In this document: positions 1 through 64,000 of the stretch, piece after piece
Position numbering within the stretch: the first letter of the stretch is position 1
How the letters are laid out: every line of letters begins with the position of its first letter
From: Felis catus
Taxonomy: Eukaryota
Length of the DNA stretch: 64,000 nucleotides
Assembly (NCBI RefSeq): GCF_018350175.1
Contig: NC_058374.1
Coordinates: forward strand, 136,586,001 to 136,650,000
Direction: 5' to 3'
Position numbers and translations under genes: made by a program
The notes under the pieces: model-generated
What the model was told of the DNA's origin: nothing
The model's database searches: none
The model's input: the letters and a program-made list of their open reading frames with translations, nothing else

Positions 1-3000
1 AGATGCCCATCAGATGAACCCAGGCAGAAAGGTCAGAGAGGCACCTGGAGATTCGATCTGGAGCTCAGGAGGGAAGTCAGAACGGGGCTATCGCTCTGGT
101 TATGCATGATGCGTAGAGATGCGGGGACGTGGAGTCAGAGGCTCACCTGGGAGGGAGCAGATGCGGGGAAGAGGACTGAGTAGGAGCCCCCAGCGTGAAG
201 TGACCTAAACGTCCCAGATTTCCAGGGGCCCCGCCGGCCCCCCCCCACTCCATTTCTGTCCCCGGAATCTCAGAAGCAGCCAATCCACAGGGAGGGGCTG
301 CATGGCTCCATGTGGGCTGGTGAACCCGGTTTCGCCCTCTGCCCACCCAGCCCCGAACTCCTCCTCCGGCCCCAGGGTCATGGAGGAGCCTCTCTTGTCA
401 ATTTATGTCTCCACCTTGAAACCTTTTTTTGGAGTTTTCACGTCTAGTTTTAGTTGCTTCCCAAGAAGCACCATCTTTGCAATCAACAATTCTAATTTAA
501 AAGTCATCAGAAATATTGGTTTGAAACTGGTGGACAGTAAAAGGAAAACTCACGTGCCTAACGCGCCTCCCAAGGTTTGAAAGGAAAGCAGTAACGACAC
601 TCACATAATCGGCTGGTGGGAATATAAATTGATATCATCTTTCCGAAGGGCAAGTTGACAACCTTTTCTGCATCCGTTTAGAATATACAACAGTCACAAG
701 AGACTGTCATTCTCACCCTAACAATGAGAACAAGTGGGATGCTCAGTTTTAAGCCCATCAGAGAACTGAGGGACGCCAACAACCTAAATTCCGGAAAGGG
801 CAAGCCACTCCTCAGAGGGGACGGACCCGGGACCCTTTTACCCTTGCAGGAGCAGGGGAAGCAGAGCACATTCATTCTCGACCGGGGTGAGGGAAAAAGA
901 ACCAACTATTCAGCGGCCGTCCGGGGACAGGTGTGATGGGCTGAGGCCGTGGGGCCTCAGCCACAGGGCAAGTCCGCGCCCGGCCTCCTGGGCCTTCCCG
1001 CGGGGGTGGAAGTGGCACCCCACTGCTGGGGACGAGGTACGGGGCTGTGACGGGGCCCGGGTGGGCAGGCTCTTCCCTGAGTGTAAGGCACCTGCTCACC
1101 AGAGGCTGAGGACAGAGCGCGAAAGCAGAGGCGAGTCCCTAAGGCTGAGCCCACCTCAGAGTGCAGAGTGGAGGCAGGCAGGCAGGGCAGAGACAAGCCT
1201 CCTCAGGAGCAGAAAACTAGGAGCTGGGCTGGAGGACAGAGAACCCCCACCCCAGAGACCCTCCGAAACCGGCAGGGGGCGCCGTAAAGCAGAGGGCCAA
1301 CCCGGCACCCGGACGGGGCAGCGCTCGGATGTCCAGATCAAAGCATCTGAAAACCAGGGGCAGCTGCAACCGAATCCAGACGAGAGCTCAGTTTGGAGAT
1401 GAAATGGAGACAGCCCATCTCACTTGAAGCCTGAGAGAAGAGGCGTTCAACAGCGTCTTCTGCTTCCTCCGCGCTCCACACAAATGTGTGCCGTTAAATC
1501 TTTTTAAAACTGCGAGACAAGTGAAATGAGAAAAGGTGACCTAACCCAGAGCGAAACCAGAGGAGCCACAGAGAGAACAGATGGAGAAGTGATCAGGTGT
1601 GCAAAGCAGGAACGGCGAACACGTTCAAGAGATGACAGGCAAACCCAACAACACGCTGAATATACAGGGGATTTCGGCGGGGAAAAGGAAAACTGTTCTC
1701 GACAGCACACCGCAAAGCTGGAAATTAAAAGTATAAGATCAGAAGTAAAAAGAAAAAACTCATTTGATCTGCTTAACCGCAGACTGCACACGATAGAAGA
1801 AAAGCCTCATGAATATAAAGTCAGGTCAAGAGCAATCCTTCAGATTGGAACATAAAGCAAAAAACCGTTTTAAAAGGAAACAGGGGTCCCAGGCCTGTGG
1901 TTTTCCCCATGAACAGCGCTCATTTAATATGAATTATGCAAGTACATCACCTCCATGTGCACCACCAGGCAGGAGACAGAGGGCAGCCAAACACTTCATG
2001 GTCCCCACCTTCGGGGAGGCAAAAGGTGCCAGGAGACTTTTACTTTAAACAAGAAAAAGGAATTCAGTACTGAGAATCACCACCAGTAAAAACGGAAGGC
2101 AAGTGGCCAAAGGGAAAAGCAGGCACTGACGGCACGTCAGGCAGGTGAAGGACCAGGACCTTCCATACAAAGAGAGCGCCCACGAGTCACCCGAAGACCA
2201 GCCCACAGCAGGGGAACGGGCAAAGGATATCAACAGGCGGCTCACAAAAGAGGGACAGAAAGCTGGCAAACTGGACAATCAAAGTTCACCTCCCCGTTCA
2301 GGAAAGGCAAGTGGACACAACAGAATCCTGCTTGTGCGTGAGGCGACGTAAGAGGCGAAGTTCTGGGTTAGGATACTTCGAGGTCCACACTTTCAAGTGT
2401 TCCTTGCGGGGATGTCCAGGCACACACTTCCGAAGGCCGATGTGGCAGAGCGCAAGAGGCTCGGCGGGAACACCCCTCGATCCACGCTGCTCTGCAGGAT
2501 CAGAAAGGTCAGCTAAGACGTGTCCAGAGGGCACCGGACACGCGGGGCTGCTGAACGGTGTCGGCAGCTGCTGGCCGACCCCCATCTATTCTCCCCTTTT
2601 CCCTCGGAAACAGAAATGCTCAAATTTTGGCAGACATTCGGCCACCTAGAGATCTGTATTTCCAGACTCCCGGGTAGATGCCTGTGACCCTGCGAATCAC
2701 TGGGAGGAAGCACAGTGTCCAGTCCGACTTGACAGGAATGCCTTTCCCCCCCTCACAAGGCAGAATTCAGGGCATCCGTGCCTTTGTCCCCTCTGAGGCC
2801 TCCTGGCACCTCGGGCTGTGTGCTCGCTATGCTTTCCGCACACGCACTTCCGTTCTGGTAGCGTTTGCCTCAAGCCACCAAAATTCTTTACTCCCCCCGC
2901 CGCCCCGGACTGTGAGTGCCATCAGGGCAGGACCTCTGCTGGGCCCACCTCTTTATCCTCAGTACCTATGACAGTTCTTGTCACATGTCAGGGCTTAGGA

Positions 3001-3079
3001 AATGTTCAGGAAAGAAGGGAGGGGAGGGAGAGGGGGGAGAGATGAAAAATATCTACTTTGGGGAAATGATTACGTTGAA

Positions 3080-3975
3080 TTTTACTGCTTTAACACTGAG
3101 AGATGCAAACGAGTTTAAAACTTACATCCACACAAAAACCTGCACGGAAACGTTTACAGCAGCTTTATTCATGAGTGCCAAGATGTCTTTCAGTAGTGAA
3201 CAGATAAGCTAACCGTGGTACATCCATGTAAGAGCATATTTTTCAGAGGTTAAAAACTGGGCTACTGCCTCGTCAAAAGACAGGAAGGAGCTTAAGTGCG
3301 TACTGCTAAAGGAAAGAAGCCCGTCTCAAAAGGCTCTATACGATACGATCCCAACTTGATGACATTCTGAGAAGGCAAAACTATGGAGACAGTAAGAAGA
3401 CCAGTGGTTGCCCCGATTAGGGGCGGGGAGGGATGAATGCGTGGACCACAGGGGATTTTGTGGCGCAGTGAAATGATTCCATGTGATATCGTCATCCTGG
3501 ACACGTGCCATTGTATGTTTATTAAAACCCAGAGGATGCACAACACAAAGAACAACTCGACTGTAAACTGCAGACTTTGGTCACTAACAACATATCAATA
3601 ACGGCACATCAATCGTAGCAAATGCACCTCACTAATGCAAGATGTCAATAGTAGGGAATGGGGGGGGGGGGGCGCCTGGGTGGCTCAGTCGGTTAAGCAT
3701 CTGACTTCGGCTCAGGTCATGATCTCACGGTCCGTGAGTTCGAGCCCCGCGTCGGGCTCTGTGCTGACAGCTCAGAGCCTGGAGCCTGTTTCAGATTCTG
3801 TGTCTCCTTCTCTCTCTGCCCCTCCCCTGTTCATGCTCTGTCTCTCTCTGTCTCAAAAATAAATAAACGTTAAAATTTAAAAAAAAAAGAGTAGGGAATG
3901 GGGATGTATGGAACTCTCTGGACTTCAGCTACATTTCTCTGTAACCCTAAAACTACTAAAATAAAGAGTCCCTAA
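3080..3975 (+). mobile_element. L1MB-type 3' end, interrupted by a SINE
   Basis: cacacaaaaacctgcac...gcagctttattca...gaactctctggacttc...aaaataaag typical of L1MB 3' UTR. Confidence 0.7.
3669..3888 (+). mobile_element. CAN-SINE (SINEC_Fc)
   Basis: ggggcgcctgggtggctcagtcggttaag head, CT tract, A tail; TSD agtagggaatgg. Confidence 0.95.
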
Positions 3976-4009
3976 TGAAGAAAAACTAAGTAAGGAGATA
4001 TACTAGGGA

Positions 4010-4240
4010 ACACGGTAATTTTGGAATCACACTGTCTGGGTTCAAATCTTGATCCTGCCACTTTAAAACTATATAACTTCTGGGCAAGTGGTTTGATCGA
4101 GCTGTGTCTCCGTTTCCCCATAAAGAATATAAGGACAGTAAGAGAGTCTACTTCATAGCTCTGTTGCATGTGGTTAAAGGATATGTGAAGCTTTTGTACA
4201 GAATCTGGTACATACTAAACACACTTAAGTAATATCTACC
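4010..4240 (+). mobile_element. MIR next to the EFCAB6 exon donor
   Basis: ctgggttcaaatcttgatcctgccactt...gggcaagt...ctccgtttcccc MIR core. Confidence 0.7.
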
Positions 4241-4269
4241 GTTAGCATTATTTCTTCATGAATACTCAC

Positions 4270-4408
4270 TTGAAGAAGGTCTAAACACACGTTGGGAACC
4301 ATTCCTTGAATACACTCTACACGGTGAAGAGTGAGGTCTTAAATTCATGAACTTGTGTGTGGGAGGATACGAAATATGCCAGTCCTGTATAACCGCCATT
4401 TTGCACAT
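4270..4408 (-). CDS. EFCAB6: EF-hand calcium-binding domain protein 6, first coding exon (exon spans 4270-4415; 139 coding nt)
   Basis: MCKMAVIQDWHISYPPTHKFMNLRPHSSPCRVYSRNGSQRVFRPSS matches the EFCAB6 N-terminus (MCKMA...RPHSSPCRVYSRNGS, from memory); acceptor ttttatgtcacag|GGATTTAATG, donor TCAA|gtgagt; syntenic downstream of SULT4A1. Confidence 0.92.
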
Positions 4409-5656
4409 TAAATCCCTGTGACATAAAAGAAAGCAGAGTACGTTACTTTTGAGCACACATTACAAATGTGGCCAACCTCCTCCCTATTCCTCTTCCAAAA
4501 GGACAGCTGGAGACTCTAACAATGCTAGTCGTGACCTTCTTGCCAATGTTTCAAAAACTCTTCTTAAAATGAACACAAGGTCATGATTTTAGACTCATTG
4601 TTTTTAGTGGATCCAATAGTTTTCAAAAATGGGGAAATAAGGAAGTTCTTGGGTAGGAAGATCCATCCGCATCTTGACTACCACTGGCTCATTCCTTTGG
4701 TGGGAGTAAGGATGGAAAGTTTGGATTCCCTATGCTCGCCTCAAGTGCCTCACTGCATACCCATCCCAGAGGCAGAGCAGACGGCAAGAGCACCAACAAT
4801 GGTTCAGTAAGAACCTCTGAAAATCCTCTCCTCCATGAAGACAATAAGAAAACTGGCAAAACTCGTCAGAACCAACTTTTTCAGAACTCTGGAAATTAAC
4901 CAAAGGTTTGCAGAAATCTAGGGAGCCCTCATTCATAAACAATGGCAGAATCTCAGTATGGACACCAGGTTTTGTGGCACTTCAACTTCCCCTGCTCCCG
5001 TCCACCCTGCCCCCAAATAGGCAGTAGCCTTGAAACCAACAGCCTGCAATTTCAGTGAAAATCCAGCAGTCTGCCAATCGCTGGAAAGGGGAGAATGGGG
5101 TTGGTGCTCCTTCAAGCACCATTACAAGAAACTGTCAAAAAGCATTTGTTGAAAAAGATCAGAGGCAACTGTTGTCTAGGCTTCTAGCTGCCTAAAGGAT
5201 CAGATAACAGATGGAGCAAATAATAGACTAACAAAAAAACCTTAAAGGGAAATCTAGGGAATGAGATGTCCATAGGGAAGCTCCCACATATTCTTGGGAG
5301 TCTAGAAAGCCACTCACACATATAGAGCTGTGAACAAGCCCAGGGCTGTGTGCTTGTTCAGGAAAGAATGGAGCAGGCCCTAAACTCTTACCTTGGGGCT
5401 GACCTTGGGGCTCTGCACAAGCAGGAAATGAAGCCTAAGGTAGGTCTCTAAACTGCCCATCAGAGTATTAAAGGAACACTCAAATACACACAAAGAGCCC
5501 CTCAGCAAAGACTGGAAGACTATTATTTGCAGGCATTTAAGGAAATCTCTGTCCAATCATGAGCTGATCACTAAACTAACCAATCAGACACTTCAATGGT
5601 CATATGTGACAAAAAATACAGACTTTACAAAGTCAGTTTAGAAAAGTCACTATACA

Positions 5657-5830
5657 GGGGCTCCTGGGTGGCTCAGTGGGTTGCTGTTGATTTCAGCTAG
5701 GTCTTGATCTCCTGGCTTGAGTTCAAGCTCTGCACTGGGCTCTGTGCTGAGTGTGAAGCTTACAAGAGGAGAGGAGAGGAGAGGAGAGGAGAGGAGAGGA
5801 GAGGAGAGGAGAGGAGAGGAGAGGAGAGGA
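5657..5830 (+). mobile_element. Truncated CAN-SINE ending in (GAGGA)13
   Basis: SINE head to 5763, then a pentamer array; TSD agtcacta(t/a)aca at 5645-5656 and 5830-5841. Confidence 0.8.
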
Positions 5831-5911
5831 GTCACTAAACAAAAACAAAAATTTGACAAGTGGAAAGAATGTTTTCAAAAATTGCCACATTATTTAAAAT
5901 GTCTAGTTTTC

Positions 5912-6141
5912 GGGGCGCCTGGGTGGCGCAGTCGGTTAAGCGTCCGACTTCAGCCAGGTCACGATCTCACGGTCCATGAGTTCGAGCCCCGCGTCAGGCT
6001 CTGGGCTGATGGCTCAGAGCCTGGAGCCTGTTTCCGATTCTGTGTCTCCCTCTCTCTCTCTGCCCCACCCCCATTCATGCTCTGTCTCTCTCTGTCCCAA
6101 AAATAAATAAACGTTGAAAAAAAAATTAAAAAAAAATAAAA
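5912..6141 (+). mobile_element. Young felid SINEC_Fc
   Basis: gtggcgcagtcggttaagcgtccgacttcagccaggtcacg; 17-bp TSD taaaatgtctagttttc at 5895-5911 and 6142-6158. Confidence 0.97.
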
Positions 6142-6179
6142 TAAAATGTCTAGTTTTCAATAAAAAAATTATGAAACAT

Positions 6180-6224
<45 letters not shown>

Positions 6225-6230
6225 AGAAAG
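6180..6230 (+). repeat. (GAAA)n tetranucleotide microsatellite
   Basis: About 11-12 units read directly. Confidence 0.95.
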
Positions 6231-7494
6231 ACTCATATATACATACATACCTTTAGAAACCATGTAAGCTAGGAAACAGGTGAAACATTTAGTGTAGAAA
6301 GGGAAAAAAACCTACCAACCTAGAATTCTGTATCCAGAAAAATTATCCTTCAAAAGTTAAAGGCAAATAATACTTTCTTACACAAACAAAAACTGAGGAT
6401 AAGTCACCAGCAAGCCTGCTTTTAAAGAAAAAGGTTAAATTCTTCAGAAAGAAGGAAGAATTATACAAGTCAGAAACTTAAAGTTACATAAAAAAGAGGA
6501 GCATTAGAAAAAGCATAAATTAAGGTAACATAAACACATATGCACCCAATAATAGAGCCCCAATATACATGAAGCAAAAACTGATAAAACCGAAAGGAGA
6601 AACTGACATCTGAACAATAATAGCTGAAAACTTCAATGGCCACTTTTAATAGTGGATAGAACAATTGTACAAATCAATAATAGAGGACTTGAACAACACT
6701 ATAAACCAATTAGACCTAACGGGCATGAAAAGAACACTCCACCCAACAATGGTAGAATATACACTCTTCTCAAGTGCACATGGAACATTATTCAATCATA
6801 TGTTAGCACATAAAACAAGTCTTAAAAATTTTTAAATATATGAATAATCAAAGGATGTTCTCTAACTATACTGGAATGAAATTAGAAATCCATAACAGAA
6901 AGAAATTGAGTAATTCACAGATATGTCAAAACTAAATAACACACTCTTAAATAACCCCAACGGACCAAACGGAAAAAAAAAAAAAAACCACAAGTGAAAT
7001 TAGCAAATACTTTTGGATGGATGAAAATGAAGGCACACGTGCCAAAAATTATGGGATGTAGTGCTTAAGAGGGGAATTGACAGCTGTAAATGCCTGCATT
7101 ATTTTTTAAAAGAAGAAAACCTCAAATCAATAACTTAATCTTGTTCTTTAAGAAACTAGAAAAATAAGAGTAAACTAAGCCCAAATAAACAGAATAAAGG
7201 AAATAATAAAGATTAGAGCAGAAATAAATGAAATTGAAAAGAGAGAACAAACAGAGTTAGTTCTTTGAAAAGATTAGCAAAATTGACACATTTCTGGCTA
7301 GATTTTCTAAGAAAAAATGATAAGGATAAAAACAAAAAGGATAAGGGAATGCTAGAACAATTGTATACTAATGAATTAGCTAATCTACACAAAATAGAAA
7401 GACACAAGCTACTGAAACTGACTGAAGAAGAAATAGAAAATCTGAATAGACCTATACCAAATAAAGAAATTAAATGAGAAATCAAAAACTTCCT

Positions 7495-7496
<2 letters not shown>

Positions 7497-7536
<40 letters not shown>
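7497..7536 (+). repeat. A40 homopolymer inside old L1 ORF2
   Basis: 40 consecutive A. Confidence 0.9.
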
Positions 7537-7537
<1 letters not shown>

Positions 7538-8719
7538 CCCAGGACCAAATGGGTTCACTGGTATGTTCTAGCAAACATTTAAAGAATAATTAAAACCAAT
7601 TAATCCCTCACAAACTCTTCCAAAACAAACAAACAGAAAAAAAAAAAAAACAGATAAGAGGGAACACTTCCCAACACAATTCTGTGAGGCTAGCATTACC
7701 AAATCCAGATAGAGGCATAATTAAAGAAAGCTAAAGACCAATATTCCTTAGGAATATAGGAAAAATCTTCAACAAAATACTTGCAAACAAATCCAGTGAC
7801 ATTAAAAAAGAATTAGACGTCATGAACAGGTGAGATTATCCCAGGCACTCAAGGGTAATTGAACATATAGAAAGCAGTCACTGTAATACACCACATTAAT
7901 ACAATTTTAAAAAAATTATCACCTCAATAGATGCAGAAAAAGCATTTCACAAAATCTTATGACTTTTCTTGATAAACACACTCAACAAGCTAGGAATAGA
8001 AGGGAACTTCCTTGACCCAACAAAGGGCATGAGTAAAAAACCAACAGCTATCATAGTATAGAACAGTAAAAGAACAAAACTTGAAAGCCTTCCCCCTAAA
8101 ATCAGGAACAAGGCAAGGATGTCTGCTCTCACCACTTCTATTCAACATTGTACTGAAGGTCCTAGCCAGAACAATTAGGTAAAAAAAGGAAATAAAAGGC
8201 ATCCAGCTCTAGTGGCACAAGTAAGTTTTATAACATCACTTGTCTGAGGCTCCTAACTTAGCAAACCTTCAAAGGGAAGGGGAGGGAATAAGTTTTCTCT
8301 ATTAGACTTCACCTTTAAATGCAAGTGCACAATTATTTAATATTCAAAAATAGATACACGTGTGTGGCACTATTTGAGAATGAAGAACCAGACTAGACAA
8401 TATATCTAAAGCCCTAGATTTTAAGAATCTCAAGTTTACAGGATTGAAGAAATGAATCAGAATTTTTTTTAATGTTAAAGAAATACACACTGGCTGGTGC
8501 TCTGGTTTACCTCTCTTTGGGCAGCCCCTGACTTCCTAGCATGGTATTGGTCTAGACCTGCCTTATTTACACAGGTCCCTGTGAGCCGGGACAATACCAG
8601 GGCTTGAAGCCATGTGAGGCTGACAGCGGAGTCCCACATACATCTTTATTCAACTAGTTAAATTCAACTGAAACCTAGAATCATAGCATGGGTAAATTTA
8701 CAGAAGAACATGGCTTGGT

Positions 8720-10800
8720 ATGTGTTCACAGAGCCAAAATATATTTAATGAGATTCCTTCTAGAAGTCTGGGGTTCAATGAACAAAACAAAATCATGGAC
8801 ATCGTGGGCCTTATATTCTAGTTCTGGAAGACAAACAATAAATAAGTGAATGATACAAGTGGTTAAGTACTGTGAAGACAAATGGAGCGGGGGGGTGCGG
8901 GGGACTAGGTAACACTGATCTGACAGAAACCAGGAAGAGAACAATGCCATTGGGAGGACAAAGAGACAACAGGAGGTCAGACAGAGGAAAACCACATAGG
9001 CTTCTGTGATGGCTGGGCTCTCTCCATGAGTGATATGTGAAGCCACTTGAGGGTTATATACAGAGAAGAGAAATATGTACAGGGTTATGATCTAGCCTTT
9101 GCATTTAAAGGATCCCTCTGACTACATGTCAAGAACAGACTTACAGAGGCAAGGGAGGAAACGGGGATCAATTATAAGTCTACTGAAATAATGCATGCAA
9201 GAAAAGACAGTGGCTTGGACCAGGGTCGTTTTGGTAAAAGTGTTGAGAAATGGTCATATTCTAAATATGTTCTGAAGGCAAGGTCAATTGTATTATCTTA
9301 TAGATTTGATTTGGCATGCAAGACAAAGGCTGAAGGAAATGGCCATTAACTGAGATGGGAAAGGACAGCTTTTGAGGGGAAGATCAAAAGTTTCATTCTG
9401 CACATGTTGAGTTGGAGATACCTGTTCATTTTCCCAGGGGACATACTGAATAGGCAGTTGGATATTTGAGCTTGAATCTGGGGAAGAGTCTGGGACTGGA
9501 GATACAAGTGTGAGGACTGTCAGCATATAATGGAAATAAGGCATGATGTCAGATCAGCCCACCATGAAAGCAGGTGTAAAAAGAGAAAACATGTCAGAGC
9601 TGAGCTTTGGGGTATTCCAACATTCAGAGTTCAAGAAGATGAGGAGGAACCAGCAAAAGATGAAAAAGAGCTGCCAATGAGAAATGAGAAAAACCAGGAG
9701 ACTGAAGTGTCCTGGAAATTGAGTGAGGAACATATTTCAAGGAGGGAGTCATGGTACATGTCAAAAGCTACAGTGATCATCACTGAAGATAAGGACCAAA
9801 AATTGCCCTTCGGATCAAGCCATGCGACCAGTACCGGTCACCCCAAGAGGTACCATGCTGGTGGAACTGGGAAGTTAGAGGGGGAGCCTAAGCAAGGTAC
9901 ACATAAACTCAGAGTAAAAGAATCTCTGCTTTAAAGCAGAGCAACAGTGTGGTAACTGAAGGAGGCATGAAGGTCAAAGAAGAAATGTCTTTAAGACAGG
10001 AGAACTGTAGGGGCGCCTGGGTGGCGCAGTCGGTTAAGCGTCCGACTTCAGCCAGGTCACGATCTCGCGGTCCGTGAGTTTGAGCCCTGTGTCAGGCTCT
10101 GGGCTGATGGCTCAGAGCCTGGAGCCTGTTTCTGATTCTGTGTCTCCCTCTCTCTCTGCCCCTCCCCCATTCATGCTCTGTCTCTCTCTGTCCCCAAAAT
10201 AAATAAACGTTGAAAAAAAAATTAAAAAAAAAAAAGACAGGAGAACTGGAAGCAGCTATAAAGACTTCTGGTAGTGATCCAGTGGCAAGGCAAAAAATAA
10301 TGAAGCAGGACTGAAAGGAGGGGTCACCAGTTCCCATGGGTTCACCAGTGGAGGCAGGATCTCATCCCATGGATGAGCCTTCTTAGGAGCACACTCAGTT
10401 CATCACTTGTGACGAAGGAGAAGACAGTAGACACAGATGCGGTGAGGTGAGTGCATGTTGCTTCCCTCCAGCTCGTGTCTATGTCCTCTGTGAAATGGGA
10501 AACTGGGCCATCAGCATCAAGTGAGGATGGGATAGGCATCCAGGATTCAAAAGAGAGGACAAAAAGTAAAAAGTGGTCCAGAAGAGATGGCAAGGGGGCG
10601 TGAGGTGGGAGATGAAGAATGACGAGCAAGGAGTTGTAATAGCCCATCCAAGGTCCATGGACATGAACTCAAGAACAGACCCAGGGAAGTGGAGAGTTGG
10701 ATTTAATTGGGGGCAAGGTTTTGAAAAGCAAGTGCTATACAGCAAGGGGCATCATGTGCACATATTGTCCAGAAAGGGGCCCCAAGAATGATGGGAATTC
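8720..10800 (-). mobile_element. L2 element (reverse), interrupted by a SINE
   Basis: Purine-rich L2 signature (ggcttggaccagggt, tgttgagttggagatacctg, ctgagctttggggtattccaacatt). Confidence 0.6.
10010..10233 (+). mobile_element. Young felid SINEC_Fc
   Basis: Same diagnostic head; TSD aagacaggagaactg at 9993-10007 and 10234-10248. Confidence 0.97.
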
Positions 10801-11719
10801 TTGGTGTCTCTGAAATAATTGCACAAAACTGAGGAAGTGAAGAGACCAGAAACTCAAGTTCATGAAGAATTTTAAGAAGGAAAAAAAAGGTTTCAGAATA
10901 TGGCAGCACAGCACGGAGACCCTGAGCTTGTCTTGTCCCCAAAATGCAGCCAGATAAGCACCAAACCATTTTAAGCACCTAGGAAATTGATCTGAGGATT
11001 AACACAACAATCTGCATAACTTGAGCCACAGAACTTGGCAGGTACGCATTACAGAGAGGTGAACTGGAGGAGAGAAAAGCTGTGGAGGGTAGGGAGTTGT
11101 TTTGCAGAGAGGACAGAGAAAGGGAAAGGGAGAGAATGTGGCACATCAGGATTGTTCAAGAAAAGCACTCCCCATAAGTGGCTGGAGAGAAGAAGAGAGA
11201 AAGAGTGAAAACACTTGCAGGGGGCTGAGCAAATCTGTCCCCCAAAACCATTGGTATACAAAGAGAAAAATTTATTTTTTTTTGCTTTATTTTTTAAATG
11301 TTTTATTTTATTTCATTTCACTCTGTTATTATATAAATTTTTTAATTTTTTCTTTTCTTTTCCTTTTTTCTTTATTCTATCAAGCTTCTTTCAACAAGCT
11401 TGACCAAACACACCCACCTAGGATCTAGCTTCATTTCTTTGATTTTTTTGTTTTGTTTTTAATTTTTTAATTTTTATTTTAATTTTTTTCTTCCTCCAAA
11501 ATGACAAAGTGAAGGAATTCACCCAAAAACAAAGCAGAGGAAGAAATGACAGCAAGGGGCTTAATCAACACAGATATAAGCAAGATGTTTGAGCTAGAAT
11601 TGAGAACCATGATAATAAGAATACTAGCTGGGGTTGAAAAAAAAGCAGAGAGTCCCTTTCTGCGGAGATGAAAGAAATAAGATCTAGTCTAGATGAAATT
11701 AAAAATGCTATAACTGAAT

Positions 11720-12094
11720 TATGCTAAGTGAAATAAGTCAGTCAGAGAAGGACAGATATCATGTTTTCACTCATATGTGGATCTTGAGAAGCTTAACAGA
11801 AGACCATGGGGGAAGGGAAGGAGAAAAATAGTTACAAACAGAGATGGAGGGAGGCAAACCATAAGAGACTCTTAAATACAGAGAACAAACTGAGGGTGGA
11901 TTTGGGGCGGGGGGGTAGGGGAGAGGGGAAAATGGGTGATGGGCATTGAGGAGGGCACTTGTTGGGATGAGCACTGGATGCCGTATGTAAGCGATGAACC
12001 AAGGGAATCGACCCCAAAAACCAAGAGCACACTTTACACACTGTATGTTAGCCAGTTTGACAATAAATTATATTTAAAAAAAAAAAAGAAAAAA
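11720..12094 (+). mobile_element. 5'-truncated L1 3' end nested in ORF1 of the larger L1
   Basis: atgctaagtgaaataagtcagtcagagaag ... ctgtatgttagccagtttgacaataaa + A tail; ORF1 sequence aaaaatgctata is repeated on both sides as a degenerate TSD. Confidence 0.85.
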
Positions 12095-14519
12095 ATTGCT
12101 ATAGACAAGACGCAATCCAGAATGGATACCACGATGGCAAGGATGGATGAAGTAGAGCAGCAAATCAGTGATTTAGAAGATAAAATTATGGAGAATAATG
12201 AAGCAGAAAAAAAGTGGGAAACAAAGGCAAAAGATGATGATACAAGACTTAGAGAACTCAGTGACTTATTAAAAATGAATAACATCCAAATCATAGGAGT
12301 CCCAGAAAATGAAGAGAGAGAAAAAGAGACAGAAGGTTTATGTGAGCAAATTATAGTGGAAAACTTTCCTAGTCTGGTGAAGGAAGCAGACATTCAAATC
12401 CAAGAAGCACAGAGAACTCCCATTGGATTCAACAAAAACTGACCATCACCAAGGCAAATCACAGTCTAATTCTCAAGATACACAGACAAGGAAAGAATTA
12501 TGAAAACAGCAAGGGGAAAAAAGTCCTTAACCTATAAGGGAGGACAGATCAGATTCACAGCAGACCTAGCCACAGAAACTTGGCAGGCCAGAAAGGAGTA
12601 GCAGGATATATTGGAGCTGAATTGGAAAAATATGCAGCCAAGAATTCTTTATCCAGCAAGGCTGTCATTAAAAATAGAAGGAGAGATGAAGAGTTTCCCA
12701 GACAAACAAAAACTAAATGAATTCGTGACCACTAAACCTGCCCTGCAAGAAATTTTAAGGGGGACACTTTGAGTGGAGAAAAGACAAAACAAAACAAAAC
12801 AGACCAAAAGCAACAAAGACTAGAAAGGACCAGAGAACATCATCAGAAACACGAACTCAACAGGCAACACAATGGCGCTAAATTCATATCTTTCACCCTA
12901 AATGTCAATGGACTAAACACTCCAATCAAAAGACACAGGGTATCAGAACGGATAAGAAAATAAGACTGATCTCCATGCTGCTTACAAGAGACTCATTTTA
13001 GACCTAAAGACACCTGCAGGTTGAAAGTAAGGGGATGGAGAACCATCTGTCATGCTAATGGTCATCAAAAGAAAGGTGGAGTAGCCATATTTATATCAGA
13101 CAAACTAGATTTTAAAATAAAGACTGAAGAAGGGCATTATATCATAATTAACGGGTCTATCCAACAATAATATCTAACCATTGTAAATACTTAGGCCCCC
13201 AATGTGAAAGCACCCAAATACATAAATCAATTAATCACAAACATAAAGAAACTCATTGATAACAATGACATAATAGTAGGGGACTTCAACACCCCATTTA
13301 CAACAGTGGACAGATCATCTAAGCAGAAACTCAACAAGGAAACAATGGCTCTGAATGACAACCGGACCAGATGGACTTAACAGATACAGTCAGAATGTTT
13401 CATCCTAAAGCATCAGAATACACATTCTTCTCAAGTGCACATGGAACATTCTCCAGAATAGATCACATACTGGATCACAAATCAGCCCTCAACAGATACA
13501 AAAAGATTGAGACCATACCTTGCATATTTTCAGATCACAATGCTATGAAACTCGAAATCAATCACAAGAAAAAAATCTGGAAAGACCATGAATAATTGGA
13601 GATTAAAGAACATCCTGATAAAGAATGAGTTAACCAAGAAATTAAAGAGGAAATTAAAAAGTACATGGAAGCCAATGAAAATGAAAACACAACAGCCCAA
13701 GCCTCTGGGATGCAGTGAAGGTGGTCATAAGAGGGAAGCATATAGCATACCAGGACTTCCTAAAGAAGGAAGAAAGATCTCAAATACACAACCTAACCTT
13801 ACACCTAAAAGAGCTGGAGAAAAAAAAAAAAACAGCAAATAAAGCCCAAAACTAGCAGAAGAAGGGAAATAGTAAAGATTAGAACAGAAATCGGTGATAT
13901 TGAAATCAAAAAACAGTAGAAGAGATCAATGAAACCAGGAACTGGTTCTTTGAAAGAATTAACAAAATTGATAAACCTCTAGCCAGATTGATCAAAAAGA
14001 AAATTGAAAGGACCCAAATAAATAAAATCACGAATGAAAGAGGAGAGATCACAACCACCACTGCAGAAATACACATGATAATAAGAGAATATTATGAGCA
14101 ACTATATGCCAACAAATTGGGTAATCTGGAAGAAATGGACAAATTCCTAGAAACATATAAACTACCAAAGCTGAAACAGGAAAAAAGAGAAAATTTGAAC
14201 AGACCCATAACCAGTAAAGAAATTGAATCAGTAATCAAAAACCTCCCAACAAACAAAAGTCCAGGGCCAGATGGCTTTCCAGGGGAATTCTACCAAACAT
14301 TTAAAGAAGAGTTAACACCTATTCTTTTGAAGCTGTTCCAAAAAATAGAAATGGAAGGAAAACCTCCAAATTAATTCTACAAGGCCAGCATTACCCGGAT
14401 TCCAAAATCAGATAAAGACTCTACTAAACAAGAGAACTACAGACCGATTTCCCTGAGGAACATGGAGGCAAAAATTCCCAGCAAGATACTAGCAAACTGG
14501 ATCCAAGAATACATTAAAA

Positions 14520-14693
14520 NNNNNNNNNNNNNNNNNNNNNNNNNNNNNNNNNNNNNNNNNNNNNNNNNNNNNNNNNNNNNNNNNNNNNNNNNNNNNNNNN
14601 NNNNNNNNNNNNNNNNNNNNNNNNNNNNNNNNNNNNNNNNNNNNNNNNNNNNNNNNNNNNNNNNNNNNNNNNNNNNNNNNNNNNNNNNNNNNN
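14520..14693. other. Assembly gap (N) within L1
   Basis: N run. Confidence 1.
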
Positions 14694-15052
14694 AAACAAA
14701 CCCTCAAGAAAACAGGGATATAAGGATCACACCTCGAGATCATAAGGGCCGTATACAAAAGACTCACCGCTAATATCATTCTCAATGGGGAAAAACGGAC
14801 AGCGTTCCCCCTAAGGTCAGGAACACGAGAAAGATGTCCACTCTCGCTACAGTTATTCAACATAGTGTTGGAAGTCCTAGCCTCAACAATCAAACGACAC
14901 GAAGAAATAAAAGGCATCCAAATTGACAAGGAGGAAGTCAGACTTTCACTCTTTGCAGACAACATATTTATGTGGAAAACCCAAAGACTCCATCAAAATA
15001 CTGCTAGAACTGATTCATGAATTCAGCAAAGTTGCGGGATATAAAATCAATG

Positions 15053-15193
15053 NNNNNNNNNNNNNNNNNNNNNNNNNNNNNNNNNNNNNNNNNNNNNNNN
15101 NNNNNNNNNNNNNNNNNNNNNNNNNNNNNNNNNNNNNNNNNNNNNNNNNNNNNNNNNNNNNNNNNNNNNNNNNNNNNNNNNNNNNNNNNNNNN
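15053..15193. other. Assembly gap (N) within L1
   Basis: N run. Confidence 1.
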
Positions 15194-17568
15194 AGAAAAC
15201 TATAGAAAGCTTATGAAAGAAATTGAAGAAGACACAAAAAACCAGAAAAATATTCCATGCTCATGGATGGGAGGAACAAATAGTATTAATATGTTAATAC
15301 TACCCAAAGAAATCTACATATCCAATGCAATCTATATCAAAATAACACCAGCATTCTTCACAGAGCTAGAACAAACAATCCTAAAATTTGTATGGAACCA
15401 GAAGAGACCCTGAATAGCCAAAGCAATCCTGAAAAAGAAAACCAAAGATAGAAGCATCACAATTTCAGACTTCAACACCTGTCAGAATGGCTAAAACTAA
15501 CAACTCAGGCAACAACAGATGTTGGCGAGGATGCGGAGAAAGAGGAACCCTTTTGCACTGCTGGTGGGAATGCAAACTGGTCCAGTCACTCTAGAAAATG
15601 GTACGGAGTTTCCTCACAAAATTCAAAATAGAACTCCCCAAGACTCCGCAATTGTACACGACTAGGTCATTATCCAAAGGATACAGGAGTGCTGATTCAA
15701 AGGGGGCACAAGCACCCCAATGTTTATAGCAGCGCTATCGACAAGAGCTGAAGTATGGAAAGAGCCCAGATGTCCATCAACCGATGAATGGATAAAGAAG
15801 ATGAGATACACGTACATATTTATATGTGTATATACCTATACACACAATGGACTATCACTTGGCGATCAAAAAGAATGAAACCTGGCCATTTGCAACAACG
15901 TGGATGGAACTAGAGGGTACTATGCTAAGTGAAATAAGTCAGTCAGAGAAAGACAAATACATGACTTCACTCATATGGGGAATTTAAGATACAAGACAGA
16001 TGAACATAAGGGAAGGGAAGCAAAAATAATGCAAGAACAGAGAGGAAGACAAACCATAAGAGATTCTTAAATACACAGAACAAACTGAAGGTTGCTGGCG
16101 GGGTGTTGGGTAGGGGGAAAGGCTAAAGGGGTGAGGAGCATTAAGGAGGGCACCCGCTGGGATGAGCACTGGGCATTATACGTAAGTGATGAATCATTAC
16201 ATTCTATTCCTGAAATTATTGGTACACTGTATGTTAACGAACTTGGAATTGAATTTTTTTAAAAATTTTTAAAAAGAAGGAAAAAAATTCTAATTCCATT
16301 AGCATTTATTGGGGGCTTACTTTGAGCCAGGAAATGTGCTTAAGATTCATGAAAACCCACCACCGAACCCTCCTCATGCCCAACCACTGGCTGCACTTGC
16401 CATTTCATCAGTGGCGACGCCGACACTCAGGACAGGCCGGCAAGGTGTCCGGGACGACGCAGCTGCTAAGCCCAGAGCGGGTCCAGGGGGAGAGCTCATC
16501 CCAGGTACCAAGTTCATACGGCTGTCTGTGGCCAAGGCCTTCCTGTTGTTTTTCACACAATTCCTAAGAAGCTCCTTGCAGGAGGGGCAAATCTCTGGTT
16601 ACCCGAGCTGTATGGCTGGTTAGGGAGCACTCACCGCACCCCCCCCCCCGCCCCGCCTCACCCTGCTCTGCACACACGTGAGGAGGACCTGCCATAATTG
16701 CATTCCTTGTTGTGGTTACTGCTGATGCAAATAACCGCTCGCTTTATTTTATCCATAAATTCCCTTCCTAATAACAATAAGGCATGCCAGGGCCTTGGCC
16801 TCGTGCCTTATTACACCACCTGAGGAGTGAGATAATCACCCAGAAATGTACTGCCTGTTGTGCATTTTATTACTTGAATACAAAGCGATTCAATTCAAGA
16901 AACACTTAGTTGAAGACAGCAGGAAAAAAAAATAATAATCATATGAAAAGTAATTCTTCCTAATGCCACTGAGCACACCGCAGGGAATAATCCTCTTCCA
17001 GCAGGAGAATGGTCTGTGACCTGTTGGGTCTTCTCTGGTTCCAGTTTCTACCAATTGCAGGATCATAAAAGCCAGAGAGACGTCACTTACTATACGGATA
17101 TTCCAAAGAGCCAGATCCAGGTAGCTGTGACCATGGAGCCTGTTTGGTGTTCAACATGAACATCCACGGTATCAGCATTGTCCAAGCAACTACCCCCTCG
17201 GCGATTCATTCTTGAGCAAATGCTACAGGCCGCACATGGGTGAGGGTGGAGGGACGGAAGGGGAAGTATGAACAGCCCAACCTCCAACCGCTCACCATCT
17301 AACTCAGGATTTTAGGAAAACGCAGCATGTTTTTCAAGCACAGGAGCGGGTCTACCCATAGCAAGTGCAATAGCACTGAGGCGGCATGTAGAAACTTAGC
17401 AACTTCCTGTCCTCGAGTTGCTCAGGATGTGCACTGAATCACTCTTGCTCTGGGGTTAAAGACCTTTCCCAAGAGATGCCACTGTCAGTTCATGTCAAGG
17501 TGGGGGAAAGCTAGTTCATTTGTAGATTCCTTATGCGGAAATGCCATGGTTTTAAAAGGCTGTTGCAC

Positions 17569-17782
17569 GGGCGCCTGGGTGACCAGTCGGTTGAGCGCCC
17601 AACTCTTGATTTCAGCTCAGGTCATGATCTCGTGGTTCATGGGATCAAGCCCCATGTCGGGCTCTGCAGTGACAGCGCAGAACCTGCTTGAATTGTCTCT
17701 CTCCCTCTCTCTCTGCTCCTCCCCCGCTCATGCACATGCATGCCCTCTCTCTCTCTCAAAATAAATTAAAAAAAATTTTTTA
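17569..17782 (+). mobile_element. Older CAN-SINE hosting a second SINE in its tail
   Basis: TSD aaaaggctgttg at 17554-17565 and 18019-18030 brackets both SINEs. Confidence 0.93.
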
Positions 17783-18005
17783 TTAAAAAATTTTTTTTCA
17801 ATGTTTTTTATTTATTTTTGGGACAGAGAGAGACAGAGCATGAACGGGGGTGGGGCAGAGAGAGAGGGAGACACAGAATCGGAAACAGGCTCCAGGCTCC
17901 GAGCCATCAGCCCAGAGCCTGACGCGGGGCTCGAACTCACGGACCGCGAGATCATGACCTGGCTGAAGTTGGACGCTTAACCGACTGCGCCACCCAGGTG
18001 CCCCT
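17783..18005 (-). mobile_element. Young SINEC_Fc, antisense, nested
   Basis: Reverse head ...ccgactgcgccacccaggtgcccc; TSD aaaaaatttttta at 17770-17782 and 18006-18018. Confidence 0.95.
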
Positions 18006-18064
18006 AAAAAATTTTTTAAAAAGGCTGTTGAAGCAGACCCACAGGCAGATAGGTAGCTTTAAAC

Positions 18065-18220
18065 GAGTAGTTCTCAAAATGTGGTCCCTGAACCAACAAT
18101 ATCAGCATCACCTAGAACCTTTTCAGAGAGGCATTTTATCAGGCCCCACCCAGACCAACCAATCGGGAAACTCGGGGGTTGGGGCTGACCCAGCCATGTG
18201 TCTGTTAACACGCTGAAACC
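18065..18220 (+). mobile_element. MER5-type hAT-Charlie DNA transposon remnant
   Basis: agtagttctcaaaatgtggtccctgaacc...gcatcacctaga...caggccccacccagacc. Confidence 0.65.
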
Positions 18221-18485
18221 GTTGGGTCAGAAGACCCTGAAGCTGATTTATGAGTCTATAGTTTTTGAAGGGGGCTCTGTAAAGTTCCCTGCTTAATATC
18301 AAAACGAAGTAAAAGACCACAAACATTACACCGAAGCGATTCCATGTAGACCCGCCTAGCAATAACTGAGCACCTATTTTGCTGGCGATCGGTGAATCCA
18401 GAGAGAAAAGCCAAATTGACTCATGAGGCCAAGACTTGAACTCTCCTGAATTTAACGTTAGGCTTTTTGCCCAGTTGAGCCAGGG

Positions 18486-18486
<1 letters not shown>

Positions 18487-18533
<47 letters not shown>
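18487..18533 (+). repeat. (TG)n microsatellite
   Basis: About 23 uninterrupted units. Confidence 0.97.
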
Positions 18534-18536
<3 letters not shown>

Positions 18537-19064
18537 CACTTGCATTCGTGCATGAGTGATTTGTGTGTCTTCTCATAGAAACACACAGATGAGAAAATCT
18601 GTCAACACTCAAGAAGGGGTGCCTTGCATTGCCCAAAGTGCCCCACAATTCTGCAACCTACTTAAAAGAACATGTGGAAAATTAAAAGTGAGTCGTCTAC
18701 ATAATGATCTAATCAAATATTAGGATTCCGGGGCTTGTGCTGCCTCCTCCATCCCAGCCTCACACCCCCCTCACTCTCTTAGACTCAGCTGGCAACCCCT
18801 TGTCTACTGTTCTAAACACAGGGATTACAAGAATGCAAGCTGATTTACAAATATATTCCAAATGATAGGGTATCGTAAAAAACAATTTAGCCAGTCAACC
18901 GAATTCAATTTAGCAGAAAGAATCCGTGGTTATTAAGTGACCTGCCTCCAGGGCCTGTGGCTCCACATGTCTGAGCCACGGGCTTCCTCCACCAAGGGTC
19001 CCCCCTGCTCATGCTCTCCCCAGAACCCCATACAGGCTCTCACCTTCCTCCCAAATCTCATTTT

Positions 19065-19276
19065 TTTTAATGTTTATTTTTGAGAGAGAGACAGAGACAG
19101 AGACAGAGCTCGAGATGGGAAGGGCCAGAGAGAGAGGGAGACACAGAATCTTTTAGCAGGCTCCAGGCTCTGAGCTGTTACCACAGAGCCCGGCGCGGGG
19201 CTCGAACTCATGGACCTCGAGATCATGACCTGAGCCCAAGTCGGATGCTTAACCAAATGAGCCACCCAGGCGCCCC
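19065..19276 (-). mobile_element. CAN-SINE
   Basis: Reverse SINE; TSD ccaaa(t/c)ctcatttt. Confidence 0.93.
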
Positions 19277-19532
19277 TTCCCAAACCTCATTTTAACCAAT
19301 ACCTCCCCTTACAGCATGAATTCCAAGCCTACCCCCACCCACACTACAAGACACATCCACACAAACCCAGAAATCAAACTCAAAATATAACACAAACCTC
19401 TCAACGTTAACATGCTTTAATAGAGTAGCATAAATAACGATTATAAGTATGTCGAAACATAAAAACGTGTTTAGAACAATGTTAAGAGAAAAAGTACTAT
19501 GAACACAATGACATAAAAAAGTGTTTTCACAA

Positions 19533-19755
19533 GGGCGCCCGGGGGGGCTCAGCCGGTTGAGCCTCCGACTCTCACTTCCGCTCAGGCCACGGTCTCATGG
19601 TTCATGGGATCCAGCCCCGCGTCGAACTCTGCACTGACAGTGCAGAGCCTGCTTGAGAGTCTCTCTTTCCTCTCTCTCTGCCCCTCCCCTGCACGCATGG
19701 GTGTGCTCTCTCTCTCTCTCTCTCCAAAATAAACGAATTAAAAAAAAAATGAATG
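19533..19755 (+). mobile_element. CAN-SINE
   Basis: Head, CT tract, A tail; TSD aaaaa(a/t)gtgttttcaca. Confidence 0.92.
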
Positions 19756-21310
19756 AAAAATGTGTTTTCACATGTGGATAGAGTCTACAAGACGTGACAA
19801 AAATAGCTATGTTGGCATGTGGGGGGGAGGGAGGGAATCAGTGATCTTTTTTCTTTTAAATGTTCTTTAACAAATGTCTCGCAGCATGTTAGAAAGAACA
19901 TGCCTACCAGGGCCCCCCAAGGCAGCCCGTGACCTAGCTCCGGCCTCCTCCCTCGCCCCTCCTGGCCTCCCATGGCCTGGGGGTCCCTCTCCCCACCCAG
20001 CCAACTCCTGTCACCCGCAGATATGGGTGTGACTGTCACCTCCTGGGAGGGGTTTCCCTGATTACCCCATCTGCATCGTCCTCCACACCCTCTCATCAAA
20101 GCCCGTCCTTTCCCTGCGCCGCACTCACCACGGCTGGGAGTCACGCTTGCATTTGAGAAATGACAACCTCCGTTATAGGCTCCATGAAATAAAACAGAAC
20201 TTCTACACCACTGAACTCCCAGCCCCAGAGTACCCAACACATGACTGTGGTTCCAGAAGCGTTTCTCAAATTAATGAGTGGAGGATGTTCACAGCCCTGT
20301 CATTCAACGGCACTCTCCTCCCAACACATACTGACACGCACACACTCGCACACGCACACGCATGCACGCACACACACGCACCTCTTCCCACTCCTGGGTC
20401 CCGTTTAGGGTCGTCACCCTCTTTCCCACCACCCAACACAGCAGTTTCAGTATCACCCATGATTCTCACTCTGGGCCCTTCCCCGAGCACTGGTGACCAG
20501 GGTCAAAAAGGTCTCAATTAACACCCAAGACCCTTATGACTGTTCCGCGTCTCCCTTCCCTGCTAGGCTCTTAGCTTCATGACAGCAGGGCCCACGTCTG
20601 ATTACGGTGTCCAAAACACAATGGACGTTGAGTTTAACTGAACCGAGTGCTGTGGTTGTGTGGTAACCTCTATCAGCACGAATGCCTGGCTGCTCCCGAA
20701 CACAGATCTAAAGAAACAGCTTACACCATTTTGTTTGTAATGTGCTTTCTCGATCGCGAGCCCCAAAATCTCATTTCAGACGGCGGCTCAGAAATCCACT
20801 CTCACCTAATGACCGTTCTCAGACTCCCCGACACCTAACACGACGACACAGCTACGGCAACAGGCCACAGCCAAGTTGTGTCGGAAGACCTGCCCGCGCT
20901 GGCTGTCAAACAGCTGTTCCCGGCTCAAAACCTGTTTCGCTGGCAGCCTTTTCAAATGCACGAGCTGGAAACTAGTACGCTCTCTCCTCCAGCTCCCGGG
21001 AGCAGACAAGGAGCGGTTAACATATCCTATTTTTATAGTGCTGCCGGGCCCAAGCAAGTCCTCAGATGCTGGCAAAGGCCCGCCGCGCTGGTTTCTCGCT
21101 TGAGCTCTCGGCAAGGGAAAGTTTTGCTTCTGCCGCCACCTATGGGGGAAACCGAGCGCGCGGCCACCAGCAAACCTGCACCCACGGCCCCCGTGGCAAG
21201 GCAGGCTCCATGGTGCTCCATGGTTTTCCGATGGCCCCAGACTCGTCAAATATTTGTAGTCGTGTTGAGCACCAAATTAAGGGCCTTCGGCTTTAAAACG
21301 CATAAGCCGA

Positions 21311-21525
21311 GGGGCGCCCGGTGGCTCGGTTGGTTGAGCATCCGACTTGGGCTCAGGTCACGATCTTGTGGTTTGTGAGTTCGAGCTCCGCGTTGGGCTC
21401 TGTTTTGACAGCTCAGAGCCCACAGCCTGCTTCCGATTCTGTGTCTCCCTCTCTCTCTGCCCCTTGCCTGCTCATGCTCTGTCTCTGTCTCTCAAAAATA
21501 AATAAACATTAAAATTTTTTTTAAA
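21311..21525 (+). mobile_element. CAN-SINE
   Basis: ggggcgcccggtggctcggttggttgagc head, A/T tail. Confidence 0.92.
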
Positions 21526-22226
21526 TAAAATGAATAAGCTGATACTTGCTGATATGACAAATATGCAAGTCCCTAGACAATTTCGGCACAAAAACCAGCA
21601 TTTGGTATGTGCCTGCTGCATGAATGACTGGCCCCAAACAGACAGGACTGATAACGGTATCATTAACAGCCAGTAAAGCACCCTTCTCTCGAGGCCTTAC
21701 GCCCGGCATGGTACTGTGAACTTGAGCCACACGCCCGAGCAGCGTCTCACCTGGCCTTGGTACCGCAGGACTTGGTGCTGTTGACCGTGGCAGCATTCGT
21801 CTGGGGGCTATTTCGTCTCATTTCCTTCGAAATTAACTACTTCGGAAACTGTGGGTTCTGAAAAATTCGAGAGCAAGGAGTTAGCACAGATTGGCAGGCA
21901 GATTTTCTCGTTTAGCTTATCGAGCCACAAGAGTGGAGCCTGTGGGTCCGTAAAAGCATCAGCTGATTTTGCAGGCGACTGGAGAATCGTGTCAAAAGCC
22001 TCAGGCAGGTCCTCCGCGTGAATTCATACTAAACTGTAGGCTTCCCGGGGGAGCTATGTCAGCCCTGTAGGCGCATCACTAACCTGCCTGTGTCCAGATC
22101 ACACACGCGCCCCACACGCACCACAATCACACACCCTCTAGTTTCCTCACAGCAGCCAGAATAAACATTTTAAAGTGCTGACATCCTCGTGTTTCCTCCT
22201 TGCTGGAAAAACTCCCAACTGCTTCC

Positions 22227-22445
22227 GGGGTGCTGGGGTGGCTGAGCTGGTTAAGCATTCGACTCTTGGTTTCGGATCAGCCCGTGACCTCACGGTTCAT
22301 GGGCTCAAGCCCGGCATCGGGCTCTGCACTGACAGTGCACAGCCTGCTTGGGATTCTCTCTCTCTGCCCTCCCCCGCTCATGCTCGCTCGCTCTCTCTCT
22401 CTCTCCCTCTCTTAAAATAAAACTTAAAGAAACAAAAACAAAAGA
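22227..22445 (+). mobile_element. CAN-SINE
   Basis: Diverged head, CT tract; TSD caactg(c/t)ttcc. Confidence 0.9.
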
Positions 22446-22709
22446 ACGGCAACTGTTTCCTGTTGTCCTTAGGATTAAAACCAAAGCCCTCAATGGTGTC
22501 GCAAGGCCCTGTGGGACAGCCCTTGCCTGCTCCTCCATCGGTCTCCCTCTCCCCAGTTCCTTGAGCCTCAGCCACAGAAGCCTTTGGCCGTCTGTGTGAT
22601 GTGGCCTATCCTGCACGGAAGCTCTGTTTTCAGAGCCATAGCCCCCCACCTAGACCACTCGCCCTTCGCATTAGGGTCTGCCTAATGCTCTCCTCCTCCT
22701 CCCAAAGAT

Positions 22710-22880
22710 CAGTGGTTCTCAAACTCCAGTGACCGTCAGAACCGCTTGGAGGGCTTGTTAGGAACCGATCCCCGGGCGCGAGCTCCAGGTCCTGATCCTA
22801 GGTCTAGATCCTGGGGAGGGTGGGGCCTGAGAATTCACCTCACTGGAAAGTTCCCAGGGGCCGCTGCTGCCCAAGACCAA
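22710..22880 (+). mobile_element. MER5A-like hAT element
   Basis: cagtggttctcaaactccag...ggggcctgagaatt...aagttcccagg. Confidence 0.65.
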
Positions 22881-23435
22881 GGCCACAGATGCAGTCTTCC
22901 TTGGCACCCCCACACTAGGCCACACCCCCCTTACACACACGCACGACCTCTGTTGTCCTTCACAGCCCTTAGCCCAGTTTGTCATGAGTATTCAGTTAAT
23001 GCTTGTCTCGTAGACTTTAAGTTCCAAAAAAGCAAGGGCCGGGTTAATTTGTGTGATCGGTACAGCCTCAGGTCCCGGTCTAGGGACTAGCGGTCAGGGG
23101 TGTTCAGATTCACTGAGTGAACAAATGAATTTGCTTCCACTCTTGAACCTTGGAAAGTTACGGCAGAAATCCCTGCCTTTGACTCTGGCCTCCAGCTCTC
23201 TTTCTGAGCGGCTGGCGAGGATGGTCAAGTTTACTTGCAAAACACTCTTCAGTCTTTTCCTTGCCCCATTCCATCCCTCCATCACTGCTCCATTCATCCT
23301 CGCTCATCTGGGTCACAGAAATAGCCCCGCACATCACTTCCAGATCCCACCTTCTCCCTCCAACCCGTCTCCTCTGTTGCCAGGATTTCTCTTTCTAGCG
23401 CACTGATATAGTTGTGTGGCTCCCTGGCTTAAAAA

Positions 23436-23718
23436 TGTACAATGTGAAACTATACATGTGTTAGAATCTCATAGAACTACGTACCGAGAGAAAACACGTC
23501 AAACTAGTGAGACCCGAATACAACCCATAGTTTAGCCACTAGTACAGTCCCAATGGCGTTATCCTGATTTTGATCACTGTACTACGGCTACTTGGTAAGG
23601 TGTTATCACGGTGCGGCGGGTTAGGAGGGCACCGGGGTGCACAGAGGAACTCTCTGTACTGATTCTGTAACAGATTTGTGAGTCTAAAATTATGAAGTTT
23701 AAAAAAGAAAAAAAAAAA
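23436..23718 (+). mobile_element. L1MC-type 3' end with A tail
   Basis: atcctgattttgatcactgtac...gaactctctgtact...gagtctaaaatt + polyA. Confidence 0.65.
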
Positions 23719-24091
23719 CCCTACACTACTTCTCCAGGGTTATCTGAGCTGAAACCAAACTCCTAACTGTGGGGACAGGATCATTCCCATCATTAATAAG
23801 CCGGCCCCCGGCGACCAGCAGATCCCAGCGCTCCACGCGGGCGGCATCATCAGGCAGCACTCGGAACGCGCCGTGTCGTTCCTCACCTCTGAGTTCTGGT
23901 TCATGCTTTTGCTAGGATTTCCTTCCACCTCTCCTGCCTGCACGCTGCGATTCATCTTTCAAGATTGAGGGTGCAGCCCCTCCTTCATGAGGCCTTCCTT
24001 CCTATCTTCCTTAAACAAAACTACTCGTGATTTTATGGAGAATCTGGTCTCACAGTTTTGTTTTACCAATTGTTTTATTTACTCAAGGACA

Positions 24092-24325
24092 GGGGCGCTG
24101 GGTGGCTCAGTCCGTTAAGCGTCAGACTCTTGACTTCGGCTCAGGTCATGGTCTCACGGTTCATGGACTTGAGCCCCGCGTCGGGCTCGGCACTGGCAGC
24201 ATAGAGACTACTTAGGATTCTCTCTCTCCCTCTCTCTCTCTCTGCCTCTCCCCCACTCGTGATCTCTCTGTCTCTGTCTCTCTCTCAAAATACATAAAGA
24301 AACTTGAAATAAACATAAAGAAAAG
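24092..24325 (+). mobile_element. CAN-SINE
   Basis: ggggcgctgggtggctcagtccgttaagc head, CT tract, A-rich tail. Confidence 0.92.
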
Positions 24326-25505
24326 GACAAAAAGGTCAAAGGCACCATAATTCCATTCCTTTGCTGCGGGGCCAGGTGGGACCAAAACTATAAAGTAGTA
24401 TCGCCTCCCGGGCCATCACTCTAGCCCTAACTCTATGTTCACTCTAATCCTCTGCTTCGGGGATTTTCTGTTGGCCGTGTACCTGTGGCCCCTGCCGGCT
24501 AGTGAGCCTCCCCAGTGGTGGGATTGGCCGACCTCCCCTCTGGACACCCGGCGCCTACCACGCAGCCTGGTACACGGTGAGCTTCGTTCGCGATGGACCA
24601 TGGCGGACGCCTAGTGCTGCGAGGGCAAGAAAGCTAAGCTAATTTGACCCTTGATTCTGAAAGCTGAACAGGGCCCTCCCTGAGTCTGAGCACGGCGCTC
24701 TGATGAGGTCTGTGTAGGTCGCTTCTGGCTACACGCCACCCTCAGTTTGGGCTCTCAACAGAGAACTCTGAGACATTAATTAATGACTTCAGGACTCGGT
24801 GAGGTAGAGATTAAGACGCATTACGAAACCAATGCGCCCACGCAAGCACCAAGTGACGGGCCATCAAATACACTCCTGACCGCTGGCAAACACAATCAGA
24901 GGGCTGTTTCACTGATACGTGTGTTTATTTGCCAGATAAGTATTAATGTCCAGTTTTTAACAGATGCTATTTATATCTGAATCATAACAAAAGTGCCATC
25001 CATCTGCCTTGGCACCCGAAGAAAACATAATTCAACACAAGAGTAAGAAATGTGCACAGCCAAACAGAAATGGCATCAGAAGTAAAAACTGTTGGAACTA
25101 GTATCGTGGGGAGGAGTGGCGGGGGGGGGGGGGGCGGTGGGAGGAGATTGTCACTTGGAAAAAGTTGCAAGCAACACAAAAGATTTTGGCAGTTAAATCC
25201 GAATACTTGAGAAAAATCTTCTTGTCTAATCTGATTATCATATGGATGTTTTATTATATTTTGGAACACATACCCTAGAAAGTTCCCTTTTTAGCTTTCC
25301 ACACACTCAGTTATTTACTGAGCATCTATACTTTTGGACAATGGGAGAAACAAAGAGTTTAGAGTCAAGAGGACTCAGGGTCAAGGTCGTTCCACTATCC
25401 ACCGTCCAACTTGCAAGTTAATTAACCTCCTCCTGACCCAGTTTCCTCATCTGAAAAACGGAAGTAACACATCTCTTGAAAGGAAATATTCTTTTGTCTC
25501 CAAAG

Positions 25506-25691
25506 TTTTTAATGTTTCTTTATTTTTGAGAGAGAGGGAGAACGAGCAGGGGAGGGGCAGAGGATTGGAAGCAGGCTCTAGGCTCTGAGCTGTCAGCACA
25601 GAGTCCGACGCGGGGCTCGAACCCACGAACTGCGAGATCATGACCTGAGCTAAAGTAGGACACTTAACTGCCTGAGCCACCCAGGTGCCCC
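25506..25691 (-). mobile_element. CAN-SINE
   Basis: Reverse head gagccacccaggtgcccc. Confidence 0.92.
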
Positions 25692-26349
25692 TTTAAAGCA
25701 GGTATTCTTAACCTAGGATCTAGGGAAGCGGTCCACCCGTGTGCTTTGGTAGCTCTTCAAACCCTCAGAGATTAAATGTAAAAGCATTATGAGATGATTT
25801 TTCTAGGGGATATGTTACTTTCACCAGCTTCTTAAAAGGCAGGTGAACCAACAATGCTCAAGTGCCGCCGCTCTACAAGCTGTGGAAGCGTCACGGAAAA
25901 CGTATCTAAAGCACCTGACACACAGTAGGCTGTGTTCCCCATTTGGCAGCTGCTATTATTTTTAGGTCTTGGAAACGTACAGCCACCTGAATCAGAGACA
26001 GCACAGGGCAGAAGACGTAGACAGTTACAGCGTAAGGTGCTGAGCGTCTTCATGGGGTTTTACAAAACCGTGAAAGGAGGGTAAACCGAAGTCAGTCCAG
26101 AAAAAAAACCCAGTAGTAGACAGTGACAGGGTGGAGGCACCAAAGGTATCAGGGTGGGGACATGACCATCACCGCGGGGTCCTCGATGCCTAGACAGGCC
26201 CTGGCATACGGCAGGGGCTCAATGAATAACTGTTAAGAGCAAACAAGGACTGGAACCACCCCAGGGGACAGGACAGCAGCGTTTACAAAGTCCTGGGGGA
26301 CGGGGGAGGGCGGGGGGGACATTCGGAAGGTGTTACTGAAAACTGTTAC

Positions 26350-26485
26350 CGTTCAGAGTACTTTCATTCCAAATATTCCTTCAAATGTGAGAGTCCCTAC
26401 TCTCTCCCTAGCTGGTTAGGACCCCGGGCCTACAACTGAACCATCTGGTAGCAATCGAGCCCTGCCCAGGTTTTACGATGAAGAC
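26350..26485 (-). other. EFCAB6: Inferred EFCAB6 non-coding exon 2 (136 nt)
   Basis: cttttctaacgtgtag|GTCTTC ... GAACG|gtaaca; about 3 kb from the promoter, and size and position fit my recollection of the human 5' UTR exon. No transcript evidence. Confidence 0.55.
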
Positions 26486-26809
26486 CTACACGTTAGAAAA
26501 GCTTTAGTTTTCCAGAGGAATGAAAATGTTTTCTTTGGCCAAAATGAACTCAACCTCTCTTCTTTTCTTAATTCTCTTTTTTCTTGAGTCGACAAGAAGT
26601 TCACGACTAAATCCGCAGCCCAACTGTATTAACCAGTATGGACAATCAGAGTATTTTTCTCTTCTCCAGATGTTACTTTACTATTCTTCTATTTGTATTC
26701 TCCATGATCCTGACTTACGTGTTTTTAGTTTACCGTATCACGTGTATTCTTACAAGTCATCTCAAAGCCTTAGGGGATTTACGGAGTATATAAATATTTG
26801 AGGGCTAGA

Positions 26810-27040
26810 GCACGGGTCAGGAACACACAGGTCCTACTGTCAGGCAATCCTGGAGTAGAAGGCACCCTCCACCATTTATGTGCTTGGAAGGCCCTTAACT
26901 TCTCTGAGTTCCTATTGCTTTATCCATAAAATGGGAAAAGTTAACCGTGCCCTTTTGTAAGCAGGGGGTAAGAACTAAATTTAAAAATGGATGTGAGGCC
27001 CCCAGGCTGTGCCTGGAACACAGTAAGTGCTCAATAAGTA
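26810..27040 (+). mobile_element. MIR
   Basis: ggcccttaacttctctgagttcctattgctttatccataaaatggg...cacagtaagtgctcaataa. Confidence 0.65.
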
Positions 27041-27096
27041 TTAGCCAGGAGTACCAGCACTTTAGGGCCAGTAGTAGGAGAAGTCATAACAGTGCA

Positions 27097-27285
27097 GGGA
27101 CGCCTGGGTGGCTCAGTTGGCGAAGCATCTGACTCTTGATTTCGTTTCAGGTCAAGATCTCACGGTTCCTGGGATGGAGCCCCGCATCAGGCTCTGCGCT
27201 GACAGCATGGAACCTGCTTGAGATTCTATCTCTCTGCCCCCTTCCTACTCTCAAAAATAAATAAATAAACTTTAAAAAAAAAAAA
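27097..27285 (+). mobile_element. CAN-SINE
   Basis: gggacgcctgggtggctcag head, A tail. Confidence 0.9.
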
Positions 27286-27578
27286 GAGAAGAAGGCGTAA
27301 AACTGCTAATAAAGGGAGAGAGAAAAAATAATAACAGTAGCATCCGCAACAAAGCAAACAAAAAAAGAGAGCAGTAAAAGGTCAAAACCAAGAGAAAAAA
27401 AAGAAAAAGGTGGAAAAAGAAGCTCTTTAGACCTGAAAAAATAACATATTTGTATGTTGTCTCTAATGCCAGACTTTTCTCAAACAGATCCCTTCTCCTT
27501 ACAGCTCCTCTTCCCAACGACATAGATATCCTGGAGAGAGTATCTTGTTGAAGGTGAATTAATACTGAAAAATTATAC

Positions 27579-27815
27579 GGGCACCTGGGTGGCTCAGTCG
27601 GTTGAGCGCCCGACTTCGGCTCAGGTCATGATCTCCCAGTTCGTGAGTTCGAGCCCCGCGTCAGGCTCTGTGCTGGCAGCTGGGAACCTGAAGCCTGCCT
27701 CGCATTCTGAGTCTCCCTCTCTCTCTCTCCCCCTCCCCTGCTCAATGCTCCCTCTCGCTATGTCTCAAAAATAAATACAAACATTAAAAAACATTTTTTT
27801 TAAAAAAAGGAAAAA
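27579..27815 (+). mobile_element. CAN-SINE
   Basis: gggcacctgggtggctcagtcggttgagc head. Confidence 0.92.
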
Positions 27816-28866
27816 TTACAAGAATCCCACCTCTATGAGCCTACATTTAAATACACTTCACAAAAAGGCCGGCTCGCTCCTGGTATTTAAAGGCAGAAAG
27901 CAGCCAACCGTCAGCTTCTTGTCTCACATTTTCCCATGCACGTTATGCAGCTGACTTTCCGGTCCTGGCAGGCGACGGGGCCGTCCAGGAGGACCTCCGG
28001 TGACCCCCGGCGACCACCGACCTTAAACGTCCGCTCTCGATACACACCTGGAGAGAAGCTTTCTTAAAGCGACTGCCTTGTCAACAGCCAGGGGCCTCCC
28101 AGTGGCGTCCCGCGCCGGGTGGGCACCCGACCACGAAACATCTTCCTGCAGCTGGTTGTGTCTCCGCGTGCCCGTCGGCCTGTCGGAGTCACAGCGTGGG
28201 CGCTGTGGACCTCTCTGCGCACGGGGAAGAGGTGGGTGGCTGGGAAAGGGCGGGGAAAGCGGAGCAAATGTAAAGCCTCGAGTGAGCATTTCTTGGCCAA
28301 TTTCTGCAAGCACCAGAAGGAGAGGAAACGGAGAGCACGGCGAAGATGCCACCCTTGCCCTCAAGGAGACGGCAGCGAGGTTGAGCGGGAGGCAAATATG
28401 CTCGCAGATAACCCACGGGCTCATGCCTGATTCCCTTTCGAACCCTGCACCCCCCTCCCCCAACTTAGCCCAGTAAACGTTTGTTGAATGGAAGACGACG
28501 GACGAAAGACAGCGATGAAGGGACGACGCTGTGCGAAAGTGGAATTTACGCACAGCATTTCTGAAAGCCCACCCATTTAGGGGCACACGGGACTCGAGGA
28601 ACATTATTAAATTATTAAATTACTCTTTTTTGAAAGACAAGTAAGAGTCCTCTTAACGGGCAACGCATTCTGCGAGGCAAAGACTTTTAGGAGGGAAGGA
28701 GACGGGAGACGGAGAAGGAAAGGTCACCCAGACGGTGACCTTAAACGTGCTCTTTGCAACAGGACGTTTCACAAAGTGCTTTCCGGACAAAATTCCGGAG
28801 GGAGGCAAGGATAACTGTGGGCGGTGCGAGGGGAAAAAAGAATGTTCTAGAAAGAGTTGGGGTTTT

Positions 28867-28890
28867 TTTGTTTGTTTGTTTGTTTGTTTG
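28867..28890 (+). repeat. (TTTG)6 microsatellite in EFCAB6 intron 1
   Basis: Read directly. Confidence 0.9.
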
Positions 28891-29440
28891 TTTTTTAACA
28901 TGAGGCAAGGGCTGGGTTTGAATTCGGGTTCCGCGACTTCCTAGTTGTGTGAAGTCTGGACAACCCCCTTCACCCCACAGGGTCCAAGTCTCCCTCTACA
29001 GGGGGCAGGCAATGACACTCAAGAGCGCTGTGCGGGCAAATGACATAAGGGACATGAAACATTTTGTAAGCCGGAGTGACCCAAGGCAGTGCCACACACT
29101 TCCCGTGTGACCCACACACATCCGGGGGGGGGGGGGGGGGAAGATGTCACTACCTTCCGCGTTGTGGTCCGTCTTCCCCAAATATGACGTCAGCCCACGG
29201 GGAGAGGACCGCACTAGTCACCGCAGTAGCGCCAGGGCCGGCGACGGCGGCTGACACACGTGCTGAACGGGGTAAGCGAGTCACCAGCCCAAGGTCACGT
29301 TTGCGGGAGGGAGGCTAGGCGTCTCGGAGGCGGGCAGCAGCCGTCTCAGGGCTGTGGGACCCTCGGAGCCGCCCGCCCCGGCCCTCCTCTCGCCCTCCGC
29401 TCGCGCGCGGGGTCCGGACGCCGTGGCCGCGCCGCCTTAC

Positions 29441-29570
29441 CCGAGCCCCCTTCTCGATTCTCCGCCTCGCGGGGCCACAGCAGAGCGCGGGGACCCCGGG
29501 CCGCTCGGCCACAGAAGCCCAGCCCACTCGCCGGCTCTAGGACGCTGTTGCCCGAGCAACGGCGACACTC
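29441..29570 (-). other. EFCAB6: Inferred EFCAB6 non-coding exon 1 (5' end approximate)
   Basis: Donor CTCGG|gtaagg at 29440 inside the CpG island, just downstream of X-box and CCAAT motifs; no ATG in the exon. Confidence 0.55.
29547..29560. promoter_or_regulatory. RFX X-box GTTGCCCGAGCAAC
   Basis: Matches GTNRCC-N(0-3)-RGYAAC exactly; near-palindromic; at the inferred TSS of a ciliary gene. Confidence 0.75.
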
Positions 29571-30624
29571 GTTGATTGGAATAGGAGCCTGCGCACCCGA
29601 CAAGGAGAGCAGCTCCGATTGGCTAAGCCGGTAAGTGGAGGGGCGTGACCAGATCTGCCCGGTGCTCCGCCCCCGTGGGGAGGAACTTCCGCCGGAAGCC
29701 TGAGACTTCTGGGCGCGGGAACCCGCGGAGCGCCGGGGCGACGAGCGTCAGGGGAGAGGGTTTCTGCGACGTGGCCTTCGCGCGAGCTGGCGATCGGACT
29801 GGTCCCTCGGAACCGCTTCGAAGCGCGTGGCCAAAGAGAAGCCCGGCCCCACACGAGCGGCAGACTCCCGTGCCTGGAAGAGCCCAGCGTAGCCGCGCGG
29901 GGCCTGGGTCACGACGGAGGGAGGAGCGTCGGTGCGCGGCCCCGAGCACGTGCTGCGGCCTTGCCCAAAGGCAGTGCGCATGTGTGGTTGCGCCCTGCGG
30001 GCCCCCAGGAGCCCGAGAGCCGCGAGGAGGCGGGACCAGCTTGCCCCTCCCTCCGCATTCTCCGCCCCGGGGCCGCGTGACCTGCACAGTCCCCCTGATT
30101 ATTTCCAGTTTGCAGATACGAAGCCGAGGCTCAGAGCGGGGTCTTCTGTCCCGGGACACGCAGCTGGTCTATGGCAGAACCGGAGTTAGAACCAAGGCAG
30201 GCCAGGCCCTGCTCTCCGTTGTCGGGGAGAAGGGACCAGAGGGGCAGCCTTGCTGAGGGGCCCCCTGCACCCATTTCTGGCGGCGGCGAAGCGATCGTCC
30301 GCTGTCACGCTGGGCAACCTGACTGCACATCGCGGGGAAGCTGGTCTTCTCACCGAGGGGTACTGTCATCTTCTCTTGCTCAGACCCCCCGCACCCTCCC
30401 TCCCCATCCCCGGCACCTGGCCTCACCTCCAGTCCCCTCGACTCCAAACGACTGGAGCACACTGTTGTCTCGCAGCCTCTTAGACGCCCATCTCTTCTGC
30501 TCTTCTTCCAAAGAGAGGCTGCTCTTCTTCCAGCCTCTCCACGTCTGCCCTCAATCCCACCCACCCCCACCCCCACCCCCACCCCCCAATGGCCTTCTCA
30601 GAGACTTCATTGCTTAGGTCAGCC

Positions 30625-31120
30625 AGTGCTCAAGAATGTGCCCTGGGAACCGCTGGCGGTCCTGAGACCCTTTCAGGGAGTCCATAATCGTCCAAACTGT
30701 TCCCATAGTAATAGGAAGATGGGACTCGCCTTTTCACTCTTACTTTCTCTTGAGGGGTGCAGTAGGGTTTTCTAGAAGCTACACGATGTGTGACACTGCA
30801 ACAGATTGAATGCAGACGGAGATGGGAGATTCCAGCTGTCTTCTCTGAAGTCAGACATTAAAGAGATTTGCAAAAATATAAAACTGCCTCTCTTTTCACA
30901 CACTTTGTTTTGGAAAGCATAATAATTTTTCATTAAAAAAAGTTCATACGTAATGGGTTTCTTGCTATTTTAAATGAATTGGTAAACAAAATTCAAAATT
31001 TGTATCTGTTTTGTTTCTGATGTGGTAAATATTGATAGAACTCACAAAAACCAAAGCACTTTGGGGTCTTCAATTCTTTTAAGAGTGTAAATAGATCTGA
31101 GGCCAAAAGGTTTGGCCCTG
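30625..31120 (+). mobile_element. Non-autonomous hAT-Charlie-type element
   Basis: ccctttcaggg...gcaacagattgaatgcaga...cagacattaaagagatttgcaaaaat; exact family not determined. Confidence 0.55.
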
Positions 31121-31199
31121 AGAGCAAAAGGGCTTAGGTCATTGCCTCTCCCATAAAGGCCAAGGTCTCATTCCTCCTCCCTCCCTTCCTCCCTCCCCC

Positions 31200-31900
31200 C
31201 CCACCACCACCTCCTTCCCTCATAAAATATGCTCTAGTATCTGACATCTTAAAAAAAAAAAAAATATCTTCTAGCTTCTACCCCAACTCTCCGTAGAGTT
31301 ATCTGTCCACACGGGTCTCTCAGTTACTATTCACTCTCCATCAGTTTTCCCAGAGGCATAGCTCCATGACTCCCCGGTACCTGGTCAGTTTTCATGAATA
31401 TTTCATCTGTCCCCGACTTTGCCTCCCTCGACCTCTCAGGAGCATTCAGCCCAGTGGATCACCTTTCTACCTGAAACACTCTCTTACTGTTCCTCTGAAG
31501 CCATACAACCCTAGTTTCGTCCTAAATCACCAACTACTCAGTTCTCGGGCCCCACTCGTGATTTTTCCCCCCTCTGGCTCTGACCCAGGTGGTGCTCTCA
31601 CACTTATCCCCAGCTGCGACCCCTCCACTGGTATGAATCAGAGACTCCTCTGACTTCAGCCGTCCACACAGCCCTTGGTCCTCTGACCTCCCTGACTCTG
31701 GCCAATGTCAGTAAATGGCACCACTCAAAGCAGGAAACCTTGTCTTCCCTCGGCAAGATCATTGCCTCACCCCCCACCCCCACCCCGCCCCGCCACATCT
31801 AATCCTTCAGCAAAGTCTTCTTGGTTCCATTGCCAGAATATGTACACTGTGATCTCACTCATCCATTGTCACAGCCTCACCAGCACGACCCCACCTAATG
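31200..31900 (+). mobile_element. L2 fragment
   Basis: Pyrimidine-rich L2 ORF2 remnant (cagtaaatggcaccac, catctaatccttcagcaaagtc). Confidence 0.55.
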
Positions 31901-32956
31901 ACAAAATGTAGACAGAGCGTTTCCTGTGGTTCCCAAGGGAATGGCAAGGCAGGGTCAGCAGGCTTAACATTGGCTACTTGGAGTAATGTTGGCAAGATCT
32001 TTACTATCTGTAGAAATTGGCTAACCTTGGGAGGGACAGTCACTCCAGTGTGAGCAAGGCCCCGAGATGGCAAAGCATCAGGAAACAGAAAAATTTTTAA
32101 AACAGAAAAAAAACATGTCTAACCATTCATCTGTTGATGGGCACTATCAACTTGTTTCTTTGGGCTGCAATCAATAATGCTGCCATGAACATTGGCATAC
32201 GAGTCTCTGAGTCCGTCTTTTCAATTTTTAGGGGTGTATTTCTCGGAGTGGAATTACTGGGTTACGTGGCAATTCTCAGTTTAACTTTTACAGGAATCAC
32301 GAACTTTTTTCCACAATGGCTACAGCATGTTACAGTCCCATCAGCAGTGCACGAGGATTACGGTTTCTCCACATCCTCACCAACATTTGTCATTTTCTGG
32401 TTTGGGGGTTTGGTTTTATTCCGATGACAGCCATCCGTAGTAGCCTGAGGCAGCATCTCGCTGTGGTTTTGACTTGCATTTCCCTAACGAGCAGTGATGT
32501 TGACCATCTTTTCACATGCTCATTGGCCATTTGTAGGTCTTCTTTGTAGAAATATTTATTCAAGTCCTTTACCTATTCTTAATGAGGTTGTCTTTTTATT
32601 GAGTTCTGGGAGTTACGTGTTCTGGATATTAAACCCTTATCAGCTGTGTCATTTGCAAATATTTTCTCCCATTCTATGGGTTTTCTTTTCATTCTCTTGA
32701 TAGGGTCTTTTCACGCACAAAAGTCTGTAACTGTGCTGAAGTGTATTGATTTTTTGAATTCCCTTTCTCATAGTGTATTGTTCATATATAGGAAGATCGT
32801 TGCCTCTCTGTATGCTGACTTTATAGCCAGTGACTCTTATGGATCAGTTCCAGCTAATGCTAAGCATCTTTGGTATTTTTAACTTGCACCATCTTGTGTG
32901 CGTGACCTGCAAATGACTTTTATTTTTTCTTCTCTCATCCTTGTATTTTAGATTTG

Positions 32957-33180
32957 TTTTCTTTTTATTTTTTTAATGTTTTATTTATTTTTGAGACAGA
33001 GAGACAGAGCACGAGCAGAGAAGGGGCAGAGAGAGACGGAGACACAGAATCCAAAGCAGGCTCCAGGCTTCAAGCTGTCAGCACAGAGCTCCCTCCACAC
33101 AGGGCTTGAACCCACAAACTGTGAGATCATGACCCGAGCTGGAGTCAGATACTTAGCCGACTGAGCCACCCAGGTGACCC
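32957..33180 (-). mobile_element. CAN-SINE inserted in old L1
   Basis: Reverse SINE, ends gagccacccaggtgaccc. Confidence 0.92.
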
Positions 33181-33299
33181 TAATGTGATGAATTTTTAAT
33201 GTTGAAATTTCTTTGAGTTCCAGGGGTAACTCTTTACTATTTTATATATCACTGGATTAAATTGGCTAATGTTTATTTAGGATGTTTGTCTATTTGACA

Positions 33300-33460
33300 C
33301 CCCAAGTTTTATTGGGTTCACGGCCACACACACATTCATTTACGTGCCACCCGGGGGCGACTTCTGCTCTACGGTGCGGAGTGTAGCCGGTGAAGCGTAG
33401 GCTGTGTGGCACACACGTTGACTCTCTGGCCCTTTGCAAAAACTAGTTTGCCAGTCTCTG
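33300..33460 (-). mobile_element. MER58-like hAT element
   Basis: aagttttattgg..cacggccac..cattcatttacgt ... ctggccctttgcaaaaactagtttgcc terminus. Confidence 0.6.
33344..33362 (+). promoter_or_regulatory. Candidate CTCF site inside a MER58-like element
   Basis: GCCACCCGGGGGCGAC; the central A is C and the last core base is A instead of S. Confidence 0.4.
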
Positions 33461-34690
33461 GTCATTGTCATGAGAGGCAGTGACCAGCGACTTCCCTTTC
33501 TCTGTGATGCTCTGGTCAGATTTTAATACTGAGGTTATACTGGCCTCAGAGTAAGTTGGAAAGTGCTTCCACTTTCCCGGCTCTCTCAAAGCTCATGTGA
33601 TATTTGCGTTTGGCTTCAATGTGGGGGGAAATTCACTGGCAAAGGTATTTTGTCCTAGAGTTTTCTTCGTGGGAGGTTTTTAATAATTGGTTTAAGTTCT
33701 GTGTTACTTATAAGACTATTCAGATTTTCTGTTTCTTCTTGTGTCCTTTTTGGCGACTTATGTTCTCCAAATACTTTGTCTAGATCATCTTAATCGTCAA
33801 GCTTATCAGCGCAACGTTGTTTATAATGTCCCCTTACTACAGGGTCTGTAGGATCTAGGGTGGCCAACCACCTTGCTTGCCAGGGGGTGGAGGGGTTTCC
33901 TGAGACATGAGTCTTTCAGTGTAGACCTGAACAGTCCAGGCAGATTGGGACGGTCAGATCCAAAGAGACACCTTATCTTTTTTTGGTTTATCAATTTTAT
34001 TAGCCTTTTCAAAGAAAATCGCGTCATTGATTTTTGCTCGTTATTTTTCCTTCTTTCTTTCCTTTGGATTTAATTTGCCGCTCTCCTTTTCCTAGCATCT
34101 TGATATGAATATTTAAGTCACTGGTTTTCACCCTTGTTTCTTTCCTAGGTCGTGTTTAAGGCTCGAAATCCCCCTCTAAGCATGAATGTACCTGCATCCT
34201 CCAAACTCTGATAGGATAGATCTTAATTAGCATTCAATTCAAAATCTGGCTTGAATTTCCATGGCGATGTCTCCGTTGACCCATGGTAGTACAGAGCTGT
34301 GTTAAATTAGAGACATTTGGGCATTTTCTAGCTGTATTTTTGTTATTGATTTCCGGCTTAATTCCACTGTGGTCCAAGAAACACAAAGGTAAGATTTTGG
34401 TTTATTGAAATTGTTTGAGACTGACTTTCTGGCTCACCGTATGACCAATTGTGGCAAATGTTAACACTCTTTTCTGAGGGAAAATTATAGGTGAAAAACT
34501 GGTAGCTGGCTGTGTGAGCAAACTGTTTAGTAGGGACTTAATAAATGTCCTTTGAGCTGATCTGAACTCAATTGTGAAGCATATGATTGGGGCAACATAG
34601 CCAAGAATCAGGAAACTGAAAATCCTTATTTCCTTGAATACGGATGATTTTTTTTTCATGTATTTAAGTGACTAAATCAATCTGACATGA

Positions 34691-34895
34691 GGGGCACCTG
34701 GGTGTCTCAGTTGGTTAAGCATCCGACTTCGGCTCAGGTCATGATCTCGCGGCTCATGAGTTTGAGCCCCACATGGGGCTCTGTGCTGACAGCCCGGAGC
34801 CCGGAGCCGGCTTCAGATTCTGTCTCCCTCTCTCTCTGCCCCTCTCCTGCTCATACTCTGTCTCTCTCTGTCTCAAAAATAAACATTAAAAAAAA
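34691..34895 (+). mobile_element. CAN-SINE
   Basis: TSD aatctgacatgagg on both sides. Confidence 0.93.
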
Positions 34896-36021
34896 ATCTG
34901 ACATGAGGTTTTGTCGTATAATTCTCTTTTCTTTTCCTTTTTTTCTTAAGAGCATCTTCACTCCAAAGCTTTTTCCCTGCTCCTGGAAACTTTTCACTTC
35001 CACGCAAAGAGTTAACTTAGGTGTTTTGTTTTTAACAAGATCTCAATTCACCTCATTTGTTTATTGTCCTGAGAAGTCCATAAAAGCCTTTAGATCCCGC
35101 GTGATCTTTGTTCACACAGACCAGAGTTCTATAATGTGATGGTGGCCCCAAGGAGTTTGTTGGAGATTTTCGGTCTTCCTTGACCATACCTTCCAAAGAA
35201 TGCTGCCAGCTCCCTTAGATGTCCTACAGTGGGTCTCCTTTCAACAGGGCCGAACCTATCACCTTGTCCATGATACCTTCCAGCATCATTTAAATGTATA
35301 ACGCTCCCTGCCCAAGAAACTGCTACAGTCTCCACTACTCATTCCCATGCAGGAATCTGCTGCTCAAAACCTTTTGTGATAATCTGGAGAAGCAAGCCAT
35401 GGGAAGTTGTGGCGAAAATATTTTCACACTTACAACATCCAGCAGACAGCTCATTCCGTCAGCAATCAGGAGGAAACCTGGGATCGTGGAGAGCTGTGTG
35501 GCAACAATCCTCTGTCCCTCCCTCCAGGTTTTGAGTGCTCATCACAATGGCGTACGCCTTGGAGACTGGGCACTAAGACGGAGCCTGGAATTATTTCACA
35601 GTCATCAATCATGAGGTTATAAACGGAGGTTACGCCTTCAAGAGGAGAAATACACAGCAGGAGCTGATTAACCCCTAAGAAGTTAAGTACTATTTTCCGC
35701 CTGGTCTATCAGTAAAGAAGGAGGGAACAGCAAACACAGGGCATAGATACATGATGCATCTAAATGGGGGCTGAGGACATCCCTGGGAAATCTGCTACGA
35801 GAGATTTCTCTGACTACTGTCCTTTTCACGGCCTTGTAAGATGGACACCAGAGTCTCCTGAGCTGCCCTTCAAAGAAAAATAAAGAAAGAAAAACAAATG
35901 AGGGTATAAGTAGCTCCTTTGGAAAAGCTACCGTGGTTCTTTTTTTCCTTTACTAAAATAGATGCTTTCTCTCTGATCTTTACCTTGACAGCTGATGCAG
36001 CTTCGCATTTTAGTACAACCA

Positions 36022-36150
36022 NNNNNNNNNNNNNNNNNNNNNNNNNNNNNNNNNNNNNNNNNNNNNNNNNNNNNNNNNNNNNNNNNNNNNNNNNNNNNNN
36101 NNNNNNNNNNNNNNNNNNNNNNNNNNNNNNNNNNNNNNNNNNNNNNNNNT
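36022..36150. other. Assembly gap (N)
   Basis: N run adjoining a SINE tail. Confidence 1.
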
Positions 36151-36305
36151 CAGGGAAAGAGGCCGAGGGAGAGAGAGAAAAATCTTAAGCAGGCTCTCTG
36201 CTCAGCGCAGAGCCTGATGGGGGCTCGATCCCACGACCCTGGGATCATGACCTGAGCCGAAATCAAGAGTCAGATGCTCACCCGACTGAGCCACTCAGGC
36301 GCCCC
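36151..36305 (-). mobile_element. Older pan-carnivore CAN-SINE (SINEC_b-like), tail lost in the N gap
   Basis: gggctcgatcccacgaccctgggatcatgacctgagccgaaatcaagagtcag. Confidence 0.85.
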
Positions 36306-37210
36306 TAAATTTTACATTTTAGATACTGTCACTACAAATAATTGATCACTCTTTGTAAACAGGGGGTCATTCTCGTACCTACTCTAGGATTGCACGTGGA
36401 GAAAGACTGTGCAGGCCCCGTGTAGCCTTTTCGCCTGCTTTCGTGCCCCTCCGGTGTGCTGATCCACTCGTGAGCTCAGTTACGGGCTGTCTCCTTTCGC
36501 GGAAACAGGGATCGAAATCCACTTACCTTGCTCCTGAACAAGATTCCGCGGTGTAGAACCCCGGCACTTAGAATCTTAACGCATCCCGCCCCCTGAACAT
36601 TCCGTGACAGTAACGGCCCACCCTCCGGAATAAACCAGCAGCTCGAAGCTAATTTCATGTCCCATACATCTGGGCAACCTGCAACCCCCCCGCCAATCAC
36701 AGGTAATTCTCTTCCCTAAGAGCCAGGGTCTTGCGGCAGCTTGTAATTAGTGCTGTTTAGCATTTAATTTGCCTTCCGTTCGGGAACAAGCACATACGGA
36801 TGATGTGATAGGAACGGAGCGCCGCACTCAGCCGAGCGGTGAGAAGACGAACGGGCACCGTCCCTCCTTCCGTCGACTTGGGGCTGTGAACGGAGTCTTT
36901 GGCCAGGAAACCTGAGAAGTTACTCAGATGTTTTCTTAACAAATGCAAACCAATATACGATCACAGGGGATTATCACTCCTTCGGAATTCAAGGCTCTAA
37001 CGCCTGGCACGCTCCCTTCTGAGAATTCTGAGAATGGTGGTGACGGGACATAGCAGTCCCCCATGCTCCGGGCTGAGGGTGCTTCTGGCCTTCGCCCCTG
37101 AGGGGGGGCCCAAGTGGCGTAGAGACCCCGGACAGAGGCAGCCACCAGCCACTGAAAGTCAGTCCGTCTGACATGACCAGGAGCCCTCCTGATGTCTGGT
37201 AAAATCAGAG

Positions 37211-37420
37211 GGGGCGCCTGGGGGGCTCAGCCGGTTTAGCATCTGACTTTGGCTCAGGCCATGATCCCACCATTCGAGTTTGAGCCCCGCATCAGGCTCT
37301 GTGCCGACAGCTCAGAGCCTGGAGCCTGCTTCGGATTCTGCGTCTCCCTCTCTGTGCCTCTCTCTCTCTCTCTCTCTCTCTCTCGAAAAATAAACATTAA
37401 AAATTTTTTAAAAGAAATAG
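37211..37420 (+). mobile_element. CAN-SINE
   Basis: ggggcgcctggggggctcagccgg head, CT tract, tail. Confidence 0.92.
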
Positions 37421-40300
37421 CAGGAAAGGCTTTTCCATGAGGCTAAATGGTCCATGAGAAGAGACCGTTGGAGAAGAGAGTGTCGGGCGTGTAGGTCAGG
37501 GCCCCTGAGCAGCACAGCCAGGCCAGAGGGGGCCTGTGCGGCGAGTAACAAATGACGTGCTTGCAGAACAAGGACCTGTGGAGGGGCGGCTGAATTCAGC
37601 AGACAGTGGGAGCGTTCCAGTCATCAAGGTTTCACTGACCGACCACCTCTCAGGAAGCTAACTTCTTTACCCCCAGGAAGAGACATGACCACCCTCAAGA
37701 AGCAGATGGTCACTGGGCACCAGTGAGGGCCAAAGTAGCAGCCCTGGAAGTGGTGGGAGAGGGACATCGGGGCCCTTGGATTAGGACCCCACCTGTACTG
37801 AGCTCAAAGCCTAAATCGGCATCACCCACGTTGAGGAATGGCAATCCGGGCAGAGGGGAACAGCCTAAGTGGACACAGAGGTCCAAACGGCCAGTCGTTC
37901 TTGAGCACAGTGAGATGGGTTCCTAGCCACTAATTGTATTTGGGATTTGTTTTTTCTGGAAATCACACATACCATGGAGTATAAAAGGGGAGAACTGAGA
38001 GACAGGAACACTAGGGGGAAAACAAGATTTCAACCAATCCACTTAAAAGTTTTTTGAGGATGCATAAATTGGAGGAGAGAGAGAGTCTTGCTGGCTCCGT
38101 TGAGAGTCTCTCCTTCTGCAGAGATGGCCTCGCTTGGGTATTTTAGGACTTCTGTTCCCAGCTGGCGCTCAACGCCATGGAGATATGCAAAGATGACAAC
38201 TGTGAAGAGAAGAAAAATGCATTTTCTGGTTGATTTTTATATTTTAAACACATTTCGCATTCTCTGGTGCTTGAAGAATGCTTTTAATAGAGCACAGACT
38301 CCTTCCGTCAATGGTGAGGGACAGATTTAGGGACTGTGGCTCAGACATCCGGTGCCAACTAGCTTGCAGGGATCCAAGCGTGAGAATCAAGTTGTCATCT
38401 GATGTGTAGATTTGGCAAAGGCTCAGCGCGCCTTGGCGATGGCGCCCGCGGGCCCAAGCTTGGGTGGCAGGTGCACCGTGACGGGTTCTCTCTGCCCTCG
38501 CCGCAGAGTCCATGGCTGGCTCAAAGTTCACGGTCTCCCCCACTCGTCAGCTCCTCCTGGGTGGAGTTGACAGACGGTTTGACCGCCTAAGAGTCACAGA
38601 CTGTTCGCACTGGGTGGAGCGTCGAGACCCCTGGGCTGAGACCTCCCCATTAGGAGGTGAAAAGGGGCTTCCCCCCGTGGTCCCGGCGACACCCGAAATC
38701 GGGACCGGGTGCCCAACCCGGTCTAGCGTATCTTATTTCTTCCCACCTGCCGTGCCTCCCGCTGGCCCCTGCCCTACCTACTCCCACCTGGTTCCAGACC
38801 CGGCCCGCGGCCCTCCTCTTACATTAAGCAGTCCCCCCGCTGTCCTTGGTGTCACCTCTCCGTAGCGCCAGCTCTCCGCACCACGCCTTTGCTTCCCGTT
38901 TGCCGAGGCGACGTGCGTGTAAACGGGGCTGGGTTCCGCTGCGTGTACCAGGCAAGCTCGCTGAGCCCTGAACAAGCGGAAGAGACCTTAGAGACTGTTT
39001 ACAACAAAACATCCATTTGGGAGAGACGGATCCTGAGGCTGAGAGAAGGCAGGTGGCTCGCCTGGGTCACGCAGCCAAACACAACTGAACCGGGACTCTA
39101 GAGCCGGGGTCCTCAGATCCCCCACCAGGCGTCTCTCTGTAGGTATCTATCTGAGTGGGAATGAGAGCAGGGTCCCCAGAGGACGTAACAGTGGGGTAAA
39201 TTTGCAGGGGAGAGGCACTGACATCGGGTGTGTCTCCGGGACCCCCACCGGGGCATAGAGTAGATGCTCAAAAAACACCAAGGAAGGAGAAAGGAAGAGG
39301 GAGAAGCGTGGCCACCGAAGGGTCGATGCAGTTCTCAGGGGTCCTGTGTTTCCGGGCTTTGGGACAGAGGGAGGACAGGGGAAGTATGGGCACCAGACAG
39401 TCCATCCCCCAGTTACACCGACATTTGGGAAGCCAGTGAGTGGTCGGGAAGGATGTTCTGGAAGAGGAGGACACCACGGCCCATTGGCAGTAAAGAAAGA
39501 GGTGTATAGAGGTCGGGGCAGAGGCCCAGTGGGGTAGTTCAGGGTCAGGAGGCCAGCCTCGTTCTTGTTTGGGAAGACACAGCCTCTGAGGGCGCAGCCA
39601 GGAAGGTACAGGGCAGATGGCTCTCAGAAAAAGCAAAATCCACTCTGACCATGAAAGATGTCACTCCCTTAGCAATTTTAGGCGCTGATTATATGTCAAA
39701 CTCCAACCTAGGGAAAGACACAGCACGGCCCTGCTTTCGGCGTGGCACTGTCCATGGGGGGTGGGGGAGACAGCTGTAGAACAGTGAGGTGGGCGGGATG
39801 AGAGAGGAAAGCAGGGGGCACCAGGGAGCAGCGGGGATGCTCACAGGCGAAGGCAGGGCTGGGGGTCCCAGCAGGCGGGGCCAGGCCAGGGCAGGGGCCG
39901 GAGGACGTGGCTGGACAGCACTGCCAGCAACGGAACGGCTGTCCCCAGAGGTGGCCAGCTTGTCAGGGACGGGAGGTCCGGCTGTCAGAGACGTCGGTGT
40001 CGGTGGGTAAGGCTGGATCCTCTGACCGACGAAAGTGCCACCCCAGTCTGCAAATGCTCGTTCTACAATGAAGGGTGGGCAATAATGCTGCACGGGAGGG
40101 GCTGGGACCAAACGCTACAGGAGAGCGATGGGCACCCGAGGACCTGACCTCCACCCATTTCAAACAGCAGTCACCGCTCAGGTGGTGGGAAAACTGTCCC
40201 GCACTTGGGACCTCCCAGGACAGACACTGGGCGCCCGGCCTGTATCCCCAGGGCTGAGGCCACAGGAGGGAGGGAGGGAGCGAGGGAGGGACCTCCGGCT

Positions 40301-40499
40301 GTGGCCTGAGGAAGTCTGCTGGCGGAGGGGGCGTGGCCACCAGGGGGGCGGTGCTGATGCTCCATCCCGTGGCCTGAGAAGGGCGTGGCGGGGGGGCGTG
40401 GCCACCAGGGGGGCGGTGCTGACACTCCATCCCGTGGCCTGCGAGGGGCGTGGTGGAGGGGGCGTGGCCACCAGGGGGGCGGTGCTGATGCTCCATCCC
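40301..40499 (+). repeat. GC-rich minisatellite, 3 copies of a 65-68 bp unit
   Basis: Units start at 40301, 40369 and 40434; each has gggggcgtggccaccaggggggcggtgctga(tg/ca)ctccatccc. Confidence 0.95.
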
Positions 40500-41169
40500 T
40501 GGTCCGAAGCCACCACCTCCTGTTAGGTCCCCGCCATGAAGGGGGTATGGACGAAGATGGTCTCCACTGTGTAAATTGCGACACCGGGTCAAACCAGTGT
40601 GGCTGACCTGCTCCTATGGGAGGGCCAGTGAATCTGTGCTGGGAAGCCCTTCCTGGTCCCCCCTCGGATGAAGTGATGGGGGCGCGTGGAGGGAAAACAG
40701 ATGGCGTGTCCCAGATGGCCCAGTGTCGAGCCAGGCCAGCACACACACTGCCGCGGGGCTGCGGCCAAACGCTACTACTTGGGAGTAAAGCCCTCTCTGC
40801 TGGTCCCCCAAATGCTTGTCGCAATCTTGTTGGTCTGTGACCCTGCCGTTTGGGAATCCCGCGGCAGCTGTCCGGTCAAGTCCGCAGTCTTCCCCGGCCG
40901 CTCTCACCTCCTCCACCCGTCCGGGGCCCCCTCGCAAGCTGCACGGCACCTGTGCCTCGAATCATTTTGCCCTCGTCTTAGCTCCAAGGGCCCCAGGCAG
41001 GAACTGTAGGTAATGTGCAGACCCTCACACACGCCGCCCACGAACACGTAGAGCCAACTACTGGGTCAGAAGGGCCCTTGGGATCATCTGAAACAGCCCC
41101 CCACCCCTCATTTTGTGACTGAGTGACTCACACAGCCAGGAGAAAGGCCTTGTAATCCATTTGCTGTCA

Positions 41170-41635
41170 GGGGGCTTTTAAAAATGCAAACCGGTCAGTG
41201 TCCCTTTGATTAAACCCTCCTGTGGCTTCCTAGTTCTTAGGACAAAACCCAAACTCCCGTGACCTGTAAGGCCCTCGGTGAGTTGGCTCCTGGCTACCCT
41301 CCAAAACTGAGTTCCGGCCACACCAGCCTCCTCTCGCTGCCCAGCCCCCTCCCTGCCCTCCCCACCCACTCCTGGGCCCCCCACCCCAGAGGGCCTCAAG
41401 CCTGGTCCCCTCGCTTCCTCCTGATCTCGGCTATCACCGGGTCCCTTGGAGTCCTCTCGAGCTTGACCTCACACAGGTTTTGTGACGGGGGTGTCATCTC
41501 CTCCCCAGAGAGGAACACCATGCAGGCCAGGCCCTTCTGTGCTCCCGGCCGTACCCCCAGCGCCTACAGCAGCCCCGGGGCATCGTAGGTGCTCAAGTGT
41601 TTACTGAATAAACGAGTCCAAGAAAGGAAGTGAAA
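41170..41635 (+). mobile_element. L2 3' end
   Basis: aaatgcaaaccggtcagtgtccc...gtaggtgctcaagtgtttactgaataaa terminus. Confidence 0.65.
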
Positions 41636-42351
41636 GCAAGTCTGCAGGGATGGGGAGACACTTGGTAAATCAGCACTTTGATTACACGGTCCCGCCCTGC
41701 TGCTTGATTCGCCCACTTTGCCTTCATTTGCTTTATTTGCTTTATTTCAGGTGCTTGACAAATGGGCTGGGAGCAGACCCTCTGGGGCAGCAGACTGCAT
41801 ACTCCACTGACTAACTTGGGGCCTGGGATCCAGGGTAATTTCAGAGACCAACATCAGTTCTGGGGTTCCACCCGAGTCCTAAAGGAAAGGTCCCGTCTGA
41901 AAAGAAATGTGCTTTCCAGAAAGCCCCAGCTTTATCAGGTAAAACGATGTCCTGGATTTTCCTGCCAGCAGGAATCAGGAAGGCAGGCTCTGGAATTCAA
42001 AGCGGTCGAGTGTGGTCGAGTGCAATCAGCCGGGTCGGTCTCAACACACCGCCGTGCGCCGCGTGAAACACGGGGTCTCCCCGGGCAGGCCCCACACACC
42101 CCGATCTCCTTTTCCCCAGCCCTCCTTTCGGCCCGTAAGTGATGCCAAAGGTGACCGGACAAATAGCGAGGGGGGATTCACCGCCTGGAAGGTCTAGAGC
42201 GGAGAGAAAGAGCCAAACCAGCGTGGGTCTGAGACCCTCGGCGGCCAACCCCGGGGACCGGGTGTCAGCGGGGCTCACAGTCGCGACTGCCCTGGAAGGC
42301 TACCCCTCTGCACTCATCAGCACGCGCTCAACACGAGGCATGGGACGTGTC

Positions 42352-42357
42352 TTTATT
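42352..42357 (-). terminator. Distal polyadenylation signal AATAAA of SULT4A1
   Basis: Plus strand tttatt; U-rich tract about 60-90 nt upstream (42418-42445) and gtgttg downstream. Confidence 0.8.
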
Positions 42358-43445
42358 AAAGATGCAAGCAAGCACAGACAGATCATGTGTGGTGCTCAGT
42401 AATATCCATACAGTACTAAAAATAGAAAAATAGAAAAGAAATTTCACAGAAAGCAGCCTCCCTCACAGATACACAGAAAAGGCGCAGCCAAGCCCACCAT
42501 GCAATGCCGCATAAAACACCGGCGTGTGTCTGCACCTCTTCCAAGACAGCAACACAGCACAGAGACCCTTACACGTGGTGGCGACCCTCCAGCCACCACC
42601 GGGGGCGCCTGCCGGCCACGTAAACTTCCAAGACGACCCCGGTCCCGCCGCGGCGGCAACACGCACACCGGCGGCCGGCCCGGCCGCTGCCTGGCCGCGT
42701 CTCATCGCTTCCCCAGCCAAATGCGGGCCAGACGACGAAGCAAGGGGTGGGGCGGTGAAGACATCACCTGTGCTCCCGCAGACACACTGGGGTGCAAAGG
42801 CCGTGCGCCCGCAGGTATACTGGGGTGCAAAGGCGAGACGGCCAACCAGTCTGAGTGAAACAGGGCGTTGAACCTGCAAAGTGGCTCTCCCGTGGCCGGG
42901 AGCCTCGGGCGCACACAGAACAGACTGGCCGATGAGCGAGTCTGAGGAACTTACTATGGAGCATCTGCTCGCCAGCATAAAGAGCTCTCTGCCTCAGGGA
43001 ACGAGAGTTCGGGGAAGGAAAACTCAGACTCCACGTACGCTCGGTCTCTGCGGCAGGTTCTCCGGGCACCGCGTGAGAGCCCGTCGGCCGGCCTCCCCGG
43101 CAGGTTCCCTCAAGGAACGTTCTGTTGGTTCCTCCGTATGGGGTGTCTGAGGCCACCCGCTGGGAGGCCCTGGCAGAGGGCCATCCTCCCTGCAGATGCC
43201 GAGCGGACGGTCCCTGCTTTGTTTCAGGAAGGTTACAGAGCACTGAACTCATCGAAAGGAACAGCGGCCCCCACACACCCAACTCCTCCTGTGTCTTCAC
43301 CTCCGAACCGGGTGAGAACAGAACGGCTGTGCCATACAGAACAGAACTACAAAAATAAAGAGTCAACCCTGAGATCTTCCTACCATTTGGGTGTGGCTCG
43401 CTCCTGAGTCCCCTCGGAAATGAACTTCTATTTGGTTTACTGACA

Positions 43446-43451
43446 TTTATT
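43446..43451 (-). terminator. Candidate proximal polyadenylation signal AATAAA in SULT4A1 3' UTR
   Basis: Exact hexamer inside an AT-rich block about 360 nt after the stop codon. Confidence 0.4.
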
Positions 43452-43807
43452 TAGATTTCCAAGTGAAAAGCTCTATAAAATACAATAAATAATGTGGGGT
43501 TGTAAAAGGCAGACGTTCTAGCTGCGTATGTTACAGACTCTATACTTATGATACAGGCCGTCAGAACCGCCAGCTTTACAACGCTTGTGGTCGCACACGG
43601 AGAGACTTCAAAGCCCAAAGGCGACACGGCTGCTCCGGAGGGGAAGCAGGGCCCCCTCTTCCTCCGGCGTCTCGGCCGTTCCCTCCCTCCCCCGGGCCTC
43701 ACGCTGCTTCCGGAGTTCGTCCAGCAAGGAACAAATGAGTGCATACGGGACTTTTAGCTAGTAGAGCGTCTGGGTGCTGTGAGCATGCAAGTTTGCCGTC
43801 GCCGTGA

Positions 43808-43920
43808 TTATAAATAAAAGTCAAACGTCAGGTCACACTTCCCCATCTTCTGTTTGTACACCAAGTCAAACTTCTCGTTCATGGAGACAGTGAAGATGTC
43901 CTTCCACAGCCCGACTCTTC
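43808..43920 (-). CDS. SULT4A1: SULT4A1 terminal coding exon 7 (113 nt CDS incl. TAA), KxxxTVxxxE dimerisation motif
   Basis: (G)RVGLWKDIFTVSMNEKFDLVYKQKMGKCDLTFDFYL*; ttgcag|GA; stop TAA at 43808-43810. Confidence 0.98.
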
Positions 43921-45309
43921 CTGCAACACAAACGAGAGCAGAGTGTGCTGAATTCACTCGCCGCCGGGCCAGATACCGAACCAAAGGGAGCCTTGGAAAT
44001 GGTTCTGGAAGGTTCCAGATCTATTTCTGGACCCTTCTGAGCTTGGCCTAGCGGGGGCAGGACAGGCCACCTGAACCCGTTTCCCTGAGGCTGGTCATCC
44101 TGGTGTCCCTTCCCTGCTGGGTGGGGCCCACGGGCACGGATACGCAGAGCCGAGGCTCGCAAGCAAGGCCTCGGCCCCTGTTCCCTGGCGGATGCCCGGC
44201 ACCCAGGCACAGGGCGGGGGATTCACAACACCCTGGAGGACAGTCAGTCTCCGGGGAGCAGATCTGCTGCTCTAGGCATCGTGTGGACTTGGGTCCTCTG
44301 TGCCAGCATTATTCACTCGACTCGACAGCTCCGCCAAGTTGGCATTTGCTTGTGGAGAATTTAAAAAGGAAAAAAAGAAAAAATCATCCAAAAAGACAGA
44401 ACCTTTCATGGTGAGCAGGAGGCCTCCTGGCTGGGTCAAGGGTGAAGATTTTGAGAAGCCCGCCCCTGCAACCTTGGGGAGGACCTTAAAGGGATCAGAA
44501 GACCCCACTGGAAACGCACTTGCACAACTAGACGCCGAGTGTGTGCTTCGCCCACTCAGCCCCGCGTGGGTCGCGGGCGATCTCCAGTCACTCTTTGCAG
44601 CTCCGGCTCAGGCAAGGGCTCGATCAAAACACAAGACCTTTCCTGGCAGGCGTGCAGGGGCACGGAGCCCGCCGACCAGCGAGCAGGTACGGGCTACCCG
44701 TTCACTCATGAAGTCTTCGGGGAAAGAGAGCTCAAAATGCCTCCCCGAAGCCACTGAACTCACTTTCCTCGTGACCTACAAAATCTCCGGCTGGTCTGGT
44801 CAAATGTGAACGGTGACCGGGAGGGCGGCAGGAGTGGGGGGTTCTAAGCCCCCATCTCCAGGGGCCGTGAAGGCCGTCACCGGGGCACTGCCATCATGCT
44901 TTGGAGTAACACAGCCTCGGGGGACAGAAATGCTCATTTAGAATTCCTTTCCGTGTCAGCATCTCTGAGATCGGAGCTCTGACCGTCTCCAGCAAACAGA
45001 CTTCGTTAGCTCCGTTATAACAGAAGCCCCTGTCCTGGCAGGACCTCAAGTATGAAACTGCAAGCCCGCCAACGCTGAGCCAATAGATCTGCCACGACGA
45101 GGATTTTTCTCGTCGGTAATGCAAAATCAGACATCAGTGTCGGCGAGGAAAAAAAAAAAACCAAACGGGAGAGGCTGTTCTTGCTACCCTCTAATGATAC
45201 CTAAGGGACGAAATTAGAAGCTTCTAGACCAGCCACACTGTAAATATATTTTTCCACGATTATTTTTCTCAGCTGAGGCAGCTGAGAGCTCATCAAAGGA
45301 GTCACCCAC

Positions 45310-45442
45310 CTGGTTTAGGGTTTGGAATCAAGACAGTGCAATATATGCTGTGATATGAATCAAATTTAAGCAACGCAGCTGTCTGCTCAAGCCCTACGTT
45401 CTCACCAACGCAAGGAGGTCTTCTGAGCAAAGAGGCAATGTG
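45310..45442 (-). other. SULT4A1: SULT4A1 poison/pseudo-exon (6p) in intron 6
   Basis: Long polypyrimidine tract and ttttcttttag|CACATT acceptor; in frame with exon 6 gives AHCLFAQKTSLRW-TGA; donors TG|gtgaga (45406) and CAG|gtgggt (45310). The peptide resembles the human short-isoform tail as I recall it (AHCVFARKIFLSW). Confidence 0.85.
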
Positions 45443-46608
45443 CTAAAAGAAAACAAAATCAAAGAACTGAAATAAAGCAAAACCAAGGTAAACAATGATA
45501 AAGCAAACACATCAGAAGGAGCATATGGGCACGCAGTATGTTCTCGCCACTTCGTTACCACGCAAACGAACCAAAAGGGGTATTTTGGAGAAGGTCACAT
45601 CCAAGGATAACAAAACACAGCAAAAGCAAAACTAAAAAAAGAGCAAATAAATTTTAAATAATAAATATTTGTGAAGATGCAGCCAGGGAAATAATCCGCG
45701 AGGCACTGCGGTTTCGGTCGACTGCTCTGCCTTTACAGGAGGGCTCTCCCCGCCTGACCTTGAGAACGGCCGCCTCGGGCCGCCCCGGTCTAGAGGAAGG
45801 GCACAAAGCTGGAGGGGCCCCTCCGCAGGACGCGCCGCAGCGCGCGGCCCGCGGCGCCAGCCCAGGTAGGCCCGCGCGTCCAAGATGCGCAGCTGGCTCC
45901 AGCCGCACTTCCGGGCCGGCCCCTGGAACATTCCGTCACCTGCGGACGCTCTGAATTCACCCAGCTGGGAACCAGAGGCAGGTCTGCGGCACCCAGCGTC
46001 ACGGGCAATTCACACTTGCCAAGAGGGTGGCTGCCGTGGCCACAGCCACCAACCGGGGGACAGGGCATTTATTTTAATGCCCGAGTTCTCCACGGTCAGG
46101 TGGCTTCAAATATCATGAGCCTTGAAGGACAGACAGCAGCCGGGGCGGACCCGGAGAGGGCTCCTTCCTGCCTGGACTGTGTCCTCCGCCTCAAGGTGCT
46201 TCAGGCCCGAGAGCCAGCTCTGTGCCAGGAGCGAGCGCCGGCCTCCGAGAAGCCCGCGCGGCACCAGCACCCACCGTGGGGACGGAGGGCCCATCCACAG
46301 GCCCCGAGCTTCGAAACTTCACAGCCCCGAGCCCTTCCCGGGCTCCACTGGGCGGGGTGTCTGGGAAGGCGTCTGCCTGAAACGTCCGCCCACAAAGCCC
46401 GGGACATCCCAGCCTTCTCCCCGTGACCTAAAAGGCCACCCGCACGGCTACAAGGCAAATGCCAGCAGAGGGCCCCGCGGGGCTCCATCCACAGCAGCCG
46501 GCTTTCGGATGGCCTTCTGGCCCTCACGGAGCAGAGGGCTCTGGAGAAACGTGGCCCGGGGCAGAGGACGCTGACGTGGGGGGCAGGGGGGAGGGGCCAC
46601 GTGCGTAC

Positions 46609-46747
46609 CCCGGCCCACGGGCAGGGCCTCGGCGTTGCAGCACTGGTCCACCAGCTGGTGGCAGTGCTCGCTCAGGGCCTCCAGCTGCGCCTTGTCACAG
46701 GACACCCCCAGGAATCTGGCCAGCTGCTCCACCATCGTCACCAGGTC
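46609..46747 (-). CDS. SULT4A1: SULT4A1 coding exon 6 (139 nt)
   Basis: DLVTMVEQLARFLGVSCDKAQLEALSEHCHQLVDQCCNAEALPVGR+G; ttccag|GAC ... CGGG|gtacgc. Confidence 0.98.
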
Positions 46748-48497
46748 CTGGAATACAAGAGCAGAGAGCAGGGGGCCCGTCAGAGGCAGCGCCTTTGCTG
46801 ACCGAGCGCTCTGGGCCGATCACTCGCCAGGTGCTCTGTTCACACTTCCTAACTTAGTCCTCGAGACAAACCTGATGTTGGCCTGGTCTGGAAGTTAAAG
46901 CCAGGTTAAGAGATTGCCTGAGGGTGCCTGGCTCTCAAGGGGCCGAGCCGGAACTCAAACCCCAGTCGTCTGGGGCACCTGGAGCAGGCGCGAGGTCCTG
47001 GTATCGCGGTGGTCATTTTAAAACAGCACCAAGACAGGAAAACTCAGTTCAGAACCGTGCCAGGAGCCAGACCAGCAGACTCTCCCCTTCCCCTTCCGTC
47101 CACGCAATCAGCTGGAATCAGCTGGGAGAACAAGGTGGCACCTATGGCCCCCAGACAGGCCCCAGGGCCAGCCCCCCTCGCCAGGCAGGAGGAGCTGGCT
47201 TGGAGTAAAGATTCAGTTACGCCCGACTCCATGGACGGAAGCCCATCTCTGGCCCCAACGCTCCTCGCTTCTGGACAGTGACACTGTTAGCGACACAGCC
47301 TGGGTCTCCGGAGGGGCACGCACAGCCCCTCCCCATCACTGCCACTGTCTCCCTGGGAAATACCAAGGCACCGCATGGTCTCAATCTGTGCATGGCCAAA
47401 TGCGCCCAGAACCCTGACCTGTCACCAGGCAGTCTCCAGGCTCCGCCAGCGTCCAAGTCCCGAGTTAGGAAAATGCTGGAGGCTGTTGCCTCCTTGATGG
47501 TTTATAAAGCATCACCACATTAAGGCCTCTGAGAAGGCCTGGGTAAAGAAACCCATTAAGTTTCTTTGACGCGGTATTTTGTAAACCTTAAAGAAAGAAA
47601 GGGTTCTGGGAGAGCTGGATTGAGTGTCAGCTCCTCTCTGGATTCCCAGGGTATTCCCCACTGGGCCCTGCGTCCTGCCCTCGCAGCTGACCCCCGGGGC
47701 AGGGGCTCCAACCAGGCAGGGGCTCCGACGCTCGGCTCCAAGCCCCGTGTGCAGGGCTCGGCCAGGATCGGAGCACACGAGACGTGAGAAGGAAACGGAC
47801 TAGAAAGAGCTCCCCTCACTTGCCCTGCCACGCGGTAGCTCTAACTGAAAGGAAAAAAACAGCAACGGAGATTAGAGACAGCAGGCCCTCGGGGGAGACA
47901 CCACAGGAGAGGGACTCGACAGAATCCAGGTGGGGACAACATCCGCCCGGCGGCGGAAGGTGCGGCCGCCTGCCACGAGCCGGCTCCCCGGTTATGAGAC
48001 CGAGCCGTGCGGGCAGGCAGCGTCCCCACCGTGGGCCAGCTCTGGACGGCTGGCAGGGCTTCCCGAGCTCACTGCCCGCCCGCGAATTAGCGTGTCTGGT
48101 CCGCCGGTCACAGTCGAGACTGCTCACCTGTGGCTGGTGAGACCACCCCACCGATGACGACGGCAGGATTTGTGGGTTGACACGCTGGGGCAGCCGGCTG
48201 GGCGTCCGGCTCGCGGGCACAGCCCCCGGCGCCGGGGGGAGACGCAGAAGCCCCTGGGGGAGCGCACAGGGCAGAGAGAGCTCGGCTGCTAAGTATTCCC
48301 ACCCAAGACGAGAACACGCCAGGCCCGTCCACGCTCCTGGAGCCCGATGACGTGCACCTGGGGCTGTTTTTTTTGGCGTAAGATGCAAACCACGTGAATT
48401 CCTAAAAATGTGACAGTTCTCTAATCTCTATTAGAGACATCCAGACCCTTACTGAGGTTTCTGAAAAAAGAGTAAGCGGTAGAAGTGAGGCCCTTGG

Positions 48498-48704
48498 GGG
48501 GCGCCCGGGGGGCTCAGTCGGTTGAGCGTCCAGCTTCACCTCAGGTCATGATCTCACAGCTCGTGAGTTTGAGCCCCGCGTCGGGCTCTGTGCTGACAGC
48601 TCGGAGCCTGGAGCCTGCTTCGGATTCTGTGTCTCCCTCTCTCTACTCCACCCCCACTCATGCTCTGTCTCAAAAATAAAATAAAAACATTAAAAAAAAA
48701 AAAA
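48498..48704 (+). mobile_element. CAN-SINE in SULT4A1 intron 5 (antisense to the gene)
   Basis: 15-bp TSD aagtgaggcccttgg at 48483-48497 and 48705-48719. Confidence 0.95.
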
Positions 48705-49199
48705 AAGTGAGGCCCTTGGCCACAGTAAATGCCATTTGGTTCCTCTGGCATTGGGAATGTGAGTCCCAGCTGAGAGGGGTGCAGGCAGGGCTGGGGGTCT
48801 GAGCTTCTTGCTGAGGAGGCCAGTGAGGCACGGCAGGAACCCTCACCTTTCAGGGCCTGGAACGAAGCCAGAGAAGCCAGGCACAGGTCTGTGGTGTAGC
48901 TGCTAAGTTATGTACGTGCTACGTCCCATTCCGTCATGGTTTAGTAACTAAAATAATGGTCAAGTTACTCATTGCGGAGTCACCCGAGGCTCCGGGAAGC
49001 CGCTGTCCGGGCCCTTGTGCGTGTGCACACAGCTGAACGGGCTCGGGGTTTCTCCTTGCACACCAGGCCTGTGGTGTGGGAGTGCACACCCATGGCACAG
49101 GCGGGCGCGAAGCACTCTGTGGAGCCGGCATGCCTAGTGCCCCCCCCCCCACCCCGCTCCCGGGTCGGTGCCCAGAGGAAACGAAAGCTTCTGTCTGCC

Positions 49200-49640
49200 G
49201 AGACACAAGCACGTTCACAGGACGTTATTATTCCTAACCACTGCAAATGGAAGCAACCCGAACGCCCGGCAACACCGGATGGCGAAACGAGTTGTGGCGT
49301 CTGGCGTGTCCCTGCCGCAACGGAAAACCACACCAACGGAGAACCAGCCTGCCCCACGAGGCACTGCCGAAGCTCAAAGCGTTACGCTGAGCAAAGGAAG
49401 GCAGACACCCGCGTATGTGCCACAGGACTCCGTTCATGGGAGGCTCAAAAACAAGCAGAATTAGCCGGAACCGACAGAGATAGAAGACTGGTCACCAACG
49501 GGAAGCAGAGGTGTTGACTGGAAAAAGCTAGAATGTTCTGGATCCCGATCTAGGTGATGATTACACAGACGTATGTGCGTAAAAAAAATCTATCAAGCTG
49601 TGGACATGTGATTTGTATACTGGACCGTATGCACTACACC
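49200..49640 (+). mobile_element. Highly GC-shifted old L1M 3' fragment in SULT4A1 intron 5
   Basis: Alignable by eye to the L1 3' consensus (gttcacag..ttatt..ggaagcaaccc..gctgagcaaaggaaggcagaca). Confidence 0.6.
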
Positions 49641-52600
49641 TCCCTAAGATGTGAAAAAAGAACAATGACGGACATTCGCCGAGTGCTACTGACCTCCCGT
49701 GCGTGAGGCCCTGCTCGAAGATGATGCCGCCTGTGATCCTCTTATAACCCTGTGACGGAGGAGCGGTCTCATCTCCCGGCTTACGGGGCCCGGACAGGCC
49801 TCGACAAGAGCGGGTCCCACACCCAGGTCGGCACCAGGGAGAGGAGGGAGTCGGCTCCCGGAGGCCCCCCTCCCAGGCCTGCAGCCATCCGTAGACGCCT
49901 GGGCCTGGGAGACATGTGACGGCCTTGCTCACGTCTGGTGGTCGGGCAGGGCTGGCGGCTGGGCCACCATTCTTCTCCCCCGGCGTCGCCAGTGGGACGC
50001 TCGGGCATCTCACACGACGTCTACGAGGGCCAGCCCAGCACGTGAGCCCTCCCCCAGCTCCTGAGAGCGGCGTGCCCGGCCAGGCCTCCAAATTCGCATG
50101 GCCCGGCCCGGTGTCGGCATGGGAGGCTGCAGGAGGGCACAGACACTGGAGGCAGGACTCACGAGGGCCCCACGCCACCTGTTCCCCTTCTTGAGCTCGA
50201 GTCACGTGGCCTCCTGCTCGTGGCATCCCTGCTGGCCGTCCTGCGGTCCCCTCAAGTTCAACAAGGCCAAAAGCGAGCTGCCTCTTCATGCAGAGCCTGC
50301 TCCTCCTTCCGTGTTTCCAGTCAGATCTCTGTAGGATCAAGGCCAAATTCCACACCGTGCCCTGCCTAGCTTACCTAGTGTCACTGAGTCCCCTCCCAGT
50401 GCCTGTCCCCATCCCCACCACCAGGAACCACGTGGACTCTCCACATGAACTCTTTCGCCTGAGCCGTGGCCTTGGTCAGGACGCCGGGCTGCTCTGCCTG
50501 GAGCCGCCCTCCCAGGCTCGCTCGCTCGCTCACCGTCCCCTCATGGAGCCTGCGGCAGCCCACCCCAGGCGAGCCCCTCGATCCCTGGGCCTCCGGCTTC
50601 TTAACAAGGAGGAAGGGCTTCTGCCGCGAAGGCCACGTTTCCATCCACAAATGCGTCCTGAGAACTGTCACGCATCAGGCACGGACGTAAAAGCAGAAAT
50701 AGGCACCGAAACTCCCAGCCCCGGTGGAGCTCACTCTGGTAGGGGAGACGGTGAGCAAAACACAGACACAGGTGACAAAGCACGGGGCGAAAGGGCGGAC
50801 GCTGTGGATGGGGAGGGGCCGATTCAAGCGGGCATCGGGGGAAGCGTCACCAATGGCAACAGAGACCCAAAGAAGTGAGGGAGCGACCCACGCAGGTGGG
50901 GGATCGGACAACGTTCCAGGCAGGGCCACAGCAAACAAAGCCCCTGAAACAGAAGCCGGCCCCGCAGGTGGCAAGAACAACAAGCAGCCAGTGCGGAGCC
51001 AGACGCCCAGGCACCGGGCCGCTGAGTGAGACCTGACCTGCTCCCAGAGCGACGTGCGGCCGGAGGAGCACAATCTGACGGGCGCGCGCACCGTCAGAGC
51101 AGCCGCCGTGCTGCAGTCACACAGGGCGCGGGCCTGGGGGACACAGGGAGGCCGCCCGGGAGGCCGCGCGAGTGATGACCTAGGCTGGAAGTGATGCTGA
51201 CCTGGACCACGGAGACTGGGGGCCGAGTGGTCAGATAGGGGCATATTGGGAAAAGAGAGGCCACGGGATTGGGAAGAGGGACACGAGGTGCGACGGGAAG
51301 TCAGAAGTTAAGGGTGACTCACGACTTTCACCTCAGGGACACAGATGGACCTGGCCGCCACGATCTCGCACAGAGGAGCTGCGGAGGATTTGAGGGGAAA
51401 CCTGCAGTCTGGTGAGACTCCCCAGGCAGCCCTTCAGGGAGAAAGGTGCAGGGCGGCCAGTGGAGAGCGAGGGCGGGGAGGGTCCACGTCTGGCGGGCGG
51501 TCACCAGGGGAGGGAGCAGGGATGGCAAGAGACGAGAGCCCGGCCCGAGGCCCGAGGCCCGGGCGTACCACCGAGCACCCGGGAAGACAGCAGCCAGGGA
51601 CACGGGACCGTGGGGCGTCCTGAGTGCCAGGGGGAGGGGGCGATCGCTGGTCACCTGCCGCCAGGAGGTCGCGCGGGACGACGTGGACGGAGACCGCGGG
51701 GCTGAGCCGTGTGGCGGACACAGGTGACCCTGACAGAGCAGCGTGGGGGTACAGGGGCGAGCCCAGCCAGAGCGGGCTCAGGAGGGGTGACAACTGTGAG
51801 GGGACCTGCGGCAAAGCGGAGCAGAGGAGCCAGGGAGGGAAGGGGCTTAGGGCAGGCTCGCCTTTCGTCCGTCCTAAAAAGGGGGAGCCGTCCAAACGTC
51901 CCTCCAGAGACGACGCGGCCCCAACAGAGAGGATAACGGCGTTCTAGAAGTAAGTGAGCCAACACACGTGCAAAGAACTTTGGATAAAACTCAGCACACG
52001 GTAAGGCCGTTAAAAATGTTAACGGCAGCGATGATGCGACACATGACTACGTGACGCGTGACACGGCAGGCCCTCCTTCCATTCGGCAAGCCCTCCAGGG
52101 CACAGGCACATCTCGCCTTCAACTGTTCCCACGCCACGGCGGAGCCCGGAACGTTCAGGCAACAACCACCTAGTGCCATTTCCTCCTCCACACCCGGTGT
52201 CGGGCACTCAGAAGCCCTCGCCCTGGGAGCCGCCGTGTCAGCCATCTGAGCGCTGCCCCTCTGAGGCAATCAGGCCACGAGAGACGAGAAATTCGGGCTC
52301 TGCCGTCTCAGCCCTTCTCCCCCCGTCACCTGTGGAGCGGGTGCCAGGAGGCAGCAGGGCGAGTCTGGCCGTCACCCTGCTCCCCCGGCCACGGCAGGCA
52401 AATCACGGACGGGGCTTTGTGAAGTGCACACCGTCCAACCCAGAAACTGCCCTTGGGGCCCGGGCCTGGGGGACGAGGGCAGGGTCCCACGTGCCAGCGC
52501 AGCCTAGAGACCGGTCGCCAGGATTCCGGGCACACCTGGAACACGGGAGTCCCTTCGCCCAGAAGCTGGGGGTCTCGGAGAGGCCGGGCCGCACGCTCCG

Positions 52601-52701
52601 GTCACGGCCGCCACGGCATTCAAGGGGCAGGCGGGCTCCTGCGGCAGGAGCCCAGGGGCGCAAGGCGCCAAGCCCGCGGCAGCCGCCCGCCCAGCACTCA
52701 C

Positions 52702-52796
52702 CCGGTGCATGTCTTCATACTTGAGGAAAAGCACGTTCGAGTCCATGCGGTGCTCCCAGAACTCCTGCACGTGCTCAAACCAGGAGCCGTAACCCA
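52702..52796 (-). CDS. SULT4A1: SULT4A1 coding exon 5 (95 nt)
   Basis: (L)GYGSWFEHVQEFWEHRMDSNVLFLKYEDMHR; ccgcag|TG ... CGG|gtgagt. Confidence 0.98.
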
Positions 52797-55793
52797 CTGC
52801 GGAGACAAGGAGACAGGTGAAATCACAGCCCCGGGGGAACCAACGTGCACAAGTGGGGTGGCCTGGCTCCCTGCCTTCCGGGAGGTTCCGCTCTTACTGG
52901 CCAACAGCTGTGGCCCAGGAAGGGGAGAACGAGCTCTCAGCTCCGGGGGCAGTCCCCCAGGTGAGCCCCTTCTCGAGTCCCAGACCCCCGGCTTTGTGTG
53001 CCAGTCTCTCCTGCCAACGGTCCTCGGCCCCTCCCCTCCCCCACCCCTGGACGCCCTGAAGACCTGACCACCAGGGACAAAGCCTCTGCTCAGCAGCGGG
53101 AAGGACGCTACCGGGCTCCCACGAGTTTCTGTTTAACACGAGGTCACCAGGAAGGGAGCCACGCCCGGCGCGATGGAGACACGCGGCCGGTCGGTTCCGC
53201 CGGGGGCAGGACAAAGTAGAGGCAGCTCTAAGAGCCGAGCGCGAGGCCCCGCCAGGCCAGAGGCCCACGGGCACAATGCCGGGCAGAACCAGGAAGTCGC
53301 CGGGAGCAGGAGGGCCAGCGTGCACTGACACACGAGGCCCACGCCCCACACCACAGCCCCCGCACTTTCCACACCCCTCAGGGCTTTGGTTTGCCACATG
53401 GGCAGGTGGGGGGCGGCTGCCAGTCCGTGCGGCCCCACTGCTTCGAAATGTTCTGTATAAACACCACGGATCCTCACCCGCTCCCTCAGCGAGAGGAGTC
53501 TTCCCGGGGGCCTTCCGTGTTAAATGGAGGAAGGCCTCAGCCAGAGAACTCGGGGCCCTGCCAGGCACCAAGGAGCAGCCCGGCCGGGTGCTAGGCGCCA
53601 GCCAGGAGCGCTGGCCACACTGCCCGTAGCCCTGCTCCCCCCGGGTGCCCATCCATCCCACAAACACTGGGCCCGTGGATCCCGCTTCTTGGGCTCAAAT
53701 TGCTCCCAGCCTGTCTGGAGTCACCAAGAAGACTGGCGGCGAAGATACAAGCGACCGACACTGAGAGGGAGGCACTGTGACACGAGGCGCCCCGTCCCTC
53801 ATGGGGACAGACCCGGGAGGGTGCATTAGGGCTGTGAATGGACTTAAAGGTGTAAGGACAGGAAGGCCATCAAGGTGGCTCAGAGCACAAGGTCAGACGG
53901 GACAGAGGGGGCACAGCGGAATGGCAAAGGACACGCCCCAGGTGAGGCGGCCCGGCCTCAGATCCCACGCCAGCTGTGTGACCGGGGCAGGCCGCTCAGC
54001 CTTTCTGAGCCTCGTCCTCCAGAAGCGGGGTGACAGCAGGACCTATAGGGCAGCCAGCAGCCAGCACAGTGAGAACACCCACGTAATGCTCGCGGCCCCA
54101 GGGCCTGTTGGGGGGAAAGCACCGACTTGTTCCCTCTGGTCCTGCGCAGACTGGGACTGCCGAGGGACACGGAGGCCAGGGGTTGGCAGGGGACTGCTCC
54201 TGTCCCTGTCAGAGTCACACCTCAAGCAGGAACGCAGCCTCCACCCCCCACGTTGCAGAAAACCTCACGGATTTAAGTGCGTGACAGGCTGGGAAAACCC
54301 ATTCCTGCCACGCCCAGCCAGCCCGGGGCCATGACGTCAGTCTGCCGTCTCGCCAGCAGGTGGCAGCACAGCAGCAGCCTGGCCCCACACTTAAAGAGCG
54401 TCCGGAGGGAGCTGGAGTCCATCAGGGGTCACTGAGGGGTGGCCCGAAGGACCAGATCCCAAGGGAAAAGCTTGGGCCTTTCCCAGGGGCTCCGGCAGGG
54501 GTCGGGGTTAGAGGCAGAGAAGACAGAACAAAGCGAACATGGATTCAGCCAAAAGGCCTTGTTAGGGACCCACCGTGGGTTAAATCCTAGCCCGCTAGGG
54601 CCTCGGTCTCCTCACTGCAGAGGTCTAGCTGCTGGGCCCGGGGTCCCCCCGGCATGCCTCCCACGGCCAGCCCGGCACATCCCACCCACCCCATACACAG
54701 CAGGCCGGCCTTAAAAGGCAGGCCAGCCTTCCCACTTGAGAGGACGAGGCAGAGTCCAGAGAAGGGAACAAGGACCAACTCACCAACGGGCTAATAATAA
54801 GCACGGGGGCCCCGAGAGGAGAACCCGCCTCCCGGGTCACTGCCCGCGCTGGCACACAGTTCAGGTGACCTGAGTCCGGGGACAGAGCAGGAGTCCAACA
54901 GTCATGAACAGAGAAGGCAAGAAAAATCCCTGTCATCCCAAGGGGCTGTGTGAGAAAAGTTGCAGAGCAGGCAAGCAATGCCCATGGGGGGTGATGTGGG
55001 GACTGAACAGGAGGGGTGACGTGGGGACGGTGAGGACAGTGGTCACTGCACATAAGAACAGGCGGCAGGGACAGTGAGAGATGGGGACAGCGGTCACTCA
55101 CACAGGGCCGATGATCACAAGGACAGCACATGCCTGTGTCTCTCCCAGCCCCGGTTAGCAGGTGCAGAGAGGGGACAGACCCTGATGGCGGGGACACTGC
55201 TTTTCCCACTCGGGCTGTGCCACCCTGGGAAGGAAGCTCCACCAGGGCACCTCTCTGCCTCTCCCCACCGTGTTCCCTCCATTCCTGGAAGTCAACGTGC
55301 TCATCCAAGCAGATCAGCTGGGAGAAGAGCAGCTCACTCTCCCCACTCTGCGTGAGTGACCCTGCCCGCGGGACGGGCCTCCACGCTCCGTCACCTGGCA
55401 TGCGGCCCCAGGCACCCCCACCCCGAGTGCACAAGCCTCAACACCCGTACGCAGGGCTCTGGAAGCAGGTCCTCTAAGGTCACTCTATTAGCAAACGGTG
55501 CCCGGCCACGGCTTCTTCTGCACTGTATTCTTCAAATTCTTTGGAACCTCACACAGAGAGGACAGCGCAAGCCTCCGAGGGCCCCAGATGACGTGCGCTG
55601 GCTGCCAGCAATGGGAGAACAGAGAGGACGTTGGGGGGCTAAGTACACGTGGCGGGAGACTCTGGTGGGATCGCAGCAACTGTGTGTGGCCTTGAACTGC
55701 AGTGTCGGGCCGTGCCGTGACCTTAAAAACTCGGGAACACCTGTATCGGGGTAACTTTTAACCACCCTGGCCCAAGCAGGAGCTAATTTAAGA

Positions 55794-55812
55794 CCGACAC
55801 CAGGTGGCAGTC
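55794..55812 (+). promoter_or_regulatory. Candidate CTCF site in SULT4A1 intron 4
   Basis: ACACCAGGTGGCAGTC versus core CCASYAGRKGGCRS: one mismatch. Confidence 0.5.
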
Positions 55813-57119
55813 AGAAGCTGGTGGACGCCTATCCACGGGATGCTGTCGCCATGCGGGTGGCTGCTTCTCTAGAGGCAGCGGAACATGCTGGGACTTAAGG
55901 ACATGGTTTGGAAACCACACTAAATGGCTTACTCCAAACGCCTGGCAGACCGTAAGGACCTGAGCCAGACGGCAGGCAGGCCGGGGGGTGGGGGAGGAGG
56001 CTGGGCAGAGGGTCTTTCGTGGACTCCAGGGATTTTGGGGCAAGTGCAGTGGCCACCTCCCCCGCGCCCACCCCCAGCAGAGCTGGAGCAGATTCCGAGC
56101 AGCTCCGGGCTCCAGGCTCCGGGCACCGAGGGCCACGTGTGCTCCACTGCACCCGTGAGGGGCCGGCCTTCCAAGAGGCTTGTGAGGGAGCTCCGGTTCA
56201 GCTGCCCGGGACTTATTTGGGACACGACATTCCTGATTTCCCCCGTGCACCTCACCCTGGTCTTGTCCCATAATCACAGTGCAGAACCTCTGACTGGGCC
56301 ACACAAGCGGACAGCGAGGCTGAGCGCTGAGACGGGAGACGGGAAATAAAATGAGAAGTGTATCTTCAGACTCGGGTATGGAATCGTCTGGGCCCGGATC
56401 TAACTGAAGTACTGATGTGGCCCATCTCCAGCCTTCCGGGTGCAAACCCGCACTGAACTCCCACTCTTGGTCCCGGAACGGTCCCCGGAGAGGCCACGGA
56501 CGGCAACAGGAGAGCCACCTCGGGCAGGGGCTGCCGACTCCACGGACAAGACCCCAGTGCAGTGGGTGTGGCCCGGGCTCTCCGGCCCCGGGGAGTGGGG
56601 GGGGGGGGGGGGCATATAGAAGGGCCCCTGGCAAGCTGGGCCCCCCAGCTTGACTCCTCCCTCCCCAGACGAGCTCCTGTACAGAGCACGGCCTGCCCTT
56701 AACCCAAAGCAGGCCCCGGTCACACAGCCGGGAGCTGGGGGCCCAAGCCTGCCTGCCCCATCCTCCAGGGCAGCTGAAGGCCCACGAAGCCACAGTCCCC
56801 ACTCGGGCCTCTGTCCCCGACAGCAGGACTATCTGGGCCTCCGTTTCTACTGTTCAAAATCCCGGCAGGAAGAGACACGCTTTTACCTGGGGAAGTTCTC
56901 GGGACGCCAACGACGTGCTGAGAGAGACGGGGTTCTGAGCTGGAAGCCCCGGCTGCCGCCCTGGTGAGCTTCCCCCACCCCGGCCCCGCTCCTCCGCCCG
57001 TGGGCAGGAAAGCAGGCCCAACCCACGCGGTTATCGTGGGGACCGGGGGCATCGTGCACGAGGCACACGCATGCACGGGCGACGAGGGAGCCACTGATGG
57101 CACCGGCCGACACACTTAC

Positions 57120-57246
57120 GCTTGTCGTTCATGAACCTCCGGCAGAACTCCTGGAAAGTGCCCCGGTAGCTCATGGTCCGCAGGGAGCGGTGGAACTGGT
57201 AGTAGGACACCACCAGGTCCTTGGGGTTCCGAGCCATGTATATGAC
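57120..57246 (-). CDS. SULT4A1: SULT4A1 coding exon 4 (127 nt), 3'-phosphate-binding motif
   Basis: VIYMARNPKDLVVSYYQFHRSLRTMSYRGTFQEFCRRFMNDK; ccacag|GTC ... AAGC|gtaagt. Confidence 0.98.
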
Positions 57247-57753
57247 CTGTGGCGGGAGGGAGGGACGGCTCGGTCGCTGCTCCTCGGAGCCACCGCACAG
57301 ACGCCCCACCCCCCACCCCAAGATCAGCCCCGCTCCAGCCGAGGACACCCGCCCCCTTCAACGGCATCTGTGTTACATTTCCGTCCTGCACCATGACTCC
57401 AAAGGGACTGGAGGACAGAACCAGGCCGGTCCGGACACTGCTGATGAGAATCAGAAGCGTCACGAACCGAGCACACCGAGAAAGTGCGGAAAGTCAGAGA
57501 CCGTGAACGCGGCCGTGGGTCCTCGGCCTCACGGGACCAAGGCTGGACCCAGGCTGGTCAAGCCCACGTTCTGCTGCGAGGAAAAGCCTAAATGAGAACC
57601 ACGGATAAAACGCTAGGGACAGGAGCTCAAAGCTGGCCTCCACCGCGTCCTAGCACGCCTGGGCCTCTGGGAACTCAGGACTGGGACCTGAGCCCTACGG
57701 GACGGTCTCTGCTTGCTGGGGGCTCCGCCAGGGAGTGGGGGCAGGAGGGTTAC

Positions 57754-57834
57754 CTTAGAATCGCCATTGTGGAGATCGGAGGGCAGGAAGCGGTAGGGGA
57801 GGTGACTCTTGATGAGGCGAGGCGACGTCAGCTC
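57754..57834 (-). CDS. SULT4A1: SULT4A1 coding exon 3 (81 nt)
   Basis: ELTSPRLIKSHLPYRFLPSDLHNGDSK; ccgcag|GAG ... AAG|gtaacc. Confidence 0.98.
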
Positions 57835-58982
57835 CTGCGGAGGGTCAGAGGGAATAGCGTTCAGAGGACACACGGCTGCTCGCCCGCCTCAGGACCAGCA
57901 GCGCGCCTGACAAACTTCTCACCCGACATCTGGCCACCCTCCAGACCGGACGAGACGTGGTCCCTGTCCTCGGGCACCCACAGTGTGAGCCAAGCTATCA
58001 CGGGCACAGGGGTCTGCTCAGAGGGCCTGCCCGGGCCGTGAAGGGCAGAGAGGAAGCAGGAGGCCGAGGTGCCCAGGGGCGCCTGCTGGACCAATCACAT
58101 CAGCATCGGGCCTTCCTGCTGCTCCCGGAATGTGCCAGGCCCACGCTCCCTGCTGCCCGTCCCAGCGTGCCCGCGTGGCTCCTCTCTTGGGACCTTACTC
58201 AGCCATCCCCCAGAGGTGCCTGCCGTCCTGTGTGCTGTCCCACCTTGTGCCCTATACGGTGCCCTATACGGTATCGCCATTAAACCCCAGGTTCTTGCTC
58301 TTCCTCCCCTCTGGTCTCCCTCGCTAGAATGCAAATTCTCGAAGGGTCATGACAGCCTTGTCCGTTTTGTCCTCGGCTGCACGCCAGGGTCAAAGGCAGG
58401 GCCCCGCAGGTGGTGGGCACGGTGCTACAGAAGGGCTCCACGGAGGAGTCGACACGGGTTGGATCCACGTGGCCAACACTGGGGTGCAGACACCCCGGGG
58501 CAGCTGCGTGAGCACTGGAGGCCAGGGTGCAGGCAGAGACCGGCTCCCACAGGACTCTGGACTTTACTCGGAGAGCAGTGAGAGGAGGGCGGGGCGCACC
58601 CTCGGAGCTGTATTTCAGAATGCTCGTCTGGAGGGAGAACGGACGGGCAGTCCACGCAGGAACCGTGGTCTGGGCTGAGAGGTGACGGACAGGAAGGGAG
58701 GCTCCATCGGAGCACTAGCATGGACTGGACTTCGGGCTACCTCCTCCACTCCCCCGACAGACGGGGTGAGCCACGCTGGGGAGCCCCCTTTCTACCTCGA
58801 AGTCACCCACGACACCCACCGCTCCAACCTCACCGTCACCGCCTACCTCGGGCTCGGGCCTCAGTCTGTCCTGGCTGTCCCCTCTCCCCCCAGCCACGGG
58901 CCCCCTGAGCCCCTCAGGAGCAACTGTCACCCGGGGACCCCAGGGAGCCCCAGGGCCTGGGCGCTGCTGGCCCAGAGAGTAC

Positions 58983-59113
58983 CTTGATGATGTCCAGGCC
59001 CGGCTGCGGGTACTCCAGGACCGGGAGCTGCTCGTCGATGTTCATCAAGCCGATCTCATCAGGGTCGGCCCCCTGGCTCACCACGTAGACCACCTCCTGC
59101 AGCAAGCTGGTGC
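58983..59113 (-). CDS. SULT4A1: Sulfotransferase 4A1, coding exon 2 (131 nt)
   Basis: Translates (G)TSLLQEVVYLVSQGADPDEIGLMNIDEQLPVLEYPQPGLDIIK; acceptor ctccctccag, donor AAG|gtactc; length matches the expected c.170-300. Confidence 0.98.
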
Positions 59114-61691
59114 CTGGAGGGAGAGAAGCCCAGGGGGCGGGGCTCAGGGGAAGCCCGAGGGCCAGCCCCGCTCCCCAGGCCGCACCTGCTGCCCAAGACC
59201 GCACACGTGGCCGCCAAGGGCAGAGCCCCGGCGAGCAGGACGCCCAGGAACAGGCAGGACAGGCAAGCAAGAGCGCCAGCACGGGCGGGGTAACCCCTGG
59301 GAGCAAGGTGGCTCCGGGTGCCTCTTCTGGCCCCCGTGTGCGGACCCCACTCTGCACAGGCTCTCAGCTCCGGGTCCCCGGCGAGCCCAAAGCTATCCCA
59401 TCACGATCCCACCTGACCTCTCCGAAGAAACAAACGCAGCGGGCCGGCGCCTCTCCTCAAGACCGTGGTCGTCTTACTCTGGCGGAATCGGCCTGCTGCC
59501 CATTCCCCATCCCCCCACCCTGAAACGCTGACTGCCGAGAGCACTGCCTCACACCCCTGCCTGCACTCCCCAGAGGGCCTCATGCCGTCCCCCCACCGAA
59601 GCCAGCCCCACACGCACCCCCACGCCCGTCTGTCAACCCGGGAACACCCGCCGCCCGTCGCCTCCCCGGGACGGGCGGCCCGCAGCAGACGGCCAGCCCG
59701 CCTGCGGCCCCTGCTCGGGCCTCTGCGCCCCTCAGGTTCTGCCACCAAGGTGAGTGAAGAGCTGGCCCTTCGCCCCCGGGGGCACCTCCGGAGCCCCCAT
59801 CGCTCTCTGCTTCGGCCCCACTCACCTGGGCTGGCTCCCACCCTCCCCCTGCTCAACAAAGGAGAACGACCATTCCAGCCTGGATGTCAGACGGCACCCC
59901 CCCCCCCCCACCGCCAAGGCCCTCCGGGGGGGGCCTCCCATCTCCTCAGGGTAAAGTCTTCCCCACGGCCTGCAGGCCGGCCCTCGGCACTCTGTGCCCC
60001 CTCCCACCCCCCCTCTCGGTCCACTGAGCTCCTACTGGCCTCCTGGCAGGTCGGAGCGTGCCAAGCCCACCCCACTGTCTGCACCTGCAAGGCGCCTGCC
60101 TGCAGCCCCTCCCTTCCTCCCTCCCGCAGGTCCTCCGGGGGTGAGGGCTCCCTGACCGGCCACGTCTAACATTCCCACGTGGCCCCCGTCCCCGTGCCGC
60201 GCCACGCCCCTGGACAGTCTGCGCGTTCCTTTAAGGGCCCCCCCTCCCCACCATAAAGACACAGGAGCTTTGCTGCACCAGGAGAGCCGGCACCTGGCCG
60301 TGCTGAATTCACATCTTCTGAAGGGACGGACAAACGCTGGCTGCTGAGTGATCAGAAGAGGACAGCTGGGTCAAGGAAGACTTCCCAGAGGAAGCAGCTT
60401 TGGAGCAAAGGCACTGACGAAAACAGCACGGTGGCTTTTTAAATTCACACAGAAGTAACTCTACCTCTTAACCCACAGGATCCTCCCACCAACCCGAAAG
60501 GGGGGGACCATCACCCCCCCCCACAGATGAGGAACCTGAGGCCAAACCGTGCCCCGGGTCACACAGCCGGTGTGTGGCATCCACCCCATTCCTCCTGGTG
60601 AGGCCCGTTCACCCGACAGCCCAGGGCACCTGCACCGGGGAGTCCACGCCCTTAGAAATCAGTGTGGACACAGTTCCCAAAACGGGCCTCTCCCAGTGAC
60701 ATCTTCAGGACCCATTTTTAGTGCCCCCACAGGCCCCGGCCCGGACAGACGTTCTCCGCACGTTAACACTGACGAATCAGTCCCCAAAGCCCCATCCCGC
60801 CTCCGTAAATACCGACTCGGGAAGGCTGGCCACCTCGGAGCCGGAGGAGGCCCTGCACCTGCCTCCCCGCTGGCCTGTCCCCAGGGGCCCCTCCAGCCCC
60901 TCCTCGTCCACCTCCCGGTCAAGCAACTGGGCCTGGCCTTTCCTAGGCCTCAGCACCAGCTACGGGGGGCCACGCTGCGCGCCTCCCGGCACACAGGACA
61001 CGGTCAGCGGGCAGACCCTGGCCTCTCCAGGGCCAGAGCCAGCTGGCAAGAGGGGACGGAACGGTCACAGGAAACCCCAGCTAGAGAGGACAGCAACGAC
61101 GACACTGGCCAGTCACACGTGGTTCCAGACGCCCCTCTCATAAGCCCCTTCCCGAAGACCAAACTCAGGCTCTACCGTCCACAAGGGTCCGGCCGGGCAC
61201 CAGTGGCACGCATGCCTCTCCCTGCTGCCCGTCCTCTCCATGTCCACTGCCACCACGGGAGGTCCCACCACCCAGCAGGGCCCCGGACGTCAGCAGGAGC
61301 CCAGCAGGCCCCACCACCCACTTTCCCGGCCACCACGGCTGCAGTGACCCTTCCACCTGCCGTGTCCCCGTGGCTCTCGGCTCCTGGGGAGCAGCCCCCC
61401 TGGGCCCTTCTCCTCCCTCTACCCCCTGGCACTCCGGGCTGTGGCCGGGCCTTCCAGCCCCCCCCCCAGAGCTCAGCACCCTCGTGGCCCCAGCTTCACC
61501 AGGCTGCCCTTCTGCCTGACCAGCCTAGACTTGGTCTTCGTTTGGGCCACTGGTCCTAGAAGCCTTCTCGGACACCCCTATCTCATCTGCAGCCCTCCCC
61601 CAACCCCACAGCACCCTGTCCCTCTGTCCTACTACACCTGGTGCCCTGGTGCGACCGGCGGTCTTGCGAGGACAGAGAACACGTCTTAGTT

Positions 61692-62025
61692 ATGTATTAG
61701 TTTCTACGGCCGCCGTGGCTTCAAACGACAGTTACCGTCCCGCGACTCCGGAGGTCAGAAGGCCAACACAGGCTTTGCTGGGCTCAAATCAGGACGACAG
61801 CGCTCCCCCTGTCCAGCTGGAGCCACACTGCTTAACCCCGCCTCCTGCCTCCTCTGCCAGGCATCCCTGTGCACACACAGAGCTCCCTCAGATAATCCAG
61901 AACAATCTCCCACCCGAAGGGCAGCTCTGGCAACCTCCGTCCTCCCCCTCCACGTAAGGCGAAATACCCACAGGTTCGCGGATTAGGACGTGGATACTTC
62001 AGGGGTCATTACTCCACCGACCACA
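61692..62025 (-). mobile_element. MLT1 (MaLR) solo LTR in SULT4A1 intron 1
   Basis: tgtattagtttct...ccggaggtcagaag...agataatccagaacaatctccc...ggattaggacgtggatac...ccgaccaca. Confidence 0.7.
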
Positions 62026-64000
62026 CTCCCATCACACTCCTAACACGGCTCCCGACACAGGCGAGGTGCTGAGTAAGCACACGGGCCTGGACGACGGAAC
62101 GAAGCCGCTCTAAAGTCGCCCCCACCCACCTGGGAAACGGGACTGGTCTTCACCCACACGTCCTCCAGACCCAGGTGGGCTCTCCCCTGAGACCCTCCCG
62201 GCCTGGGCAACCCAGCTCGGAGCGCCTTCCCCCGCTCTGGGACACCCCCTCAGTGGAGCCACGTGTCTCCCACAAGGGATTAGCCCACAGTCCTCACTTG
62301 GGATCTGGTGGTGGCCACCCGAGGGCTATTCCCCCACATGTCCCTCTATTCATTCAAGAAGCCTGCACGGAGAGCCGGCCCGGGGAGTCCCTGCCCCTCC
62401 CCCCTGGAAAAACAGGGCAACACCCCTCTCTTCTTCACGGGGTGGTCGGGGTCAGGGCCACAAGGTGACCTCCTCCAGGCCAGAGAACCTCAAGGCAAAT
62501 GAAGATCTCTCCGAGCTCCCAGCACCACGACAGGCTCCACTCACCAGGGCCACTCACACACGAGGACACTGCACGGCCTCCTGCCCACCCAGGCCACCCT
62601 CGTCCCGACAAGGGACACAAGCTGTCAGGCCCCTCTTGTCGAAACCACGCCCTGGGCGACAGCTACAGCTCACTCCTGCACCAATAAGGCCACGGAATCC
62701 CCCCCTCCACCACCGTGGCCTCCGAGCACGCCCAGCAGACACGGGGGCAAAGCCAGCCCTGTTGAAGCCCAGCCTGTAGCCTGCAGGGAAATGGGGGAGA
62801 AGGCACGGCTCCACTCCGGCAGCCACCGGGCCAAAACGGACGAGCGCAGGCAGGGGTGGGGTGGGGCCTCGGCACCCCCAACCATCCTCCCGTGGTCTGA
62901 GGCCTGGGAGGGAGGCGAGCACGGGAGGAGCCCCGTAGCAGGGGGCAGGCTGACGGCCAGCAGATCCAAGGTGAGGCAGAGGAGAGCCAGGCTTCCAGAC
63001 CAGACACCCGGGAGGGCCGGCCGGGCGGCGTGGCCTTCCCGGGGAGTGACACGAGCCACACGCTTCCCAACAGCTCCATTTTCGAGTCAACTGGATGCGA
63101 GCGATCCTTTCCAGAAGCGCTTCTGCTGATCCCAGCCAAACGGCGGCTCGCACGGCGGAGGTGCACTCTGACGCCGGACCCCTAGGAAGTGTCTGGCATT
63201 GTGGGCGGGACTCCCCAGGAATCGAGGGCCCGCCTGTCACAGCGCGGGGGGTGGAGCCCATCAAAATGCCCACCCAAACTCTGGGGACAGAAGGAACCGG
63301 CACTCTGGCGAGAACCGATCGGGCCTGGGCCCCAAACCACCGGGGCCTTCTTTCATTGTCACTTTTATCACTTCCGAAGGTCAGACGCGCACGGGTCTAA
63401 AAAGTCACAGGACACCGGAAGACGAGTAACAGAAAATTCAGTTCTCCTCCCGGCCCCAGTCCCACCGAGAGCAAACCCTCGGCTGGTTCTTTTACCCTCA
63501 AATGTCCAATGTGCTTAGACAGCTCTCTCACGATCTGCGTGATTTCCAGGGTCTACTGATTTTCAACGGATGAAGACAGGCCCTGGCCAAGTTCACTCAC
63601 AAGCTTCCCTCCTCCCAGTGTGGCCGCGGCATGATTTTTGGTCTTCCCTAGAGTTTAACTGAGTGTTCTGCTCGACACACACCGTATCATGGTCACACTG
63701 ACTTTCTTACACAGGACGTCGACTTTCCCAGAGTAAATCACTGCCTTCGCTTGCTTGCTTCGCTTTCCCCGTAGCCATTGGGGATTCTTTCCGGGACTCT
63801 GTGGCAAGCCCTCTGGGATGCTCTCAGTCCCGCCAATTCCGCTGCCCCCTCCGCTCTCCACGAGCGTCCTCCTGGATCTCCTCAGGCCGGTGCACCTCGT
63901 CCTTAATCCGTGTGCCCTCCCTGCGGTCTTCCCACGCACTGGCTGAGCCCGCCTCCGGCTGCCGCCTGAGTTGGGGACCGAGCAGGACAAGCATCCGTGC

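What the first reader, a model, noticed from the sequence alone, without database searches (positions are those of the whole stretch)
45310..45442. Hidden poison exon in SULT4A1 intron 6 encoding AHCLFAQKTSLRW-stop
Seen: an AT-rich island in a GC-rich intron with a strong acceptor at 45443. Spliced to exon 6 it gives 13 new residues and TGA at 45404-45402 (260 aa total), 92 nt upstream of a CAG|GTGGGT donor. This removes the C-terminal PAPS loop and the KxxxTVxxxE dimerisation motif and predicts NMD. Established, from memory and to be verified (UniProt Q9BR01 isoform 2; pseudo-exon 6p literature): human non-neuronal SULT4A1 includes such an exon ending AHCVFARKIFLSW, 8/13 identical with the same length and stop. 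It is absent from the ORF track. Inference: a neuron-specific on/off switch conserved between primates and carnivores, where splice sites and stop are constrained more than the peptide.
Basis: partly seen in the sequence, partly recalled or inferred. Interest (0 to 1): 0.85.

Follow-up and report, generated by a model that had tools for sequence, protein, structure and literature searches.

The report
Cat copy of SULT4A1 poison exon 6p
The flagged 133 bases are the cat version of an already described "poison" exon (6p) that switches off the brain gene SULT4A1 outside neurons; the sequence is real and very strongly conserved, but its use in cat RNA could not be tested here.

Summary
On the minus strand, SULT4A1 exon 6 ends at 46609 in phase 1. 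A 133-nt cassette (45442-45310) lies in a low-GC island. It has the second-best acceptor and the best donor of the 2688-nt intron. Spliced to exon 6 it reads AHCLFAQKTSLRW, then TGA at 45404-45402, 92 nt before its donor.

It is the orthologue of human exon 6p. Human isoform 2 (Q9BR01-2, 260 aa) ends AHCVFARKIFLSW, 8/13 identical to cat. Annotated 260-aa isoforms of stoat, Arctic fox, fallow deer, hippo, camel and vaquita, and the 266-aa elephant seal model, end 13/13 as in cat.

In a five-mammal alignment the exon is 90% identical to cat, against 58% for distal intron and about 94-95% for exons 6 and 7. Both splice sites are invariant. A homologous exon with the same splice-site contexts exists in a hummingbird and a lizard, with the stop at codon 3.

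The mechanism is published for human cells and mouse embryonic tissue: 6p inclusion, premature stop, predicted decay, unstable truncated protein, and MBNL/CELF-driven skipping on neuronal differentiation. This is therefore a correct rediscovery. The amniote-wide depth of conservation may be unreported.

The parts
46609..46747 (-). SULT4A1 exon 6 (139 nt, ends in phase 1; weak donor GGG|GTACGC)
   Evidence: A phmmer search with its 46-aa translation hits proteins that sources name sulfotransferase 4A1.
45443..45700 (-). Conserved upstream intron flank. It holds the pyrimidine tract, branch-point-like TTTAT/TTGAT, a skipped AG 24 nt upstream of the acceptor, and an alternative upstream acceptor whose first exon base is 45631.
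   Evidence: Identity to cat is 0.70-0.95 per species, against 0.40-0.68 in the distal intron. The long-form tails of Pteropus medius, Talpa and sheep models match the cat reading from 45631.
45310..45442 (-). Poison cassette exon 6p (133 nt, length not a multiple of 3)
45402..45404 (-). In-frame TGA, 92 nt upstream of the 6p donor; it overlaps a GGTGAG 5'-splice-site-like motif
45180..45309 (-). Donor and conserved downstream intron flank
   Evidence: The donor ranks first in the intron. It is invariant in 5 mammals, the hummingbird and the lizard. Flank identity is 0.76-0.94.
43808..43920 (-). Exon 7 coding part (PAPS-loop remainder, KDIFTVSMNE dimerisation motif, stop TAA), lost from the 6p product
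   Evidence: PMC4079325 places the dimerisation motif in exon 7.

Best explanation
Window 45442-45310 (minus strand) is the felid orthologue of SULT4A1 alternative exon 6p, a conserved cassette coupled to nonsense-mediated decay. [quoted passage not shown] That stop lies 92 nt before the last exon junction, so the mRNA is predicted to be an NMD target. Any protein made (260 aa) lacks the exon-7 part of the PAPS loop and the dimerisation motif, and in human cells that protein is unstable. Skipping the exon gives the 284-aa protein. By analogy with human cell lines and mouse embryonic tissue, inclusion should be the default outside mature neurons, and skipping should be promoted on neuronal differentiation, with MBNL/CELF proteins reported as the factors. 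Shown here: the anatomy, the orthology, and strong purifying selection on the exon and about 0.4 kb of flanking intron. Inferred: that cat cells use the exon, and use it in a tissue-specific way.
For: Anatomy. Splice-site ranks: donor 1st of 146, acceptor 2nd of 173. Orthology: the tail is 13/13 identical to annotated 260-aa isoforms of Mustela erminea, Vulpes lagopus, Dama, Hippopotamus, Camelus and Phocoena and to the 266-aa Mirounga model, and 8/13 identical to human Q9BR01-2. Conservation: mean identity to cat in 4 other mammals is 0.90 for 6p, against 0.575 +/- 0.092 (max 0.795) for 133-nt intron windows outside the island. The acceptor and donor contexts are invariant. Depth: the hummingbird intron 6 matches at 73.6% over 148 nt, E 7e-18. 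The exon found there reads AH-stop, exactly the tail of the annotated hummingbird and eagle X2 isoforms. The lizard matches a profile built without the cat row at E 9.4e-24. Every orthologue keeps an in-frame stop. The island is single-copy in this genome and matches no Rfam family. Mechanism in human and mouse: PMC4079325, PMC11275347, PMC12137872. Three of the four YGCY motifs that are invariant in the five mammals lie inside the exon.
Against: The 20 runs that hold the exon are only guessed to be RNA, and a flanking intron stretch is held just as fully by the same class of runs, including X5 and X7. No cat isoform was seen among the listed cluster members. Predicted XP_ isoforms in other species may rest partly on protein homology rather than RNA. 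YGCY and GU-rich motif counts are not enriched per 100 nt. The review PMC11275347 itself notes that MBNL and CELF are widely expressed, so the source of neuronal specificity is unresolved.
Confidence: 0.85

Rival explanations
1. The island is a conserved intronic regulatory element that is rarely or never joined into mature cat mRNA. Examples would be a decoy exon that promotes retention of intron 6, or a splicing enhancer/silencer platform for exons 6 and 7. In this view the exon-like look reflects spliceosome recruitment, not inclusion.
For: Conservation extends about 260 nt upstream and 130 nt downstream of the exon at nearly the same level. Exon 6 has a weak donor that could need help. [quoted passage not shown] No cat RNA evidence was obtained.
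Against: The human cDNA contains exactly this cassette (126-127 nt) and gives a 260-aa product. Many species carry annotated isoforms spliced at precisely these sites. An in-frame stop is kept in every lineage examined, which a pure binding platform would not require.
Confidence: 0.08
2. In cat the main alternative product uses other sites in the same island, so the 133-nt form is minor. Candidates are the upstream acceptor at 45631 (322-nt exon, stop after 25 codons) and the internal GTGAGA donor at 45405 (37-nt exon).
For: The 45631 acceptor has the top PWM score in the intron. It is conserved in cat, seal, hippo and bat. Its reading matches the annotated tails of Pteropus medius X3, Talpa X1 and a sheep model. 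The internal donor ranks 5th of 146 and GGTGAG is invariant in five mammals.
Against: Most annotated isoforms, including all three carnivore models, use the 133-nt form. The 45631 AG is lost in the mole rat. The internal GT is not positionally kept in bird or lizard.
Confidence: 0.05
3. It is a chance pseudo-exon: fortuitous splice-site-like motifs in an intron, with no function.
For: Introns hold many decoy sites; this one has 146 GT and 173 AG dinucleotides.
Against: Exon-level conservation across mammals and detectable homology in a bird and a lizard. The peptide is identical to annotated isoforms.
Confidence: 0.02

Closest known systems
Human SULT4A1 alternative exon '6p' (variant transcript; UniProt Q9BR01-2, 260 aa)
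   Same: Same intron, same phase, same first residues (AHC), same 13-residue tail length and stop position, and same loss of exon 7 functions. 8/13 tail residues are identical.
   Different: Cat exon is 133 nt. The human exon is reported as 126 nt (PMC11275347) or 127 nt (397-270 bp amplicons, PMC4079325). Five tail residues differ. Expression and regulation have been tested only in human and rodent cells and mouse embryonic tissue, not in cat. Cat and human DNA were not aligned here.
Annotated 260-aa SULT4A1 isoforms of other mammals (e.g. Mustela erminea XP_032201897.1, Vulpes lagopus CAK7296757.1, Phocoena sinus XP_032502686.1) and the 266-aa Mirounga leonina model XP_034843127.1
   Same: Tail is identical, 13/13. 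Seal genomic DNA is 95.5% identical over the exon, with identical splice sites.
   Different: These are computed gene models. Their RNA support was not visible with these tools.
Conserved poison exons (AS-NMD cassettes), e.g. the ultraconserved ones of SR-protein genes, and neuronal-gene NMD switches (established knowledge; general literature such as PMC4379411, PMC11188260 and PMC11632617, which were seen only as titles and abstracts in search lists and were not opened)
   Same: A premature-stop exon with flanking intron conserved as well as coding exons; productive splicing is restricted to one cell state.
   Different: SULT4A1 is not an RNA-binding protein, so no autoregulatory loop is expected. 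Conservation is high (0.77 of exon columns invariant in 5 mammals) but not ultraconserved in the strict sense.

Membership tests
SULT4A1 exon 6p (human variant exon) | Lies in the intron between SULT4A1 exons 6 and 7 | tested here: met
   Exons were located by motif and by protein matches named sulfotransferase 4A1.
SULT4A1 exon 6p (human variant exon) | Cassette of about 126-133 nt with AG/GT boundaries | tested here: met
   The cat exon is 133 nt, with the acceptor ranked 2nd and the donor 1st in the intron. The human size comes from papers.
SULT4A1 exon 6p (human variant exon) | In-frame premature stop giving a 260-aa product with a new 13-residue tail | tested here: met
   The tail is 13/13 identical to seven annotated mammalian isoforms and 8/13 identical to Q9BR01-2. 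The 260 total is inferred, because exon 1 lies outside the window.
SULT4A1 exon 6p (human variant exon) | Included in transcripts of non-neuronal cells and skipped in mature neurons | not testable with these tools
Run-index hits are not discriminating. Tissue labels are coded.
SULT4A1 exon 6p (human variant exon) | Skipping promoted by MBNL/CELF | tested here: inconclusive
   Four invariant YGCY motifs lie in the island, three of them in the exon. There is no per-bin enrichment. The primary paper (Idris 2019) is not held.
Conserved poison exon (AS-NMD cassette) | Stop more than 50-55 nt upstream of the last exon junction | tested here: met
   92 nt in cat, seal and bat, 93 in hippo, 121 in hummingbird, 110 in lizard. 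Only 5 nt in the mole rat, an exception.
Conserved poison exon (AS-NMD cassette) | Exon and flanking intron conserved well above neutral intron | tested here: met
   0.90 against 0.575 +/- 0.092. Bird match E 7e-18 and lizard match E 9.4e-24.
Conserved poison exon (AS-NMD cassette) | Transcript stabilised when NMD is blocked | not testable with these tools
   Needs an experiment.

The most novel reading that the evidence does not exclude
Exon 6p is not a primate or mammalian 'pseudo-exon' but an amniote-wide regulatory cassette more than 300 million years old, sitting in a conserved island of about 0.5 kb. Hummingbird and lizard keep the same acceptor and donor contexts, with the stop at codon 3 (TGA). 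Mammals read TGC there and stop at codon 14 or later. So selection has kept a premature stop plus RNA sequence rather than any peptide. Annotated fish isoforms with other short tails after exon 6 hint that premature-stop splicing in this intron could be older still. No paper in the searchable library joins SULT4A1 with 'poison exon', and two broader term searches listed nothing on conservation of this exon beyond mammals.
Probability: 0.65. Interest if true: 0.45.

Novelty: already known. Interest (0 to 1): 0.3.

Why it matters
For annotation, the cat gene has a second, non-productive splice form. RNA-seq quantification and variant interpretation in intron 6 should take it into account, because changes in the island could alter SULT4A1 dosage. 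For biology, SULT4A1 is an orphan, highly conserved neuronal protein linked to Phelan-McDermid syndrome. Conservation of its off-switch exon at coding-exon level across placentals, and its recognisable presence in sauropsids, argue that silencing the gene outside neurons by splicing is itself under strong selection. The invariant blocks define a compact sequence set for finding the factors that confer neuronal specificity, which the literature still calls unresolved.

Tried and rejected
(1) Reads. No letters of 45297-45335 were sent to any search tool afterwards. Later DNA queries stopped at 45336 or 45296, the profile used on the lizard and gar was built without the cat row, and the cat stretch was used only in local alignment scripts.

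(2) Run index. 6p is held at 1.00 by 20 runs from 10 studies. The adjacent intron stretch 45460-45860 is held at 1.00 by 19 runs of the same guessed-RNA class. I therefore rejected this as evidence of expression.

(3) Genomic loci by protein look-up. Sheep P0031, hummingbird X2 and fox P0161 were not on record. Elephant and bilby gave no DNA because the file was too large.

(4) Gar intron 6 gave no significant match (E 1.2). The intron has a 94-N gap, which was left as is. Homology outside amniotes is not shown.

(5) Plain blastn of cat against lizard found nothing. The profile search did.

(6) Papers. Idris 2019 and Falany 2000 are not held. A search for 'SULT4A1' with 'poison exon' gave 0 papers. 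Broader searches added nothing specific.

(7) Rfam gave no family match in the island flanks. A search of this genome found no second copy, so the island is not a recognisable repeat.

(8) Motif density of YGCY, UGU, PTB, RBFOX and TDP-43 sites per 100 nt showed no clear enrichment.

(9) A spliced 260-aa cat protein could not be submitted by reference, so I could not check whether a cat isoform is in the public protein collection.

Full report
**Observation**

Reading the minus strand confirms each stated coordinate.
- Exon 6 of a SULT4A1 gene runs 46747-46609 and ends in phase 1 before GTACGC.
- A long pyrimidine tract ends in AG at 45444-45443.
- The candidate exon is 45442-45310 (133 nt).
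- The carried-over G plus the exon reads AHCLFAQKTSLRW, then TGA at 45404-45402. That is 92 nt before the donor quoted in the finding.
- Exon 7 begins at 43920 and encodes GRVGLWKDIFTVSMNEKFDLVYKQKMGKCDLTFDFYL. The truncated product therefore loses the KxxxTVxxxE motif.

GC falls to 0.39-0.43 over about 45100-45700, inside an intron of 0.6-0.72.

The gene identity is secure. Motif mapping places exons 2 to 7 in the window. Exon 1 lies about 11.8 kb beyond the window end on the same contig, and the locus is single-copy. A phmmer search with the exon 6 translation returns proteins that their sources name sulfotransferase 4A1.

**Is it more than chance?**

- The 6p donor is the best of 146 GT sites in the 2688-nt intron.
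- The 6p acceptor is second of 173 AG sites.
- Exon 6's own donor is weak.

The stronger test is conservation. I obtained SULT4A1 loci for elephant seal, hippopotamus, a flying fox and a blind mole rat. I aligned exon 6 through exon 7 with the cat sequence. Mean identity to cat over the four species:

| Region | Mean identity |
|---|---|
| Exon 6 | about 0.95 |
| 6p exon | 0.90 |
| 6p, 41 nt up to and including the stop | 0.96 |
| 6p, 92 nt after the stop | 0.87 |
| Exon 7 coding part | about 0.94 |
| 133-nt intron windows outside the island | 0.575 +/- 0.092 (max 0.795) |

- The only intron windows as conserved as 6p overlap its own acceptor region.
- The conserved island spans about 45700-45180.
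- The acceptor context and first 27 exon bases are invariant in all five mammals, and so are the last bases of the exon plus the donor.
- The island is unique in this genome and matches no Rfam family. It is neither a recognisable repeat nor a described RNA gene.

**What it is**

The phmmer hits included proteins in which exon 6 is followed by a short new tail. Naming them shows the following.
- Human isoform 2 (Q9BR01-2, 260 aa) and human isoform X4 end AHCVFARKIFLSW.
- The 260-aa isoforms of Mustela erminea, Vulpes lagopus, Dama dama, Hippopotamus, Camelus bactrianus and Phocoena sinus, and the 266-aa Mirounga leonina model, end AHCLFAQKTSLRW, 13/13 as in cat.
- Other lineages show small variations: Pongo, squirrels, a lemur and several bats.
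- Some lineages have moved stops: elephant 15 aa, chinchilla and degu 19, Molossus 32, mole rat 41.

The cat stretch is therefore the orthologue of the human exon called 6p.

**Mechanism (from the literature, not tested here)**

- PMC4079325 shows a human variant transcript with about 127 extra bases between exons 6 and 7.
  - It is widely expressed outside brain and in undifferentiated neuroblastoma lines.
  - Differentiation switches cells to the productive form.
  - No variant protein is detectable, and the truncated protein is unstable (half-life 2-3 h).
  - The missing dimerisation motif is needed for stability.
- PMC11275347 describes the 126-bp exon 6p, the 260-aa product and NMD priming. 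It cites MBNL/CELF and FUS as factors. It also notes that the source of neuronal specificity is still unknown.
- PMC12137872 summarises Idris 2019, which reports MBNL/CELF-promoted exclusion in SH-SY5Y cells, human iPSCs and mouse embryonic tissue.

For cat, the stop lies 92 nt upstream of the last junction, beyond the 50-55-nt rule, so NMD is predicted. Four YGCY motifs are invariant in the five mammals, and three of them lie inside the exon. That is compatible with MBNL repression, but motif density is not enriched.

- The hummingbird intron 6 holds a clear homologue: 73.6% over 148 nt, E 7e-18, using only cat bases 45720-45336 as query.
- It has the same acceptor and donor contexts. The exon there reads CA CAT TGA, which gives AH-stop.
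- That is exactly the tail of the annotated X2 isoforms of that hummingbird and of the golden eagle.
- A profile built from the four non-cat mammals plus the hummingbird finds the element in intron 6 of the lizard Zootoca (E 9.4e-24). There it reads CT CCT TGA.
- All seven orthologues keep an in-frame stop. Exon lengths are 118-134 nt.
- The nucleotides encoding the mammalian peptide cannot be conserved for the peptide's sake, because in sauropsids translation ends at codon 3. The constraint is at RNA level.
- The gar intron gave no match, but it contains a 94-N gap that I left untouched.
- Annotated fish isoforms with different short tails after exon 6 were noticed but not resolved.

**What could not be done**

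The tool states that this is no evidence of anything.
- The run index lists 20 runs holding all sampled words of 6p. A control with flanking intron 45460-45860 gives 19 equally complete holders of the same guessed-RNA class, including two of the same runs. These hits say nothing about splicing.
- Inclusion in cat RNA and its tissue pattern therefore remain inferences from orthology.

**Verdict**

- It is untested for cat expression.
- It needs amending on what is constrained.
- The system is already known from human and mouse work and is annotated in many mammals, so novelty is low.
- The amniote-wide conservation and the relocated stop are the only parts that may be new.

Noticed in passing
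window 45631 (first exon base, minus strand); long form 45631-45310: The best-scoring acceptor in intron 6 lies 189 nt upstream of the 6p acceptor. Read from there, cat gives VLLLLCFVILGCDLLQNTPFGSFAW-stop. This nearly matches the annotated tail of Pteropus medius isoform X3 and resembles those of Talpa X1 and a sheep model. The AG is conserved in cat, seal, hippo and bat but lost in the mole rat.
   Followed up: partly
window 45408-45400: The TGA stop overlaps a GGTGAG 5'-splice-site-like motif (donor PWM rank 5 of 146) that is invariant in five mammals. Use as a donor would give a 37-nt exon and a frameshifted exon 7. The GT is not positionally kept in hummingbird or lizard.
   Followed up: partly
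window 46603-46611: The exon 6 donor (GGG|GTACGC) is weak by PWM (4.65, against 9.9 for the 6p donor). The same donor context is seen in seal, hippo and flying fox. A weak upstream donor next to a strong cassette may be part of the switch.
   Followed up: no
proteins P0173 (Salmo trutta X2), P0175 (Polyodon X2), P0178 (Scleropages X2): Ray-finned fish have annotated SULT4A1 isoforms whose sequence diverges right after exon 6 into short unrelated tails (4-20 aa). The tails do not start with Gly, so they are spliced rather than intron read-through. This may be an analogous premature-stop exon in the same intron. No sequence homologue was found in gar intron 6.
   Followed up: partly
L005 (Nannospalax) intron 6 and protein P0162: In the blind mole rat, small indels just before the usual TGA shift the frame. 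The stop moves to a TAA 5 nt before the donor, so the 41-aa-tail isoform should escape the 50-55-nt NMD rule. A GT-rich insertion also sits upstream of the exon.
   Followed up: no
window 44350-44450 and 44900-45050 and 46300-46450: There are secondary conservation bumps in intron 6 (0.62-0.78 mean identity, against about 0.5 background). The first is T-rich and AT-rich.
   Followed up: no
   Followed up: no
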